Of a stretch of 64,000 nucleotides of DNA, positions 1 through 64,000 are shown in pieces. The notes beneath the pieces were generated by a model, which worked only from the letters and a program-made list of their open reading frames with translations, had not been told where the DNA came from and did not search any database. How positions within the stretch are numbered: the first letter of the stretch is position 1; every line of letters begins with the position of its first letter. The DNA comes from Candidatus Latescibacterota bacterium (GTDB lineage: Bacteria; Latescibacterota; UBA2968; GCA-2709665). Made by a program: the position numbers and the translations under genes. The DNA is taken from contig CBDCOX010000002.1 in NCBI GenBank assembly GCA_965219995.1, positions 2,016,001 to 2,080,000 of the forward strand. Reading direction: 5' to 3'.

Positions 1-1680
1 GAACGGACCCGTAGCCGTGAGCGTTCCCCGCAGTCCGCGGTATATACGGAACCCTGCAATGTCGGCGGAGCCGTAATCGGGATGAACGGCGCCCTGGGAC
101 TCGGCCGCCCAGAACAGCTTCACCTTGGCGTTTTCGTCACTCTTGACGTAGACGTCGACGTCCGGAGGGCCGTCCGGAATGTCAAACCCGCTCTGATAGG
201 CGAACAGAGCGTGCTCGAGGTGCTCGACAATGGCCTGCTCGCCCTGCAGGAAGCTGGCCTTGTCCGCCGTAAGCGACCACTGCCAGATGTCGATGGGGCT
301 CTTGCCGGGGCCGGCATACTCGGCGCCGGAGCCGGCCACGTAGGCCACGATAACCTTGGCCTTGTCGCCGGGGCCGAGCGCCCACGGACCGTACACCTGC
401 GCGTTCGTGAATCCGCCCACGGCCGTGGGATTGTCCTGTGCGGTCGCGGCGGTCAACTTGGAGAATGCCTCGGAAGGGGTCTCACCCTCGAGGACGGGCT
501 CGTCATAGTCAGCCGTTGTGCGTACATTCCACCAGCCCTGGTAGGACGGCTGGTCTCCCGCGGGCTGCACGTACTGACCGGCGTCGTGCATGTTGAACGC
601 GTGACGGGGGTCGTCCGGACTGTCCGCGAAAGCGATCGGCGCCATGCCCACGAATGAATGGGACGCCAGCTTGCCGTCGGGGAAGGCCATCTCCTTCAGG
701 TCGGAGGTCTCGATATCCTTGATCCACGGGTCACCGGTATCCTCCCACGCCTTGAACGGGCTGTCGCCGTCCCACTGATAGCTCAGCTTGAGTCCCTGCG
801 CCCTGGCCGCACTGATAAATGCCGGGCCGCCGGCGCCGCCGTCCACGTAGTTTCCGGCTTCCGTGTAGCGGAAGTTATCGTCTAGACCGTCGTCCAGCCA
901 CCGCCACCAGCGTCCGCCGCCGGTGTTGTTGTCTGAGGTCTCATTGATCTTCCAGGTGGCCACCAGCGGCAGGTACACCTCGTTGTGACGGTCGCTGCCG
1001 GTGTTCTCCAGGGTGAATTCCGCGATCACGAAATCGTCGAACATCTGGTGGGACCAGTTGTGGACCTTGCGGGTGATCGTGATGTCGAACTTGTTGGTCC
1101 ACTTGGCAACCAGAATCTCCTCGGCAAACGAATCATCCGGCGTGTATTCGCCCGGAGAGTAGTTGCGGATGAGTCTGGGCGGCGCGCTGACGTCATTCTC
1201 GTCGGGCACGACCGCGCCCGGCCAGTAGTTGCTGGCCGGCGAGAACGACCCGGAACGCCCCTGCTCCCATTCCGTGGCCGCGCCCAGGTGCGCTTCAGGT
1301 CCGCTCGACGGGTCATAGACGAGCGGCGTGATATCGACGCTCTTGCCCCGCGGTCCGGTCCAGGCCGCATCCACGCCGCCGGGTCCCACGACCATGATCC
1401 ACGTGCCGAAGCCGACGGCGTTTCCGCCCCGGCGGGTATAGTTGGAACTGGCGTTGCTGCTGGGGATGTTCGCCCAGCCGGGATACCAGAACATATCCGG
1501 CTCGCCGGTCTGCCCGCTACCGAGGTTCCACCCGCCCATGGTGCCATCCGAGTTCCAGCTGATCTGGACGTGGCTCCGGCTGGTGGACAGCCGCGGGGTG
1601 TCGCTCTGGTCTACGGCCCAGGCGCCCACTGGCAGGAGCAAGCCGCAGACAAGCGCCATAAGCTTGATGCCTGGTTTCAT
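1..1680 (-). CDS. Large secreted/surface protein downstream of the TonB receptor; partial, 3' end runs off the window
   Basis: Absent from the ORF track because it is open-ended. ATG at 1680 after GGGAGA RBS; read by eye as MKPGIKLMALVCGLLLPVGAWA (signal peptide) ... ITITRKVHNWSHQMFDDFVIAEFTLENTG ... YGPWALGPGDKAKVIVAYVAG ... PDGPPDVDVYV ... AGFRIYRG, with no stop seen to position 1. Resembles TBDR-adjacent cargo proteins of non-Bacteroidota FCB bacteria. Confidence 0.85.
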   Translation of the reverse strand, partial: MKPGIKLMALVCGLLLPVGAWAVDQSDTPRLSTSRSHVQISWNSDGTMGGWNLGSGQTGEPDMFWYPGWANIPSSNASSNYTRRGGNAVGFGTWIMVVGPGGVDAAWTGPRGKSVDITPLVYDPSSGPEAHLGAATEWEQGRSGSFSPASNYWPGAVVPDENDVSAPPRLIRNYSPGEYTPDDSFAEEILVAKWTNKFDITITRKVHNWSHQMFDDFVIAEFTLENTGSDRHNEVYLPLVATWKINETSDNNTGGGRWWRWLDDGLDDNFRYTEAGNYVDGGAGGPAFISAARAQGLKLSYQWDGDSPFKAWEDTGDPWIKDIETSDLKEMAFPDGKLASHSFVGMAPIAFADSPDDPRHAFNMHDAGQYVQPAGDQPSYQGWWNVRTTADYDEPVLEGETPSEAFSKLTAATAQDNPTAVGGFTNAQVYGPWALGPGDKAKVIVAYVAGSGAEYAGPGKSPIDIWQWSLTADKASFLQGEQAIVEHLEHALFAYQSGFDIPDGPPDVDVYVKSDENAKVKLFWAAESQGAVHPDYGSADIAGFRIYRGLRGTLTATGPF

Positions 1681-1703
1681 ACTTGCTTCTCCCTTTCTTT
1701 AAT

Positions 1704-1735
1704 AACGGGGGGCGGGAAAACAATCGCCCCCCGTT
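1704..1735 (-). terminator. Intercistronic hairpin (weak terminator or mRNA stabiliser)
   Basis: Perfect 11-bp inverted repeat AACGGGGGGCG / CGCCCCCCGTT between the TBDR stop and the next gene's RBS; no long U-tract. Confidence 0.5.
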
Positions 1736-1749
1736 GAATGTTACCGGGT

Positions 1750-4700
1750 TTAGAAGTTGACTTTCAGGCCCACGCCCACCTCGCGCGGCTTCCCGTAGTA
1801 CCGGGTCAACTCGTTGTAATCCCCGTACGTCAGGTAGTCCTGGTCGTTCGGCCGCGGCACGTTCAGACCCCAGCGGACGAAGTCCGGATAGGAACCGCCC
1901 ACGGGGCTGTCCTGCTGGTTGAACAGGTTGAAGATCTCCAGGTAGGCAACGGCGTTCCTGTGCCCGCCCTCCACGAGGGTCTTCTCAACCTGCAGGTCGG
2001 TCCAGGTGCGGATGGGTCTGTGACGCAGCTCCGGCTGCTTTCCGGGCGGCGTGTACCAGATTGGACTGCCGCTCTGGATGCGCCAGACCATATTGGCGCG
2101 CAGGCCGCCCACCGCGTGGAACTGGCGCAGCCCGGGGCCGAAGTCCATGGGCGTGTCCAGGTACAGCGAGAGGCTGGACTGGACGCGCAGGTCGGACCCC
2201 TTGGGGTTGAACAGACGGCCGCCGCCGTAGGTGGGCTGCCACACGCCGTTCATATTGGCCGGCGCATCGTAGGCCTTCTGGATGTCCATGAACTCGAAGA
2301 TCACGAACTGATAGCTGTTGGTGATCCCTCTTGCCCTGCCGCGCCACCAGCTGGCCACCCTCGTGGCGAGTTTCATCCGCTCTTCCAGTGAGAAATCCTT
2401 ACGCACGTACGCCGAGCCGTTCCATTCCCAGTCGTGGTACTGGTCCGGATTCATCACGTACGAGGAATCCGGGTAGAACATGGTGGCGTTGGAGCCCACG
2501 CGCGCCGTAGACGCCCAGCCGAAGTTGACGGCCGCGTTGAACGAGAAGTAGTGGCTGAAGCCCTTGCGCACGTGCAGCTCGAGACCTCGCATGTCCTGGT
2601 AGGTGCTGGGCTTGCGGCCCCAGACCCACGTTGTGCGCTGCGGCTCGTACCAGTAGCGGCTGCCGGAGGAAATCTTCCCGATAGCACTCTTGTAGTATGC
2701 CGCAATACCCGCCGTGTAGTCGGCCACGAAGTTCCAGTCGGCGCCCGCCTCGTAAGCCCGGGTACGCGTGAGGGACACGTAGGGGTTCGCCATCCGGACC
2801 TGACCGTGCAGACCCCGGAACGCGTCCCACGCCACGTGGGCGTCGGGGCCGTTCGCGCGCCACTGTTCGCGGAAGTACTCGAACAGGTCGGGCACCTTCG
2901 CGTACAGCCCGGCCGTAAAGTGGAAGGCGGACCGTTGCGTGATGGGATGGGAAATCCCGAAGCGCGGGCTGAACTGGGTCGCCCACTGCGGGTCGACCGT
3001 GACCATGTCCACGTGCTTGATGAGCCAGCGGTTCTGTGGCGTCTGAAGCTGCGAGACGTTGTAGAACCGGTGGTTGGTGTACAGCGCGTCGAACCGGATG
3101 CCCGCGTTCATCACCATCCCCTCGAACTCCATCTTGTCCTGCAGGTAGAACCCGATCTGAATGGGGTTGATGGGGGCCTTCACGTCGGGGAGATTGCCCG
3201 AGTGGGTAATGAAGTCCACGATGCGCTGGCTCGGGTTGGGCGAGTTGTAGTTCAGGTAATAGATGCTGAACCGGGTGAGATCCACGCCCCCCTTTACGAA
3301 ATGGCCCTTGGTGACCTGAGAAGACACGTCCAGCTTGAGGTTCAGCCGGCTGCGGTCCGCGATGGTGTAATTCGCGACGTTATTGGGCTTCACGTTGAAC
3401 CAGCCGTCCAGGTCTTTCTCGCCGAATACCGTTACCGGGAAACCGAAGCTGTCCTTCGGCCAGCCGGTTTCCTGGGTGTCTTCCAGCGTCGTGTAGAACG
3501 ACACCCTGGCTTCGTAAAACGTTTTCGGCGACACCGTGTGGGTCAGGGACGCGTAGGTGACCCGGTCGGTTACCTTGCGCCCGCCCGCGCCCGACCCCTC
3601 CGGCAGGAACACGTTCTGGCCGTTGGAGGCCCGGTCGCGCTGGGTGTTCGTTCCCCTGTTGTAATATTCCGCCACCGAGTAAATCTGCCCGATGCTCACC
3701 TTCGCGTCGGCGCCCGGGCGGAACGTCAGCTTGGCGTTACCCCTGAAATCCAGCGGCGTTTCCAGCGTGGGAAACCCGCCCGACATCACGCTGGTCAGGC
3801 TGGTGGCGCCGAGGCTCGGGTCGAACGTGGCATTGCGTACGGACGTGTTCAACACATCCGTGGGCTGCCTGGTCCACCGGGCGCTCGCAAAGAAGCTGGC
3901 CTGGTCGCCCAGCGGGCCCGAAACGCCGCCCTCGATATATGAACCCTTTATGTCTGTATAGTCCACGGCCCTGTGCGCCAGACCGACCTCGTCGTCGGGC
4001 GTTCCCGGAACGCCATCCTCGCCGTTGCTCAGGATCACCGTTTCGGCGCGCCATTCCCGATCGTCCCACTTGAGCTTGTCACGGTGATACGCGCTTTCGT
4101 AGAGGTTTGACCCCCAGTGCTTCTGGCTCGGCGGAGTATAGCGGAAATCGCCCCAGCCCCGGAAGTCCCGCCCGCCGTCTTTCGTAATGATGGAGACCGC
4201 GCCGGACTCCAGGTTTCCGTATTCGGCGCTCGCGCCTCCCGAAATCACCGTGATTTCCTGCACGGCGGTCTTGGAGGGACCGGTGAACTGCCGGCCGTAC
4301 CCGTCATTGTTCGGCAGGACAATGCCGTCCACCATCAGGATGCCGTCTTTCGAGTCCCCGCCCCGGATGACGTTGGCGTTGGTGAGCTGCACGCCCGGAT
4401 TCAGCGTGACCAGATCCGTGACCGACCGCGCCATCGGCAGCGACTCCAGCTGCTCGGCGCCCATGACGTAATGGCTGGTGGTCTTGTCGGGCTCCACCGG
4501 CGGGCGTTCCGCCGTAACCACGAGTTCCTCGGCTTCCAGCGCCGTTTCTTTCAGCTGGAAATCCACGGTCGTGGTGAAGTCCGCCTGTATACGCACGTCC
4601 GTCTTGGTAACGGCGTTGTACCCGACCATAGAGGCCACGAGAGTCAGGTTGCCCGGGTCGACCGAAAGGAGCAGATAGTATCCGTCCGCATCCGATTGGG

Positions 4701-4875
4701 CGCCCCTTCGCGTGCCCTCGATCACGACGTTCACGCCGGGCAGCGGTTCGCCGGACGCCGCGTCCATCACGCGCCCGGTCAGTTTGCCGGTCTGGCCCGC
4801 GAACACGCCGGCGGTGAGGCCGACGAGCACAAAGACCGCAACCGGCAAAGCCACAAACAACTTCCATCTGTTCAT
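1750..4875 (-). CDS. TonB-dependent receptor with N-terminal carboxypeptidase-regulatory-like domain
   Basis: 1041 aa; signal peptide; GKLTGRVMDAASGEPLPGVNVVIEGT; plug motifs (IRGG, DGI, AEYGN..SGAVSIITKDG); barrel motifs (SPRFGISHPI, FNLFN); C-terminal Phe; GGAGG RBS. Confidence 0.95.
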   Translation of the reverse strand: MNRWKLFVALPVAVFVLVGLTAGVFAGQTGKLTGRVMDAASGEPLPGVNVVIEGTRRGAQSDADGYYLLLSVDPGNLTLVASMVGYNAVTKTDVRIQADFTTTVDFQLKETALEAEELVVTAERPPVEPDKTTSHYVMGAEQLESLPMARSVTDLVTLNPGVQLTNANVIRGGDSKDGILMVDGIVLPNNDGYGRQFTGPSKTAVQEITVISGGASAEYGNLESGAVSIITKDGGRDFRGWGDFRYTPPSQKHWGSNLYESAYHRDKLKWDDREWRAETVILSNGEDGVPGTPDDEVGLAHRAVDYTDIKGSYIEGGVSGPLGDQASFFASARWTRQPTDVLNTSVRNATFDPSLGATSLTSVMSGGFPTLETPLDFRGNAKLTFRPGADAKVSIGQIYSVAEYYNRGTNTQRDRASNGQNVFLPEGSGAGGRKVTDRVTYASLTHTVSPKTFYEARVSFYTTLEDTQETGWPKDSFGFPVTVFGEKDLDGWFNVKPNNVANYTIADRSRLNLKLDVSSQVTKGHFVKGGVDLTRFSIYYLNYNSPNPSQRIVDFITHSGNLPDVKAPINPIQIGFYLQDKMEFEGMVMNAGIRFDALYTNHRFYNVSQLQTPQNRWLIKHVDMVTVDPQWATQFSPRFGISHPITQRSAFHFTAGLYAKVPDLFEYFREQWRANGPDAHVAWDAFRGLHGQVRMANPYVSLTRTRAYEAGADWNFVADYTAGIAAYYKSAIGKISSGSRYWYEPQRTTWVWGRKPSTYQDMRGLELHVRKGFSHYFSFNAAVNFGWASTARVGSNATMFYPDSSYVMNPDQYHDWEWNGSAYVRKDFSLEERMKLATRVASWWRGRARGITNSYQFVIFEFMDIQKAYDAPANMNGVWQPTYGGGRLFNPKGSDLRVQSSLSLYLDTPMDFGPGLRQFHAVGGLRANMVWRIQSGSPIWYTPPGKQPELRHRPIRTWTDLQVEKTLVEGGHRNAVAYLEIFNLFNQQDSPVGGSYPDFVRWGLNVPRPNDQDYLTYGDYNELTRYYGKPREVGVGLKVNF

Positions 4876-4905
4876 CTGAAAACCTCCTTCGAGAATACTC
4901 AGCGG

Positions 4906-5604
4906 CTATTTACCGCTGAAGTAGAACTTAATCCCGGCTCCGAAGTCCAGCATCTGCAGAGGGAAGGTCTCGGAAAGCTCCCAGTCTTCAAGACCCCGAA
5001 GGTCCCCGATCATTATATTGTATCGTCCGCGGAGGTCCACCGCCACGTTTTCGATCACGAACGCTTCGACGCCCAGTCCGGCGTTAATCCCCAGCGCGAA
5101 CCGCTGGTCGGTGAACGGTTCCAGTTCGAGGACCAGGTCTCCCGTCTGCCCGGGCCACAGCAGCCCGCTGACGTCGTTCTTGTACCGGTAGAATCCGCCG
5201 CCCACCGCGACGTACGGGGCGAAACTGCTGGCCGCAAACGGCTGGCCGACCTGCCGCAGGCGGACGAGCGCGTTTACCAGCAGGCTGTTCAGGCTCATGT
5301 TGCTTGACGCGTTCGGGCTGGTATAGGCTTGACCGTCCGTCCAGGTGAACGTGCGTGTCAGCAGGCTCCCGTCTGTGAAATTCCCGTGGTGAAACTCCAG
5401 CTCCACGGTAACGTTCGACGCCGGCACGTACGCCGCGTTCAATCCGAACTTGGAATCGTTGTCGTACCACTCGCCCAGACCGAAGACCGGCACGTTGTAA
5501 TTCGCGAACACGCCGACCCCCCAACTTCCTTCCTGGGCAACGGCAGGCCAGGTTGAAACCGCCAACACAAGAATCAACAGGCCAACAACCCTGAACACCT
5601 TCAT
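4906..5604 (-). CDS. Outer-membrane beta-barrel protein (8-stranded OMP/porin family)
   Basis: ATG at 5604 after AAGGAGG; signal peptide ending AVA-Q; PYVAVGGGFY, GINAGLGVE and terminal GIKFYF strands. Confidence 0.85.
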   Translation of the reverse strand: MKVFRVVGLLILVLAVSTWPAVAQEGSWGVGVFANYNVPVFGLGEWYDNDSKFGLNAAYVPASNVTVELEFHHGNFTDGSLLTRTFTWTDGQAYTSPNASSNMSLNSLLVNALVRLRQVGQPFAASSFAPYVAVGGGFYRYKNDVSGLLWPGQTGDLVLELEPFTDQRFALGINAGLGVEAFVIENVAVDLRGRYNIMIGDLRGLEDWELSETFPLQMLDFGAGIKFYFSGK

Positions 5605-5623
5605 ACACACCTCCTTACTTTGG

Positions 5624-5652
5624 AAGATGACTTATCCCCACCACCCTGCCAA
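5624..5652 (-). promoter_or_regulatory. Putative sigma70 promoter of the OMP-TBDR operon, overlapped by a LacI-type palindrome
   Basis: Minus strand TTGGCA-N17-CATCTT; perfect palindrome CAAACGTTTG at 5650-5659 overlaps the -35 box. Confidence 0.4.
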
Positions 5653-5746
5653 ACGTTTGCAATCTGCTGCGAAACAACTAACGACGTGCGAATCATGCTC
5701 TGCAAAAATACTCGCGGTCTGCTCGACTTTCCACCCCCTCTCGGAC

Positions 5747-5786
5747 AAAAAAAGGGGCATCACTGTCCGGAAACCGGCAGCGCCCC
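5747..5786 (-). terminator. Rho-independent terminator
   Basis: Minus strand GGGGCGCTGCCGG-TTT-CCGGACAGTGATGCCCC followed by T7. Confidence 0.8.
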
Positions 5787-5908
5787 GTTAATACACTCCT
5801 GCTTCATGCGTATGGAATTTATGATAAACGACTACGCAGTAGCAATTTAGCATAAGCCGACCATTTGACGCGTTGAATCGCTGTTGTTGAGCATAACCGC
5901 AGGTTAAT
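5747..5908 (-). ncRNA. Candidate structured small RNA (6S-like long hairpin with central bubble) or attenuator leader
   Basis: Lies between a strong promoter (5915-5943) and an intrinsic terminator (5747-5786). Pairings CCUGC/GCAGG, UUAUGC/GCAUGA, AGCGAUU/AGUCGUU and ACGCG/UGCGU include G-U pairs that work only on the minus strand. Confidence 0.45.
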
Positions 5909-5914
5909 CGACAG

Positions 5915-5943
5915 AAGATATACAACATTTTCAGAGTTGTCAA
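5915..5943 (-). promoter_or_regulatory. Sigma70 promoter
   Basis: TTGACA-N17-TATCTT on the minus strand. Confidence 0.7.
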
Positions 5944-6073
5944 CCCTTTTTCTCGTGTTATTTTCGAAGACTTACCGTTCGGCCCTGACCCGCGCGCAGC
6001 GGGCCGGATCGCCTGTTCGCACACGTTGAAACGCGACAGCCGAATCGGCAGACCTGTACCGTCTTTCGGAACG

Positions 6074-6946
6074 CTACGGGGCCAGGGCCTCGAGCACCGT
6101 TTCGCCGATGTCGGCCGGGCTGTTGCAGACCCGTATTCCCGCGGCGCTCAGGGCCGCCACCTTCTCCTCTGCCGTGCCCTTTCCGCCTGAAATAATGGCG
6201 CCGGCGTGACCCATGCGCCTGCCCGAAGGCGCGGTCTGGCCCGCTATAAAGCCGACCACGGGCTTCGGGAAGGCGTGTTTCACGTATTCCGCAGCCTGCT
6301 CTTCGGCGCCGCCTCCGATCTCTCCGATCATCACGACGCATTCGGTATCGGGATCCTTCGCGAAGGCATCGAGACAGTCGATAAAGCTCGTTCCGGTTAC
6401 GGGATCGCCGCCGATACCCACGCACGTGGTCTGCCCGAGATCCAGGGCGGTCAGCTGGGCGACCGCCTCGTAGGTCAGGGTTCCGCTGCGTGAAATGACA
6501 CCCACGTTCCCGCTCCTGTGGATCTCCGCGGGCATAATCCCGATCTTACACTTGCCGGGAGATATGACTCCCGGACAGTTCGGACCGATCAGCCGGGTGG
6601 AACGCGAGCCGAGAAAGTGTTTTACCTTCACCATGTCCAGCACCGGGATGCCTTCGCTGATGCACACAATCAGGCTCAGACCGGCATCCGCGGCTTCAAT
6701 GACTGCGTCCGCCGAAAAGGCCGCCGGCACAAACACGATCGAGGCGTCGGCGCCGGTAGCGGCGACCGCGTCCGATACCGTGTTGAAGACCGGTACGCCT
6801 TCGACGCGATCGCCGGCCTTGCCCGGCGTGACTCCCGCGACGATCCGCGTGCCGTAGTCCAGCATCTGTCGGGTGTGGAACGAGCCTTCGCTGCCGGTGA
6901 TGGCCTGCACTACCACTCGGGTTTCGCTGTCTATAAATATGCTCAT
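6074..6946 (-). CDS. sucD: Succinate--CoA ligase alpha subunit
   Basis: [44 protein letters not shown] and RRMGHAGA (phospho-His). Start reassigned to ATG 6946. Confidence 0.97.
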
Positions 6947-6990
6947 TGAAAATCCGTTCTTCATACCCTTCGCGTATTGCTTCCCAAAGC

Positions 6991-7321
6991 GGTGAGACGG
7001 GAGACGTAAGAGGTGAGATGATGACATCGCGTCCAAAGCATGACGATACGGGCTGGCGGTGTCAATTCATCAATTCGCGAAGACCTGTCTCCTGCGTGAA
7101 AGCAAATATCGAGTGGGTTGTCCGCCGACAGGCGTTCAGTCAGGTGCGATGGATAAACCACATGCGGACCAATTCGTCTACCGTCTCCCGGCTCACCTCT
7201 CCCCGGTCTTTTTGTCTCACCGCCTTTATTGCCCGGTGCGGTTTCATTTCTTGCCGAAGGCATAACGGAAGAACCAATCGGGCAAGGATGTCATCTACCC
7301 TCTTGCGTCTTACGTCTCACC
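6991..7321. repeat. 330-bp intergenic element bounded by imperfect inverted repeats built from GAGACG(T/G) heptamers
   Basis: Left arm GGTGAGACGGGAGACGTAAGAGGTGAGATGATGACATC (6991-7028) matches the reverse complement of 7287-7321, GGTGAGACGTAAGACGCAAGAGGGTAGATGACATC. A third inverted arm lies at 7175-7197. Confidence 0.7.
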
Positions 7322-7332
7322 TTTTCAAGCAG

Positions 7333-8019
7333 TTACTGTAGCCCCGGGTTGACCCGTTCTTCGACGGTGCCGTCGGCCCTGCCGATAACGACCTGGTGGG
7401 CAAGTCCGACAAAGAGGCCGGATTCAACGACGCCGCAGATCGCCGCGAGGCGTCGTTCGAGGTCGGCGGGATCGTTGATGACGCCAAAAGCGCAGTCCAG
7501 GATGTGGTTCCCGTTATCCGTAAAGAAAGCCCGGTTTTCCTGAACACGGAGACTGGCCCGGCACCCAAGGGCTTCGACCTGCAACCGAACGAACTGCCAC
7601 CCGAAGGGCGCCACTTCGACCGGCAGAGGGAATCCGCCGAGGCGATTCTTGAGTTTCGATTCGTCGGCGACGATGATTTCGCGGCGGCTGGCGGTGGCCA
7701 CAAGCTTCTCGCGCAGCAGCGCGCCTCCCCCGCCCTTGATCAGATTGAAGGCGGGATCGATCTCGTCCGCGCCGTCGATGGTCAGGTCGATCGTGGCGGC
7801 CAGGGCGAAATCCGTAAGCGGGATTCCCTCGCGTTCCGCCTGAATCCGGGACTGTTCCGACGTGGGAATACCGTGAATCCGAAGGCCCTCCCGAACCCGC
7901 TCGCCCAGCCTTCTGATAGCAAAGTGCGCGGTGGATCCGGTCCCCAGACCGACGATCATCCCGTCGTCCGCCAGGTTGGCGGCCCATTCGCCTGCAAGTT
8001 GTTTCGGATTGGCCGCCAC
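7333..8019 (-). CDS. rpiA: Ribose-5-phosphate isomerase A
   Basis: GLGTGST, DGADE, KGGGGALLREK and TDNGN motifs. Start uncertain (GTG 8019 or TTG 8034). Confidence 0.96.
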   Translation of the reverse strand: MAANPKQLAGEWAANLADDGMIVGLGTGSTAHFAIRRLGERVREGLRIHGIPTSEQSRIQAEREGIPLTDFALAATIDLTIDGADEIDPAFNLIKGGGGALLREKLVATASRREIIVADESKLKNRLGGFPLPVEVAPFGWQFVRLQVEALGCRASLRVQENRAFFTDNGNHILDCAFGVINDPADLERRLAAICGVVESGLFVGLAHQVVIGRADGTVEERVNPGLQ

Positions 8020-8279
8020 GTTATATATTCGCAACGTCGTGCGATCTCACATGCGACTCCTGAGAATCTCGAGGCCAGGTACGATTCGCGGTGAATTTAT
8101 CATTCCCCGGTCCGAATTGCAACGATAAATGATGGTGACAACACACCCGCTGCGGCATTTGTTCCCGGATTGAGGCATGAATTCAATTGACATTCTCGCC
8201 CGTATATAACATATATATTACCGAGGCCGTTTGCAGGCGGCCGCACCCATTCAGTCGAGCAACTGACGCGGGAGGACGC

Positions 8280-9125
8280 GTGGCGTACACCACACTTGAA
8301 GATTTTTTCGGTGATATCGTCGGAAAGGCCAGGCGCGGGCGGGGTCTGTCGGAAGCGGCGCTTGCGAGCGCGGCGGGGCTGACCGCCGCGGACGTCGGCA
8401 GGATCGAAGCCTACGAACTCACGCCCGACGACGGCGGGATCCGGACGCTGGCGGGCGCGCTGGATCTGGACGGCGACAAGCTCGCCGCGGTTGCAAAGGG
8501 ATGGGTGCCGGCGCACGGAAATGCGTCTCACGACGACGCGCGACTGTCCGTCGAGAGGACGATTCTGGACGTGGGTATGGAAGTGAACGCCTATACGTTG
8601 AAGTGCAAGGCTTCAGGAGAAGGCGCGATCGTGGATGCGGGCGGGCAGGCCGGGCGGATTCTTGCACAGGTTGAGCGCCTGAACCTGAAGGTGACCCACG
8701 TGCTGCTTACGCACGGACATGGCGACCACGTGGGCGCGCTTGCCGAGGTCGCCGAGGCAACCGCCGCAAGGGTATATTGCTGCGAACGGGACTTCGGACT
8801 TCTGGGAAGTTTGAAGGAATTCGTGACCGACGTTGTGGACGACGGCTGGCGCACGAACGTGGGGGGAATCGCCATCGACGCGGTCAGTCTTCCCGGGCAC
8901 ACTGCGGGCGGAATCGGGTATGGTGGGGACGGGATATTCTTTTCGGGAGACGCGCTTTTCGCCGGATCCATGGGCGGCGCGCCGGGTCCGGCCTATGCCG
9001 GTCAGATCGCGGCGGTAACGAAAAAGGTCCTGTCAAGGGACGGGAATACCCGCGTATTTCCGGGGCACGGGCCCATCACGTCGGTCGCCGAGGAACTGGC
9101 GCACAATCCGTTCTTTTCGTGCTGA
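8280..9125 (+). CDS. MBL-fold metallo-hydrolase with N-terminal XRE-type helix-turn-helix
   Basis: GTG at 8280 after GGAGGA; N-terminal ARRGRGLSEAALASAAGLTAADVGRIEA (XRE-like); THGHGDH, PGHT, GDALF and PGHG. Confidence 0.88.
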   Translation: MAYTTLEDFFGDIVGKARRGRGLSEAALASAAGLTAADVGRIEAYELTPDDGGIRTLAGALDLDGDKLAAVAKGWVPAHGNASHDDARLSVERTILDVGMEVNAYTLKCKASGEGAIVDAGGQAGRILAQVERLNLKVTHVLLTHGHGDHVGALAEVAEATAARVYCCERDFGLLGSLKEFVTDVVDDGWRTNVGGIAIDAVSLPGHTAGGIGYGGDGIFFSGDALFAGSMGGAPGPAYAGQIAAVTKKVLSRDGNTRVFPGHGPITSVAEELAHNPFFSC

Positions 9126-9244
9126 GCCGCTGCTGAAGCTCCTGACGTGAAGGCATCTCTGAACTCGAGTAGTTCACGAGAATTACCCGATTTCTTGAAT
9201 AACCTGTTGTTTTTCTGAATATTCAGTGGTTGACACAAGGAAAG

Positions 9245-9389
9245 CCATTAGGGTTCAGGGATTGATGTGGTCGACGTGATGAGTTGCGGTCAATGGTGAT
9301 TCGATTCACTGCCGTTACTCGTTTTCTCGTGCATTTGTCGCGCTTTTTTTGGTTTTTGTCCTGTCCATCCTGTCCATCCATGTAAGTTC
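9245..9389 (-). repeat. Intergenic cassette, module A (ACATGGATGGACAGGATGGACAGGA...) plus module B2
   Basis: Reverse complement GAACTTACATGGATGGACAGGATGGACAGGACAAAAACCAAAAAAAGCGCGACAAATGCACGAGAAAACGAGTAACGGCAGTGAATCG... aligns with 15541-15660, and its module A aligns with 12711 and 15408. Confidence 0.85.
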
Positions 9390-9431
9390 CGTCTGATGAA
9401 ATAATGAACGTAGAGACCAAGGAGCCTGGAT

Positions 9432-12400
9432 ATGGCCCGGTGGCCCCTTCTATTCGGCATCTTCCTGTTCACGTGCGGCAGTGCTGTGGGCCAGGAGTAT
9501 TTCGGCAAGAACAAGGTGACGTATGACGATTACGACTGGCACTATCTGGAGACGGAGCATTTCAAGATCTATTTCGACAAGGCGTCTCAGCCTGCGGCGG
9601 AGTTTGCGGCGAAGGAGGCGGAGCGTGCGCTGGTGCGTCTGGAGAAGGATCTGAAGTATACGTTGAAGGATCGATATCCGATTGTGATCTACAATTCTCA
9701 CAACGGGTTTTCGGTGACGAACATCACGCCGACGGAGCAGTCGGAGTTCACGGGGGGTTTTACGGAGTTTGCACAGGGTCGTGTGGTGATCCCGTATACG
9801 GGGTCGTATAGCGATTTCCGTCACGTGATCCACCATGAGCTGGTGCACGTGGTGACGCTGGAGATGTGGACGGGCGGCGGTTGGCTGGGTGCGATGATGA
9901 CGCAGACGGCGTCGTTGCCGCCGTTGTGGATTGCGGAGGGAGTGGCGGAGTATTTGTCACAGGGTGGATGGGACGGCGAGGCGGACAATTTCATGCGTCA
10001 TGCGACGATCACGGGGTATGTGCCGGGGATGATGTCGCTGAGCGGTGCGTTTGCGTATAAGGGGGGTCAGTCGGTCTTCGTGATGATCGAGGAGGAGTAT
10101 GGCAAGGACAAGGTGGCGGAGTTCATATCGTCGTTCCGTTCCGCGCGATCGGTGGACAAGGCGCTGAAGGCGTCGGTGGGTGAGGGTGTGGAGGAGCTGG
10201 ACGAGAAGTGGCAGTTGTGGTTGAAGCGTCAGTATTGGAACGAGATCAACCTGCACCATCCGTCGGAGGAGGTGGCGAAGCAGTTGACGGAGGCGGGCGC
10301 GGGTCGCGGTTTTTACAATATCGCGCCGTCGTTTTCGCCGCAGGGGGACAAGATCGCGTATGTGACGGAGCGTGAGGGTACGTTCGACATCTATCTGATG
10401 TCGGCGATCGACGGACAGGATCTGGGCCGGTTGGTGGAGGGGGAGCGATCGTCGGATTTCGAGGGGTTGTTCGTGCTGCGGCCCGGGATCACGTGGTCGC
10501 CGGACGGGAAGCAGATCGCGTTTGCGGCGAAGTCGCGCAACAAGAACACGTTGTATACGCTGGACGTGCGGAAGAAGCGGGTGACGAAGCGATTCGAGTT
10601 CGATCTGGACGGGTTGTTCGAGCCGACGTGGTCGCCGGACGGGAAGCAGATCGCGATCGTGGGGTTGAAGGACGGGTGGTCGGACGTGTATATCGTAAAC
10701 GTGGAGGACGAGGGTCTGCGTCGGATGACGCGGGACCCGTATGACGAGAAGCACCTGGACTGGTCGCCGGACGGGGAGTGGATCGCGATCAGTTCGGACC
10801 GTCCCGGCGCGGATCTGGAATACGACGGGTCGAAGGACTTTGTGTTCGGCACGTATAACGTGTTCGTGCTGCGTGCCGACGGCAGCGAGATCCGGCAGGT
10901 GGTGGAGAGCGAGGTGAACGACAGTCATCCCACGTGGGGACCGGACTCCCAGACGCTGGCGTTCGTGTCGGACAGGACGGGGGTGGGCAACATCTACATT
11001 GCGCACGTGGACGGGTCGCAGATGTATCCGATCAGCAATCTGCTGTCGGGAGCGCGGTATATCGACTGGAGCGCGGACGGCAAGAAGCTGGCGTTCACGA
11101 CGTTTCACCGCGGGGGCTATGACATCTTCGTGATGAAGGACCCGCGGCAGAAGAAGCGCGGGATGGAGGACCTGCCGCTGACGCGGTATGCGAAGCGGCT
11201 GGCGGGCATCGAAGACCGCCCGTTCGTGGAGTTGCAGAAGGAACGCAGGCAGGAAGCCGCACACGGCGGCGCGGAACCCGACAGTTCGGTGGCGGCCGCA
11301 GACGCTGACACGGCGGTGGCGACAGCGGCGGCGGACAGGAAGGTGGAGACGTGGATGTCGGACCAGATGGCGCTGGCGGCCGCCGAAGCGCGCGGAGACG
11401 ACGACGGGGCGGCTGCCGACGGCGACAGCCTGGAGACCGACGGCGACAGGGAACTGACGCTGCGAGACTGGAACAAGGCGTTCACGATCAACAAATACCG
11501 CGTGAAACTCAAACCCGAATTCTTCGGGGCCAACGCGGGCTTCGACACCTTCTACGGTGTCAGCAGCCTGCTTCAGTTGTCGCTGACCGACGTGATGGGC
11601 GATCACCGCGTCGTCATTCAGACCGGGTTGAGCTTCTCCCTCAAAGACAGCGATCTCTTCCTCGGATACCAGAACCTCAAGAACCAGACCAACTACTACC
11701 TCAGCGCCATCCACACGCGCCTGTTCTTCTTCGACAGCGGTCAGTTGAACGCGGATCGCTATATCGGGGCCGAAGCCAGCCTGGTTCGGCCGTTCAGCCG
11801 ATTCAGCAGGATGGAACTGGGCACGCGCGGCATCAGGATTTCCCGTGAACGCCTGGAACGGGAACGCTATGACAATCGCTGGGTACGGCGCGGCTTCACC
11901 GGCAGCAGCCTGCGCGGGCTTTCGGGCACCGAAGTCGATTCACGGGGAGCCGTGGTTTCCTACCTGGCCCTCGTCGACGACAACTCGCTGATGGGCGGTT
12001 TCGGCGCCGTGGACGGTCACCGGATGCGCTTTGGCGTTGAGGGAAGCTGGGCGGGAATGCGCTTTGCGGCGTTGAACGCGGATCTGCGACAGTATCTGTT
12101 CACGCTTGGCGAATACACCTTCGCCCTGCGTCTGTCCGGAGGCACCAGCTTCGGCCCGAACAAGAGGATCTATTTCGTGGGGGGCGTCAACAACCCCGTG
12201 AACCCCAATTTCTCCACGTTTGCCAACGTGGACCAGGACCGGATATTCTTCTCCAGTTTCGTCTGGCCGCTTCGGGGCGTGGAATTGTTCGAGCTGGCGG
12301 GCGACTCATACGTACTGGCCAATGCGGCGTTCCGCTTCCCGCTCATCCGGGAACTGGCCATGGGCTGGCCCCTGCCGCTCTTCTTCCAGCACGTTCAGGG

Positions 12401-12683
12401 TGAATTGTTCATGGATATCGGCGGCGCCTTCGAACGGGCCAGATGGAGAGACGGCTGGATCGCCCGCGACGGCGGCTTCGAACTCAACGTGCCGCAGCAC
12501 TTCCGCGACGGAAGGTCCAAACACGGATTCGAGAAACCGCAGATGGCCGCGGGCTACGGATTCGGCGTACGGGTGAATCTGGGCTATTTCCTTTTCCGGT
12601 ACGATCTTGCCTGGCCCACCGACTTTGCGCAGACCTACCATCCTCACCAGTATTTCTCAATTGACCTGACGGGGCATTTCTAA
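9432..12683 (+). CDS. Peptidase MA-like (HEXXH) + PD40/TolB beta-propeller + BamA/TamA-type beta-barrel outer-membrane protein
   Basis: 1083 aa; signal peptide; FGKNKV; HHELVH and W..EG.AEY; repeated WSPDGK (PD40); PLRG motif; GYGFGVRVNLG...RYDLAWP; terminal Phe. Confidence 0.92.
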   Translation: MARWPLLFGIFLFTCGSAVGQEYFGKNKVTYDDYDWHYLETEHFKIYFDKASQPAAEFAAKEAERALVRLEKDLKYTLKDRYPIVIYNSHNGFSVTNITPTEQSEFTGGFTEFAQGRVVIPYTGSYSDFRHVIHHELVHVVTLEMWTGGGWLGAMMTQTASLPPLWIAEGVAEYLSQGGWDGEADNFMRHATITGYVPGMMSLSGAFAYKGGQSVFVMIEEEYGKDKVAEFISSFRSARSVDKALKASVGEGVEELDEKWQLWLKRQYWNEINLHHPSEEVAKQLTEAGAGRGFYNIAPSFSPQGDKIAYVTEREGTFDIYLMSAIDGQDLGRLVEGERSSDFEGLFVLRPGITWSPDGKQIAFAAKSRNKNTLYTLDVRKKRVTKRFEFDLDGLFEPTWSPDGKQIAIVGLKDGWSDVYIVNVEDEGLRRMTRDPYDEKHLDWSPDGEWIAISSDRPGADLEYDGSKDFVFGTYNVFVLRADGSEIRQVVESEVNDSHPTWGPDSQTLAFVSDRTGVGNIYIAHVDGSQMYPISNLLSGARYIDWSADGKKLAFTTFHRGGYDIFVMKDPRQKKRGMEDLPLTRYAKRLAGIEDRPFVELQKERRQEAAHGGAEPDSSVAAADADTAVATAAADRKVETWMSDQMALAAAEARGDDDGAAADGDSLETDGDRELTLRDWNKAFTINKYRVKLKPEFFGANAGFDTFYGVSSLLQLSLTDVMGDHRVVIQTGLSFSLKDSDLFLGYQNLKNQTNYYLSAIHTRLFFFDSGQLNADRYIGAEASLVRPFSRFSRMELGTRGIRISRERLERERYDNRWVRRGFTGSSLRGLSGTEVDSRGAVVSYLALVDDNSLMGGFGAVDGHRMRFGVEGSWAGMRFAALNADLRQYLFTLGEYTFALRLSGGTSFGPNKRIYFVGGVNNPVNPNFSTFANVDQDRIFFSSFVWPLRGVELFELAGDSYVLANAAFRFPLIRELAMGWPLPLFFQHVQGELFMDIGGAFERARWRDGWIARDGGFELNVPQHFRDGRSKHGFEKPQMAAGYGFGVRVNLGYFLFRYDLAWPTDFAQTYHPHQYFSIDLTGHF

Positions 12684-12710
12684 ACCTGTTCATTCATGAA
12701 AACGGAACAA

Positions 12711-12965
12711 ACATGGATGGACAGGATTGACAGGATGAAAACCAAAAAGCGCGACAAAGGCACGATAAAACCAACATCAGAAACTACGAGACACGCGAAA
12801 AAACGAAAAATGCGTGACTGACCCCATTAACCTAAATTCGAAAAAAGACAACCGCTGAATTGGCCACAAAAAGCACAAAGGGCACAAAAGGGTTCGGCGC
12901 CAAACGGCATGTGTCGTAACGCCTTGACCTTGCAGGTCATTCCTTTGAAGACCGAGCCGGATCGT
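12711..12965 (+). repeat. Compound intergenic cassette, modules A + B1 + C
   Basis: 12711-12830 aligns with 15408-15530. 12831-12965 (GGCCACAAAAAGCACAAAGGGCACAAAA...TAACGCCTTGACCTTGCAGGTCATTCCT) aligns with 61428-61556. Confidence 0.85.
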
Positions 12966-13006
12966 ATGGTGGCGTCTGAATACAGTGTTGCGGGAGAAGA
13001 TGCAGA

Positions 13007-13315
13007 ATGGCGGCGAAGGTCCACTATCGGGAAGGATTGAAACTGATTTCAGCCGGCGACCTGCATGGTGCTCTTGAGATGTTTCACAGGTCGCTTGAGG
13101 AAGACCCGGACTTCTACCTGGGTCACCTCGGTCTGGCGCAGGTACTGGACCGGCAGGGCAAAGTCGATGATGCGATTCTGCACGCGCGGGAAGCGATTCG
13201 AATCGCGCCGGAGGAACCGCTTGCCCACACGAGTCTTTCCAGGCTGTACCAGCAAAAGGGCCTTATCGACGAAGCCGAGGCGGCGATGGAGACCTCCCGG
13301 CGGCTGCAGTCCTGA
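13007..13315 (+). CDS. Small tetratricopeptide-repeat protein
   Basis: 102 aa with TPR patterns (ALEMFHRSLEEDP, AIRIAPEEPLAHTSLSRLY); GGGAG RBS. Confidence 0.88.
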   Translation: MAAKVHYREGLKLISAGDLHGALEMFHRSLEEDPDFYLGHLGLAQVLDRQGKVDDAILHAREAIRIAPEEPLAHTSLSRLYQQKGLIDEAEAAMETSRRLQS

Positions 13316-13412
13316 TCGAGGCGGGAAGCCGGCGACTCGACGCCTGCCTGCCGCGACGCACGCGGCGCAGGCGGGGCCGAATTCAGGCAACGTATTTCCG
13401 ATTCGGAACACA

Positions 13413-13445
13413 AACCGGGTGCGGGCGCAGGGTCCGCGCCCGGTT
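13413..13445. terminator. Hairpin between convergent genes
   Basis: AACCGGGTGCGG ... CCGCGCCCGGTT inverted repeat. Confidence 0.5.
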
Positions 13446-14478
13446 AATTATTCCCTTTGAGACCGGTAGAATCAGCGGAGCTCAACCGGCGGGAAACCAG
13501 GAGGCGCATCAAACCGGGGCCGCCTGCAACCAGATAGGTCGCGAAAGCGAGGCCATGCATCGTGGTCGCGTAGGCGAGGGCATCCGTAAGCGGCACGTCG
13601 TATACCGCGTTGAGCGTCTGACTGCAGAAATAATGGTAGGTGCCGGTTCCGCCGGGGGTCGGGATGATTACGCCGATGGTCGAGATGACCAGGACGACGA
13701 CGGCGTCGTAAACGCCGAGGTCGTACCGGGAGGGGAAACCGAATGCGAAGAAGGTGACATACGACGTCAGGATATATGCCAGATTGAGAAAGATGCTGTA
13801 CACGAGGATGCCGACGTAGCCCGAGGCTGCATGAACACCGCCCAGTCCCTGAAACAACGATCGGAGAATCCCGATCAGCCGGTCCGCGAACGACGGGGAG
13901 ACCCATCGGACGGGGCGACGCATTACGTTCAGTGCTCGGTCACCGTAGACAGACAGAAGCGCGAAGAGCACGAGAATGCCTACCGTGGACGCCAGTGCGA
14001 GGAGCGCGACCCCCTCCATCCATGGGAAGGCTGAAACGACTTTGTTTCTGGAAAAATAGAGTACGCCACCCATGAATATGAGGAGGGCAAGCATGTCGAT
14101 TGCCCGTTCCACGAGGATGGTGGCGAGAATACCGCTCAGCGGCAGGCGCTCATCCTTCTTCAGCGCGACCCCCCGCGCGATCTCCCCGGCACGGGAAATG
14201 ACGTTGGTGGCCGCGTAACCCACAAGGATGGCATGGCTGGCTCTTTGGAAGGAAATCCTGCGGCTGACGGGCTTCAACAGGATCTGCCAGCGCCAGGCGC
14301 GAGGCGGAATGGAAAGGACGAGGAGAAAAACACTCAACGCCAGCCAGGAAACCCTCGCCTGGCTCAAGGCAGACCACAGGCCCGCCGGGTCGACGCCCTG
14401 AAAGGCCAACCACAGAAACCCCGCGGCAAGCGCCACGCCAATGGCGAACTTGATCAGTGTTCTTATCGTCCGAGGCAC
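13444..14478 (-). CDS. Lysylphosphatidylglycerol synthase TM / flippase-like protein (UPF0104)
   Basis: Polytopic; RAWRWQILL, RAGEIAR, ERAID and PTPGGTGTYH motifs. Confidence 0.9.
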   Translation of the reverse strand: MPRTIRTLIKFAIGVALAAGFLWLAFQGVDPAGLWSALSQARVSWLALSVFLLVLSIPPRAWRWQILLKPVSRRISFQRASHAILVGYAATNVISRAGEIARGVALKKDERLPLSGILATILVERAIDMLALLIFMGGVLYFSRNKVVSAFPWMEGVALLALASTVGILVLFALLSVYGDRALNVMRRPVRWVSPSFADRLIGILRSLFQGLGGVHAASGYVGILVYSIFLNLAYILTSYVTFFAFGFPSRYDLGVYDAVVVLVISTIGVIIPTPGGTGTYHYFCSQTLNAVYDVPLTDALAYATTMHGLAFATYLVAGGPGLMRLLVSRRLSSADSTGLKGNN

Positions 14479-14492
14479 AAGGGCTCTCGTTG

Positions 14493-15386
14493 TCAGTATC
14501 CGAATCTGCGCAGGACCAGTTCCTTTTTCCGCCAGTTCCGGTGAACTCTCACGCGAAGGTCCAGATAGATCGGTGCGTTCAGAAACGCCTCTATCTTGCC
14601 TCGTGCGTTCTTGCCGATGGATTTGAGCGTTTTTCCATTTGCGCCGATGACTATACCCTTCTGGGACTCTCGTTCAACGACGATGCTGGCGCAGATAAAG
14701 GTACGGGGACCGCCCTCGCGAAATGTCTCTACATTGACCGCCGCGGCGTAGGGCAATTCCTGCCGGAGTTGCAGAAAAATCTCCTCCCGGATGAGTTCGG
14801 CAACGAAGAATCGCTCGGGGTGCTCGGTGAGCATGTCTTCCGGGAAATATTCGGGTCCTGCCGGCAGCGCCTGCTCGAGACTGGCATTGAGCCGTTCGAC
14901 ATTGTACCCGGTCCGGGCGGAAACCGGCAGGATTTCCTGAACCGCGGCTTCTTTCCCGACGATGTCGACGCACTGTTGCGCCCGGACGGTGGAAACCAGG
15001 TCGGATTTGTTCACCGCGACGATGCGCGGGCTCCGCACCCTGCGCAGGATGTCACGAACCTCCCCGTCGAAAGTGGCACTGAAGTTGGAAGCGTCGATCA
15101 CACAGAGAAATACATCCGCGTCGCTAATCGAACGCCTTATTTGTTCGCTCATTCGTTCGTGAAGGCCGCGGCCGGGCCGGAGCAGTCCCGGCGTATCCAG
15201 AAAGATCATCTGAGAGGTACGTGAGGTAAGGATGCCCAAAATCCGATGGCGCGTGGTCTGAGGTTTTTCGGTCACAATGGACAGGCGTTCGCCTACGAGC
15301 AGGTTGAACAGCGTGGATTTGCCCACGTTGGGCTTGCCGGAGATGACGATGTATCCGGATTTGAAATCGGACGTGATGCGCATCAC
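14493..15386 (-). CDS. era: GTPase Era
   Basis: GKPNVGKS, KPQTTR, DTPG, NKSD, ELPY and KH-domain GIVIGANG. Confidence 0.97.
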   Translation of the reverse strand: MMRITSDFKSGYIVISGKPNVGKSTLFNLLVGERLSIVTEKPQTTRHRILGILTSRTSQMIFLDTPGLLRPGRGLHERMSEQIRRSISDADVFLCVIDASNFSATFDGEVRDILRRVRSPRIVAVNKSDLVSTVRAQQCVDIVGKEAAVQEILPVSARTGYNVERLNASLEQALPAGPEYFPEDMLTEHPERFFVAELIREEIFLQLRQELPYAAAVNVETFREGGPRTFICASIVVERESQKGIVIGANGKTLKSIGKNARGKIEAFLNAPIYLDLRVRVHRNWRKKELVLRRFGY

Positions 15387-15407
15387 CCCTCTACGTAAAA
15401 AAAACTC

Positions 15408-15910
15408 ACATGGATGGACAGGATGAACAGGATAAAGACCGAAAAGCGCGACAAAGGCACGAGAAAACGAACATCAGAAACTACGAAACACGCGAAAAAA
15501 ACGAAACATCCGTGATTGATCCCATTAACTCAAAACACCAGAACTTACATGGATGAACAGGATGAAAACCAAGAAGCGCGAGAAGACGATTAACAGCGGT
15601 GAGTCGATTCTCCATGGACCGCGCGTCGTCACTCCGTCCACACTGAAACCCAAATGTCAACTTGCCAAACCGATTCCGGACGCTTCAAGGTTTTCGATAT
15701 ATTCTCCGCTAATGTTGTTGAAAATCAACCGATTATGCAACTAACCCACCGGTTTTCATGGACATTTGAGGATTTGGTTTTTTCCGAATTTTGCTTTTCA
15801 TCCTGCCTATCCTGTGTATCCATGTTTGGCGTCGTTTGCAGCCATACGGCGAAGGTCACCAACTGCAATTGACAGGACGGACAGGATGAAAACCGAAAAG
15901 CGCGAGAAAT
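15408..15910. repeat. Stack of four module-A cassette copies between era and the PorV-like gene
   Basis: Plus copies start at 15408 (A+B1), 15547 (A+B2) and 15871 (truncated A). An inverted copy at 15795-15825 (rc ACATGGATACACAGGATAGGCAGGATGAAAA) closes a 280-bp element with the 15547 copy. IHF consensus AATCAACCGATTA at 15723-15735. Confidence 0.85.
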
Positions 15911-15937
15911 CGGAGCGTCTTCGTCAATGATTCAGTT

Positions 15938-16885
15938 TCAGAAATACAATGAACCCGAGATGCGGTAGGTATTGTCCAATTCGCCGTGCTCGAGAAAGGC
16001 GAGGTCGAAAGCAACCCGCCCACGAAGCCGGACGCCCGCGCCCGCGGTAAAGTGACTTCCCCTTGCGCCAAGGCGGAAAGCCAGCTTGTTCCGGTACAGG
16101 TATTCCACGCCAATCCGCACACCCTGGAAACTGTCTGCCTCGGATTCATCCTCACCGATGTTCAAACTCCCGCTGCAGGTGATCCGTCCGTCAATCGCCG
16201 GGACCGACCGGGCGAGCGCCAGGCCGATGACAAGAACCGTGGGAACCCGGTCCGTAGAGCCCGTGTCGAAGGTGATCTTCATGGGGATGAGATTGCGAAT
16301 CTTCATGCCGGCCGTCAGGCCGGGCCGCGGCACATACAGCATCCCGAAATCAAACCCGAAACCCGATCCCGTACCGGTGCCCAGCCTTCGGGACACAAGC
16401 TTCACGCCAGTGCCGGCGAACAGATTCGGCCTCAGGCCTCGGCCGAAGCCAAGGTGAAGGTGGTATTCGGTTGTACCGACGACACGAGTGACGACGGGTC
16501 TGTTGTCCGGACCCGGCGAAAGTGCGGGGTCCTCAAGGGTCGTGAGCTTGACGTTGTCGACACCGAGGCGTGTCAGACCGATGCCGAAGCCGCCGTGCGG
16601 AGACGGGCCGCACACCGTGAAGACGTCATGTTTGACCGTGCCGCCAAACTGTTCGGCATGCTGGATCTGCAATTCTCTCTGCCGGAGTCTGTGAAGGCCC
16701 GCCGGATTCCAGTAAATGGCGGTTGCATCGTCACTGACGGCCACAAACGCGCTTCCCATCCCAAGCGGTCTCGCGCCCGTGCCCAGCAGCAGAGGGTCTT
16801 CCGAGTATCGCGTTTCGTTCTGCGCGGAAACGGGTGCGGGCCTCGACAGAGCCAGCATCAGTGTCATGAGGAGAAACGGCTTCAC
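15938..16885 (-). CDS. PorV/PorQ-family (UPF0164) outer-membrane beta-barrel
   Basis: Signal peptide; GARPLGMGSAFVAVSDDATAIYWNPAGL signature; GVEY..RLG; terminal Phe. Confidence 0.9.
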   Translation of the reverse strand: MKPFLLMTLMLALSRPAPVSAQNETRYSEDPLLLGTGARPLGMGSAFVAVSDDATAIYWNPAGLHRLRQRELQIQHAEQFGGTVKHDVFTVCGPSPHGGFGIGLTRLGVDNVKLTTLEDPALSPGPDNRPVVTRVVGTTEYHLHLGFGRGLRPNLFAGTGVKLVSRRLGTGTGSGFGFDFGMLYVPRPGLTAGMKIRNLIPMKITFDTGSTDRVPTVLVIGLALARSVPAIDGRITCSGSLNIGEDESEADSFQGVRIGVEYLYRNKLAFRLGARGSHFTAGAGVRLRGRVAFDLAFLEHGELDNTYRISGSLYF

Positions 16886-17469
16886 GGCGAGGGCTCCCGG
16901 GGCGTGGTTTCGGCGACGGGAACGAGTATGGCGGTGCCTCCCGGCTGAAGTGCGGATCCCAGGGCTTTGATGTGCGATGAATCGAGGACGATGACGCCGG
17001 ACTTTGCAGGATGGGGAAATTCGGCAGGCTGAATAAGCAGGGAAGGAGAAAAATAGAGCCTGGAACGAGCCCGGGGACCCTCGATCAGCCGGCCGCTGAA
17101 GTCGAGCGGTAAACGGCGGCCACGAAGCCTGAGTCCGGAATTCCCGGGTTCGACGCTTACCGGATCGAGCCGGGCGATCATCCGGAGTCGGGAAGACGAT
17201 CGGGGCAATGCTCCTGTAAGTCGATATTCCTTAATGGCGCAGGCCCTGAGGATGTGGGCGCCGGCTTTCAGATAGACTTTGCGGGACGGAAGATCGATGA
17301 CGAGATAATAGGCGCTCGGGTTCTTTCGCGCGAACTCAAGCTCAAGTTCCAGGGCCTGTTTTCTGTGCCGGAGCGCCTGCTCGAGTGAGTCGGGCACGCT
17401 CTCGCCGTCTGTCGCCGCGGCCGGTATGGATACGGCGAAATGGGTGGCAATGAGAACAGAGAGGATCAA
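16882..17469 (-). CDS. Secreted protein with YkuD-like N-terminal strands but no catalytic motif
   Basis: Probable TTG start overlapping the upstream TGA, giving MILSVLIATHFAVSIPAAA (signal). YYLVIDLPSRKVYLKAG resembles the YkuD first strand; SGVIVL stands where HGCIRL would be. Its TGA overlaps the PorV ATG. Confidence 0.65.
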   Translation of the reverse strand: MILSVLIATHFAVSIPAAATDGESVPDSLEQALRHRKQALELELEFARKNPSAYYLVIDLPSRKVYLKAGAHILRACAIKEYRLTGALPRSSSRLRMIARLDPVSVEPGNSGLRLRGRRLPLDFSGRLIEGPRARSRLYFSPSLLIQPAEFPHPAKSGVIVLDSSHIKALGSALQPGGTAILVPVAETTPREPSP

Positions 17470-18089
17470 TAGATGTAGACACGGCTTCCCTTTTGCGCCC
17501 GGACGAACGTGGCTTCGAGGTCCCCGTCGTTCAGACGGATGCACCCGTGCGTGATGTTTCGTCCTATGAGGTTCGGATAGAGGTTGCCGTGAATCTCGTA
17601 CCCGTCGCCCAACTCGAGGGCAAATTTGCCAAGTGTGACCGGATCCAGACGCTCGAAATCCCATGGCAGTACCGGAGCCGTCCGACCTGCCTCCACAAAG
17701 GCCCATTCCGGTTTCTTCCATATTGGATTCACCACTTTTCGCCGGACTTCGAATCGCCCTTTCGGTGTGTCGAACCGCCAGGATTTCCGATTGTCGCTCA
17801 ACAGAATCTTGCCGCTGCCGCTTGCACAGACCGCTTCATCCAGGAGACGGTTTCGGCGCCAGACCTGCAGCCGATTGTGTACCGTGTCGATGACAAACCG
17901 CGGTTTTTCATCCAGCATACCGTCCAGGGCGGCCTCCAGCCTTTCTATTTCCACGGCAAGACGCTTTGCCGTGGAGGAGGTGGACGCGCCCGGCTGCCCG
18001 GAACCCTGGCTGCGCACGTCCGGCGTGCTATTTCGGCAGGCGGCGACGAAGACCAGAGGCAGGAGCAGAAAAACAGGAAACCGGCGCAT
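17466..18089 (-). CDS. L,D-transpeptidase (YkuD family) lipoprotein
   Basis: Start ATG 18089 gives lipobox VAAC; TPKGRF, W..PEW and IHG..IGRNITHGCIRL. Confidence 0.92.
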   Translation of the reverse strand: MRRFPVFLLLPLVFVAACRNSTPDVRSQGSGQPGASTSSTAKRLAVEIERLEAALDGMLDEKPRFVIDTVHNRLQVWRRNRLLDEAVCASGSGKILLSDNRKSWRFDTPKGRFEVRRKVVNPIWKKPEWAFVEAGRTAPVLPWDFERLDPVTLGKFALELGDGYEIHGNLYPNLIGRNITHGCIRLNDGDLEATFVRAQKGSRVYIY

Positions 18090-18176
18090 TCCTACAGTCC
18101 CTAAAACCGGAAAACCGAGAAGAGTGCGCACTTCTCGGTTTTCCATTGTCAAACAACTATTGAACATTGCGATGGA

Positions 18177-18779
18177 CTAACGCAGGTACCAGGCTTTGTT
18201 CTCCTCTTTCCAATCTTCGATTTTCTGCATTGCGGTACTGACCGCGTCCTGTACCCCACCCAACTTGCTCTCTCCGGCCTGTGCCTGGGCAAGGGCATCC
18301 TTGAACATGCCGTTTTCCAGGCTGCCCTTTGCGCTGTTCAACGACGCTTCGGCCTCGCCAAGATCCGCATCGAGCTGGTCCAGGTCTTCGTCTGCACCCT
18401 TGCCGCGGGGCGCCGCGTTCAGCGCTTCCCGGGCATCCGCCAGGCCGGAAGAGGCCGAATCGATGATCGCCTGAGCGTCGTCGCGGGTCTTGGCCTTGTT
18501 GGTTTCCGCCTGAGTCACGGACTGGTTCGCGCGTTCCTCCGCCTCGATGGCGGCGGCTCTGGCCTCCGTGTATTCGCCCTGTTCAACTTTGTCTTTGGCA
18601 TCTTTCAGGGTATTCGTTGCCGAACGGAAAATCTCCTCGGCATAGACGTCGGCCTCGGCGGCCTTGGCTTTACTGAGGGCGCCTTCGGCGGCCTTGATTT
18701 CCTCCTCGGGAGGTTGTTCGCAGGCCACAAAGGCGGCGGCAAAACAGACAACAAGACCGATTCTCAGGACAGATCGCAT
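18177..18779 (-). CDS. Helical Ala-rich lipoprotein, DUF4398-like
   Basis: Lipobox FVAC; PPEEEIKAAEGALSKAKAAEADVYA pattern; AGGAGG RBS. Confidence 0.85.
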   Translation of the reverse strand: MRSVLRIGLVVCFAAAFVACEQPPEEEIKAAEGALSKAKAAEADVYAEEIFRSATNTLKDAKDKVEQGEYTEARAAAIEAEERANQSVTQAETNKAKTRDDAQAIIDSASSGLADAREALNAAPRGKGADEDLDQLDADLGEAEASLNSAKGSLENGMFKDALAQAQAGESKLGGVQDAVSTAMQKIEDWKEENKAWYLR

Positions 18780-18878
18780 CTCCCCTCCTTGGTTGATAAG
18801 ACGTCGAATGATGGCAACAAGTCTAACAGAAATAACTATTTCCGAAACAAATCACAGTGAATGCACCGATACAGGAAG

Positions 18879-18907
18879 AAGATACATCCAACGTATGACA
18901 ATGTCAA
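18879..18907 (-). promoter_or_regulatory. Sigma70 promoter of the DUF4398-LDT-PorV operon
   Basis: TTGACA-N17-TATCTT on the minus strand. Confidence 0.7.
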
Positions 18908-19021
18908 GCGATTTCTCCAGAAATTTCGCGGCTGCAGGCGCCGGATGAATTCAACTCCCAACCGCAGAAAACAGCAGGAATTCCTCCCGTTGTCCGGCGC
19001 TGGCGGAGCAGTCCTTTACGG

Positions 19022-19050
19022 TTGCGTGCCCTTGGCGCAATCGCTATATT
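19022..19050 (+). promoter_or_regulatory. Putative sigma70 promoter
   Basis: TTGCGT-N17-TATATT, about 200 nt upstream of the small membrane ORF. Confidence 0.5.
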
Positions 19051-19249
19051 TCGCGCACTGCAACTCACGGGTGCGCCCGGGCCGCAATGCAGTCCGGACC
19101 CGCTGCTGATCCGCTTCCGAAATCGGAGGCAGAGATCGGAAACCCGCCGGTTCCGGCAGTCGTGGTTTCTCTGCCGGATCATTCATCAGGCCCCCGAACT
19201 CGTCAACATAACGGTTTCGTGGTACTGGCAAAGTCCACAGGAGGAATCC

Positions 19250-19486
19250 GTGGGTTTCGAGAATCTGCTGGGTGTGGCCGCGCTTTCGGTTCTGGGAGCG
19301 CTGCTGCTTCGATGGCTTGGGGTTCCCAATCGTTGGACGCCGGTGTCGCCGCTGGTTCTGTCGACCCTCATCGTCGCGTTCTTCGGAGAGCTTGACTCGG
19401 CTGGCGACGTGTTCAGGAGCGCGCTGGTCAGCGGGCTCTTCGCCAATGGGTTCTTATTCCTTCTTCTTGGCACCCGGAATGGATGA
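19250..19486 (+). CDS. Small 78-aa membrane protein with about 3 hydrophobic segments
   Basis: AGGAGGA RBS then GTG; MGFENLLGVAALSVLGALLLRWLG...; overlaps the convergent TPR gene by 33 nt. Confidence 0.6.
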   Translation: MGFENLLGVAALSVLGALLLRWLGVPNRWTPVSPLVLSTLIVAFFGELDSAGDVFRSALVSGLFANGFLFLLLGTRNG

Positions 19487-20623
19487 TCTGATCCGAAGGC
19501 GATTCAGGTCGTCAAGAAGTTGCTTGGCGTCGAACACAACCGAATTTTTCGAAATGCGTTTCTCCTTGCGCACGTAGGTTTCAAGCGCTTCGCGGGCGTT
19601 TTCATAACGACCGTCGCGAAAGCAGGCCAATCCCAGGTAGTAGTAGCCGTCTGTCTGCAGGGAATCGATCCTGACCGCGTTCGCCAGGTGCGTGATGGCA
19701 CTGTCGTAGTCGCGATGGTTGAAATGCGACACCCCCAATTTGAGATGGACCGAGGCATCGTCGGCCCCCGCCGCAATCGCTTTCCGGTAGGTGTTTACCG
19801 CTGCCTTGTAGTCCCCCCGATTGAACGCCAGGTTGCCAAGGCTGACAAACGCTTCGCCGTATTCCGGATCGATCTCCAGTGCCTTCAGGTACGCGGCCCT
19901 CGCCTTCCCGAGTTTCCCTTCCTGGGCGTAGGCCATTCCAAGATTTCTATAGATATAGCGGCGTTCCGTGGCGTCGTACTGGAACCGGAGCGCCTGTTCG
20001 TAGATCTCAATGGCCTTGTCGGTTTTTCCCGTGTATATATAGGTAAGGCCGAGGTTGAGATACGCATCCGTGAACTTGTCGTTAAGCGTAATCGCCCGCC
20101 GGTATTCCGCAATGGCCTGATCGGCGTATCCTTTGTGGTAATAGGCCAGACCCATCAGATTTCGCACGAATGCAGACCCCGGCTTAAGTTCCAGGGCGGT
20201 CTTGTATTGCGCCAGGGCCGAGTCGTAATTCCCCTGGTGATAGTGTGTTCTGCCCAGGTCGACCCGTGCGTGAAAAATTCGTGGATTGACACGAATTGAC
20301 CGTTTCAGGTATTCAATCCGTTCATCCGGACGGGCCAGCAGCCGACCGTAAAGGTAGAGGCCGACGGCCGACCCGGGTCTGGCCTGCAGGCGCCTCAGGT
20401 ATTCGGCAAGCACCTCCCGCCGGCGTTTCGACTTGAGCATCAGGTCCTGGTAGTGCATATTCGCCTGGATGTCCTCGGGCCTGACCTTGACCAGACGCCG
20501 AAAATGAGCCAGTTCGGCTTCGCTCCCCTCGCCTTCAGCGCCCTCGACCTGGCATCCGAACCATCCGGTGCCAAGAAGCAATAGTAAAATCAGACTCGAC
20601 AACACTTGCTCTCCGCGAGACAA
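19454..20623 (-). CDS. Exported TPR-repeat protein (probable lipoprotein)
   Basis: Hydrophobic N-terminus ending WFGC; about 8 TPR units (AYLNLGLTY, YRNLGMAY, KALEIDP). Confidence 0.9.
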   Translation of the reverse strand: MSRGEQVLSSLILLLLLGTGWFGCQVEGAEGEGSEAELAHFRRLVKVRPEDIQANMHYQDLMLKSKRRREVLAEYLRRLQARPGSAVGLYLYGRLLARPDERIEYLKRSIRVNPRIFHARVDLGRTHYHQGNYDSALAQYKTALELKPGSAFVRNLMGLAYYHKGYADQAIAEYRRAITLNDKFTDAYLNLGLTYIYTGKTDKAIEIYEQALRFQYDATERRYIYRNLGMAYAQEGKLGKARAAYLKALEIDPEYGEAFVSLGNLAFNRGDYKAAVNTYRKAIAAGADDASVHLKLGVSHFNHRDYDSAITHLANAVRIDSLQTDGYYYLGLACFRDGRYENAREALETYVRKEKRISKNSVVFDAKQLLDDLNRLRIRSSIPGAKKKE

Positions 20624-20735
20624 TAGTCAACGTAGGGATGTCACTGACACCGGCCCTGTACGCACCTCGCGTATGGACGGCCACGCGAATATTTCCGCCA
20701 GACGGCAATATTGGCCACAAGAGGCCGGCAGTTAT

Positions 20736-20895
20736 CAGTCCGTTTAAAAAGTCGCTCTGCAGGCGAGGCCGAGTCATTGTGGCCGAAGACAAGGCGCGTG
20801 ACCGACGCGAATCCCTGGATTCGGGGAGGGAGCGCAACGCCGTATTTCGGTCACAAGGGCCGGACGTAGCCCGGATGGACTTTTTCAACGGGCTG
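20736..20895 (+). mobile_element. 160-bp MITE, copy 1
   Basis: Terminal inverted repeats CAGTCCGTTTAAAAAGTC / GACTTTTTCAACGGGCTG; flanked by direct repeat TTAT; near-identical to 35964-36123 and 54372-54531. Confidence 0.9.
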
Positions 20896-20911
20896 TTATG
20901 GACCCGGCTAC

Positions 20912-20950
20912 GAAAAGGGGGTGATAGCATCGTCTCTATCGCCCCTTTAT
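20912..20950. terminator. Possible bidirectional terminator
   Basis: GGGGTGATAG-N8-CTATCGCCCC with an A-tract on the left and TTTATT on the right. Confidence 0.5.
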
Positions 20951-21204
20951 TGCTGCATGCGGATGCTGAGCCGCAGTTCCATACAAATTGTTAAAATCCA
21001 ACAGCTTATATCAAGTTAATTCCGTCGGGGCAGTCGGGGGGCCGGAGTCGACGCGGAATGCCCGGTTTCCGGAATGCGAAGTGGCGTGAACCGACGGCGC
21101 TGGTCGGTGAATCCGGCAATATCCGACGGCATGGGCCGTTCGACCGCGGCTGCGGCAACCGCACCGGCCGGCGCGGCGGGAAGGACGGGCTCGCCGACGT
21201 GCTC

Positions 21205-22056
21205 CTATCTGTCTTTCTTCAGGAGGATATTCAACGGTCGTTTGGGCTTGTAGAGGTAAATTACGTCGGCCGGGTCGAGCATGGTGTTGAAGATGGCGAT
21301 TTCGTCGATCTTGCCGGAGTAGGCGGTCTTGTAATTGTTGAATCGAATGGCCATTTCGTCCAGGTTCCAGGAAATGTCTCGCCGGATGTCCTTCTTGCGA
21401 CCGATTTCTTCGCCGTCGACGAAGAGTGCGTATTCGGCATCGGTCTTCCCGCTGTTGATATTGGACCACGTGACGACGATATGGTGCCACTGATCGGATT
21501 TCCAATTCAGCCTCTCAAACCGGATCGTCCACTGTTTAACCAGTTCCTCCCCGACATTCTCCGTTTTGTCGGGGTAACAGCCGAATCGGAGGGCGCTGGG
21601 GGGACGATCCGTCCGGCTCTTGTCGAAGTCGACGAAGATGACCGCGTCGTCCCACTTCTTTCCGATGGAGAAGGGCTCGGGAAACTTTTCCTTGAAGTCG
21701 CTGTTGGGATCCACGCTCAACCAGAAAGAAACCCCCCCGGACCATGGGCCGCCGTCCCGATACGGAAAGTTGTCCTTGGCCTGATAGCTGAGGTAGGTTG
21801 CTCCGTTCGCGAACGATACGAACCCGTCTTCTTTGCCGCCGGTAAACTCATGCCGGGGCGGGCTGCTCGTTTCCATTGCCGCGACTGTGCCCTTCTTTTT
21901 CGTCATCGCTTCGAAACGGGATCTGTCGTCGAAGTTGGCAAAAAATAGGACATTCGCCGCGAGCTTTTCCTCGATTTTCTTTTCGGGACCACCGCAGGAG
22001 ATACAGCAGAGAATGGCAACCGGAATTGCGATCAGGCGGGGAGGGCACCGCAACAT
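21205..22056 (-). CDS. LamG/concanavalin A-like jelly-roll lipoprotein
   Basis: Signal with ISC; G.VSFW, WHHIVVTW, LFVDG and GKIDEIAIFN; AGGAGA RBS. Confidence 0.88.
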   Translation of the reverse strand: MLRCPPRLIAIPVAILCCISCGGPEKKIEEKLAANVLFFANFDDRSRFEAMTKKKGTVAAMETSSPPRHEFTGGKEDGFVSFANGATYLSYQAKDNFPYRDGGPWSGGVSFWLSVDPNSDFKEKFPEPFSIGKKWDDAVIFVDFDKSRTDRPPSALRFGCYPDKTENVGEELVKQWTIRFERLNWKSDQWHHIVVTWSNINSGKTDAEYALFVDGEEIGRKKDIRRDISWNLDEMAIRFNNYKTAYSGKIDEIAIFNTMLDPADVIYLYKPKRPLNILLKKDR

Positions 22057-22242
22057 AGGGCACTTCTCCTTTCGGGGGACGGTACGTTCGATGAACCGGT
22101 TTTACTTGCGGTTGCAGCGATTCACCAATATAAAGAATGTGTGTTGGGGCGCAAGCGTTTTTCTTGTTTCCGCCCTTCGGACGCGACCGGCGGGTGCCGC
22201 GAAGGTCAGAAAAATCAGATGATTAGAGCAAAGGAAAATGCC

Positions 22243-22271
22243 TTGACAACGGTATTCTTATTTATTATATC
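22243..22271 (+). promoter_or_regulatory. Putative promoter of the FtsX-fusion/OPT operon
   Basis: TTGACA-N17-TATATC in an AT-rich tract. A divergent TTGCGC-N16-TATATT (22127-22154, minus) serves the LamG gene. Confidence 0.5.
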
Positions 22272-22417
22272 CAAATTTTGCCGATCGCCGGGAACGGCCC
22301 GGATTTCGAACGATACATTCGATGACCGGCGACCGTGCGGAATGCTTTTTGTGTTCGGCTGACGGGGTTGATCCGACCGGAACGAAACTTGCGTTTCACA
22401 AGGTTCAGGAGTTCACA

Positions 22418-25400
22418 ATGCTGCGCAAACTCGGCGGCGCGATTCTGTGGTTGATCGCGATTTTCATGCTTTCGTCGGTTACCGTGTTCAATCCGGGACA
22501 GGTAACCGACTTTTTTATTCGTGTTTTCAATATCAAGCCGAGCGTTCCACAGATGCGTGAGGAGAAACCCTCCGAACGGGACGAACGCATCCAGGACTTC
22601 GCCGATCGGATCTCGGAGGCCAGTCTCCGGGAAACCGTTTCGGCTCTGGCCGGTATGGGATCCCGCGTACCGGGGTATCCGGGACACAGGAAGGCCTTCG
22701 AATACGTAAAAAACCGCTTCGAGACGCTGGGCCTGGAGGATATCACGGTTGAGGAACACCACGTCACGGTGCCCATCGACATGGGAGCGACTCTGGAGGA
22801 TCCGGAAACGGGACTCGCGATCCGGCTGTACGGGCTTTGGCCCAATCACGTTCAAACGCCTTCGCTGCCGGAAGGCGGGGTTTCCGGAGCACTGATCGAC
22901 GCCGGGGACGGTTCCTTCAAAGCGCTGAATTCAAAGCAGGTGGAGAACAGCATCGCTCTGATGCAATTCGATTGCGGCCAGAACTACCTCAACCCCCGCA
23001 TGCTGGGCGCGCAGGCCATCATCTTCTACGACAACGGCGGCGTAAGCAGAGGACAGGCCCTGGAGAAAATCCTCCAGGTACCGGTCGACGTGCCCAGGTT
23101 CTGGGTGGAGAAAGCCGACGCTGTCCGTCTCGCGGCACTCGCGCAGTCCGGTGCCACGCTCGTGAGGGTGACGTCCAGAATGTCCTGGGAAAAGGTCCCC
23201 ACGTGGAATATCTACGCCACCCTGCCCGGCTCCGACACTTTCGTCACGGAACGTGAAGAACGGAAGTGGAAGGACGAGATGGTTGTCCTGAGCTCATTTT
23301 ACGACGCCGTCTCCGTCGTGCCCGCATTGGCGCCGGGCGCGGAGAATGCCACCGGGCTGGCTGCCCTGCTGGAAGTCGCGGCAGCGCTGAAAGACGAATC
23401 GTGGCTCGACGGTTCCTCGCGTCTTGCACAACTCCCGCGGTACACGGTGAAATTCCTGGTAACGGGCGCTCACTTCCAGGGGTTGGCCGGGGTCAATGAC
23501 TTTCTCTTCAGGCATTCCAGGGAAAGCGACCACTTCCGGGAAAAGATTCCTGAGGATCAGAAGATCGACTTCCGGCTCTTCGTCGGCTTCGACCTGTCGA
23601 GCGAGACGGACCAGATCGCCAGCTTCTCTCACGGTACGTTTATCAACCCGAACTGGTCGACCAACAACTACGAAAACAACCTGCTTGCGCCCTACGCGAA
23701 GAAATTCAATAAATACCTGGCCAAGGTCTATCCTGGCGAAGCGCGTCACGTGGACGCCGTCGCGCCGCCGAAACGAACCTGGAAGAACTACATGCCCGTC
23801 CGGCTGGGATTCGACAGCGAGGCGGTCAAATTCGTCGGCAAGGAAGGCATTACCCTTGCCAGCCCGTCCACAACGCGCGAAAAGGTGGACACACCCGTCG
23901 ACCGGGTGGAATTCGTCAACTTCCCCAACCTGACCCTGCAAACCCGCACGGCAACCGGCATGCTGCTGAAAGCTCTGGAAGATCCTGAATTCTTCCGGGT
24001 GTCCAAACTCAAACTTCAAGACCTCGGACACAGTATGAAGGGGCGCATCCTCTGGTTCGAACGGGATGCGGATTTTGCGATTCCACGCGTACCCGTACCT
24101 GGGGCCATCGTCACGTATCAGCAGCCGGGGCCGGTTGCCAGCTGCGGCGGTGTCCGAACGCTCATTGTGGACAAGACCACGGAGGGTCCGAGATACGTGG
24201 GCGAACGCTCCCAGGGGGCCATGGTCGGTACGAAGGAGGAAGTGGAGGCCACCGGCCGATTTCAGTTCAACATCATGCGCAACCGGTTTACGAATCAGAT
24301 ATTGGCGTATGAAATCGACGATAACGGCAGAATCATATCGGCGCCGGACCTCGGCACGGAAGGAGAGGAGAAGTTCCCCACCCGGCAGGGTTACGGCTGG
24401 TGGGAGAACGAGATGCTGGCGGTCCTTTTCAAGTGCCGTTCTCTCAGCGTGTTTGAAATCATCGATTCCAGCTATCTTTCGGCGCTCGATTTCATGACCG
24501 TGCTGAACGCCGGCGACTCCCTGCCGATGGAATACGGGTACTATTATATCGAGAACCAGAGCATCAAGGAAGGCGACGTCACGCGGGCGGCGGTCGCATT
24601 TACCGCGATGAACCCCACAACCGGCAGTCCCGATCCCATCAAGATTCTGATGAGCACGGGCCTTTTCGGTGTGAAGTACCTGCTGACGAACGCCCCGGAG
24701 GCGTTGCTGGAACAGCCGGTGGACAAGTGGGACGTGGACGACGAACTCCTGGAACTGTCCCGCGGCGCCGGATATCCTCCCGGGGTCATCCTCCATCCGT
24801 CGTACAAGGCCGCCAAGGATATGTGGGTGGTCGACGATATCCGGATGAAACAGCTTGCGCAGTACGGAATTACAAACGCCCGTCTGGAAAAGCTGCACAC
24901 CCATGCGGCGGACGCGCTGAAACGGGCGCGTGAACATCTGGCGAACCACGACTACGAAGGATTTATCGCAGCGTCCAGAGAGGCATGGGGTCTGGAAGCA
25001 CGCGGATATCCCGAGGTCATGTCCACGGCAAACGACACCGTCCGCGGCATTATCTTTTATTTCATTCTCCTGCTGCCGTTTTCCTTTTTCTGCGAGCGGC
25101 TGCTGTTCGGCTTTCCGGATATCACCCGGCGTCTGGTCGGCTTCGCGGGAATCTTCGTGCTGTTTTTCATCATCCTTCGATACGTCCATCCGGCATTCAA
25201 GCTGAGCAGCACCCCCTACATCATTTTTCTCGCTTTCGTGATCATGGCGCTGGGCGGCATTGCGATGTTCATTGTCGTTTCCAAATTCGGCGAAGAGGTC
25301 CGGAAGATGAAACAGGCCTCGGCGGGAACCTACGAGGCCGACGTGGGTCGGTTGAGCGCGACCGCCGCTTCCATCATACTTGGCATCTCCAATCTGCGAA

Positions 25401-27214
25401 AACGTCCTCTCCGTACCGGACTGACCGCCATCACCCTCACGTTGCTTACGTTTACGGCACTATCGTTCACTTCGGTACAGACGTCCATTAAGTTCTACCG
25501 GTTGCCACGGGACAACCAGCCGCCGTACCCTGGAGGCCTGGTGCGGGACCGATCCTGGAGGGGACTGCAGGAATCGGTGCTCCAGTACCTGACCAGCGCG
25601 TTCAAAGGCCGGGCGACCATTGTTCCCCGGGCGTGGTACCTCTCCCAGGTGCGGGGCGAACGGGCGTACGTCAATTTCTCGCGCATCACCGAGCAGACCT
25701 CCTACCTCGGCTCCAGGGACACCTACGTCGACTTCGACGTGGGCATCACCACCGGAAAAGACAGCTTTGTGAACGGATTACTGGGGCTCACCGCGGAAGA
25801 ACCCCAGATCACCGGGGTCGACCGGTACCTGATGAGCGGGCGATGGTTCGAGCCCGGAGAAACAAACGTGTGCATTCTGCCGAACGACCTGGCGGAGCTT
25901 GTGGGCATCTTCCCGGAAGACGCCGGAACCGCGCAGATCGAGATGCTGGGCGGGGCCTTCACCGTCATTGGAATCATAGACTCCGAAGGATTCAACAAGT
26001 ACAAGGATATGGACGACGAGAAGCTGACGCCGGTGGATACCGTAAAGGAAAAGGACGACCTGGCGGACGCCCAGGACCAGGATCCACGGGTTGTCGCAGC
26101 GGCTCCGATCGAGACGTTTACGCATCTGGAATCGACCAACGTGATGATATTGCCGTATGACTACGTGCGGAATATCGGAGGCACTCTCAACTCCGTCGCT
26201 CTGGCGAACTTCGTGGACTCCCAGGGCAACGCCAGGGCGAACTTCCTGCCGGACGTCGAAGAATTCATGACGCGCGTATCCCTGACGATGTTCGTAGGCC
26301 ACGAGAACAAAGTCACCGTATACAGTTCCATCGGCTCCACGTCTCTTTCCGGACTGGGCACGCTGTTCATTCCCATTCTGATCGCGGCGCTGATCGTGCT
26401 GAATACCATGATGGGTGCTGTGTACGAACGCTTCAACGAAATTGGCATTTATTCGGCGGTGGGTCTGGCGCCCAACCACATTGCGGCGCTGTTCCTGGCC
26501 GAGGCGACGGTTTTCGCCACGGTCGGCGCCGTCTTCGGGTATCTGATCGGACAGGTCCTGGTCCTTGTGTTGTTTACCCAGGCGCAGGCCCAGGGACAGC
26601 TGCTCAGCCTTGAATTGAATTATTCTTCGTTGTCGGCCATTTCCTCGACACTGATCGTCATGGCGACGGTTTTCCTCTCTACGCTGTACCCCGCGAAGAA
26701 GGCCGCCGATATGGCCGTCCCGGATGTGACGCGGAAGTGGGAGTTTCCGGAGCCGGAAGGCGACAGATGGGTGTTCGACTTTCCATTTACGGTTGGCGGC
26801 TCGGAAGTACTGGGAATGTACACGTACCTGACCCGCGTCTTCGAGTCATACGGCGAAGGATCCGTAGGCGACTTCGTGGCCGACTACGTCCGGTTCACGT
26901 CCCGGGACATGCAGGGGGAACCGCAGTACGAAATCAACCTCACGTGCTGGCTTGCGCCTTACGATCTGGGCATCAGCCAGGAGGTGGCGCTGCTGGCCAT
27001 ACCAACGAGAGAATACAACATTTACAAGATCGAGGTGGTTATCAACCGGCTCAGCGGCGACGTGGCGTCATGGAAGCGGATCAACCGGGGGTTCCTGAAC
27101 GTGCTCCGTAAAAGGTTCCTGGTCTGGCGTACCATTCCGCCCGAGTTGAAACACCAGTACGCCGACGAAGGCAAACGCATGCTCTCAGACACCGTGGAAG
27201 AAGCCGCAGTATAG
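22418..27214 (+). CDS. Giant fusion: M28-peptidase-like ectodomain + TM block + MacB/FtsX-type permease
   Basis: ATG 22418 after AGGAG (1598 aa). SRVPGYPG, VVLSSFYD, APGAENATG; later NLRKRPLRTGLT and LNTMMGAVYERFNEIGIYSAVGL..LFLAEA (FtsX). Confidence 0.9.
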   Translation: MLRKLGGAILWLIAIFMLSSVTVFNPGQVTDFFIRVFNIKPSVPQMREEKPSERDERIQDFADRISEASLRETVSALAGMGSRVPGYPGHRKAFEYVKNRFETLGLEDITVEEHHVTVPIDMGATLEDPETGLAIRLYGLWPNHVQTPSLPEGGVSGALIDAGDGSFKALNSKQVENSIALMQFDCGQNYLNPRMLGAQAIIFYDNGGVSRGQALEKILQVPVDVPRFWVEKADAVRLAALAQSGATLVRVTSRMSWEKVPTWNIYATLPGSDTFVTEREERKWKDEMVVLSSFYDAVSVVPALAPGAENATGLAALLEVAAALKDESWLDGSSRLAQLPRYTVKFLVTGAHFQGLAGVNDFLFRHSRESDHFREKIPEDQKIDFRLFVGFDLSSETDQIASFSHGTFINPNWSTNNYENNLLAPYAKKFNKYLAKVYPGEARHVDAVAPPKRTWKNYMPVRLGFDSEAVKFVGKEGITLASPSTTREKVDTPVDRVEFVNFPNLTLQTRTATGMLLKALEDPEFFRVSKLKLQDLGHSMKGRILWFERDADFAIPRVPVPGAIVTYQQPGPVASCGGVRTLIVDKTTEGPRYVGERSQGAMVGTKEEVEATGRFQFNIMRNRFTNQILAYEIDDNGRIISAPDLGTEGEEKFPTRQGYGWWENEMLAVLFKCRSLSVFEIIDSSYLSALDFMTVLNAGDSLPMEYGYYYIENQSIKEGDVTRAAVAFTAMNPTTGSPDPIKILMSTGLFGVKYLLTNAPEALLEQPVDKWDVDDELLELSRGAGYPPGVILHPSYKAAKDMWVVDDIRMKQLAQYGITNARLEKLHTHAADALKRAREHLANHDYEGFIAASREAWGLEARGYPEVMSTANDTVRGIIFYFILLLPFSFFCERLLFGFPDITRRLVGFAGIFVLFFIILRYVHPAFKLSSTPYIIFLAFVIMALGGIAMFIVVSKFGEEVRKMKQASAGTYEADVGRLSATAASIILGISNLRKRPLRTGLTAITLTLLTFTALSFTSVQTSIKFYRLPRDNQPPYPGGLVRDRSWRGLQESVLQYLTSAFKGRATIVPRAWYLSQVRGERAYVNFSRITEQTSYLGSRDTYVDFDVGITTGKDSFVNGLLGLTAEEPQITGVDRYLMSGRWFEPGETNVCILPNDLAELVGIFPEDAGTAQIEMLGGAFTVIGIIDSEGFNKYKDMDDEKLTPVDTVKEKDDLADAQDQDPRVVAAAPIETFTHLESTNVMILPYDYVRNIGGTLNSVALANFVDSQGNARANFLPDVEEFMTRVSLTMFVGHENKVTVYSSIGSTSLSGLGTLFIPILIAALIVLNTMMGAVYERFNEIGIYSAVGLAPNHIAALFLAEATVFATVGAVFGYLIGQVLVLVLFTQAQAQGQLLSLELNYSSLSAISSTLIVMATVFLSTLYPAKKAADMAVPDVTRKWEFPEPEGDRWVFDFPFTVGGSEVLGMYTYLTRVFESYGEGSVGDFVADYVRFTSRDMQGEPQYEINLTCWLAPYDLGISQEVALLAIPTREYNIYKIEVVINRLSGDVASWKRINRGFLNVLRKRFLVWRTIPPELKHQYADEGKRMLSDTVEEAAV

Positions 27215-27305
27215 GAAATACGTAACCGGTAAATCTGTCACCCGGCGGGTTGAGACGGGCAACCTGTTTTCGGGAGAGAAAACTCGCTGCTCCTAATGAG
27301 GAGGG

Positions 27306-29360
27306 GTGGTTTTGGCAATCGATCCCAAGGATCCCAGAGAAGAGCAGGAACAGTACGAACATATCATGCCGGCGGACGCGCCGTTTGAAGATGGCTTCAA
27401 TATGAAGACCCTGTGGGCGACGCTGTTCGTGGGGCTCGTGATGCTGCCCGGCGCGATCTACCTTGGGTTGGTTACCGGTCAGAATATGGCCGGCGCGTCC
27501 GAATGGGTGACCATCATCCTTTTCCTGGAGATCGCAAAGCGGTCCTTTGTGCGGCTGAAAACACAGGAGGTCCTGGTCATCTACTGGGTCGCCGGCGGGC
27601 TGCTTGGCGTGGGTGTGCGGCTGGGCAGCGCGGCGCTGGTGTACGGCGGTCCCTTCGGCGGATTGATCTGGGACCAGTACCTGATCCAATCTCCGGCGGC
27701 GAGAGGGCTTGCGGACTATATCCCGGACTGGGTGGTTCCCCGGATCAGCGAACACCCGGAGATTTACGCGGAACGGACGTTCCTGCACGCCGCGTGGTTG
27801 AAGCCCATTGGCATCCTCGTTGCATTGACGCTCCTGAGCAACACCGCAAGGCTGTCGCTTGGGTACGTGATGTTTCGTATTACGAGCGACATCGAACGGT
27901 TGCCGTTCCCACTGGCGCCGGTTCAGGCCCGCGGGGCCACTGCGCTTGCCGAGACATCGGCCAAGCAGGAGGGCTGGAGATGGCGGGTATTCAGTACCGG
28001 CGCGTGTATCGGACTGGTCTGGGGCCTGCTCTATGTTGTTGTCCCTACGCTTTCCAGCATCTTCCTGACCGATACGGTCCAGATTCTGCCCATTCCCTGG
28101 ATCGATTTTACGGAACAGATCAAAACGATTCTGCCTGCCGCGCTGTTTGGAATCGCAACCGACCTGGGACACCTTATTGTCGGATTCGTGCTGCCGTTCT
28201 GGGTGGTTATCGGGTCGTTTGCCGGCGCTGTCCTGGGCAACCTGGTTGTTAATCCGTTTCTCTACAAATACGAGATCCTGGACCGCTGGTCTGCCGGGAT
28301 GACGGCAATCCCGACGTCGATCTCCAACCAGTTCGACTTCTGGCTTAGTTTCGGAATCGGCACGTCGTTCGTCATCGCGTTCACGGGATTTTACCAGGTG
28401 TTTCGGGTGCTTGCGGAACAACGCCGTCAGAAACGGGAAACAGGACATCATACAACGGGCATCGACCTCGAGGACCTGCCGGAGGGCCGCTCGGATATGA
28501 AGATGATCTACCCGATTCTGGCCTGGGGCGCGGCCACGCTTGGCTTCATTGTGATGTGCCAGATGCTGGTTCCCGAATTTCACTGGGGCTGGGTTGTGTT
28601 CTTCGGACTCATCTACACGCCGATTTCTTCTTATATCGGCGCCCGAATGATCGGCCTGACCGGAAGTCCGTACGGGGCGAGTATTCCCTATCTGCGCGAG
28701 GCGGGGATTCTTCTGTCAGGGTACAAGGGCGTCGCGGTCTGGTTCGCGCCCCTTCCCCTGCATGACCACGGTCTCGCCGTGCCGACATACAAACAGATGG
28801 AGCTGACCAAAACGAAGTTTGTCAGTTACGTGAAACTGACCGCGGTGACCATGGTCGTCATCTTTATTTTCAGCTTCATCTTCTGGGAATTCATCTGGCG
28901 ACTCGGCCCCATCCCGTCGTCAAGCTATTACTATGTGCAAACCTTCTGGCCATACGACGCCACCATGACCACGATGTGGCTGAAGTCGACCATGCCGGAC
29001 CTCGAAGGTCAGGGGACCGTTGGCGTCGAACTCCTTAGAGACATCATCAAACCACACATCATCGGCGCCGGTTTCGCCGTCGGCGGCCTCATGTATCTGA
29101 TTCTGGCCGCGTTGAAAGCGCCAACGCTGTTCTTTTTCGGATTTGTGGGCTCGCTGGCCACGTGGCCGCATTTCGTGATTCTGCAGTTCGCCGGCGCGCT
29201 CCTCGGGCGTTACTACTTCGCCAGGCGATTCGGCGAATCCAAATGGAGGGCCTACGCGCCGATTCTGCTGGCCGGGTATTACTGCGGCATGGGGCTCATC
29301 GGGATGACGTCGGTTTCGGTCGTGCTGATTTCAAAGGCCGTCTCCCAGGTCGTCTTCTAG
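27306..29360 (+). CDS. OPT/YSL-like oligopeptide transporter-related membrane protein
   Basis: 684 aa, highly polytopic; FEDGF, MLPGAIYL.L..G, EWVTIILF.E, IERLPFPLAPV and PILLAGY.CG.GL; GAGGAGG RBS. Confidence 0.82.
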   Translation: MVLAIDPKDPREEQEQYEHIMPADAPFEDGFNMKTLWATLFVGLVMLPGAIYLGLVTGQNMAGASEWVTIILFLEIAKRSFVRLKTQEVLVIYWVAGGLLGVGVRLGSAALVYGGPFGGLIWDQYLIQSPAARGLADYIPDWVVPRISEHPEIYAERTFLHAAWLKPIGILVALTLLSNTARLSLGYVMFRITSDIERLPFPLAPVQARGATALAETSAKQEGWRWRVFSTGACIGLVWGLLYVVVPTLSSIFLTDTVQILPIPWIDFTEQIKTILPAALFGIATDLGHLIVGFVLPFWVVIGSFAGAVLGNLVVNPFLYKYEILDRWSAGMTAIPTSISNQFDFWLSFGIGTSFVIAFTGFYQVFRVLAEQRRQKRETGHHTTGIDLEDLPEGRSDMKMIYPILAWGAATLGFIVMCQMLVPEFHWGWVVFFGLIYTPISSYIGARMIGLTGSPYGASIPYLREAGILLSGYKGVAVWFAPLPLHDHGLAVPTYKQMELTKTKFVSYVKLTAVTMVVIFIFSFIFWEFIWRLGPIPSSSYYYVQTFWPYDATMTTMWLKSTMPDLEGQGTVGVELLRDIIKPHIIGAGFAVGGLMYLILAALKAPTLFFFGFVGSLATWPHFVILQFAGALLGRYYFARRFGESKWRAYAPILLAGYYCGMGLIGMTSVSVVLISKAVSQVVF

Positions 29361-29476
29361 GCATTCCATAATGGAACGCCGCCCGGATTCCGGCTGTCTA
29401 AGGTTATTGCCGAAGAGGGGAATCCGGGCGGAATCACGTCCGGCCAACACGGAACACCAATTGCGGGGAGGCTTCG

Positions 29477-29950
29477 ATGAGAGTTGGTAACGGGATCGCG
29501 GGAATGACGCTCATTGCCTGTATGGTATTGGCGTTTGCCGTGGAGGCGACGGCACAACCGGACAGACGAGGCGGGCGTGGGCGCGGGGGGCGCGGCGGAG
29601 GCGCAAGGCTTCGGATGATGCTGCCCCTCGAACAAACGCTGGGTTTCCTGGCCTTCGACAAAACGCTCGCCTTAAAGGACGATCAGCTGATCAAGATCCG
29701 CAGTGAACTCAAGGATATCCACGAAAAGCGCGCCGAACTTGAAAAGGAAATGCGGGGCGGAGCCGACAGGCAGCAACTGATGCAGAAACTCGGCGGGATT
29801 CGAGGCGCCATGTTTGAAAAAATAAAGGCCGTACTGGACGACCGGCAGGACAAGATTCTTGACCGTTACCTGGAGAGAATACGACGGGGGTTTCAACGCG
29901 GACGCGGCGGCGGACGGCGGGGAGGCGGCCCTCCCGGCGGCGGCGTTTGA
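29477..29950 (+). CDS. Secreted small helical protein (Spy/CpxP-like) with Arg/Gly-rich ends
   Basis: Signal ending ATA-Q; LKDDQ and LDDRQ motifs; RGG-rich tracts at both ends; GGAGG RBS. Confidence 0.75.
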   Translation: MRVGNGIAGMTLIACMVLAFAVEATAQPDRRGGRGRGGRGGGARLRMMLPLEQTLGFLAFDKTLALKDDQLIKIRSELKDIHEKRAELEKEMRGGADRQQLMQKLGGIRGAMFEKIKAVLDDRQDKILDRYLERIRRGFQRGRGGGRRGGGPPGGGV

Positions 29951-29980
29951 CACGATCACTCCCCTCCAGGATCGATGATG

Positions 29981-30010
29981 TGGCGGCCCCCGGCGGGGTC
30001 GCCATTTTTT
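29981..30010 (+). terminator. Rho-independent terminator
   Basis: TGGCGGCCCC-CGGC-GGGGTCGCCA followed by T6. Confidence 0.85.
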
Positions 30011-30132
30011 GACAGATTCCAGGATACGCTCATGCGCCACCGTACTGCTTCAAAACACGGTCGGAAACCGCCGTTGCCGCCGATACCTCACGAACCATCC
30101 TAAAGCAATACGGCCTTGAGGAAAGCATTCAG

Positions 30133-31518
30133 ATGAATCTCCAGGCGGTCGGAGAACGGCTCGGCAAGCCGTTCACGTTTGCGGTTGTGGGCGACACCCA
30201 TTTCCTGCATCCGAAGTTCCGCCGGCAGACAGACGGTTCCGGCGGTTCGTTTCGCCCGTTGCAGGTTGACCAGTATCTCGAAAGCGTCCAATACGTCCTC
30301 ATGCCGATGATGGCTGCGCTGAAGGAAGCGTCTCCGGCTTTTCTGGTGATCACCGGAGATGTGGTGGAGGGACACCAGGACGTCGAACTCGCCATCGACG
30401 AGATTGAGGAAGGGCTGGAATTTTTCGAGGGATACGGGATTCCGCTGCTGTTCGCGTGCGGAAACAGAGACCGCGTAGAGGCATTCGACGGGGTTGTTCG
30501 ACCATATCTTGGCCGCTGGCTGGGCAGCACGCCCCACGAGCGGTTTTTCTTTCTGGACATTGCCGGTTGCCGGCTGGTTTTCCTCGACACGCCCGCCTGG
30601 ACGCGGAACGGCACGCAGCGACAGTGGCTGGAACGCACGTTGAGTTCACGGGAGGATGCAGGAATCGACCGGACGTTTCTGTTCGGACACCATCCGGTCT
30701 GGCCGATGGCAAGGGCCTTTTTCACCAGCCTCGACCTCCATCTCGATATGCCGGAAATATTGCGCGAGCATCCCGTAGACGCCTTTTTCTGCGGGCATAC
30801 CCACAACCAGAGCGTGTTGCTCCACCGTACGGATGGACGTCCGGTTCTGCAATGCATGTGCGCTTCCATCGGCCTTTCCAGTGAGATGCCGACGCCGCTG
30901 GATCGTGTGCAGAACCTGTTGCCCTATCCCCGGGACGTGCTTGGCTGCTGGCCGGGATATCTCGAGAATACGGCGCCTGGATGGTTTATTGTCCACGTCG
31001 GCGAAACGTCCGTCGAAGCCGAATGGCATCACCTGAACCGGGGAGTTGAAACACGGCTCGTCTGGCATCGACCGGGGGATCTTTCGACATTCGAGAAAAT
31101 GGAACACCCCCCCGATGCACGTCTGATTTACGATGACCTGAACCATATCCGGCGCGCTTCCCTGCGGTTCTGCGGATGGCATGCCTTGCGCGAAGACAGG
31201 CAGGTTTTCCTCAATGGCGAGCCGGTCGGCAGCCTGCCTCCCGCAAACGACTATGCGCCGATCCGAATGGAGTTGCCGGCCGGGTGCCTTGAACATCTTC
31301 GCATGGAGAATCGGATCGAGATCCAGGTTGCCCGGAACGATGCATGTACGCTGGGAAATTTCGCGCTCGAAGCGGTCCTGCCCGGTGGACGATTCGTGAG
31401 AACCCGGCCCACTGGTGAAATATTCACCTGGTCCGACCGGTGGGGCGCGTGGAATTCGAACTGGCTGCTGAAAATGAAACCGGGACGGCCCGCCGCGACA
31501 CTATTGTGTTTTCAATGA
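30133..31518 (+). CDS. Calcineurin-like metallophosphoesterase with C-terminal beta-rich domain
   Basis: GDTH, TGD, GNRD, GHHP and GHTH motifs. Confidence 0.88.
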   Translation: MNLQAVGERLGKPFTFAVVGDTHFLHPKFRRQTDGSGGSFRPLQVDQYLESVQYVLMPMMAALKEASPAFLVITGDVVEGHQDVELAIDEIEEGLEFFEGYGIPLLFACGNRDRVEAFDGVVRPYLGRWLGSTPHERFFFLDIAGCRLVFLDTPAWTRNGTQRQWLERTLSSREDAGIDRTFLFGHHPVWPMARAFFTSLDLHLDMPEILREHPVDAFFCGHTHNQSVLLHRTDGRPVLQCMCASIGLSSEMPTPLDRVQNLLPYPRDVLGCWPGYLENTAPGWFIVHVGETSVEAEWHHLNRGVETRLVWHRPGDLSTFEKMEHPPDARLIYDDLNHIRRASLRFCGWHALREDRQVFLNGEPVGSLPPANDYAPIRMELPAGCLEHLRMENRIEIQVARNDACTLGNFALEAVLPGGRFVRTRPTGEIFTWSDRWGAWNSNWLLKMKPGRPAATLLCFQ

Positions 31519-31608
31519 ATCCGCCTGTTTCCCGCCTGTGCCGATGCCCGGTCGATCACGCCCGGGTATGCGGTCAGTGTCTTCAAACCCAGGATATCGG
31601 AAGTTACC

Positions 31609-33687
<2,079 letters not shown>

Positions 33688-33738
33688 GAAACGCGATGGC
33701 GCCAAACGCGGACACCAAAGCCCCAACAGGAGGTTGTG

Positions 33739-34284
33739 ATGGCATCGGTACTGGTGGTAGGAGATGGTCCCGGCGGCCTGAGTGCGGCCCTGTTTCTGGC
33801 CAAAAACGGCATGGACGTGATGGTGTTCGGGCAGGACACGACGCCCATGCATAAGGCCATGCTCTACAATTATCTGGGCATTCCGGAGTTGACCGGGAGC
33901 GAATTTCAACGCGTATCACGAGATCAGGTGAAAGCGCAGGGGGCTCGCATCGAAGACGTGCAGGTCTCCGGAATCGAAAAAACCGGGAACGGATTCACGC
34001 TGACCACCGAGGGCGGGGTCACCCACGAAGGGGACTACCTGATCCTGGCGGCGGGAACCAACGTGAAACTGGGCGTGAGTATGGGTCTGGAGAGAGGACC
34101 GGACGGGCTGATATGCGACCGGGACGGCCGCACGGCGGAGGACGGCCTGTACGTCGTGGGATGGAGTACGCGTCTGCGGAAGACACAGGCGATCATTTCC
34201 GCCGGTCAGGGAGCCTCCGCCGCGCTCGACATTCTATCCGCCGAAGCTGGAGAGGACGTACACGATTTCGACGTTGTGTCGTGA
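33739..34284 (+). CDS. Short FAD-dependent oxidoreductase (TrxB-like FAD domain only)
   Basis: VVGDGPGGLSAA, NYLGI and QAIISAGQG; AGGAGG RBS. Confidence 0.88.
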   Translation: MASVLVVGDGPGGLSAALFLAKNGMDVMVFGQDTTPMHKAMLYNYLGIPELTGSEFQRVSRDQVKAQGARIEDVQVSGIEKTGNGFTLTTEGGVTHEGDYLILAAGTNVKLGVSMGLERGPDGLICDRDGRTAEDGLYVVGWSTRLRKTQAIISAGQGASAALDILSAEAGEDVHDFDVVS

Positions 34285-34307
34285 TGCATCCGGGAAGCTT
34301 CGATGGA

Positions 34308-34877
34308 TCAAAAGTACCTGGGCGACTTGCGGGGCGCGGCCGGCCGGGGAGGCGCTTCCTTTTCCGGGATGCCGTGGCTGTCAACGATGCCGCGTACCAC
34401 GTGGACCGGAAGCCCCATCCGGACGGCCAATGCCATCGAATCACTTGGACGCGCGTCCATTTTGAACGTCGTTCCATCCGGACTCTGCAGGGTGAGAACG
34501 GCGAAATACGTACTCCTCAGGCCTCCTTCTTCCAGCGGGCGAAGTTCGTCGATCACGATGGACCGAAGACGGACGCCGGCCTCCTTCATGACATTGTGAA
34601 ACAGGTCGTGGGTGAACGGACGTGGAAACGCCTCGTCGTTCAGCTTGCGCCAGATTGCCATCGCTTCGCACGGGCCGATCCAGATGGGCAGAAGTCTGCC
34701 GGTCTCGCTGTCTCGCAGAAAAACGACATACTGGTCGTCCGAATCCCGCCCGACCTGATGGACCTCTGCTTTGACCAGGTCCTTTCCCCCTGGCTCCGCA
34801 GGCGGCGCGAGGACGGGGCTCGGACACATCCAGAACGCGCAGAGAAACAACACGGAAATTCGGCATCTATCGTGCAT
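34308..34877 (-). CDS. Bifunctional nuclease family protein (DUF151)
   Basis: LPIWIG..EA, RP.THDL and DARPSD..ALA; AAGGA RBS; hydrophobic N-terminal extension. Confidence 0.9.
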   Translation of the reverse strand: MHDRCRISVLFLCAFWMCPSPVLAPPAEPGGKDLVKAEVHQVGRDSDDQYVVFLRDSETGRLLPIWIGPCEAMAIWRKLNDEAFPRPFTHDLFHNVMKEAGVRLRSIVIDELRPLEEGGLRSTYFAVLTLQSPDGTTFKMDARPSDSMALAVRMGLPVHVVRGIVDSHGIPEKEAPPRPAAPRKSPRYF

Positions 34878-35003
34878 CTTGATTCCTTTCAGTGCGTGAG
34901 AGACCGCCGCTGGCTTGCATGAATTCTGTGCCTTTGCCGAATATACGCCGGCGCTTTTCCGGTAGCAATTCGAAATTTCCGCAGTGGCGCCGCGGTTCGC
35001 CGG

Positions 35004-35032
35004 TTGACAAGCACTATCCGATATGCTATCTT
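35004..35032 (+). promoter_or_regulatory. Sigma70 promoter of the yicC operon
   Basis: TTGACA-N17-TATCTT with extended -10 TG. Confidence 0.75.
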
Positions 35033-35084
35033 TATAAGTTTCAGAATTTTACACCCTCTGTGCTGCGCAGAGACAGGAGAACGC

Positions 35085-35963
35085 ATGGTTGCCAGCATGA
35101 CGGGTTTCGGGAGGGGCGAAACCGAAACCAACGGATATCGTGCTACGGTCGAGGTAAAATCGGTTAACGGTCGTTACGGCGAAGTGGACGTCCATCTGCC
35201 CCGGCAACTGTCTGCCCTGGAACCCCGGATTAAAGACCTGGTGCTTGCGGTTTTTTCGCGCGGCCGCATCCGCGTCTCGCTGAACCTGGACGGCGACGCG
35301 CTTGAACAGGGTATTCCGGTTCTGAACGAGCGGGTCTTCGAGGGATATCGGGACGGGTTCGTTCGGCTTCAAACACGCCTGGGGCTTTCAGAAGCGCCCG
35401 ACCCCATGCAGGTGGCGCTGATGCCGAATGTATTTGAAATCGAATACAGGGCGCCGGATCTGGACGCCGTCTGGAAGGTGATCGCGCCGGCCTGCGAACA
35501 GGCGGTAGTGCAATGTCAGTCGATGAGAACCAGAGAAGGAGGACGGCTGGCGGAAGACTTCGTGCGGCGGGTTCACCACCTCGAGGATGTGATCACGCAG
35601 ATCCGGAAGCAGGCGCCCCAACAGATCGAGTCCGCCCGCAGACGGCTCGATGGAAAACTCAGGGAACTGATCGCCCCGGAACAGATCGACCGGAACCGTC
35701 TGATTACGGAAATCGCCCTGCTTGCCGAGCGAGTGGACATTACCGAGGAAACCGTCCGTTTCCATAGCCACAACGAGCAGTTTCTGAAAACGCTCGACCG
35801 TGACGAGCCGATCGGCAGGCGTCTGAATTTTCTGCTCCAGGAGATGCTCCGTGAAGCGAATACGATCGGGTCCAAAACAACCGACGTGGAAATCGCGCAT
35901 CTGGTGGTCGATGTCAAGGAAGAAATCGAGAAGCTCAAGGAGCAGGTGCAGAATATAGAATAA
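35085..35963 (+). CDS. yicC: YicC/YloC family endoribonuclease
   Basis: SMTGFGR, EVKSVNGR, DITEE and GRRLNFLLQEM.REANTIGSK; ends EQVQNIE; AGGAG RBS. Confidence 0.95.
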   Translation: MVASMTGFGRGETETNGYRATVEVKSVNGRYGEVDVHLPRQLSALEPRIKDLVLAVFSRGRIRVSLNLDGDALEQGIPVLNERVFEGYRDGFVRLQTRLGLSEAPDPMQVALMPNVFEIEYRAPDLDAVWKVIAPACEQAVVQCQSMRTREGGRLAEDFVRRVHHLEDVITQIRKQAPQQIESARRRLDGKLRELIAPEQIDRNRLITEIALLAERVDITEETVRFHSHNEQFLKTLDRDEPIGRRLNFLLQEMLREANTIGSKTTDVEIAHLVVDVKEEIEKLKEQVQNIE

Positions 35964-36123
35964 CAGTCCGTTGAAAAAGTCGCTCTGCAGGCGAGGCCGA
36001 GACATTGTGGCCGAAGACAAGGCGCGCGACCGACGCGCATCCCTGGATTCGGGGAGGGAGCGCAACGCCGTAGCTCGGTCACAAGGGCCGGACGCAGACC
36101 GGATGGACTTTATCAACGGGCTG
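35964..36123 (+). mobile_element. 160-bp MITE, copy 2 (more diverged)
   Basis: Same inverted repeats; starts immediately after the yicC TAA; flanks ATAA/ATTT, so the duplication is imperfect. Confidence 0.9.
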
Positions 36124-36147
36124 ATTTCGGCGGGACCGGTTTCGAAG

Positions 36148-36813
36148 ATGGAAGATACGTTTGGAATTGACGTCCTCCAGGACCGACTCGAATGCAATCC
36201 CGGTTCGTTCGCCTTGGTGCTTTCAGGCCCTGCCGGGGCGGGCAAGACGTCAATCGGCCGGGGACTCCTCGCGCGAGACGACTCCCTGCGGAAATGCGTG
36301 ACCACCACCACCCGCACGAAGCGTCCCAATGAGACCGACGGCGTCGACTACCATTTCGTTTCGGAAGAGGCGTTTCGTTCAAGCTTGAAACAGGGGTGTT
36401 TTCTCGAATGGGCCGAGGTCTATGGCTGTCTCTATGGGGCGACCTTCGATTCGGCCGCGCGCGCAATCGGAAACGGCGGGGTATTGCTGCTCGTGGTAGA
36501 CGTACAGGGCGCGGCGGCATGGAAGCGCGTGCTGAATGAACGTTGCGTTAGCGTGTTCGTGCTGCCTCCTTCGGCCAGCGTGCTGGAAGCGCGCCTGCGA
36601 GGACGGCAGTCGGAAGGTGCCGGGGCCCTTGCCCTGAGGCTGAGAAACGCACGAACGGAACTTGCCAGGGCCGAGGAGTTCGATTATCTCGTCGTCAATA
36701 CGGAACTGGATCGCGCCATCGCCGACGTTGAGGGCATGATTCGCGTCGAACGACGCAGGCCGCGCCGCAGCCCCGATCTTCTCGCCGAATTGGAGCGTGG
36801 GTTCGCGCCCTGA
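36148..36813 (+). CDS. gmk: Guanylate kinase
   Basis: SGPAGAGKT, TTR..RPNETDGVDYHFV and FLEWAEVYG. The ORF-track N-terminal 59 aa are mostly MITE-derived. Confidence 0.93.
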   Translation: MEDTFGIDVLQDRLECNPGSFALVLSGPAGAGKTSIGRGLLARDDSLRKCVTTTTRTKRPNETDGVDYHFVSEEAFRSSLKQGCFLEWAEVYGCLYGATFDSAARAIGNGGVLLLVVDVQGAAAWKRVLNERCVSVFVLPPSASVLEARLRGRQSEGAGALALRLRNARTELARAEEFDYLVVNTELDRAIADVEGMIRVERRRPRRSPDLLAELERGFAP

Positions 36814-36908
36814 CGCCGGGTCACGCAAGACAGCAATAACATATTGAATATAAAGAAATTATAATTTCAAAAAAGTTGCGGCATTCACAAAGGGAGGATC
36901 GTGCACGC

Positions 36909-37169
36909 ATGTCAAGGATATTCTTTCTGGAAGAGATCAGCAACGACGAAATGAACCCGTACGAGGCGGTCAGCGCCGCGTCGAGGGAGTCCCGCAGGAT
37001 CAACCAGGCCCGGATGGCCAGGGACGTCTCAGGAGAGGTGGAAAAACCCACAACGCTGTCGCTCGATCGCCTTTCGACGGGCAAAGTGCAGGTTTTGTAC
37101 GAGGGCGACGCGGAGATGGAAGCGGAACATGACAACGCCGGCGAAGCTGAGGGTCCTTCTGGGAATTAG
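36909..37169 (+). CDS. rpoZ: RNA polymerase omega subunit
   Basis: Between gmk and coaBC; NPYEAV.AASRESRRIN and KPTTLSL; GGAGGA RBS. Confidence 0.8.
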   Translation: MSRIFFLEEISNDEMNPYEAVSAASRESRRINQARMARDVSGEVEKPTTLSLDRLSTGKVQVLYEGDAEMEAEHDNAGEAEGPSGN

Positions 37170-38328
37170 CGGCGGGATTGCCGCTTACAAGGGTGTTGAC
37201 GTGCTTCGCGGCCTGCAGCGCGAGGGCGCCGAAGTGCGGGTGGTAATGACCGCGGCCGCACAGAAGTTCGTTCAGCCGCTGACGTTTGAAGTGCTTTCCG
37301 GCCATCGGGTCTACACCCATCTCTTTCCTGAGACCGGTGATCCTGACGTCATCCACGTCACACTGGGCGAATGGCCGGACCTGATCCTGATTGCGCCGGC
37401 AACGGCCAATGTCATCGGCAAGATGGCGAACGGGCTGGCGGACGACCTGCTTACGTGCACCGTGCTGTCGAGTGAGGCGCCGGTGATGGTTGCGCCCGCA
37501 ATGGAAACGGCAATGTACCGCCATCCTGCTTCACAGCGCAATCTTCAGCGACTTGCCGATATCGGGTATCGCCTGATCGGTCCCGAAGACGGCGTGCTTG
37601 CTTCGGGACGCATCGGACTGGGACGGCTATCGGATCCTGAGCGTATCGTCTCCGAAGCCGTTTCCACCGTAGCGGCTTCCGGGGATCTTTCGGGCCGCAG
37701 GATTGTGGTTACCGGTGGACGGACGGAAGAAGACATCGATCCGGTTCGCTTTATCACAAACCGGTCCACGGGAAAGATGGGGTATGCAGTAGCCCGCCGC
37801 GCCAGACAGCGCGGTGCGGAAGTGGTACTGGTAAGCGGCCCGGGCAATCTGGACCCGCCCACAGGCGTCGACCTGATTCCGGTAAGAACCGTGTCTGAAA
37901 TGCGCACGGCGACGGAATCGGCATTCGACGGCGCGGATGCGCTGGTCATGACGGCCGCCGTACTGGATTTCAGGCCTCGCGTAGTCTCCGAGGGAAAAAT
38001 CAAAAAAAGCGTCAACGGACTGACCCTGGATCTGGTCGCGAACGAGGATTTTCTGGTGGAACTTGGAGCCCGGAAACAAGGCCGTGTGGTGGTCGGGTTC
38101 GCGATGGAAACGGAAAATGGCCTGTCCAATGCACGCAAGAAACTGACGGAGAAACATCTGGATCTGATTGTCTTGAACAATTTGAAGGAGGCGGGCGCGG
38201 GATTCGGTGTGGACACCAACGTGGTCACGCTGATCGACGCGGAGAGTGCGCCGGAACCGTTGCCGAAAATGGCCAAGCTCGAGGTTGCCGACCGAATTCT
38301 GGACAGGATAAGAGACCGGTGGACGTAG
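37129..38328 (+). CDS. coaBC: Bifunctional PPC decarboxylase / PPC synthetase
   Basis: GISGGIAAYK, APATAN, GLADDL, IDPVRFITNRSTGKMG and GFAMET. Confidence 0.97.
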   Translation: MTTPAKLRVLLGISGGIAAYKGVDVLRGLQREGAEVRVVMTAAAQKFVQPLTFEVLSGHRVYTHLFPETGDPDVIHVTLGEWPDLILIAPATANVIGKMANGLADDLLTCTVLSSEAPVMVAPAMETAMYRHPASQRNLQRLADIGYRLIGPEDGVLASGRIGLGRLSDPERIVSEAVSTVAASGDLSGRRIVVTGGRTEEDIDPVRFITNRSTGKMGYAVARRARQRGAEVVLVSGPGNLDPPTGVDLIPVRTVSEMRTATESAFDGADALVMTAAVLDFRPRVVSEGKIKKSVNGLTLDLVANEDFLVELGARKQGRVVVGFAMETENGLSNARKKLTEKHLDLIVLNNLKEAGAGFGVDTNVVTLIDAESAPEPLPKMAKLEVADRILDRIRDRWT

Positions 38329-38984
38329 ACGTCGAGGCGAGAGAGACGCTGGAAGCCGTGCGGACATTCATTAAGGCCCAGGCGGAATTTGGCCTGACCG
38401 AATTCAGACTCGCGCGGACGGACGCAGGGGCGCAGCTTGCCGATTTTCACGAGTCGATCCGCGACTGCCGGATGTGCGGGCTTTCCGAGGGGCGGCGCAC
38501 CGTGGTCTTCGGCAGCGGAAGTCCGAATGCGGGCCTGTTGTTTGTCGGCGAGGCGCCCGGAGCGGACGAAGACAGGACGGGGCTGCCGTTCGTCGGATCC
38601 GCCGGCGCATTGCTGACCCGCATGATCGAGGCCATCGGTTTTCAACGCGAAGACGTCTATATTGCCAATGTCATCAAATGCAGGCCGCCTGCGAACCGGG
38701 ACCCTTTGCCGGCAGAATTGGAGACGTGCCGGCCCTATCTCGAACGGCAGATCGCGCTCATACAGCCGGTAGCCATCTGCGCGCTCGGTCGTTTCGCCGC
38801 GCAGACGCTGCTGAAGACCGATGAACCGTTGGGCGAACTGCGGGGGCAGCTCTTTACGTACCGGGGCATTCCTCTCATAGCGACGTATCATCCTGCCGCA
38901 CTGTTGCGAAACCGGCAATGGAAACGCCCCGCCTGGCAGGACCTGCAGCTTCTCAGGCGGGTGTACGACGGCGCGTCCGGTTAG
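38319..38984 (+). CDS. udg: Uracil-DNA glycosylase family 4 (Fe-S)
   Basis: C..C.L, VGEAPG..ED..G.PFVG, KCRPP.NR.P and TYHPA. Confidence 0.95.
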
Positions 38985-39043
38985 AGACACCCGCGCGACC
39001 CCCTGTCGGTAGACGGAACGCGACCGTCTTCAATTGGTATCCA

Positions 39044-40426
39044 ATGGCTTCCCAACCCACCACACAGACACCCGCCGATCGTCCGCATCCCCAGGCACTG
39101 GAGGTGGAACGGGCGGTACTGGGCGCCATGTTCATTGACAACGCGGCCATCAGCCGGGTGATCGAGGTCCTGGGCGACGAGACGGCGTTTTACCACACCG
39201 CAAACCGCCGGGCCTACGCTGCCGTCCTCGCGCTGTACGAGCGGGGCCTTCCCGTGGATGAAGTCACGGTTGCGGAGGAATTGAAGCGCCGCGGGCAATT
39301 CGAAGACGTGGGCGGGTACGCCTATGTTGCGGGTCTGGGCGGCGAAATGGCAACCGGCGCCAACGCGGAATACCATGCCAGAATCGTGCTCGAACGCGCG
39401 CAGCGCCGCAGGTTGATCGACGCGTCCACACAGACGATTGCCGAGTGTTACGACGATGGGAAAGAGGTCCGCGAGGTGATCGACAGCGCCGAACAGCGGG
39501 TATTCCGAATCGCTGAGGGTGAACTCGGACAGGGCGTCGTTTCGCTTGAGGCCAAGCTGCACGAGACACTGGAACTCATTGAAAGGGCACAGAGACAGGC
39601 TGGCGTCCTGTCCGGCGTTACCACCGGGTATACTGATCTCGATGGAATAACGGCCGGGATGCAACCATCGGATTTGATTATCATTGCCTCTCGTCCGTCA
39701 ATGGGCAAAACGGCGCTGACACTGTGCATGGCGCGCAATGCCGCCCTGGACGAAGAGATCAGGACACCGGTGCTGTATTTCTCCCTTGAAATGAGTATGC
39801 AGCAACTCGCAATGCGTCTGCTATGCGCCGAGGCAAGCGTGTCTTCGCACGGATTGCGCACGGGAAGGCTGGCCGCCGAGGACTGGCAGCGACTGGCGGC
39901 CCAGGCGGAAAAACTCTCGGAGGCCCCTATCTTCATTGATGACACGCCGGGCATCTCCGCACTGGAACTTCGGGCGAAAGCCCGGCGCGCGAAGATGGAG
40001 CACAAGATCGGCCTGATCTTCGTGGATTACATGCAACTGATGACCACTTCGGCGCGAGTGGATAACCGCGAACAGGAAATCGCGAGCATTTCGCGCTCGC
40101 TCAAGGCGCTGGCCAAAGAACTGGATCTTCCGGTTGTGGCCTGTGCGCAGTTGTCGCGCGCTGTCGAGTCCAGGACGGACAAGCGACCGCAGCTTTCCGA
40201 CTTGCGCGAAAGCGGCAGTATCGAGCAGGACGCCGACTTGGTCGCATTTCTCTATCGTCCGGGTCACTACGGCCTGTTAGACGACGAAGGTCAGCCTATT
40301 CCTGAGGGAAAGGCTGAGATCATTATCGGCAAGCACCGGAACGGCCCGACGGACAGCGTTCCTCTTACATTCTTACCCGAAACTTTGCGTTTTGAAAGTA
40401 GCCGCATACATGACGATCCTTTCTGA
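39044..40426 (+). CDS. dnaB: Replicative DNA helicase
   Basis: E.AVLG, RPSMGKT, FSLEMS, DYMQL, QLSRAVE, SDLRESGSIEQDAD and KHRNGPT; no intein. Confidence 0.98.
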   Translation: MASQPTTQTPADRPHPQALEVERAVLGAMFIDNAAISRVIEVLGDETAFYHTANRRAYAAVLALYERGLPVDEVTVAEELKRRGQFEDVGGYAYVAGLGGEMATGANAEYHARIVLERAQRRRLIDASTQTIAECYDDGKEVREVIDSAEQRVFRIAEGELGQGVVSLEAKLHETLELIERAQRQAGVLSGVTTGYTDLDGITAGMQPSDLIIIASRPSMGKTALTLCMARNAALDEEIRTPVLYFSLEMSMQQLAMRLLCAEASVSSHGLRTGRLAAEDWQRLAAQAEKLSEAPIFIDDTPGISALELRAKARRAKMEHKIGLIFVDYMQLMTTSARVDNREQEIASISRSLKALAKELDLPVVACAQLSRAVESRTDKRPQLSDLRESGSIEQDADLVAFLYRPGHYGLLDDEGQPIPEGKAEIIIGKHRNGPTDSVPLTFLPETLRFESSRIHDDPF

Positions 40427-40540
40427 CGCCACACCTGCAGCACGTTGCGGCGGGCAGGCAAGCGGCCGGCCGCCCCACGAGCGATTGGCGGAGACTACGG
40501 GTCGATTCAAACCACCGGAATTGTCTTACAGAGGATGAAT

Positions 40541-41191
40541 ATGGAAAGTCAACGATCTCACCACCGTTCAACCGTAAGGGTATCCAAGCTGCTGTCTCTC
40601 ATGCTCCGCCATCGGCCGGACGAGTTCGGCATTGAGGTCGATGGGTACGGCTATGCGGATTTCGACGCCGTGATATCCGCGTTGAAGAAACAAGACGCGA
40701 GTATTGAAACCGAAGACGTTGAAGCTCTGGTCTACCGGGCCGCCAAGAAACGGTTTGAGATTGTCGACGGCCGAATCCGGGCGCGCTACGGGCACAGCAT
40801 TTCCATGGAATTGGGAACCGATCCCGTGGAACCTCCGGAACACCTGTACAAGGGCTCGGGTGCATCGGAGGTGGAAGACATCCTGAAATCCGGCTTGAAG
40901 CCCATCGACCGGCAGTATGTTCACCTCTCTTTCGAGGCTGCCGTGGCGCGCAGGCTGGCGGAACACAGGCGGGAGCCCGGCGCCGTGATACGGGTGGATG
41001 CGCGCAGGGCCGCCGCGGACGGTATTCAATTCTTCGACTGCGGACCCACGATCCTCGCACGGGAGATTCCGTCCGAGTTTCTGTCTGTCGACGACGCGCC
41101 GGCACCGGCGCCGGATGACGGGTTGACGGTGAAACAAAGCGAGGGGCCGGTGACGTACGGCAGAAAACGCCGATTTGGGTCCCGGAGATAG
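40541..41191 (+). CDS. kptA: RNA 2'-phosphotransferase (Tpt1/KptA)
   Basis: SK.LSL.LRH.P, KKRF, IRARYGHS and RQYVHLS. Confidence 0.92.
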   Translation: MESQRSHHRSTVRVSKLLSLMLRHRPDEFGIEVDGYGYADFDAVISALKKQDASIETEDVEALVYRAAKKRFEIVDGRIRARYGHSISMELGTDPVEPPEHLYKGSGASEVEDILKSGLKPIDRQYVHLSFEAAVARRLAEHRREPGAVIRVDARRAAADGIQFFDCGPTILAREIPSEFLSVDDAPAPAPDDGLTVKQSEGPVTYGRKRRFGSRR

Positions 41192-41215
41192 CGCACGGCG
41201 GGAGATTTTGAACCG

Positions 41216-42106
41216 ATGGCGAAACAAGATCGGTCCGGAGCATACGCGTTATTGAATGCAGCCGCCAATCTCTCCGGTGAGATTGGCGCCGATCTCGTGT
41301 TGCTCGTGGCGGATTCCGGCGTGAGCCGGACGGCGGTACAATCCCTGAACGATGCCTGCCCGGTCCTGCTGGTCACCCGGCGCGATCGATTTCTTCAGGG
41401 CATCGAGGACAACGGGATCCGCCGGTTGAGGCTGGACCATGACGAGGTCTCCCATCTGGAACGGGTGCGGCATGGGATCTCTCTGGGCATGGAAGCCGGC
41501 CACATCAAGAAGGGCAGCCGGCTGATCTGCCTGGCGAGCGCCCTGGAACACGGCGGCGTGGACACCCTGATGACCGTGGACACGCGCAGGGAGTTGGAGG
41601 ACTTCGATCCGGAGAGCCTGGCCGCTCTCGCCGGAGAACTGCCCGTTGAAGTGGTCAAGTCGGTGCTGGATATTGCCCTCGACATCGGGCGTGAAGGCCG
41701 GGAAGGGGAACAGCTCGGCACGCTCTTCGTGCTTGGCGACTCGGACCGTGTCCTGGCCAATTCCCGCGTGATGACGTATGATCCGTTCCGAGGGTATTCA
41801 AAACGTGAGCGGAATATCTGTGATCCCGACAACCGCGAAGGCGTAAAGGAAGTCGCCCTGATGGACGGCGCATTCATCATCCAGGAGGATGGCGTAATAC
41901 GCTCAGGTTGTCGTTATATTACCTCTTATGTGAGGGGTCTCACCCTGCCCAAGGGACTGGGCGCACGGCATGTCGCCGCTGCGGCGGTCACCAAGAACAC
42001 GAACGCCATCGCGGTGGCGGTTTCGGAGTCGACCGGAACGGTAAGGGCATTCAAAAAGGGAGAGATTGTCCTCCGGCGAGATCCGGGCCGACGCATCGCC
42101 CGTTGA
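41216..42106 (+). CDS. Diadenylate cyclase, DacZ-like (DisA_N domain with soluble N-terminal domain)
   Basis: EGREG...GTLFVLGD, DGAF, GLGARH.AAA and VSESTG; no TM helices. Confidence 0.9.
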   Translation: MAKQDRSGAYALLNAAANLSGEIGADLVLLVADSGVSRTAVQSLNDACPVLLVTRRDRFLQGIEDNGIRRLRLDHDEVSHLERVRHGISLGMEAGHIKKGSRLICLASALEHGGVDTLMTVDTRRELEDFDPESLAALAGELPVEVVKSVLDIALDIGREGREGEQLGTLFVLGDSDRVLANSRVMTYDPFRGYSKRERNICDPDNREGVKEVALMDGAFIIQEDGVIRSGCRYITSYVRGLTLPKGLGARHVAAAAVTKNTNAIAVAVSESTGTVRAFKKGEIVLRRDPGRRIAR

Positions 42107-42155
42107 GCGGTCCGTTCCCGCTGATGGTATTCTGTCCCGTCGGAATGATGACGTG

Positions 42156-42662
42156 ATGAAGATTCGGCTGATCCGGTGCAAGGACGGTATCAAGGCGGTC
42201 GTTGGGGATCATGTTCAATCCGTGGCCCGGGTCGCCAGGGCGTTCCCCAGAAGCAATCCGGACCACTTCGTGGGCCTGTTGGGAGAAGACGGTCACGAGA
42301 TCTGTCTCGTCGAAGATCCAGTCACACTGGATTCGAAATCCCGCGAAGTATTGAATGCCGCGTTGAAGGAGGCCTACTTCATTCCCAGGATTCGGGAGAT
42401 CCTGTCGGTGACACCTCGAGGAACGGGCAGCGAGTGGACGGTTGTCGCGGAAGACGGTGAACACGGGTTCCGAACGCAGGATCGCGAGGCACTGGACGGT
42501 TCGGAACCCCCGTCGATCACGATAACCGACCAAAGCGGCAGGCGTTATCTGATTGAGGACTACTGGGCGTTGGACCGGGAGAGTCGAAATACAATCCGCG
42601 ATCTCGTCCCGGATGAGGTCTTGGGGCGCCGGTCCAGGATCGTTTCGCTCCGCCGCCGGTGA
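42156..42662 (+). CDS. DUF1854 domain protein
   Basis: RAFP.S.P, G.EI, YF.P.I..I.SV and GRRYLI.D...LD..SR patterns. Confidence 0.8.
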   Translation: MKIRLIRCKDGIKAVVGDHVQSVARVARAFPRSNPDHFVGLLGEDGHEICLVEDPVTLDSKSREVLNAALKEAYFIPRIREILSVTPRGTGSEWTVVAEDGEHGFRTQDREALDGSEPPSITITDQSGRRYLIEDYWALDRESRNTIRDLVPDEVLGRRSRIVSLRRR

Positions 42663-43984
42663 AGTGGTGCAATATGGAGGAAAGGCAACGCAGGTTCTTG
42701 ATTGCAGGAATCCTGATCGGACTGTGCGCGATCGGCATGCTGGCACTGGGCGAAGCCCGGTACCGGATGCCGCTTTTTTTTGTGCTGTTCGGCCTCTGGA
42801 CGGGTTTCTACCTGGCGGCCGTATGGCATTGTACTGCCGCCGCACTCAAGACTGTCGTGCTGTTTGGCGTACTGTTCCGGGTCATCATGCTGTTTTCCCC
42901 GCCCGGTCTGTCCGATGACGTGTACAGATACCTGTGGGACGGGCGCGTCCAGGCCGCAGGGATAAACCCGTACGCCTACCCGCCGGCTTCGGAAGAACTC
43001 GCCGATCTCAGAGACGATACGGTGTTCCCCGAGGTAAACCATCCTCACGTGCCGACCATCTATCCGCCGCTGGCTCAGGCTTTGTTCAGGGTCTGCAATC
43101 TCGTCCATCCGTCGATCTGGACCGTAAAGGCGGTGCTGGTTCTCTTCGATTTGCTGACGGCATGGTTTCTGCTGGGTCTGATCCGGCTTTACGATCAGCA
43201 TCCGGGACAGTTGCTCATCTACCTCTGGCATCCCCTGCTGCTTGTCGAGGTGGCCGGCAACGCCCACGTCGACGCGATGGGCGTCTCGTTCATGGTACTT
43301 GCATTCCTGTATCTTCAAATCGGTGGGTACACGCGGGCTTTCGCCGCACTGGCCCTCTCCGTTCTGAGCAAGTTCTTTGCCATTTGCCTGGTTCCGGTCT
43401 TCTGGCGCTGGATCAGCGAAAGGATCTCCGAACGGTCCGAGAGGCGGCTGCCGGCAGCCCTTAGGCCGCAGGCCGTGGCGCCTGTACTGGTTTTCACCGC
43501 GCTGATAGCGGCCGGGTACATGCCCTTCCGGGAGGCAGGAGGAAATCTGTTCGCAGGCTTCCTGACCTATGCCGAACACTGGAGTTTCAACGCGCCGGTC
43601 TTTGGCATCCTGAGTTATCTGCTGGATAGCCCGCTTTGGGCTCGCATCGTCATCGCGGTCGGGTTTGGGGGGGCGGTTATTCTGTTCACGTTCAGCCGTA
43701 TGCCGCCGATTCAGGCGGGGTTCTTCCTTGTTGGGACCTTTCTGTTACTCACGCCGACGTTACACCCCTGGTATGCGATCTGGATCTTACCCTTCATGGT
43801 ATTTTACAGACAGCCGGCATGGCTGGTCTTTACCGGGCTTATCGCAATCTCGTATCACGTGCTGATAAAATACGCGAGCCAGGGAATATGGGAGGAGGCG
43901 GTCTGGGTGAAGTTCGTGTTATTCGGCGGATTTGCGCTTGTCTGGGGATTCGAACGGATTAAGCGGAGACGCGGTCACACTTGA
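42659..43984 (+). CDS. GT-C membrane glycosyltransferase (GT87/DUF2029-like)
   Basis: SDDVYRYLWDG, NPY, TIYPP, E..GNAH.D and HPWY; polytopic. Confidence 0.88.
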   Translation: MKWCNMEERQRRFLIAGILIGLCAIGMLALGEARYRMPLFFVLFGLWTGFYLAAVWHCTAAALKTVVLFGVLFRVIMLFSPPGLSDDVYRYLWDGRVQAAGINPYAYPPASEELADLRDDTVFPEVNHPHVPTIYPPLAQALFRVCNLVHPSIWTVKAVLVLFDLLTAWFLLGLIRLYDQHPGQLLIYLWHPLLLVEVAGNAHVDAMGVSFMVLAFLYLQIGGYTRAFAALALSVLSKFFAICLVPVFWRWISERISERSERRLPAALRPQAVAPVLVFTALIAAGYMPFREAGGNLFAGFLTYAEHWSFNAPVFGILSYLLDSPLWARIVIAVGFGGAVILFTFSRMPPIQAGFFLVGTFLLLTPTLHPWYAIWILPFMVFYRQPAWLVFTGLIAISYHVLIKYASQGIWEEAVWVKFVLFGGFALVWGFERIKRRRGHT

Positions 43985-44102
43985 AACTCGTCGGAAGACG
44001 CCGTTCAGATTGGACGACGTTTCTTTGACATGGAGGTTTGGGACCCATTGGCAAGGTTCTTGAAAGCACCAACTGCCGGCCCGGTCGACTGACTGGAGCA
44101 GT

Positions 44103-47100
44103 CTAAACCGCCTTGCCGAAAAAGAGAGCAAACCGTACGAAGTCGGAAAATGCAACGAGCCCGTCGTCGTCCAGGTCGAACCGGGGATCGGATGAACCGA
44201 AGGCGCGGGCAAAGAGCAGAAAGTCAGAAAAATCAACCACGCCGCTTCTGTCGAAGTCCGCGACTGCCGCCGCAGGAAAGATGGTCTGATCGGCGGTAAA
44301 CATAATGTTTCTGTTACCGGAGGCAAGGGGCACACCTGACGAGTCGGCCGCCATGGAAAGGGTTATGGTGTAGGCGAGACCGGCTTCAAAGGGCATCGCA
44401 AACGTCAAGAGGGCACGTTGGCTCCCGCGGTCCAGGACCACTGAGGTCGGGCGTCCGAGGACCGGAGTAACCGAGTAGCCATGAGGATCGGCCGTTTCTG
44501 CGGCCATCGGTTCGCTGAACGTGAGAGAAAGCCTGCTGTCGCGCAGGACTTCGACGCGGTAAAGTTCCGGAGCCGGGTTGGGGCGAAGGGCGTGTGGCGC
44601 GGAGCGAATCTCGTCGCCACCGGGAAGCACGGCGACCACCACGTAACGGTAGACCCTGTTTTCGGCCAGGCCGGTATCCGTGTAGGTATTGGATTCCAGG
44701 TTATCCCTGATGACCGCAAGTGTGTTTCCGTCGACGCCGCGAAGGATTTTATAGGTGGCGCCGCCATCCGCAGGCGCCCATGTGAGCCTGGCGCTGTCGG
44801 CTCCCAGCGGATGGGCGTGCACAACTTGCAGGACCCTCGTGAAACCTGCCTCGGTACGTTCCATTATACGCACGGCGCCATCCCGGTTGTACAGAAGCTC
44901 GGCGTACCCATCCTTATCCAGATCCGCGATGAGCGGACGGGACGTCAATGAAACGGTCCCGTGCCAGAAGGGCTCGTATGTATTCGGGCCGATGGAGCGG
45001 ACCAGGTAAAGGTCCGGACGCAGACAGACCGCCAGGTCGGGTATGCCATTGCCGTCCACGTCGCCCGTTGCAATGCCGTTTCCCGTTGAAAGCACACCCG
45101 AAATCCGAATCGACCACTCCATCGCGTAGGAGGACGGCCCGTCCGTGCTGTAGATTTCCAGGGTCCAGAACCCGTTAAGCGCGTCGTTACGGTCTTCGGC
45201 AGCGCGGGCGACCGCGAATTCCACGTCACCGTCATCGTCAATATCCGCGCCTCCGCCGATCCATTGGGTGTTGGTGCTGTCACTTCCCGCCAGTTTCCAG
45301 GTCTGTACGAAGCCGCGCCCCTGCAGGGCTTCGTACATCCACAGGTCCCCGTCGTAGTCGCCCGAAAGAATCTCCTTCCTGCCGTTGTCGTTCAGATCCG
45401 CGATGACAAACCTGAGGCCGGGCAGGTTGAACCCCTCGGTGGGGTTCGCGAGCCGGGCGGTTTCCACGAATGCGCCTTCCGGCGTACTCCTCAGAATCAG
45501 GATGCCCCCCGCTTCAGCCGATCGGGTTACGATCTCGTTTCGGCCGTCGCCGTCGATATCGGCGATTTCTCCGCCCTCGACTTGCGTCAGATCCAGAAGG
45601 GTCTCGAATGGAAACGGCGTCCCTCCGATGAGCAGGAGATGCGGGAACCGCGTGCCGAGCAGGTCGGTACTGCCATCGTTGTTCGCGTCGCCCAATGCCC
45701 ATGGAAGGAATGCCTCGGCGGTCCGGAAGACGGTTGTAAAGCTTCCGTCGTCCCCACGTTCCATGATCAGGTTCGTGTTGTAGGGACGGCCGCGAGCGTA
45801 CGGCATCAGGACGATTTCGGGGCGCCCGTCCATATCGAAATCGGTGGCCTCACTGGCGAGGAACCCGTCGGGCAGCGTGCCGCGTTGAACAAATCCGCGG
45901 GACGGGATTCGCATCGGGTTGACCGCAACCGTCCCCGGTTCGGAAACCTCCACCTGTCCGGCGGCGTCCTGCGCCACAACGCGGTACTCCAGGGATCCGG
46001 GGTCGAGGTCCGGGGGCAGGGTGATGCGGTGGCGGGTGTAGACAATGTCCGAAAAGAGACTGTCTTCCCGCGCGGCTGCAGACGAGCGATAGAGCAGGGC
46101 GCCGCGTGTCGGAAATCTGGTGTGCCATTCGGCCTGGTAGGCCTGGCGGTTTCCAACGAGCATGGGTGAGATCGACGCACTCGATATAACGGGCGGAGCC
46201 CGCCGAATGCCGATTCGGACCCGATCTTCAAGGGTCGTGCCGTCGGTCATCCGAACCGTCAACCGCACGATGGCGGCGGCGCCGGCGTGGGTGCCCGGTG
46301 TCCATGAATGCCGGATGTCAGATCGCGGCGGTCCCCCGGTGAGTCGCACCCAGGATTGCGGATCCGTTCCCGGGCCCCAGGAGAGCTCGTAGCCGGCAAC
46401 GTCCGGACCGTCGGCCCGCCCGATGATATCCACGTTCCGCCGGACGCCGTCGTCCGTTTGAGGCCGGTCGATCCGTACGACGGGGGGATCGGGCCATCGG
46501 ATGAATTTTTCGAGCAATGTGCCGGCATCGACTCTGCCGGCGCCGTAGCTGCTGTCCCAACCCCCCGGTCCGAGATCGATCGCGGACGCGATGAGCAGCG
46601 AGCGAACCTGCTCGGCGGAAAGACCGGGACGGCGTGAGAGCAGAAGCGACGCCAGTCCGGAAATATGGGGCGCGGCGAAGGACGTGCCCGAGGCGCGCCG
46701 GTACCCGTTCCCCGGCATCGTTGTGATCGTGCCGGCCCCCGGCGCCACCAGATCCAGCGGTACGCCTGTGCTGCTGAACGCGGCAATGCGGTCCAGGGGC
46801 GCCGTGGCGCCCACGGCAATGGTCTCATCCATGGCCGCCGGGTAGGACAGGCCGGATCCGCCGGTGTTACCGGCGGAACTGACGAGAACAACGCCACTCG
46901 CAGCCGCGTAACGCACCACGTCCCGGATGAGCAATGCGCTTTCCGGCCCCCCCCAGCTCATATTGAGGATATGGGCGCCGTTTTCCACGGCATAGAGTAT
47001 GGCGGCGGCCAGGTCGTCTTCCTCCAGAAAGGTGAAATCGGACTGCAGCGTCACGCCGGCGCGGAGGGACATCAGCGCAGCGTCGGGGGCGACGCCGGCA

Positions 47101-47837
47101 ATGCCCACGCCGTTGTCCGCCACCGCCGCGGCGATGCCCGCTACGCGGGTGCCGTGGCTGGACTCGTCCATGGGATCGTTGTCGGGCGAAAGGTAGTCAC
47201 CCTTCGCCGGAAGCGTCGGGGTGTGGGTGAAGTCCCATCCGCGTATGTCGTCCACGTACCCGTTGTTGTCGTCGTCAACACCCGGCCTGCCGGATGCTTC
47301 GACAGTGTTGATCCAGATATTTTCAGCCAGATCTTCGTGGGTATAGTCCACGCCGGAATCGATGATGGCGATGACGACGCCCTGTTCGGCCGGCGGAAGG
47401 CCGTCCAGCAGGATCTGCCATCTGATCTGGTTCAGGCCGTACTGATCGCTCAGGCGGGGATCGTCGGGCACATCGTGGTGTGAAAACAGGTGAACCGGCT
47501 GCGCGTATTGGACACCGGCGTGCTCCGAATAGGCGGCCGCGGCTTCCACGGGACTCGCTTCCTCGTCTATTTCGAGTCGGTACACCTGCGAGAATCCACT
47601 CGCCCGTTTGGAAAGGACCGTGGTTGGCTTGAAAACCGGTTCGGGGGTGCCGGCGCCAAAACGCGCGTGCAGGGTCTCGAGACTTCCGGCAGCTGTTTTG
47701 GAGGCCGACGTCTTGAACTTGATGAGAATCTGTCCGGGAGAGTGAGCAGGTTGAGCAACGACGGAACGGAAAGCCAGCAAAGATACCAGAAGTTGAAATG
47801 TGACGGATATCGCGCGTGTCCGGTTGATATGGCTCAA
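44103..47837 (-). CDS. Secreted S8 (subtilisin) peptidase with FG-GAP, FN3/Ig-like and C-terminal dockerin/EF-hand-like domain
   Basis: IIDSG, HGT.VAG and SGTSFAAP triad; DxDxDG repeats; terminal DFDRSGVVDFSDFLLFARAFG..DLDDDGLVAFSDFVRFALFFG. Confidence 0.93.
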   Translation of the reverse strand: MSHINRTRAISVTFQLLVSLLAFRSVVAQPAHSPGQILIKFKTSASKTAAGSLETLHARFGAGTPEPVFKPTTVLSKRASGFSQVYRLEIDEEASPVEAAAAYSEHAGVQYAQPVHLFSHHDVPDDPRLSDQYGLNQIRWQILLDGLPPAEQGVVIAIIDSGVDYTHEDLAENIWINTVEASGRPGVDDDNNGYVDDIRGWDFTHTPTLPAKGDYLSPDNDPMDESSHGTRVAGIAAAVADNGVGIAGVAPDAALMSLRAGVTLQSDFTFLEEDDLAAAILYAVENGAHILNMSWGGPESALLIRDVVRYAAASGVVLVSSAGNTGGSGLSYPAAMDETIAVGATAPLDRIAAFSSTGVPLDLVAPGAGTITTMPGNGYRRASGTSFAAPHISGLASLLLSRRPGLSAEQVRSLLIASAIDLGPGGWDSSYGAGRVDAGTLLEKFIRWPDPPVVRIDRPQTDDGVRRNVDIIGRADGPDVAGYELSWGPGTDPQSWVRLTGGPPRSDIRHSWTPGTHAGAAAIVRLTVRMTDGTTLEDRVRIGIRRAPPVISSASISPMLVGNRQAYQAEWHTRFPTRGALLYRSSAAAREDSLFSDIVYTRHRITLPPDLDPGSLEYRVVAQDAAGQVEVSEPGTVAVNPMRIPSRGFVQRGTLPDGFLASEATDFDMDGRPEIVLMPYARGRPYNTNLIMERGDDGSFTTVFRTAEAFLPWALGDANNDGSTDLLGTRFPHLLLIGGTPFPFETLLDLTQVEGGEIADIDGDGRNEIVTRSAEAGGILILRSTPEGAFVETARLANPTEGFNLPGLRFVIADLNDNGRKEILSGDYDGDLWMYEALQGRGFVQTWKLAGSDSTNTQWIGGGADIDDDGDVEFAVARAAEDRNDALNGFWTLEIYSTDGPSSYAMEWSIRISGVLSTGNGIATGDVDGNGIPDLAVCLRPDLYLVRSIGPNTYEPFWHGTVSLTSRPLIADLDKDGYAELLYNRDGAVRIMERTEAGFTRVLQVVHAHPLGADSARLTWAPADGGATYKILRGVDGNTLAVIRDNLESNTYTDTGLAENRVYRYVVVAVLPGGDEIRSAPHALRPNPAPELYRVEVLRDSRLSLTFSEPMAAETADPHGYSVTPVLGRPTSVVLDRGSQRALLTFAMPFEAGLAYTITLSMAADSSGVPLASGNRNIMFTADQTIFPAAAVADFDRSGVVDFSDFLLFARAFGSSDPRFDLDDDGLVAFSDFVRFALFFGKAV

Positions 47838-47940
47838 TGTCCGGCTCCCGGGTTGTGAACTTTCGGCACCCTGAAATTTCTATTCATCCTGATTCATTCG
47901 TCTTTTCGTTATGGACGGGATATCCGCCGGGAGGTTCCGT

Positions 47941-49137
47941 TTATGTCGATGGCCGGTCGGGAAGCGTGCCCGCGCTTTGCGGTTCCGGCGTGCGGGGAAG
48001 CGCTGCCACAAGCGCGGCGGAAGGGAGCAGAATGAGGGAGACGCAAGCCAGCGCAAATGCCATGGAAGTGATGTCTGCAAGGAGACCGATGCCCGGCAGC
48101 ATGAGGCCCGAGACACCCCACGCAAATCCCATCACCAGTCCGGTGGCCGTGCTGGCGTGTTGGGGCAGGATGCGCTGTGCCAGCACGATATTGGTGGTGG
48201 CGCCGAGGTCGAAGATGAATCCGGCAGCCAGGAAACAAACCAGCGAGATGGGACCGGAGGTGAAGCAAAAAGCAAGGTAGAAGACGGTTGAGCACGCACA
48301 GGACCACCCCAGAAGCTTGCGGGGAGCCACACGGTCGCCGAGATAACCGCCGGCCAGCCGCCCCAGTGTGGCCGCGATCAGATAGGCGGACAACACCCAG
48401 CCGATCCTGGAGATATCCCACATTCTCTCGTGACCGAGAATGGAGATGAAGCTCACGCAGGCTGCGTGGACCAGCGATCGAAATACAGCGATCGCGTACA
48501 GGATCCAGAGCGGACGCATGGCCGCCGTCCCCAGAAACGCGTAGCTGATGCGCGCCGATGCCCTGGTACTTTCGGCCCGGGTGGCGGTCCTGGACAAGCG
48601 CATAAGCACCGCCGCAGCCGCAAGACAGGGAAAAACAACGATCCAGAGTGACTCCAGCCCGTAGCGTGAGATCAACTGAGTTCCCGTCACCGGCGCAATC
48701 GCCATGCCCAAAGGACCGCCGGTCAGGAAGACCGCCATGGCAATGTTGGATCGTCCGGGTAACGACGTCGTCACCAGACCGCCGGCAGTCGGATGAAAGA
48801 GTGACGAACCGAGAGAGGCCAGAATCAGGAATCCGGCGAGCACGGCGGCCGTGGGCAGCATTCCGATAACCGAAACGCAGAGGCCGCACGCAAGTACGCC
48901 GAGCGCAGCGAGACGCACCCGATTGGACCGGTCGCCGATGTAGCCCATGAACGGTTGCGGGATATTGCCAAAAAGAGAGACGACCATCGGGAGGAGGGAC
49001 GCTTCCACGAGCGTAAGCCCGAACTTGTCCTTGAAGAGGGCAAGCAACGGTGGAAACAGGGTCATGTAGAAGTCTACGGTAGTGTGCGCATAGGTGATCA
49101 GACAGACCCGGAGCAATGGTCGTTTCGTCAGGGGCAT
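47941..49137 (-). CDS. MFS transporter (Fsr-like)
   Basis: H...DFY, QP..G..GDR, FHP and GG.LGDR; about 12 TM. Start 49137 or 49176. Confidence 0.92.
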   Translation of the reverse strand: MPLTKRPLLRVCLITYAHTTVDFYMTLFPPLLALFKDKFGLTLVEASLLPMVVSLFGNIPQPFMGYIGDRSNRVRLAALGVLACGLCVSVIGMLPTAAVLAGFLILASLGSSLFHPTAGGLVTTSLPGRSNIAMAVFLTGGPLGMAIAPVTGTQLISRYGLESLWIVVFPCLAAAAVLMRLSRTATRAESTRASARISYAFLGTAAMRPLWILYAIAVFRSLVHAACVSFISILGHERMWDISRIGWVLSAYLIAATLGRLAGGYLGDRVAPRKLLGWSCACSTVFYLAFCFTSGPISLVCFLAAGFIFDLGATTNIVLAQRILPQHASTATGLVMGFAWGVSGLMLPGIGLLADITSMAFALACVSLILLPSAALVAALPRTPEPQSAGTLPDRPST

Positions 49138-49212
49138 CGGTGTTCCTGTCGTTCGGAAACGGCGCAACTGTGACATGGAGCTGTCGACCCGTTGACGCGC
49201 GACCCCGCAGAT

Positions 49213-49575
49213 TTACGCGAGACCGGCGCGCTCGATAACGACTTCTCCGAGTTTGTCATGGATGCCCAGCGGGCCGGTGACGCGGAAGGTGACGCGCCGA
49301 TAACGTACCGCGGCCCGTTCAACCATGGCAGGGATGTCGTGGGTGGCGTGGCGGCCGGGTGAGAGCATGTAGGGGTGGACGATGACCTCGGTTGCGCCGT
49401 CGCGAACACAGGCTTCAACGCCCTCTTCCAGGGTGGGACGGGCGAGTTCCATATGGGCGATGTGCACGAGAAGCCCCGGCCGTTTTCGCCGCACGACTTC
49501 CGCAACGGCTTCCAGCATGCGATTGGCTTCGTCCCGGGTAGAACCGTGATCGACAATCAGAAGGGCTTTGGGCAT
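49213..49575 (-). CDS. Short CbiX/SirB-type sirohydrochlorin chelatase
   Basis: DHGS, AHMELARP, PYML.PGRH...DIP and PLG.H. Confidence 0.9.
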   Translation of the reverse strand: MPKALLIVDHGSTRDEANRMLEAVAEVVRRKRPGLLVHIAHMELARPTLEEGVEACVRDGATEVIVHPYMLSPGRHATHDIPAMVERAAVRYRRVTFRVTGPLGIHDKLGEVVIERAGLA

Positions 49576-49650
49576 GGCAAATTTACGCTCAGAAGTAGAA
49601 GGAACAATCTTCGGATCGTTCCGCTGGCAACGTCTACTCGACGATTCGAT

Positions 49651-52614
49651 TCAATCGTCCCAGCGTCTGAATCCGACGTGGACAACCTTAAACGCGTCGC
49701 CTGGTTCAAAGTCGTAGCGGAACCCTTTCGAATAATCCAGGTCGTCCACCATACCGCGGATAAAATCTTCATCGCCAACTCGGATGAATGTCGTATTGTT
49801 TTTACGCTCGACGCTTCGGATCCGATAGCAGGCATCGCGTTCATTTTCGTTCCGGATGGAAATGTAAGCGCCTGAGAGCGGTCCGTTTGGTGGCGGTTCG
49901 GTTGTGTGGATGACCCCGGGCTCGCGGGTGGAGACGATGCCGGTCCAGGCGGCTTCGTCCAGCCGGATGCCGTGTGAATCGGTACCTAAGACAGTCCCGC
50001 CAACGAGCGTGGCCCATTGCGGACCGTTTTTCGATTCCGCAAAGATTCCGAACCTGCCGTTGAAGCAGATGCGGCCGTCTATGTTGATGCAGCTGTGTCC
50101 GTCGCCGAAAATGATCGTGTGGGTATGTTCGTCCTGCAGGCGGACTCTTAGTGCACGGAAAGCAGGGCCGCCAGGGAGGTCGATCTCTTCAATTTGCACG
50201 ATATTCCGGTTTTTCCTGAACGCTTCGATGATGCTCAAATAGCCCGAGTCGAGAGGTTGTTCGCCCTCATGGGCGGCAATACCGTAGGTCAGACGCCGGG
50301 GGTTGCCGGGTTTGTTGCGTGGTGGATCGCCGTGACAGAGGGCAATCTCCCCAGGGGAGTTTATCAGGTTCCATCGCAGGTGAATGTCGGTCGCAGCACC
50401 GGGCACCGGTGAGGCGGGGAGCACCTGCCACGTGTCCGCAATGGTCCAGTCGACGGAAACCGTGTCCGCCGGTGCTGCACACCGCTTTACGTCGTAAAGG
50501 TACTGGAAGCCGCTGCCACCATAATTACGAACTTCGCCATCGTAAAATTCCCCAAACTTCACGTCTTCACCCGCGTAGGTGCCTTTATCCTGCGGGTTCA
50601 ACTCGAGACCCTCAGTCCTGACGATCCCGTCGGCCGCGTGGAAGAGAAAGTGGTGGGAAGATCCGCCGGAGACCTGGAAAAAATCTGCCACATAGAATTC
50701 CGTATCGGAGATTCGAACCAGCGCGCTGGTGCGACGGTAGATCGAGCACTGCGGGTAGACGTCAGTCGACGACACGGAGACCACCTGAGCTTCCCCGGTG
50801 GTGGCATAGAAGTCGACTTTTCCGGAGTAGCCGCCAATCTGTTTGCTGCGATCGACAAGGACCGTGTTGTGGGAGACGGTGTGGCTGGTCCAGCCTGAGC
50901 GTTTCGGCCATACGCGCGCGTGTTCCGGATAGCCCAGGTCAGGCAGCAGGTCCAGTCCGTAGGCATAGAGGCCCAGATTCAATCGGTCCGCATGCCCGTG
51001 GCCGGTGTTGCGGCCGTAGTAAAGCCAGAGGGTGCGTTCGGTTTCATCCGCGCCGTCTCTGAGAAGTGCCAGACCATACCCCGACATCAGATCAGAAACG
51101 AGACGGAAGGGTCCCTCTCGCGCTGTCGTCTCTGCCACACGATGCCGGATGGCTTCGGGATCCTCGTTGAAGATGCTGCCGTGAATCCGTGTCAGGTCTC
51201 CACCTGCGAGGTGGTGTGCAGCCCTGGCGAAAATGGGATCGCCAAACAGCTCGAGGCCCTCCAGACACTGCTCGACGGTGAGACCGCAAAGGTTAGGGTT
51301 ACCCGTCTGGCCGGTGTCGCCAATGTTCGGGATGTATCTGCCCAGACAGATCATGCGGATGTGCCCCAGGAACATCTGCTTGTAACGCAGATACCCCCGG
51401 ACGTTGTGACGGGTGTACGAGCGCCGGCATCTGAGAACACGGTCCAGGTCGTTCATGCCCTGCGATTTGTGGAGCCAGCCCAGGCTGTAGGAGGGCGCGG
51501 CTTCGGAACCGATACCGTCCCGGTCGATTTCTCCCGCGAAAAGTCTCGGGATGTGTCCACCGCTCGGTTTTCGACCGCGCAGTTCGCCGGCTTTGAAGAC
51601 CCAGTCCAGCCACTGGTCGGTATCTTCAGCATCCAGGGCGACGGAGAGGACGGCCATCGTGACCTGGTCGCCGGGTTCGTTTCGGGCGACGTCGCCCGCG
51701 AGGATGGCGGCAATGCCCTCGCGGATGATACGATCCTCAATGTGGCGGCACAGTTCGTCCACGGTGTTCTGAGACGACAAACCGTGGTCGATCTGTTTGC
51801 GTGAGAGGAATGTGAAGAGCGGGTCGTCATCCCGCCACGCCGATCTCACGGCGTCATAACATTCCGTGAACGTGATGAGCAGGCCCGGTTCCCAGATGCG
51901 GCCGTAGATACGTCCCCGGCCGCTCAATCCGTCCGAGTTGAAGAATCCGAGTCCAGCCCAGCAGGACCAGTGCATATCGGGATAGACGTCGGCGATCCTG
52001 GCCAGCAGGATGCCGGCTTTGTGGGCGTACATGGGGTTGCCCGTGAGCACGTATGCCCGCTTCAATCCCTGGCAGGCGGTCCGTATTTCGTTCCAGATGC
52101 CATGGTGTCCGTACACACCAATGAGTTTGAATGATTCTCCGGTGTCGTCGGTCCAGCCGGTACCGTCGTCAACACACCAGGCGTGAAGGGGGTCGTTTCT
52201 GTCCGGATGTTGGGTGTTGAAGAGCAGGCTGCGGTCGGCTTTGTCGGGATGGAAGAGTCCGTCACGTCCGATGCCGCTCTTGTAGAAAGCGGCATAGTCG
52301 TTGCTGGGGAAACGGCCGCTGCAGTTGGGGCAGATGATCTTCCAGGGGTCGCGGAGAACATCCACTTTGAAGGCACCCCCGTAACGATTTATGCCGTCGC
52401 CGCATCTCGGACACCCTTTGGTGACGCTCGCGTTGGTGCTCCGACCGGTGGTTTGCCCGGCAACCAGGGACCACAGGGCGTCATCGTTGAGATCAAGCCA
52501 GCGCCGGGCACAGTCGACGGCAGCGTCCCGCTCGGCGGCAGCCCAGTTCGCCTGTTCAATGTTGCGGCGTGCGTTGGCGATCCGTTCGGAGGCGATAAAT
52601 CGTCCACCGGGCAT
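49651..52614 (-). CDS. Heparinase II/III family protein with N-terminal CxxC..CxxC module
   Basis: GHGHADRLNL, PDLGYP, SHNTVLVD and YRRT; CPRC/CPNC; no signal peptide. Confidence 0.88.
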   Translation of the reverse strand: MPGGRFIASERIANARRNIEQANWAAAERDAAVDCARRWLDLNDDALWSLVAGQTTGRSTNASVTKGCPRCGDGINRYGGAFKVDVLRDPWKIICPNCSGRFPSNDYAAFYKSGIGRDGLFHPDKADRSLLFNTQHPDRNDPLHAWCVDDGTGWTDDTGESFKLIGVYGHHGIWNEIRTACQGLKRAYVLTGNPMYAHKAGILLARIADVYPDMHWSCWAGLGFFNSDGLSGRGRIYGRIWEPGLLITFTECYDAVRSAWRDDDPLFTFLSRKQIDHGLSSQNTVDELCRHIEDRIIREGIAAILAGDVARNEPGDQVTMAVLSVALDAEDTDQWLDWVFKAGELRGRKPSGGHIPRLFAGEIDRDGIGSEAAPSYSLGWLHKSQGMNDLDRVLRCRRSYTRHNVRGYLRYKQMFLGHIRMICLGRYIPNIGDTGQTGNPNLCGLTVEQCLEGLELFGDPIFARAAHHLAGGDLTRIHGSIFNEDPEAIRHRVAETTAREGPFRLVSDLMSGYGLALLRDGADETERTLWLYYGRNTGHGHADRLNLGLYAYGLDLLPDLGYPEHARVWPKRSGWTSHTVSHNTVLVDRSKQIGGYSGKVDFYATTGEAQVVSVSSTDVYPQCSIYRRTSALVRISDTEFYVADFFQVSGGSSHHFLFHAADGIVRTEGLELNPQDKGTYAGEDVKFGEFYDGEVRNYGGSGFQYLYDVKRCAAPADTVSVDWTIADTWQVLPASPVPGAATDIHLRWNLINSPGEIALCHGDPPRNKPGNPRRLTYGIAAHEGEQPLDSGYLSIIEAFRKNRNIVQIEEIDLPGGPAFRALRVRLQDEHTHTIIFGDGHSCINIDGRICFNGRFGIFAESKNGPQWATLVGGTVLGTDSHGIRLDEAAWTGIVSTREPGVIHTTEPPPNGPLSGAYISIRNENERDACYRIRSVERKNNTTFIRVGDEDFIRGMVDDLDYSKGFRYDFEPGDAFKVVHVGFRRWDD

Positions 52615-52748
52615 CGGGCACCCCAAAAGACGAAGACTTGAGGTTGTTACTCGAGATGAAGCTCAAGTGATGGCATGACGCGCCGTCACTCTCCCGGCGG
52701 GATAGTACAGGGCCAACGGGCGAGGCTTTGGTCCGGTCGATTCGAGCG

Positions 52749-54284
52749 TCAGGCCATATCCCTGAGGACTTCCTGCGCGGCGTTGTGACCTGGAATGCCG
52801 CTCACCTCGCCGCCGGGATGCTGTCCGGCGCCGCAGAGGTACAGGCCTTTATGCGGCGCCCGATATTGCGAGAGTTCCGGAAGCGGCCGATTCCAGAAAA
52901 GATGCTCGCCCGCGTGTTGCACATGCCAGATACACCCGTCCGTCAGGCCGTTCTCCCGTTCGATGTCCAGGGGCGTCCGGAAGACGTGGTTTCGGATGGA
53001 AGATCTGAAGTTGGGCGCGAACTCCGTGATCTGATCGATGATGCCTTCGGCGATCTCCTCCCGGACGCCGTCCCAGGATCCGGTACGGAGCGTCGCGGGC
53101 GCGGGGTAGATCCACACGGAGGCGGTGTGATAACCCGGCTGCGTGAGCGTGGGGTCCGCGAACGAGGGCATCGAAAAACTGATCACGGGTTTCCGAACGG
53201 GCAGGCCCGCTTCCAGTTCATCGTAGGCCGCATCGATTTCCGGCCTCGACGCGTGAAGGGTGATCGCACCGCGGTAAGGTTGTTCCGGGTCGCCGTCCCA
53301 GTACTTCCATTGCGGCGCTTCGCTGACAACGGCGAGCAGTTTGTAACAGCTGACGTGGGTGATCAGCCCCTCGAGGCGCTTGCGCAGCCTGCCGTCGACC
53401 GATTCGGACGGCATGAGCCTGAGGAACGTGCACTTGGGGTCCAGGTTTGAAACCGTGACGCGGCTCCGGACTTCTTTCCCATTTTCCAGACGGACGCCAA
53501 TAACCGCGTTGTCTTCCACGAGCAACCCCTGCACGCCCGTGTCGAGGTGGATGGTCACGCCGGCCTCCCGCGCCGCGTGGGCGATCGCGTCGCTGACGGC
53601 GCCCATTCCGCCTTCAACGTAGCCATAGGGATGGGCTTCCCCGGTCTCGGTGTCGGGACGGTTGATGGAACCGTAGGCGAAGTGCAGACCCAGGGGATTC
53701 CGACCCACGGCGGCGCCTTCGGAGGCGTGCAGATCCTTCAGGCGGTCGGTGGAGAGAAATTCGTCCTGCAGTTCCAGGATCCGGGTGGAAACGGCCCGGT
53801 CGAGCACGCTCGCCGCGGGGGTACCGGCGATCCGGGAACGTACTTCGTCCAGGGGTGGGGGCGCCTGGAATCGGAACGGGGTCACGATATCGGAGAGAAT
53901 CCGCTTGAATTCGCCATATCGGCGAACGTCCTCTCGTTCGGCGCCGGTAAGGCGGCTGCTGTGGGTCCGGTTTCTGGGAGAATCGTGATCCGAGGGTCCA
54001 TGATAGGTGCCGTCGGGGCGGAGGCGGATGTACCCTTCGCGGGGAAGCATTTTCATTCCGCGTTCGTAGAGTTCCAGATCCCGGATGATTCTTGGGGGCA
54101 GGCCGTGGATCATGTGGGCGCAGGTCGAAAAGTGAAACCCCGGCCAGAGTTCTTCGGTGATTGACGCGCCGCCGACGAAGGAGCGGCGTTCAAACACATT
54201 GACGTCGAGTCCGGCTCCTGCCAGATAGGCAGCCGCGGTGAGGCCATTGTGGCCGGCGCCGACCACGATAACATCCGTATCCAT
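52749..54284 (-). CDS. Phytoene dehydrogenase-like FAD oxidoreductase (COG1233)
   Basis: GAGHNGL, GGMGAVS, TPLDIE and LYLCGAG.HPGG.VSG.PG.NAA. Confidence 0.93.
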   Translation of the reverse strand: MDTDVIVVGAGHNGLTAAAYLAGAGLDVNVFERRSFVGGASITEELWPGFHFSTCAHMIHGLPPRIIRDLELYERGMKMLPREGYIRLRPDGTYHGPSDHDSPRNRTHSSRLTGAEREDVRRYGEFKRILSDIVTPFRFQAPPPLDEVRSRIAGTPAASVLDRAVSTRILELQDEFLSTDRLKDLHASEGAAVGRNPLGLHFAYGSINRPDTETGEAHPYGYVEGGMGAVSDAIAHAAREAGVTIHLDTGVQGLLVEDNAVIGVRLENGKEVRSRVTVSNLDPKCTFLRLMPSESVDGRLRKRLEGLITHVSCYKLLAVVSEAPQWKYWDGDPEQPYRGAITLHASRPEIDAAYDELEAGLPVRKPVISFSMPSFADPTLTQPGYHTASVWIYPAPATLRTGSWDGVREEIAEGIIDQITEFAPNFRSSIRNHVFRTPLDIERENGLTDGCIWHVQHAGEHLFWNRPLPELSQYRAPHKGLYLCGAGQHPGGEVSGIPGHNAAQEVLRDMA

Positions 54285-54371
54285 AAAAGACGTTCCCTTC
54301 GATTCGCTACGACCCCGCCCTCGGGGCCGTCACGGGATGGAAATAAGCGTTGTCCGCGGCCGTGACCTTAC

Positions 54372-54531
54372 CAGCCCGTTGAAAAAGTCCATCCGGGCTA
54401 CGTCCGGCCCTTGTGACCGAAATACGGCGTTGCGCTCCCTCCCCGAATCCAGGGATTCGCGTCGGTCGCGCGCCTTGTCTTCGGCCACAATGACTCGGCC
54501 TCGCCTGCAGAGCGACTTTTTCAACGGACTG
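54372..54531 (-). mobile_element. 160-bp MITE, copy 3
   Basis: Reverse-complement copy flanked by direct repeat TTAC (54368-54371 and 54532-54535). Confidence 0.92.
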
Positions 54532-55984
54532 TTACACGTGCGGCTTCTCCGGATGCTTCGACGTAAGCGGTCAGGTGCGCCGCGGCGCGTCCGCTTTCGA
54601 TGGCGTCTTCGGCACGCTCGACGGCCGTTGTCGGATCCACGTCAAATCCGAGCAGATGATCCTTGATTGCGACGTTGAGCACGATCTGGTCGTAGGCCGG
54701 ACCTCTTTGCCCCGCAAGTGCGGCCCAACCCGCTTTTGCAAACGCTTCGGCGGAAACGGATTCGGGTCTGGGATGCCGGTTGTAACGGAATCCGGCGGCC
54801 GCCGGGTCGACGTCGCGATCGTACGTTTCGATCCGTCCGCCTCGGGTCCGGAAGCCCCTTACATTGTTGATGGCTTTTCGATCCCCGTCGGAGGGCTTGG
54901 CCAGCCGCAGGCCGAAGGAACCGGCGCCTTCCATGCCCTTCACGACCAGGCCGGAGTGAAGGCCGCGGTCCATCGCCAGCTGAAGAAACATGTCTTCGTA
55001 ACCCGGATGGTAATAGCCGATGACCATGTGGTTCTCGCCGACGCACGAAAAGAGCTGCTGGGCTTTTTCCGTTGCCGCCCAGGGCGGCCGCTTTCCAATA
55101 TGCGCACGGAGGTCCCTGGCAGCGTAGGCGGACGGCGAAAAGCTGCGCTGGCTGACGTAGGCGAAACCAACCCGCGGGTCCTCAATCAGACCGCCGGCCT
55201 GTTCCAGCGTGAGATTCACGTTTGCCCCCAGCACCTTCAGGATCTGTTCGTCGTTGACCCCCCATTTCGGCGGCATTCCGTCGACGCCGTGCAAAACGGA
55301 CGGGCGTCCCAGTGCGGCCCTGACCGCCGCGACGAAGAGGGTCGGACGGAAATATTTGCTCGATCCGTCGTACGGTTCCCCGAAATGGGTGAGTGAACCG
55401 ACGTCGAGCTTCACGACGTTGGACGGGTCAAACCCGGCATCCAGGTATCCCCGTGCCTCGTCGTATGTCTCGCGATTCATCCTCTGGCCGATCAGCGCCG
55501 CGCCCTTGAGCGCGTCTCGCACCTGCCCGTTCAGGATCGCGCCGCACATCCGGCGGGTCTCCCGGTAGCCGAGGTGCCGTCCCGCGAGGATTTTTTCCAG
55601 CGCCGCGATGAGAACGGCTTCCTGCTCGTTCCGCGCTTCCGGTTTCGCGCGCGTATCCAGCAGATACAGAATTTCGGGCGGCAGATCGCGGCGAAGGGCG
55701 GCACGATTTCTATCGAAAGCATCGGTTTCCGCGACACTCCACCGCGTCCCGGACGGAAAGCGGCGTCGGAGGGCCATGGCCACGAAGAACGCGCCCATCT
55801 GGACGGACGACACCCGCTGCGTTTCGGTCAATTCGCCCCTGGCCGAGCCAAGTATCAGATCCAGAATACGGTCGGGTTGGGGGTCCGCGGGCTTTACACC
55901 CAGGGGGCGGGACTGATGCGGTCCGGTGCAGACCCGGGCCTGGGCTTCCAGCACTTCGGGATTCGGGTGAACGTCGGTCGGCAT
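54521..55984 (-). CDS. Anthranilate phosphoribosyltransferase-like protein (GT3 fold, non-TrpD, duplicated N-terminal helical domain)
   Basis: QMGAFF, GAALIGQRMNRET, HFGEPYDG, PPK.GV, GKRPP.ATEK and KG.EG. Start ATG 55984 preferred. Stop lies inside the MITE. Confidence 0.85.
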   Translation of the reverse strand: MPTDVHPNPEVLEAQARVCTGPHQSRPLGVKPADPQPDRILDLILGSARGELTETQRVSSVQMGAFFVAMALRRRFPSGTRWSVAETDAFDRNRAALRRDLPPEILYLLDTRAKPEARNEQEAVLIAALEKILAGRHLGYRETRRMCGAILNGQVRDALKGAALIGQRMNRETYDEARGYLDAGFDPSNVVKLDVGSLTHFGEPYDGSSKYFRPTLFVAAVRAALGRPSVLHGVDGMPPKWGVNDEQILKVLGANVNLTLEQAGGLIEDPRVGFAYVSQRSFSPSAYAARDLRAHIGKRPPWAATEKAQQLFSCVGENHMVIGYYHPGYEDMFLQLAMDRGLHSGLVVKGMEGAGSFGLRLAKPSDGDRKAINNVRGFRTRGGRIETYDRDVDPAAAGFRYNRHPRPESVSAEAFAKAGWAALAGQRGPAYDQIVLNVAIKDHLLGFDVDPTTAVERAEDAIESGRAAAHLTAYVEASGEAARVTVR

Positions 55985-56215
55985 GGCATTGATATCCGTC
56001 GGTGAAGTGGCGTCGGCGATAGTATACGTGAATTCGAGTGTGTCATCAAGCGAGGCGGGCTGTGCCTCGGATCTCAAGACATGAGCGACGAGGCATTTTC
56101 GACCTGCCGTTTCAGGGCGTTTCGGGATTGAAAAAACGGTTTGCACGAAAGGTGTTTTTTGTTAAATAAGACGTGATTGAAGCAATAAATATCCAGGCCG
56201 TACTCGAGATTGGCG

Positions 56216-57007
56216 ATGACGGTATACCGTTTGGCATGGTGCCTTGTCATATTGGGTTGGATGAGTACCCGGCTTCAGGCCGAACCTGTCCGGGTTTATG
56301 CCGCGGTCAGTCTGATCGGTTCAATGAAGCAGATTGAGGGGATGTTCGAAACGGAAACCGACGTGGAAGTCCGGTTCTCGTTCGCGGCGTCGTCCACGCT
56401 GGCCAGGCAGATCGAGCGCGGGGCGCCGGCCGGGGTTTTCATTTCCGCGAACCCCGCGTGGATGGATTATCTGGAGTCGAGGGGAATGATTCACCCTGAC
56501 AGCAGGGCAGACCTGCTCGGCAATGCGCTGGTTGTGGTTACGCCGGCGGGAGAGGGCTTTGACGTCAAATGGGAACAGGCGTTCGATTTCGCCGGGGCGT
56601 TTGAAGGACCGCTGGCGGTTGCGGACCCCGATCTCGTTCCTGCCGGCATATATGCCAGACAGGCGCTCGTCAACCTGGGATGGTGGGCGGATTTGAGCCA
56701 GCGCCTCGCCGTGGGTCAGGATGTGCGTTCCGCGCTCGCATTCGTGGAACAGGGCGCCTGCGCAGCGGGAATTGTGTACGCAACCGATGCCGCCTCGAGC
56801 GACCGTGTGGACGCGCTTGGCGTGCTACCGTCAGGGACGCATGATGAGATTGTCTATGCCGTCGCGATCGTAAAGGGTCGGGTTACGGTGACGACGCGAA
56901 GATTCGTGGACTTCCTGAAGTCCGAGCAGGCCCACGACGTATTCAGGAGTGACGGCTTTCGCGTTTCCGTTTCACGGCGAGAGCACGAACAAGCGGGACG
57001 AAACTGA
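56216..57007 (+). CDS. modA: Molybdate ABC transporter substrate-binding protein
   Basis: YAAVSL, AASSTLARQIE.GAPA.VF.SA, VPAG.YA, DVR.AL and GIVY.TDA. Confidence 0.93.
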   Translation: MTVYRLAWCLVILGWMSTRLQAEPVRVYAAVSLIGSMKQIEGMFETETDVEVRFSFAASSTLARQIERGAPAGVFISANPAWMDYLESRGMIHPDSRADLLGNALVVVTPAGEGFDVKWEQAFDFAGAFEGPLAVADPDLVPAGIYARQALVNLGWWADLSQRLAVGQDVRSALAFVEQGACAAGIVYATDAASSDRVDALGVLPSGTHDEIVYAVAIVKGRVTVTTRRFVDFLKSEQAHDVFRSDGFRVSVSRREHEQAGRN

Positions 57008-57025
57008 CGCGCAGGAGCAGAGAAC

Positions 57026-58147
57026 ATGGCCATTCTGGAGCGGTTGAACGTTGGCGTTGCGGGCGCGGCGGGCAGAGGCGGGAGTTTTCGTGCTGCCTTC
57101 GACGCCCATCCCGTGGCCCGCCTGCATGCCGTCTGCGATATCCGGGAAGACATGCTGGATGCGGCGGCCGAAAAGCTCGGCGCCACGGAGACCTATTCGG
57201 ACTACGAGGAAATGCTGGCGAGGTCCGAGCTGGATGCCGTGGTCATCGGCACCCCCATGCAGTTTCACGCGCCTCAGGCGATCGCCGCCCTGGAGTCGAA
57301 CGTCCACGTTCTGAGCGAGGTGACAGCCGCGGTTTCCGTCGACGAGTGCAGACGCCTCGTCGCTGCTGCCGCCGCAACCCCCGCGATATACATGATGGCC
57401 GAGAACTTCACGTATATGAAACCCAATGTGCTCGTGAAAGCGCTGGTGCGGCGCGGGCTGTTCGGGGAGGTCTATTACGCGGAGGGCGAGTACGTCCACG
57501 AGTTGAAGGGATTGAACGAGATAACGACCTGGCGCCGGAAATGGCAGACGGGTATCGACGGCGTCACCTATGGCACGCACAGCCTGGGACCGATTCTTCA
57601 GTGGATGGAGGGCGATCGTGTGGCGCGGGTGTGCTGCGAGGGCAGCGGCCATCACTACGTAGATCCCAGAGGGAACCGATATGAGAATCAGGACTCCTGC
57701 GTGATGCTGTGCAAGACGGCTGAAGGCGCGCTGATCAAAATACGGGTCGACATGCTGTCGGAGCGCCCGCATTCAATGGCGAACTACGCCCTTCAGGGCA
57801 CCACCGGATGTTATGAGTCCGCCCGCGCGAAGGGGGAGGCGAACCGGATCTGGCTCGCGGACTTGTGCGAAGACAGGAGTACATGGTTGGACCTTACGGA
57901 ACTGGAAGGAGAATATCTTCCGGAGATGTGGCGCGACCCTTCCGAAGACGCGCTGAAGGCGGGGCACGGGGGCGGGGACTATTTCGAGATTCTGGATTTC
58001 GTGAACGCCATTGTGGGAACGGCGCCCTGTCCGATCGGAATTCACGAGGCCATGGACATGACGCTTCCGGGCCTGGTCAGCCAGGCATCCGTCGCCAATG
58101 GCGGCGCGTGGCTGGACGTTCCCGATTCGAGGGCTTGGGTCCAGTGA
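57026..58147 (+). CDS. Gfo/Idh/MocA family oxidoreductase
   Basis: Rossmann G.AGRG; TP...HA; HVLSEV; MMAEN; GEYVH; GHGGGD. Confidence 0.92.
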   Translation: MAILERLNVGVAGAAGRGGSFRAAFDAHPVARLHAVCDIREDMLDAAAEKLGATETYSDYEEMLARSELDAVVIGTPMQFHAPQAIAALESNVHVLSEVTAAVSVDECRRLVAAAAATPAIYMMAENFTYMKPNVLVKALVRRGLFGEVYYAEGEYVHELKGLNEITTWRRKWQTGIDGVTYGTHSLGPILQWMEGDRVARVCCEGSGHHYVDPRGNRYENQDSCVMLCKTAEGALIKIRVDMLSERPHSMANYALQGTTGCYESARAKGEANRIWLADLCEDRSTWLDLTELEGEYLPEMWRDPSEDALKAGHGGGDYFEILDFVNAIVGTAPCPIGIHEAMDMTLPGLVSQASVANGGAWLDVPDSRAWVQ

Positions 58148-58256
58148 CCTTTCCCAACGATATCTCACCGTTCGGCCGATTTCAGGCTGCCTGTTCCGGG
58201 GCAGAACACCAGCGACCCCGTCGCCGGGATGATGGAGGGGCCGCCGTCGGGCAACC

Positions 58257-59045
58257 TCAGACAACCGTTGGCTTCAACGCACTCTCGCCGAATATTACCG
58301 GGAAGGGTTGACCGCGTTTGGATCGGGTAGCCGCGTGCATGTAACAGGTGCTGAATGCCCTGCGGGGAACGTCGGTACGATTTGTACCGGAGCTGTGTAA
58401 CAGCCAGTTGTGCAGGAGGACGACTTCGCCGGCATCGAGCTCCAGATTGACGTGTTCGGCGTGTTGCGTCCGCTCCTCGATCTGCTCGGAACTCAGGAAA
58501 CCGCTGGCGTTTTCAGGGTTGACCAGCCCCCATTTGTGAGACCCGGGGATGATTTTGACGCAGCCGTTGTCGACCGTGGACGGATCCAACGCGGTCCAGA
58601 CGGTAACGAGCGGATCGCGGTCGAGATCGGTCCAGCGGTCCTGGTGCCACGTGAGGTCGTGGCCGTGTCCTGCCGGTTTGTTCATGAACATCGCGCGAAA
58701 ACTGGCCACCGGGGCGTCCTGACCGTATGCCCAGGAACAGATATTCCGGAACAGCGGGTGCTGCATGTACGCGAGGAAGAGGTCGTCGTATTCCAGATCC
58801 TGAATCTTCCGGTAGTTCAGGGTTGCGCCCTTGTGGCCTTTGGTCTGGGGTCCCGGACCCTCCCTGCCGTCGACGACGTCCAGTTGCATCAGCGTACGAC
58901 TGTAGTCCAGCGGGGCCGTGCCCAGCATGATCTCGTTGATACGCCGCCTGAGGGCTTTCAGGGACGCCGAGGTCGCGACCTTGCCGAGGTGAAGATATCC
59001 CCCGGTTTGAAACCGTTCCCACTGTTCGTCAGTCAGAAAGTTCAT
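58257..59045 (-). CDS. Phytanoyl-CoA dioxygenase family Fe(II)/2OG enzyme
   Basis: WHQD, W.ALD, NGC...IPGSH and LLHSS..N....RR. Confidence 0.92.
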   Translation of the reverse strand: MNFLTDEQWERFQTGGYLHLGKVATSASLKALRRRINEIMLGTAPLDYSRTLMQLDVVDGREGPGPQTKGHKGATLNYRKIQDLEYDDLFLAYMQHPLFRNICSWAYGQDAPVASFRAMFMNKPAGHGHDLTWHQDRWTDLDRDPLVTVWTALDPSTVDNGCVKIIPGSHKWGLVNPENASGFLSSEQIEERTQHAEHVNLELDAGEVVLLHNWLLHSSGTNRTDVPRRAFSTCYMHAATRSKRGQPFPVIFGESALKPTVV

Positions 59046-59200
59046 AGGCTTCACTCAACAGCGTACCCGCAAGCCCGGCGTCCGCCACAACCGGTCCGCA
59101 GGATCCGGGTCGGACACATCCCGATTCCGCCAGAGCGGGATACTCGTTGAAAGATAATAAAGTCGGGATCGCGCATCAAGATTCCAGCGAGGAGCGCCCA

Positions 59201-60172
59201 ATGTCGGAGACGGTATTGTATCTCTCGAAGGACGACGTGGAGGCGGTGAATCTGTCGATGAGGGAAATCATCGACGGGCTGGACCGGATGTTTGTGGAAA
59301 AGGGAGAAGGCAAAGTGGAGATGCCTCCCAAGCCGGGCATCCACACACAGCCGGACGCATTCATTCACGCAATGCCGGCGTATATACCGAGCCTTGAATC
59401 CGCGGGCATGAAATGGGTATCGGGATATCCGGCGAACCAGGCAAAAGGGTTGCCGTACATCAGCGGACTGTTGATTCTGAACGATCCGGAAACCGGCATT
59501 CCCACGTGCGTTATGGACTGCACGTGGATCACGGCGATGCGGACGGGCGCGGCGACCGCGGTTGCAGCGAAATATCTGGCGCGAAAGGACAGTTCGACGG
59601 TCGGCATTGTCGCCTGCGGCGTCCAGGGCCGCGGCAATCTGGAGGCCCTGTCGTGCGTTTTTGACATCAGCGAAGTAAAGGCGTACGATCTGTATCCTGA
59701 GGTCGCGGACCGCTTCGCCGCGGAAATGGGGCCCCGAATCGGGGTGCGCGTCGAGCCGGTTCGCGAGGTTTCGCAGGCCGTCAGGGAACTGGACCTTGTT
59801 GTAACGAGCGGGCCCATCAGGGAACGGCCGGAACCCGTTGTGGGGGCCGGCTGGCTCGCGGAGGGATCTTTTGCCTGTCCGCTGGATTTCGACGCCTACT
59901 TTACCGCCGAGGCATTCCGTGAAGCGGACAAGCTGGCAAGCGACGATTCGGATCAGCTGGAATATTACCGGCAGACCGGTTTTTTCGATGATACACCGGA
60001 GCCTTATGCAGACCTGGGTGAAATCGCGGCGGGGCTGAAGCCGGGACGGGAGTCGGACCGGGAACGCGCGATTGCGATCAATCTGGGCCTCGGTCTGGAA
60101 GACATGGCCACCGCGATTCTGGTTTACCGCCGCGCGGTGGAGCTGGAAATCGGGACGGTGTTGCCGCTGTAA
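59201..60172 (+). CDS. Ornithine cyclodeaminase / mu-crystallin family protein
   Basis: MPAY, G.KWVS..P.N, TAMRTGA, CGVQG and GL.LED; AGGAG RBS. Confidence 0.93.
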   Translation: MSETVLYLSKDDVEAVNLSMREIIDGLDRMFVEKGEGKVEMPPKPGIHTQPDAFIHAMPAYIPSLESAGMKWVSGYPANQAKGLPYISGLLILNDPETGIPTCVMDCTWITAMRTGAATAVAAKYLARKDSSTVGIVACGVQGRGNLEALSCVFDISEVKAYDLYPEVADRFAAEMGPRIGVRVEPVREVSQAVRELDLVVTSGPIRERPEPVVGAGWLAEGSFACPLDFDAYFTAEAFREADKLASDDSDQLEYYRQTGFFDDTPEPYADLGEIAAGLKPGRESDRERAIAINLGLGLEDMATAILVYRRAVELEIGTVLPL

Positions 60173-60208
60173 TCGGGCCCCATCAGATGAAACCGCCAAG
60201 GAGGCGCA

Positions 60209-61330
60209 ATGACACGACAGGCTGACAATCCGGAACAGATCGGGATTTCCGTTGAAGGCCTGCAAACGGCGAACGGAATCCTCGAGGAGGCGGTGATTCG
60301 GGGCGAGTTGATGGGCGCGGCGCTCCAGGTTACCCGGGGCGGCTTCACCCTTCCGCCGGCGTGTTTCGGACGCCGCACCCTGGACCCCGCGGGACCTCCT
60401 GTTGAGCCGGATACGATCTTCCTGATCGCATCCATCACCAAGCCGATCGTGGCGGCGGCCGTCATGTTGCTCGTGGAGCAGGGCAAGGTCTGCCTGGACG
60501 ACCCGGTGACGGCGTTCGTGCCGGAGTTCGGTCAGGCGGGCAAGGAAGGCGTCCAGGTGCGGCATCTCCTGACCCACACATCCGGGCTGCCGGATATGCT
60601 GCCCGAGAACCTGGCATTGCGCGCCGAACACGCGCCGATGGATGTCTTTATTCAACACATCTGTAAGGGTAAACTGCTATTCAGACCAGGCACGAGAATC
60701 TCGTACCAGAGCTGTGGGATCGCGATGCTGGGCGAGATCGTTCAACGGATCGAGGCGGTGCCGGTGCGGGAATTCCTCAGGCGGGCGTTTTTTGAACCGC
60801 TGAACCTGGTGGATACCTCGCTGGGACGTCCGGACCGGAACCCGCGGGATTCCGACGTAAAAATACACGGCGGGGAGTACGGCGCAGCGGACGCCGTGTC
60901 GTGGAACTGGAATTCGGACTACTGGAGAGGGTTCGGCGCCCCCTGGGGCGGGCTGTTGACCACCACGGCAGAGATGACGGCGCTCTGTCAGGCTTTTCTG
61001 TACGACGGCGCACTGAACGGAACGCGCATCCTAAGCCCCGCAACGGTTTCCGCAATGACGGCGGACCAGACGTCGGCGATGCCCGACCTGAACCGGGCCG
61101 ACCGGCTCAGACAGCGTTGGGGGCTGGGATGGCGCGTGCGCGACCGGGTGTGTTCAATCTTCGGAGATCTGACTTCGGACGCCACCTTCGGACACGAGGG
61201 GGCGACGGGGACCGTGGCCTGGGTGGACCCGGAGACTGAGACGACGTGCGTACTGTTCACCAACGACCCGCACGGCGCGGCTTCTCTGCGTCCACGGGTA
61301 GGCAACGCTGTTGCCGCCGCCGTCATGTAG
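60209..61330 (+). CDS. Serine hydrolase, beta-lactamase class C-like
   Basis: ASITK (SxxK), LLTHTSGL, Y.S and FGHEGATGT. Confidence 0.93.
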   Translation: MTRQADNPEQIGISVEGLQTANGILEEAVIRGELMGAALQVTRGGFTLPPACFGRRTLDPAGPPVEPDTIFLIASITKPIVAAAVMLLVEQGKVCLDDPVTAFVPEFGQAGKEGVQVRHLLTHTSGLPDMLPENLALRAEHAPMDVFIQHICKGKLLFRPGTRISYQSCGIAMLGEIVQRIEAVPVREFLRRAFFEPLNLVDTSLGRPDRNPRDSDVKIHGGEYGAADAVSWNWNSDYWRGFGAPWGGLLTTTAEMTALCQAFLYDGALNGTRILSPATVSAMTADQTSAMPDLNRADRLRQRWGLGWRVRDRVCSIFGDLTSDATFGHEGATGTVAWVDPETETTCVLFTNDPHGAASLRPRVGNAVAAAVM

Positions 61331-61427
61331 GAAGCATTCCCGGCAAGGTCTCGTAAGGATCGTATCCCGCACTTTGTCGTGCATCCCTGTTGCTCCCGCC
61401 AACACGGACCGGCGGAAACCCGGGACG

Positions 61428-61556
61428 TTACCCTCAATGTGAAAAAAGAACACCGAAAAATTGGCAACAAAAAGCACAAAAAGCATCCGTGCAAAGCGGC
61501 GTTTGTCATAACGCGGTGACCCTGCAGTTCATTCCTCACCGGACCGAAAAGGTCGT
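61428..61556 (+). repeat. Intergenic cassette, module C
   Basis: GAAAAAAGAACACCGAAAAATTGGCAACAAAAAGCACAAAAAGCA...TAACGCGGTGACCCTGCAGTTCATTCCT aligns with 12831-12965. Confidence 0.8.
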
Positions 61557-61679
61557 CCGGAAGCACATTTTTTCCGTTCACGTCCAGTGACCTGAAGGTT
61601 CCTGGTAATCAGATGTTTAATCGCCTTTATCAACTTGCGTTTATTCAAATTAACGTCCTCGAAAAATGACGAATCAAGG

Positions 61680-62648
61680 TTAACCTTCGACGTGAACGTT
61701 GCCGAAGAGTGTGCTGACTGACTCGTCGTTGTGGATTCGACGGATGGCTTCTGCCAGAATGGAAGCAACGGAAAGTACCTTGATTTTCCCGTTCTGCACG
61801 GTTTCAGGTACGGGAATGGAATTCGAGACGACCAATTCGGTCAGGACGGAGTTCTCAACGCGTTCCACGGCGGGGCCGGCCAGCACCGGGTGTACGATTA
61901 CGGCGCTGATATCCAGTGCCCCATGTTCTCTCAGGACCGTCGCGGCCTCGACGAGCGACCCGCCGGTGGAAATGAGATCATCGATGATCACGACGTTCTT
62001 ACCTTCCACGTCGCCAATTATGTTCAGAACTTCCGTTTGTGTACCGCTCGAACGTCGTTTGTCCACGATGGCCAGTGGAGCGTCCAGCAACTCGGAATAG
62101 GCGCGTGTCATCTTGATGTTGCCCACGTCGGGAGTGACAGTGACCAGGTTTTCCATGCGCTTTTCCATCAGGTAGCTTCCGAAGACATTGATGGAGTACA
62201 GGTGGTCCATGGGGATGTCGAAGAATCCCTGGATCTGGTTGGAATGCAAATCCAGCGAAAGGACCCGCCTTGCGCCGGCGGTGACGATGAGGTTCCCGAT
62301 CAGTTTGGCGGTAATTGGCACCCGCGGCCTGTCTTTTCGGTCCTGCCGGGCATATCCGTAATAGGGCAGTACGGCGGTAATCCGCCGGGCGGAGGCGCGA
62401 CGGGCGGCGTCGATGAGAATGAGGATTTCCATCAGGGCGTCGTTTGGCGTAAACACACCATTGCCGCAGATTGGCTGAACGATGTAGACGTCGTTGCCGC
62501 GCACGTTCTCGCGAATCTGAACGCCTGTCTCTCCTCCCGGAAAACTCTCGACTTCGGCATCTCCCAGGCTGATATTGAGGTGTTGGCAGATCTCCTCGGC
62601 CAGAGGCCTGTTGATGTTGCCTGTGAAAACCTGAAAGTCGTAAGCCAA
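61680..62648 (-). CDS. prs: Ribose-phosphate pyrophosphokinase
   Basis: ENVRG, PYYGYARQDRK, DLH..QIQGFF and DDLISTGGS; TTG start after AAGGAGG. Confidence 0.97.
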   Translation of the reverse strand: MAYDFQVFTGNINRPLAEEICQHLNISLGDAEVESFPGGETGVQIRENVRGNDVYIVQPICGNGVFTPNDALMEILILIDAARRASARRITAVLPYYGYARQDRKDRPRVPITAKLIGNLIVTAGARRVLSLDLHSNQIQGFFDIPMDHLYSINVFGSYLMEKRMENLVTVTPDVGNIKMTRAYSELLDAPLAIVDKRRSSGTQTEVLNIIGDVEGKNVVIIDDLISTGGSLVEAATVLREHGALDISAVIVHPVLAGPAVERVENSVLTELVVSNSIPVPETVQNGKIKVLSVASILAEAIRRIHNDESVSTLFGNVHVEG

Positions 62649-62711
62649 AACGTCAGCCTCCTTGGGAGTTCGAATCGAGGGGTTGAGAGTTCGTCTCGGG
62701 ACTGCGAGTGA

Positions 62712-62740
62712 AATATATGCCCGGTCTGGCGGCGGAGCAA
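62712..62740 (-). promoter_or_regulatory. Putative prs promoter
   Basis: TTGCTC-N17-TATATT on the minus strand. Confidence 0.55.
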
Positions 62741-62785
62741 TTGAATTCAAAAAGAGCTGGACACACAGTCGGGATAGTTCATCCT

Positions 62786-63487
62786 TTGAGTGCCGAATTC
62801 AACATCCTCTACCAGGACGACCATTACGTGGCCGTTGACAAACCGAGCGGCGTCTTCGTACACCCCACCCGCCTCGGACCACGGGAACCCGACTGCATGT
62901 CCCGCCTGGGCAGGCAACTGGGTCGTCCCGTCTACACCATTCACAGGCTGGACCGCGCCACCTCGGGCGTGCTTCTCTTCGCCCTGAGTTCCGAGGCGGC
63001 CAGGGAGATGTGCGTCCTGTTCGAAGAGCGCCGCATCCAGAAGGAATACCTGGCCGTGGTTCGGGGATTTGCGCCCGAAACCGGACGGATCGATCATCCT
63101 CTGCGTAATCAACGAAAGAAATCAGCGGTAGAAGCGGTTACCGACTTCGACCGCGTGGGAACGGCCGAACTTCAGGAGCCCGTCGGCAGACACGAGACAG
63201 CGCGTTTTTCGTTGATACGGGCCGTGCCTCAAACCGGTCGCATGCATCAGATCCGAAGACACATGGCCCATATCTCGCATCCCGTACTGGGCGACACCAG
63301 GTACGGTGACGGCGCGCAAAATCGGTTCTTTCGCGCCAGATTCGGGTTGTATCGCCTCGCGCTCATGGCCGCCCGGCTGGCGTTTCTGCACCCGTATACC
63401 GGGGAAGGCGTTGCCGTCGTCGCGACGCCGTCGGAAGATCTCCGGACGACGTTCGCCGGGTTGGGATGGGACGAGGCCCCGGTTTAA
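62786..63487 (+). CDS. truC: RluA-family pseudouridine synthase, TruC-like
   Basis: ILYQD, KPSG, HRLDRATSG, TGRMHQIRRH and GD..YGD..QNR. Start uncertain; TruC assignment by resemblance. Confidence 0.8.
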   Translation: MSAEFNILYQDDHYVAVDKPSGVFVHPTRLGPREPDCMSRLGRQLGRPVYTIHRLDRATSGVLLFALSSEAAREMCVLFEERRIQKEYLAVVRGFAPETGRIDHPLRNQRKKSAVEAVTDFDRVGTAELQEPVGRHETARFSLIRAVPQTGRMHQIRRHMAHISHPVLGDTRYGDGAQNRFFRARFGLYRLALMAARLAFLHPYTGEGVAVVATPSEDLRTTFAGLGWDEAPV

Positions 63488-63491
63488 TTGT

Positions 63492-64000
63492 ATGTCCGGC
63501 AACCCTGAACACATTACGATTATCCGAAGCGGCGCCATTGGAGATTTCGTACTGACGCTTCCCGCGGTGAACGCGCTGCAACTGGCTTACCCGCGCTCGC
63601 GCCTTCGGCTTATCGGCAACCCGTCGATCCTGCGCCTTGGGCCACTGGAAGACCTCATTGACATCAACAGCGCCGAAATCGCCGGCCTTTACAATCCCGA
63701 AGGCGTCGTTCCCGAACGCACCCGGGCCCTCTTCGCTCACGTCGACCTGCTCCTGGCCTACGCCGTCGACCCGGACCGGCGGCTTCAAACGCGCCTCTCG
63801 GAGATTGTCCGCGGCCGGGCGATCGTATTCGATCCCCGCCCGAAACGGGACTCCCACATTACAGATCACCTGCTGGCGCCGCTCCACAGGATATCCGTAC
63901 CCGTGTCCGACCCGATCCCCAGGATCCGGTTGAACGAAGCTGAACTGGATCAATCCCGCGGTATCCTTCAAAAACAACGTCTGCCATCACCCGTTGTCGC
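63492..64000 (+). CDS. Glycosyltransferase family 9 (heptosyltransferase-like), partial
   Basis: Absent from the ORF track because it is open-ended. MSGNPEHITIIRSGAIGDFVLTLPAVNALQLAYP is a GT9 N-terminal signature; the frame is open to the window end. Confidence 0.85.
   Translation, partial: MSGNPEHITIIRSGAIGDFVLTLPAVNALQLAYPRSRLRLIGNPSILRLGPLEDLIDINSAEIAGLYNPEGVVPERTRALFAHVDLLLAYAVDPDRRLQTRLSEIVRGRAIVFDPRPKRDSHITDHLLAPLHRISVPVSDPIPRIRLNEAELDQSRGILQKQRLPSPVV

Follow-up and report, generated by a model that had tools for sequence, protein, structure and literature searches.

A conserved gene pair of Latescibacterota encodes a giant MacB/FtsX-type protein with a degenerate M28-like head and a predicted OPT-superfamily transporter

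Results

Organization of the locus

The window analyzed here is a 64-kb stretch of DNA in which we scanned 48 long ORFs, namely the two focal genes, termed A and B, and 46 others (Table 1). The reading frame of gene A is open over positions 22322-27214, its ATG is preceded by AGGAG, and the database protein P0123 has the same length as A. Database searches recovered at least 1324 homologues of A. The ORF of gene B spans 27306-29360 and yields the 684-aa product of the original prediction if GTG 27306 is used, but a 682-aa product beginning at TTG 27312 is more probable because a ribosome-binding site, GAGGAGG, precedes this codon and the homologue P0003, of 682 aa, begins with MAI.

A third gene encodes a protein with a signal peptide, Gly/Arg-rich ends and a helical core, as judged by sequence and hydropathy. 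It matched nothing in Pfam or NCBIfam, and a homologue lies downstream of B in 38 of 80 related loci. We place A and B in one operon, which probably includes the gene for this small secreted protein and is likely to end at the terminator-like hairpin. Other large secreted peptidases, of the MA and S8 types, are also encoded in the window.

Table 1. Coordinates of the genes, protein regions and signals at the A-B locus
Feature	Positions	Strand	Description	Evidence
Gene A	22418..27214	+	1598 aa	ORF, start, Pfam, 98%-identical P0123
A residues 5-23	22430..22486	+	N-terminal TM helix (signal anchor)	Hydropathy
A residues ~81-520	22658..23977	+	PA-inserted M28-like domain	Pfam, profile matches, invariant columns
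A residues 521-870	23978..25027	+	Further ectodomain, helical at end	No family match
A residues 874-953	25037..25276	+	Extra 3-TM block	Hydropathy, conservation
A residues 996-1431	25403..26710	+	MacB/FtsX-type module	Pfam, PDB matches, Foldseek
A residues 1435-1598	26720..27211	+	Conserved cytoplasmic alpha/beta domain	Conservation, model
Shine-Dalgarno sequence of gene B	27298..27304	+	GAGGAGG	Read off sequence
Gene B	27312..29360	+	682 aa from TTG 27312	Start evidence, homologues, model
Third gene	29477..29950	+	157 aa	Sequence, hydropathy, synteny
Terminator-like hairpin	29980..30005	+	11 pairs, 8 G-C, then T run	

Protein A combines a complete MacB/FtsX module with a conserved cytoplasmic domain

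The ORF, Pfam and hydropathy analyses agree with the original prediction of a 1598-aa protein with an extra TM block and a full MacB/FtsX module. From its N-terminus, A consists of a TM helix, a PA/M28-like ectodomain, the 3-TM block, the MacB/FtsX module and a cytoplasmic tail domain, with TM helices at residues 5-23, 878-896, 906-924, 935-953, 1002-1020, 1310-1328, ~1355-1386 and 1405-1423 by hydropathy. Residues 521-870 matched neither Pfam nor, by sequence profile, any PDB entry, and their Atlas scores were all below 0.9. The 3-TM block is highly conserved, with 27 of 90 positions invariant and with the motifs E893/R894 and H924-P-A-F.

Pfam FtsX (PF02687) matched residues 1317-1431 with 53.6 bits over profile positions 5-117 of 120. 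The module has the features that define an FtsX permease: TM1, a periplasmic domain of ~285 aa, TM2, a coupling loop at residues 1333-1354, TM3 and TM4. Its PDB matches by sequence are YtrF, MacB, LolC and LolF; by Foldseek, with a low-confidence model, they are LolE, MacB, HrtB, YbbP and the isolated periplasmic domains of MacB, LolC and YknZ. We positioned the coupling loop from PMC5985334, according to which in MacB the loop between FtsX TM2 and TM3 touches the nucleotide-binding domain (NBD). The loop of A follows the ER..EIG...G pattern typical of the family, and with 15 of 22 positions invariant it is the most conserved segment of the protein, as would be expected of a place where an ATPase still docks.

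The cytoplasmic tail is likewise conserved, 54 of its 147 positions being invariant. It matched no Pfam or NCBIfam family, and a PDB sequence search with it returned only noise. Its model (pLDDT ~70-88) has the order strand, helix, four strands, two helices. Foldseek returned weak START/StARkin/Bet v1-like matches (E ~5e-3) from an A model with a mean pLDDT of 63.9.

The M28-like head is degenerate at conserved positions

Pfam M28 (PF04389) matched A at residues 282-429 with 28.3 bits against a cut-off of 21.3; the match spans only positions 11-128 of the 193-position profile. Pfam PA matched residues 157-236 with 18.1 bits, under its cut-off of 23.9. An ectodomain profile matched the PA/M28 aminopeptidase 2ek8 (E 5e-13), 6hc6 and 1amp/2anp, as well as Nicalin and transferrin receptor, two M28 relatives that are non-catalytic. 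The three altered motifs named in the original prediction, FYD, GAENATG and AHFQG, are all present in A, where the profile alignment to 2ek8 sets them against HxD, GA(x)DD.SG and AEE.G. A thus resembles M28 proteins and lacks the AEE.G, HxD and GA.DN.SG motifs.

His352-Phe353 of A lies opposite two adjacent glutamates in 2ek8 and 6hc6, with His352 at the catalytic Glu position and Phe353 at the zinc-binding one. Glu309 falls on the bridging Asp region of 2ek8, in a loop that is one residue shorter, and the first zinc-ligand His, that of HxD, is Phe293 within F293-Y-D296. This last change is found in the window as predicted but is not uniform among homologues, which have F, Y or H at the position (HYD in P0191 and P0199). 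By contrast, Glu309, His352, Phe353, Asp392 and Glu468 were invariant among 14 sequences. As the PDB alignments end before the second Asp and the last His, we tentatively assigned these positions to Asp392 and Glu468, respectively, by motif pattern.

The 2ek8 alignment and the invariant columns thus bear out a degenerate M28 site. Judged by these comparisons, the head has lost the glutamate that is catalytic in M28 enzymes, along with two or more zinc ligands, and because of these losses it most likely binds a peptide-like ligand with a free N-terminus instead of cutting it. Given that the replaced positions E309, H352 and F353 are themselves invariant, the pattern suggests a conserved new site, not decay. 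Since Glu309, His352, Asp392 and Glu468 are invariant, the head could also hold a working non-canonical metal or catalytic site.

The latter would suit a scheme in which A and B are co-regulated and physically independent. A, an exopeptidase anchored in the membrane, would use a non-canonical metal site to trim peptides outside the cell, and B would import the products. The polar residues kept at the former metal and catalytic positions are consistent with such an enzyme, as are the preserved overall M28/PA fold, the first His of P0191 and P0199, and the other secreted peptidases of the window. We nevertheless regard it as improbable. In the numbering of Aeromonas aminopeptidase, from which we take the two glutamates of AEE.G to be the general base (Glu151) and a zinc ligand (Glu152), presumably in every characterized M28 enzyme, the invariant Glu151-to-His and Glu152-to-Phe changes remove both functions. 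An exopeptidase would also leave unexplained the MacB module, the 3-TM block, the conserved cytoplasmic domain and the association of A subfamilies with partner type described below.

Protein B is a divergent member of the OPT superfamily

At least 2231 homologues of B were found, some of them named 'peptide transporter'. B matched no Pfam family, and PF03169 (OPT) gave no match at E≤1 in B and in 21 of 21 close relatives. A precomputed PF03169 label was attached to eight of 120 listed homologues. When the 11 most distant full-length relatives were scanned (27-31% identity and phmmer E of 1e-41 to 1e-56 over the full length), eight matched PF03169 with up to 54 bits, seven of them above the cut-off. 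The AF2 model of B (pLDDT 90, pTM 0.91) had as its best Foldseek match barley Yellow Stripe 1 (YS1; 7wsr/7wst), with E 7e-10 and TM scores of 0.64/0.71, and YS1 alone was found at E≤0.001. The description of B as OPT-like therefore holds through intermediate sequences and fold, but not through a direct Pfam OPT match, and on this basis B is a divergent polytopic member of the OPT superfamily and a predicted transporter.

A is consistently paired with OPT-superfamily proteins

We counted neighbors at 80 related loci, drawn from 385 relatives and mostly covering 10 kb on each side of A. B adjoins A in 62, and in 55 of these the two genes share a strand and B begins 0-200 nt after A; the gaps have a median of 41.5 nt. 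In 16 of the 18 loci without B, a DUF6785/DUF6784 protein is found instead. These neighbors of A paralogues match DUF6785/DUF6784 at E values of 1e-99 to 1e-126; B itself has no Pfam match to the two families (PF20581 and PF20580). Profile comparison aligned DUF6785/DUF6784 with B/OPT over 553 columns (hhalign probability 97.3%, E 2.6e-11), which identifies it, at the level of sequence profiles, as a remote OPT relative. The literature searched contains no mention of DUF6785/DUF6784 proteins. Some OPT-superfamily neighbor of A was present in 78 of the 80 loci.

In the tree of A, the window falls in a clade of 44 rows (support 99) that is paired with B only; in the sister clade of 16 rows (support 100), 15 have the DUF6785 type. 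In this phylogeny, the A subfamily tracks the partner type. The predicted two-gene module is thus conserved, and the DUF6785 and PqqD partners named in the original prediction both occur at related loci. The observation withstands the tests that the original prediction set for it. Similar pairs were expected there in PVC bacteria and some archaea; Planctomycetota homologues were found, and no archaeal one among the 80 loci or the named matches. Across Latescibacterota and related lineages of uncultured bacteria, A and B are a conserved gene pair that had not been described before.

The genes around A paralogues include some for 900-1300-aa proteins that are heparinase II/III-like, rhamnogalacturonan-lyase-like or of the FG-GAP/lambda-carrageenase-propeller type. 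Because of the heparinase-like and FG-GAP/carrageenase-propeller giants, gene content points to glycans, not peptides, for at least that paralogue subfamily. The module could then have a role in the biology of the envelope or of glycans and not in taking up peptides; it might, for instance, move a lipid-linked or glycan-derived compound, and the START-like C-terminal domain might handle a hydrophobic ligand at the cytoplasmic face. The START, StARkin and Bet v1 matches of the tail would fit this proposal, as would the MacB relatives LolCDE, HrtBA and YbbAP-TesA, which are reported to extract hydrophobic molecules from the membrane. However, those structural matches are weak and come from a poorly scored model, no such glycan genes lie next to A-B in the window, and the OPT substrates named in PMC12831333 are peptides, glutathione and metal chelates. 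We consider this role very unlikely.

An ABC ATPase is absent from the window, and a type-VII ATPase from most related loci

Pfam detected no ABC_tran domain in the 48 long ORFs of the 64-kb window, and a phmmer search with a LolD-type ATPase found nothing among its six-frame ORFs. For ABC ATPases, the claim that none flanks the pair hence extends to the entire window, where A has no cognate nucleotide-binding subunit, fused or alongside. A type-VII (LolD-type) ATPase was encoded in the cluster at only four of the 80 related loci and not at the other 76, so that homologues of A did not consistently keep an ABC ATPase in place of the OPT-like gene. In the four exceptions (L048, L051, L054 and L064), genes for A, B, a 294-aa protein, a PqqD-like protein, a 228-aa FtsX protein and the ATPase, of the LolD/MacB/FtsE type, follow on one strand; all four fall within one 7-row clade of the A tree. 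Other ABC-like ORFs at related loci proved to be UvrA, a MalK type, an importer ATPase and a guanylate kinase false positive.

A may yet depend on an ATPase encoded elsewhere, because its coupling loop is canonical and its most conserved segment. A would then be an ordinary type VII ABC mechanotransducer, possibly joined with a small FtsX partner in a LolC/LolE-like heterodimer; ATP would work the periplasmic head for extraction, expulsion or FtsEX-like control of hydrolysis, and B would be a linked importer that, for example, recycles the released peptide. The characterized family members among the named matches, YtrEF, MacB, LolCDE, HrtBA, YbbAP and FtsEX, all use an NBD. The four positive loci carry just such a small FtsX and ATPase after A-B, and members of the small FtsX family occur widely across these phyla, with at least 6341 matches, the best 120 at 58-100% identity. 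However, that small FtsX could itself use the ATPase, and its linkage to A-B, restricted to one small clade, may be a single event. As a rule, type-VII NBD genes adjoin the permease gene or are fused to it, an arrangement that the 76 loci lack. As a weak check, none of the best 120 of the at least 6341 small FtsX matches lay on a contig as long as the window's near-identical chromosome. We hold an unlinked ATPase to be a credible but somewhat doubtful explanation.

Discussion

We tentatively favor a model in which A and B, probably with the small secreted protein, make up a single inner-membrane uptake machine, with A accessory to the OPT-fold carrier B. B would be a divergent secondary transporter that provides the substrate path through the membrane, and A an 8-TM accessory subunit whose MacB/FtsX module, probably dimeric, would link the head mechanically to the cytoplasmic face, where the coupling loop and C-terminal domain lie. 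The head would take up a ligand in the periplasm, a conformational change through the MacB-like stalk would hand it to B, and the proton gradient would drive its import through B. We infer the contact between A and B, the ligand, the direction of transport and whether A needs an ATPase; gene adjacency alone does not imply binding. Those MacB-type machines that have been studied either move their substrates outward or control hydrolases, and no such machine is known to supply an importer.

A bolder version, which we think unlikely, is that A is the first MacB/FtsX-type mechanotransducer to function without any ATPase. The tail domain would replace the NBD under the coupling loop, and the cycle would be driven by, or would gate, the proton-coupled OPT-fold partner. 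Such a system would define a new transporter class, in which a secondary carrier is served by a membrane-integral binding subunit that combines the fold of an ABC permease with a pseudo-peptidase head.

Comparison with known systems

A shares with the type VII ABC systems (MacB/LolCDE/FtsEX/YtrEF/YbbAP) the four-helix FtsX module, in which a large periplasmic domain separates TM1 from TM2 and a canonical coupling loop connects TM2 with TM3. Unlike them, A lacks an NBD, whether fused or next to it, both in the window and at 76 of 80 related loci. Its module is preceded by ~990 further residues, made up of the TM anchor, the PA/M28-like head, an unassigned domain and the 3-TM block, and is followed by a conserved cytoplasmic domain of 165 aa. 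A is also consistently paired with an OPT-fold protein instead of an adaptor or ATPase. Its head has a PA domain inserted in an M28-like fold, as in the PA-domain M28 aminopeptidases (2ek8; Bacillus YwaD, 6hc6), and an incomplete canonical catalytic set, as in transferrin receptor and Nicalin; in contrast to these relatives, it is part of the same polypeptide as a polytopic membrane module of the MacB type.

B has the fold of the OPT/YSL family (TC 2.A.67, PF03169; YS1, 7wsr and 7wst) and full-length homology to it through intermediates. It differs in that it and its close relatives escape Pfam detection (0/21), in its 13% identity with YS1, and in being always encoded with a giant MacB-like partner. 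DUF6785/DUF6784 proteins are remote homologues of B over nearly their full length that replace it beside A paralogues, but they form a separate subfamily and often lie on both sides of the paralogue. TRAP and TTT transporters are binding-protein-dependent secondary carriers. They offer a functional analogy without homology: like them, the proposed A-B machine would join an extracytoplasmic binding module to a gradient-driven carrier, but in A-B that module would be integral to the membrane and attached to a permease fold of the ABC type.

Results

An M28-like head with replaced catalytic positions

Hydropathy analysis places eight transmembrane (TM) helices in the 1598-residue product of gene A: an N-terminal anchor, a three-helix block and the four helices of an FtsX module (see table). 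A profile built from 15 ectodomain sequences matched the PA-containing aminopeptidases 2ek8 (E 5e-13) and YwaD, the Aeromonas/Vibrio leucyl aminopeptidase, and Nicalin and the transferrin receptor, which are non-catalytic M28 relatives. In the alignment, the A consensus reads ayyDa over SHHDS of solved M28 structures, apGaENa.G over APGA(N)DDASG, and sAHFqGl over GAEENGL. The zinc and catalytic positions of A are therefore altered relative to 2ek8 and YwaD, as the original prediction had held. With the residue roles taken to be those of the Aeromonas aminopeptidase, four replaced positions mean that the canonical di-zinc site is not intact; two other M28 ligands presumably correspond to the invariant Asp392 and Glu468, assigned from the motif pattern only.

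Because the replacements are strictly conserved, they argue, at the level of sequence, against decay and for a head that has kept a site for binding or for unusual catalysis. Among bacteria, protein A offers a clear case in which the catalytic positions of an M28 domain carry invariant replacements. Were A an unusual active peptidase, its function and that of B could be independent though co-regulated, a reading that we rank second among three alternatives and consider unlikely. Residues 521-870 had no match in Pfam, in a PDB sequence profile search of the middle ectodomain, which returned nothing meaningful, or in the ESM Atlas, where scores for residues 520-870 reached only the chance level of 0.78-0.80. 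Planctomycetota homologues of A are longer (2768-3130 aa), and their long N-terminal extension includes Big_5 Ig-like domains.

The coupling loop is the most conserved stretch of A

By sequence, the FtsX part of A matches YtrF, MacB, LolC and LolF. A model of residues 860-1598 was of low confidence (mean pLDDT 63.9, pTM 0.42), with badly positioned TM helices; Foldseek searches with its better-predicted periplasmic domain pointed to LolE, MacB, HrtB and YbbP, and to isolated periplasmic domains of MacB, LolC, LolE and YknZ. Conservation was counted by region in 14 sequences of 51-80% identity. The loop between FtsX TM2 and TM3, which keeps the family consensus, is the most conserved stretch of A, with 15 of 22 positions invariant; the corresponding values are 54/147 for the tail domain, 10/27 each for FtsX TM1 and TM2, 27/90 for the three-TM block and 16-20% for the ectodomains. 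In MacB, this loop is the major coupling helix and contacts the ATPase subunit (PMC5985334).

The state of this loop is the strongest argument for the foremost alternative, in which ATP drives A as a type VII machine, through an ATPase encoded elsewhere in the genome. We consider this alternative less likely than not, though the likeliest of the three.

The conserved, putatively cytoplasmic tail was modeled as a strand, a helix, four strands and two helices (pLDDT about 70-88). Sequence searches found no relatives of the tail outside the family, a PDB sequence profile returned nothing meaningful, and the ESM Atlas gave no usable match for residues 1435-1598. Foldseek, applied to the low-confidence model, gave weak matches to domains that bind lipids or ligands (START, StARkin and Bet v1).

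Gene B encodes a divergent OPT-superfamily transporter

No Pfam or NCBIfam family matched B, no OPT match at E ≤ 1 was found among 21 close relatives, and a PDB sequence profile of B returned nothing meaningful. Some database homologues carry the name "peptide transporter," and a precomputed PF03169 label is attached to 8 of the 120 homologues listed. At E ≤ 1e-3 an exhaustive phmmer search yielded 929 representative clusters, of which 268 passed E ≤ 1e-30; we scanned 20 of the clusters against Pfam. PF03169 was matched by 8 of the 11 most distant full-length relatives (27-31% identity), seven of them above the cut-off and the best at 54 bits across the whole profile; none of seven closer full-length relatives and neither of two longer forms matched. 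An AlphaFold model of B from 75 sequences (pLDDT 90, pTM 0.91) matched just two PDB entries at E ≤ 0.001, both of barley Yellow Stripe 1 (E 7e-10, TM 0.64/0.71), the next Foldseek matches lying at E >0.01 and TM about 0.1. Given the matches of its distant relatives to PF03169 and of its model to Yellow Stripe 1, B is a divergent OPT-superfamily transporter, so that the OPT-like partner originally proposed stands.

Genes A and B lie in a probable three-gene unit

A, B and a 157-aa gene follow one another on the same strand and end at a strong terminator. The reading frame chosen for A gains from a database protein that is 98% identical and of identical length, 1598 aa. For B, the GTG start proposed earlier is less likely than a TTG codon, favored by the spacing from a GAGGAGG motif and by a 682-aa homologue beginning MAI. 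The 157-aa gene lies directly downstream of B in 38 of the best 80 of 385 related loci, and its putative secreted product is probably the third member of the operon. A promoter scan found no sigma-70-like promoter upstream of A, no Rfam family matched anywhere in the window, and neither riboswitches nor other RNAs emerged when the 5′ region of A was scanned with permissive settings.

Two other regions of the window drew attention. One encodes a 1083-aa protein in which Peptidase_MA_2 and a PD40/DPPIV-type beta-propeller are fused, unusually, to a C-terminal Omp85-like domain. In the other, a diadenylate cyclase whose sensor domain is of the DacZ_P type adjoins a Tpt1/KptA RNA 2′-phosphotransferase.

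Coordinates of features in the window and in related loci (residue numbers refer to protein A)
Feature	Position	Remark
N-terminal TM anchor	residues 5-23	hydropathy
Three-TM block	residues 878-953	hydropathy
FtsX-module helices	residues 1002-1020, 1310-1328, about 1355-1386, 1405-1423	hydropathy
Putative periplasmic side	residues about 25-875, 1023-1305	if N-terminus inside
Putative cytoplasmic side	residues 961-1000 (linker), 1333-1354 (loop), 1435-1598 (tail)	if N-terminus inside
PA domain (Pfam)	residues 157-236	sub-threshold
M28 (Pfam)	residues 282-429	above cut-off, profile matched in part only
FtsX (Pfam)	residues 1317-1431	
First zinc-ligand His of M28	Phe293	F/Y/H across homologues
Bridging Asp of M28	Glu309	invariant
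General-base Glu of M28	His352	invariant
Next zinc-ligand Glu of M28	Phe353	invariant
Tail domain of A	residues 1435-1598; window 26720-27211	conserved, putatively cytoplasmic
A reading frame	open from 22322	likely start ATG 22418 behind AGGAG, 1598 aa
B reading frame	open from GTG 27306	likelier start TTG 27312, 682 aa
Shine-Dalgarno GAGGAGG of B	27298-27304	TTG 27312 seven bases after
157-aa gene	29477-29950	signal peptide, Gly/Arg-rich ends, helical core; no family
Terminator hairpin	29980-30005	11 pairs and T run
1083-aa fusion protein	9432-12683	
Diadenylate cyclase	41216-42106	
Tpt1/KptA phosphotransferase	40445-41191	
Gene cluster after B	L054:14234-17365	same strand; also L048, L051, L064; L053 cut
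Long Planctomycetota A homologues	L069:4640-13750, L071:5993-15382, L075:6761-15067, L078:6833-15166	
A paralogue locus	L072:7946-24157	

An OPT-superfamily gene is the usual neighbor of A, and an ATPase is not

A pattern scan of species-representative genomes identified 385 loci related to A, and the locus counts given here rest on the best 80, labeled Candidatus Latescibacterota, Gemmatimonadota, Planctomycetota or unnamed. The family comprises at least these 385 loci, with protein clusters numbering at least 1324 for A and at least 2231 for B. B adjoins A in 62 of the 80 loci and starts 0-200 nt downstream of it in 55 of those 62 (median gap 41.5 nt). Among the 18 loci lacking B, 16 have a DUF6785+DUF6784 protein of 650-670 aa next to A, frequently on each side of it; in the remaining two (L050 and L080), the sequence upstream of A is shorter than 2.1 kb. 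B and a DUF6785-type protein occur together in seven loci. In profile-profile comparison, a broad B/OPT alignment matched DUF6785/6784 with 97.3% probability over 553 columns, and a profile of close B relatives only did so with 75% over 145 columns. This homology gives 78 of the 80 A genes an OPT-superfamily neighbor.

In a quick-search tree of the C-terminal half of A (77 rows), the A of the window belongs to a clade of 44 rows (support 99), all of them with B as sole partner type. Fifteen of the 16 rows in its sister clade (support 100) have the DUF6785 type, and the other rows of the tree are of mixed partner type. Since related sequences share labels, the tree indicates stable association, not co-evolution. 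Proteins 94% identical to the A of the window occur in records labeled Gemmatimonadota (L003, L005, L007) and Candidatus Latescibacterota (L004, L008, L009), those of L004 and L007 having identical C-terminal halves. The labels of these metagenome-assembled genomes are thus inconsistent, and we draw no cross-phylum conservation from them.

No ABC_tran domain was detected in any long ORF of the 64-kb window, in agreement with the reported absence of an ATPase on either side of A and B. A motif scan combined with phmmer flagged ABC-like ORFs in 8 of the 80 loci. Four of these were rejected as partners because they are unrelated: UvrA, a MalK type, an importer ATPase adjoining a BPD_transp_1 permease, and a guanylate kinase. 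In four loci (L048, L051, L054 and L064), all within one seven-row clade of the A tree, the gene order is DUF6785, TPR, A, B, a 294-aa protein of no family, a PqqD-like protein (a weak lasso-PqqD match), a 228-aa FtsX protein without a periplasmic domain and a 245-aa ATPase scoring best against LolD, MacB, DevA, YbbA and FtsE models. Small FtsX proteins of this family are very widespread: at least 6341 matches were counted, the best 120 all at least 58% identical. The original prediction had named DUF6785 and PqqD-like proteins as partners to look for, and both occur in related loci; a dedicated ATPase replacing the OPT-like gene, which would have spoken against it, is not the consistent arrangement, the ATPase cluster being confined to 4 of the 80 loci.

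One of the related loci lies on a complete Latescibacterota chromosome 98% identical to the window. This chromosome also carries a 56%-identical paralogue of A (locus L072), with DUF6785/DUF6784 proteins on both sides, a heparinase II/III-like protein and two FG-GAP/lambda-carrageenase-propeller proteins of about 1250 aa; similar layouts were noted at L057-L068, L073 and L074. Such paralogue loci look like a glycan-related version of the module. Together with the weak START-like matches of the A tail, the heparinase-like and propeller neighbors suggest the last-ranked alternative, a glycan- or lipid-related role for the module as a whole, which we regard as improbable.

Discussion

We tentatively prefer, at less than even confidence, the reading that A and B form a single machine. 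B would be a gradient-driven conduit and A its accessory, the non-catalytic PA/M28 head capturing a peptide-like ligand and the MacB-like module relaying conformational change between the head and the cytoplasmic face. We infer the A-B contact, the ligand, the import direction and the energy source of A. An uncontrolled three-chain complex prediction with two TM segments of A and B, run on our own alignments, reached a score of 0.02, where the mark was 0.32, and speaks neither for nor against binding.

The uncultured Latescibacterota, Gemmatimonadota and Planctomycetota that carry the module are mainly known as polymer degraders, so it may be a major means of capturing nutrients in soils and sediments. 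The openly searchable literature yielded no mention of DUF6785, DUF6784, PF20581 or PF20580, and, as far as titles and abstracts show, none of this combination of domains. DUF6785/DUF6784 and the bacterial OPT relatives are, to our knowledge, almost unstudied, and the family would give them their first functional context.

Each part of A and B belongs to a known fold family. All FtsX/MacB modules studied to date are, as far as we know, ATP-driven mechanical devices. The large and well-conserved A family departs from this pattern, usually having no adjoining ATPase and an OPT-fold carrier instead. One outcome would be a new kind of machine in which an ATPase, a MacB-like subunit and a secondary carrier work together; the other would be a new means of energizing the FtsX/MacB fold, and ATPase-independent coupling of A to its OPT partner would, if true, be categorically new.
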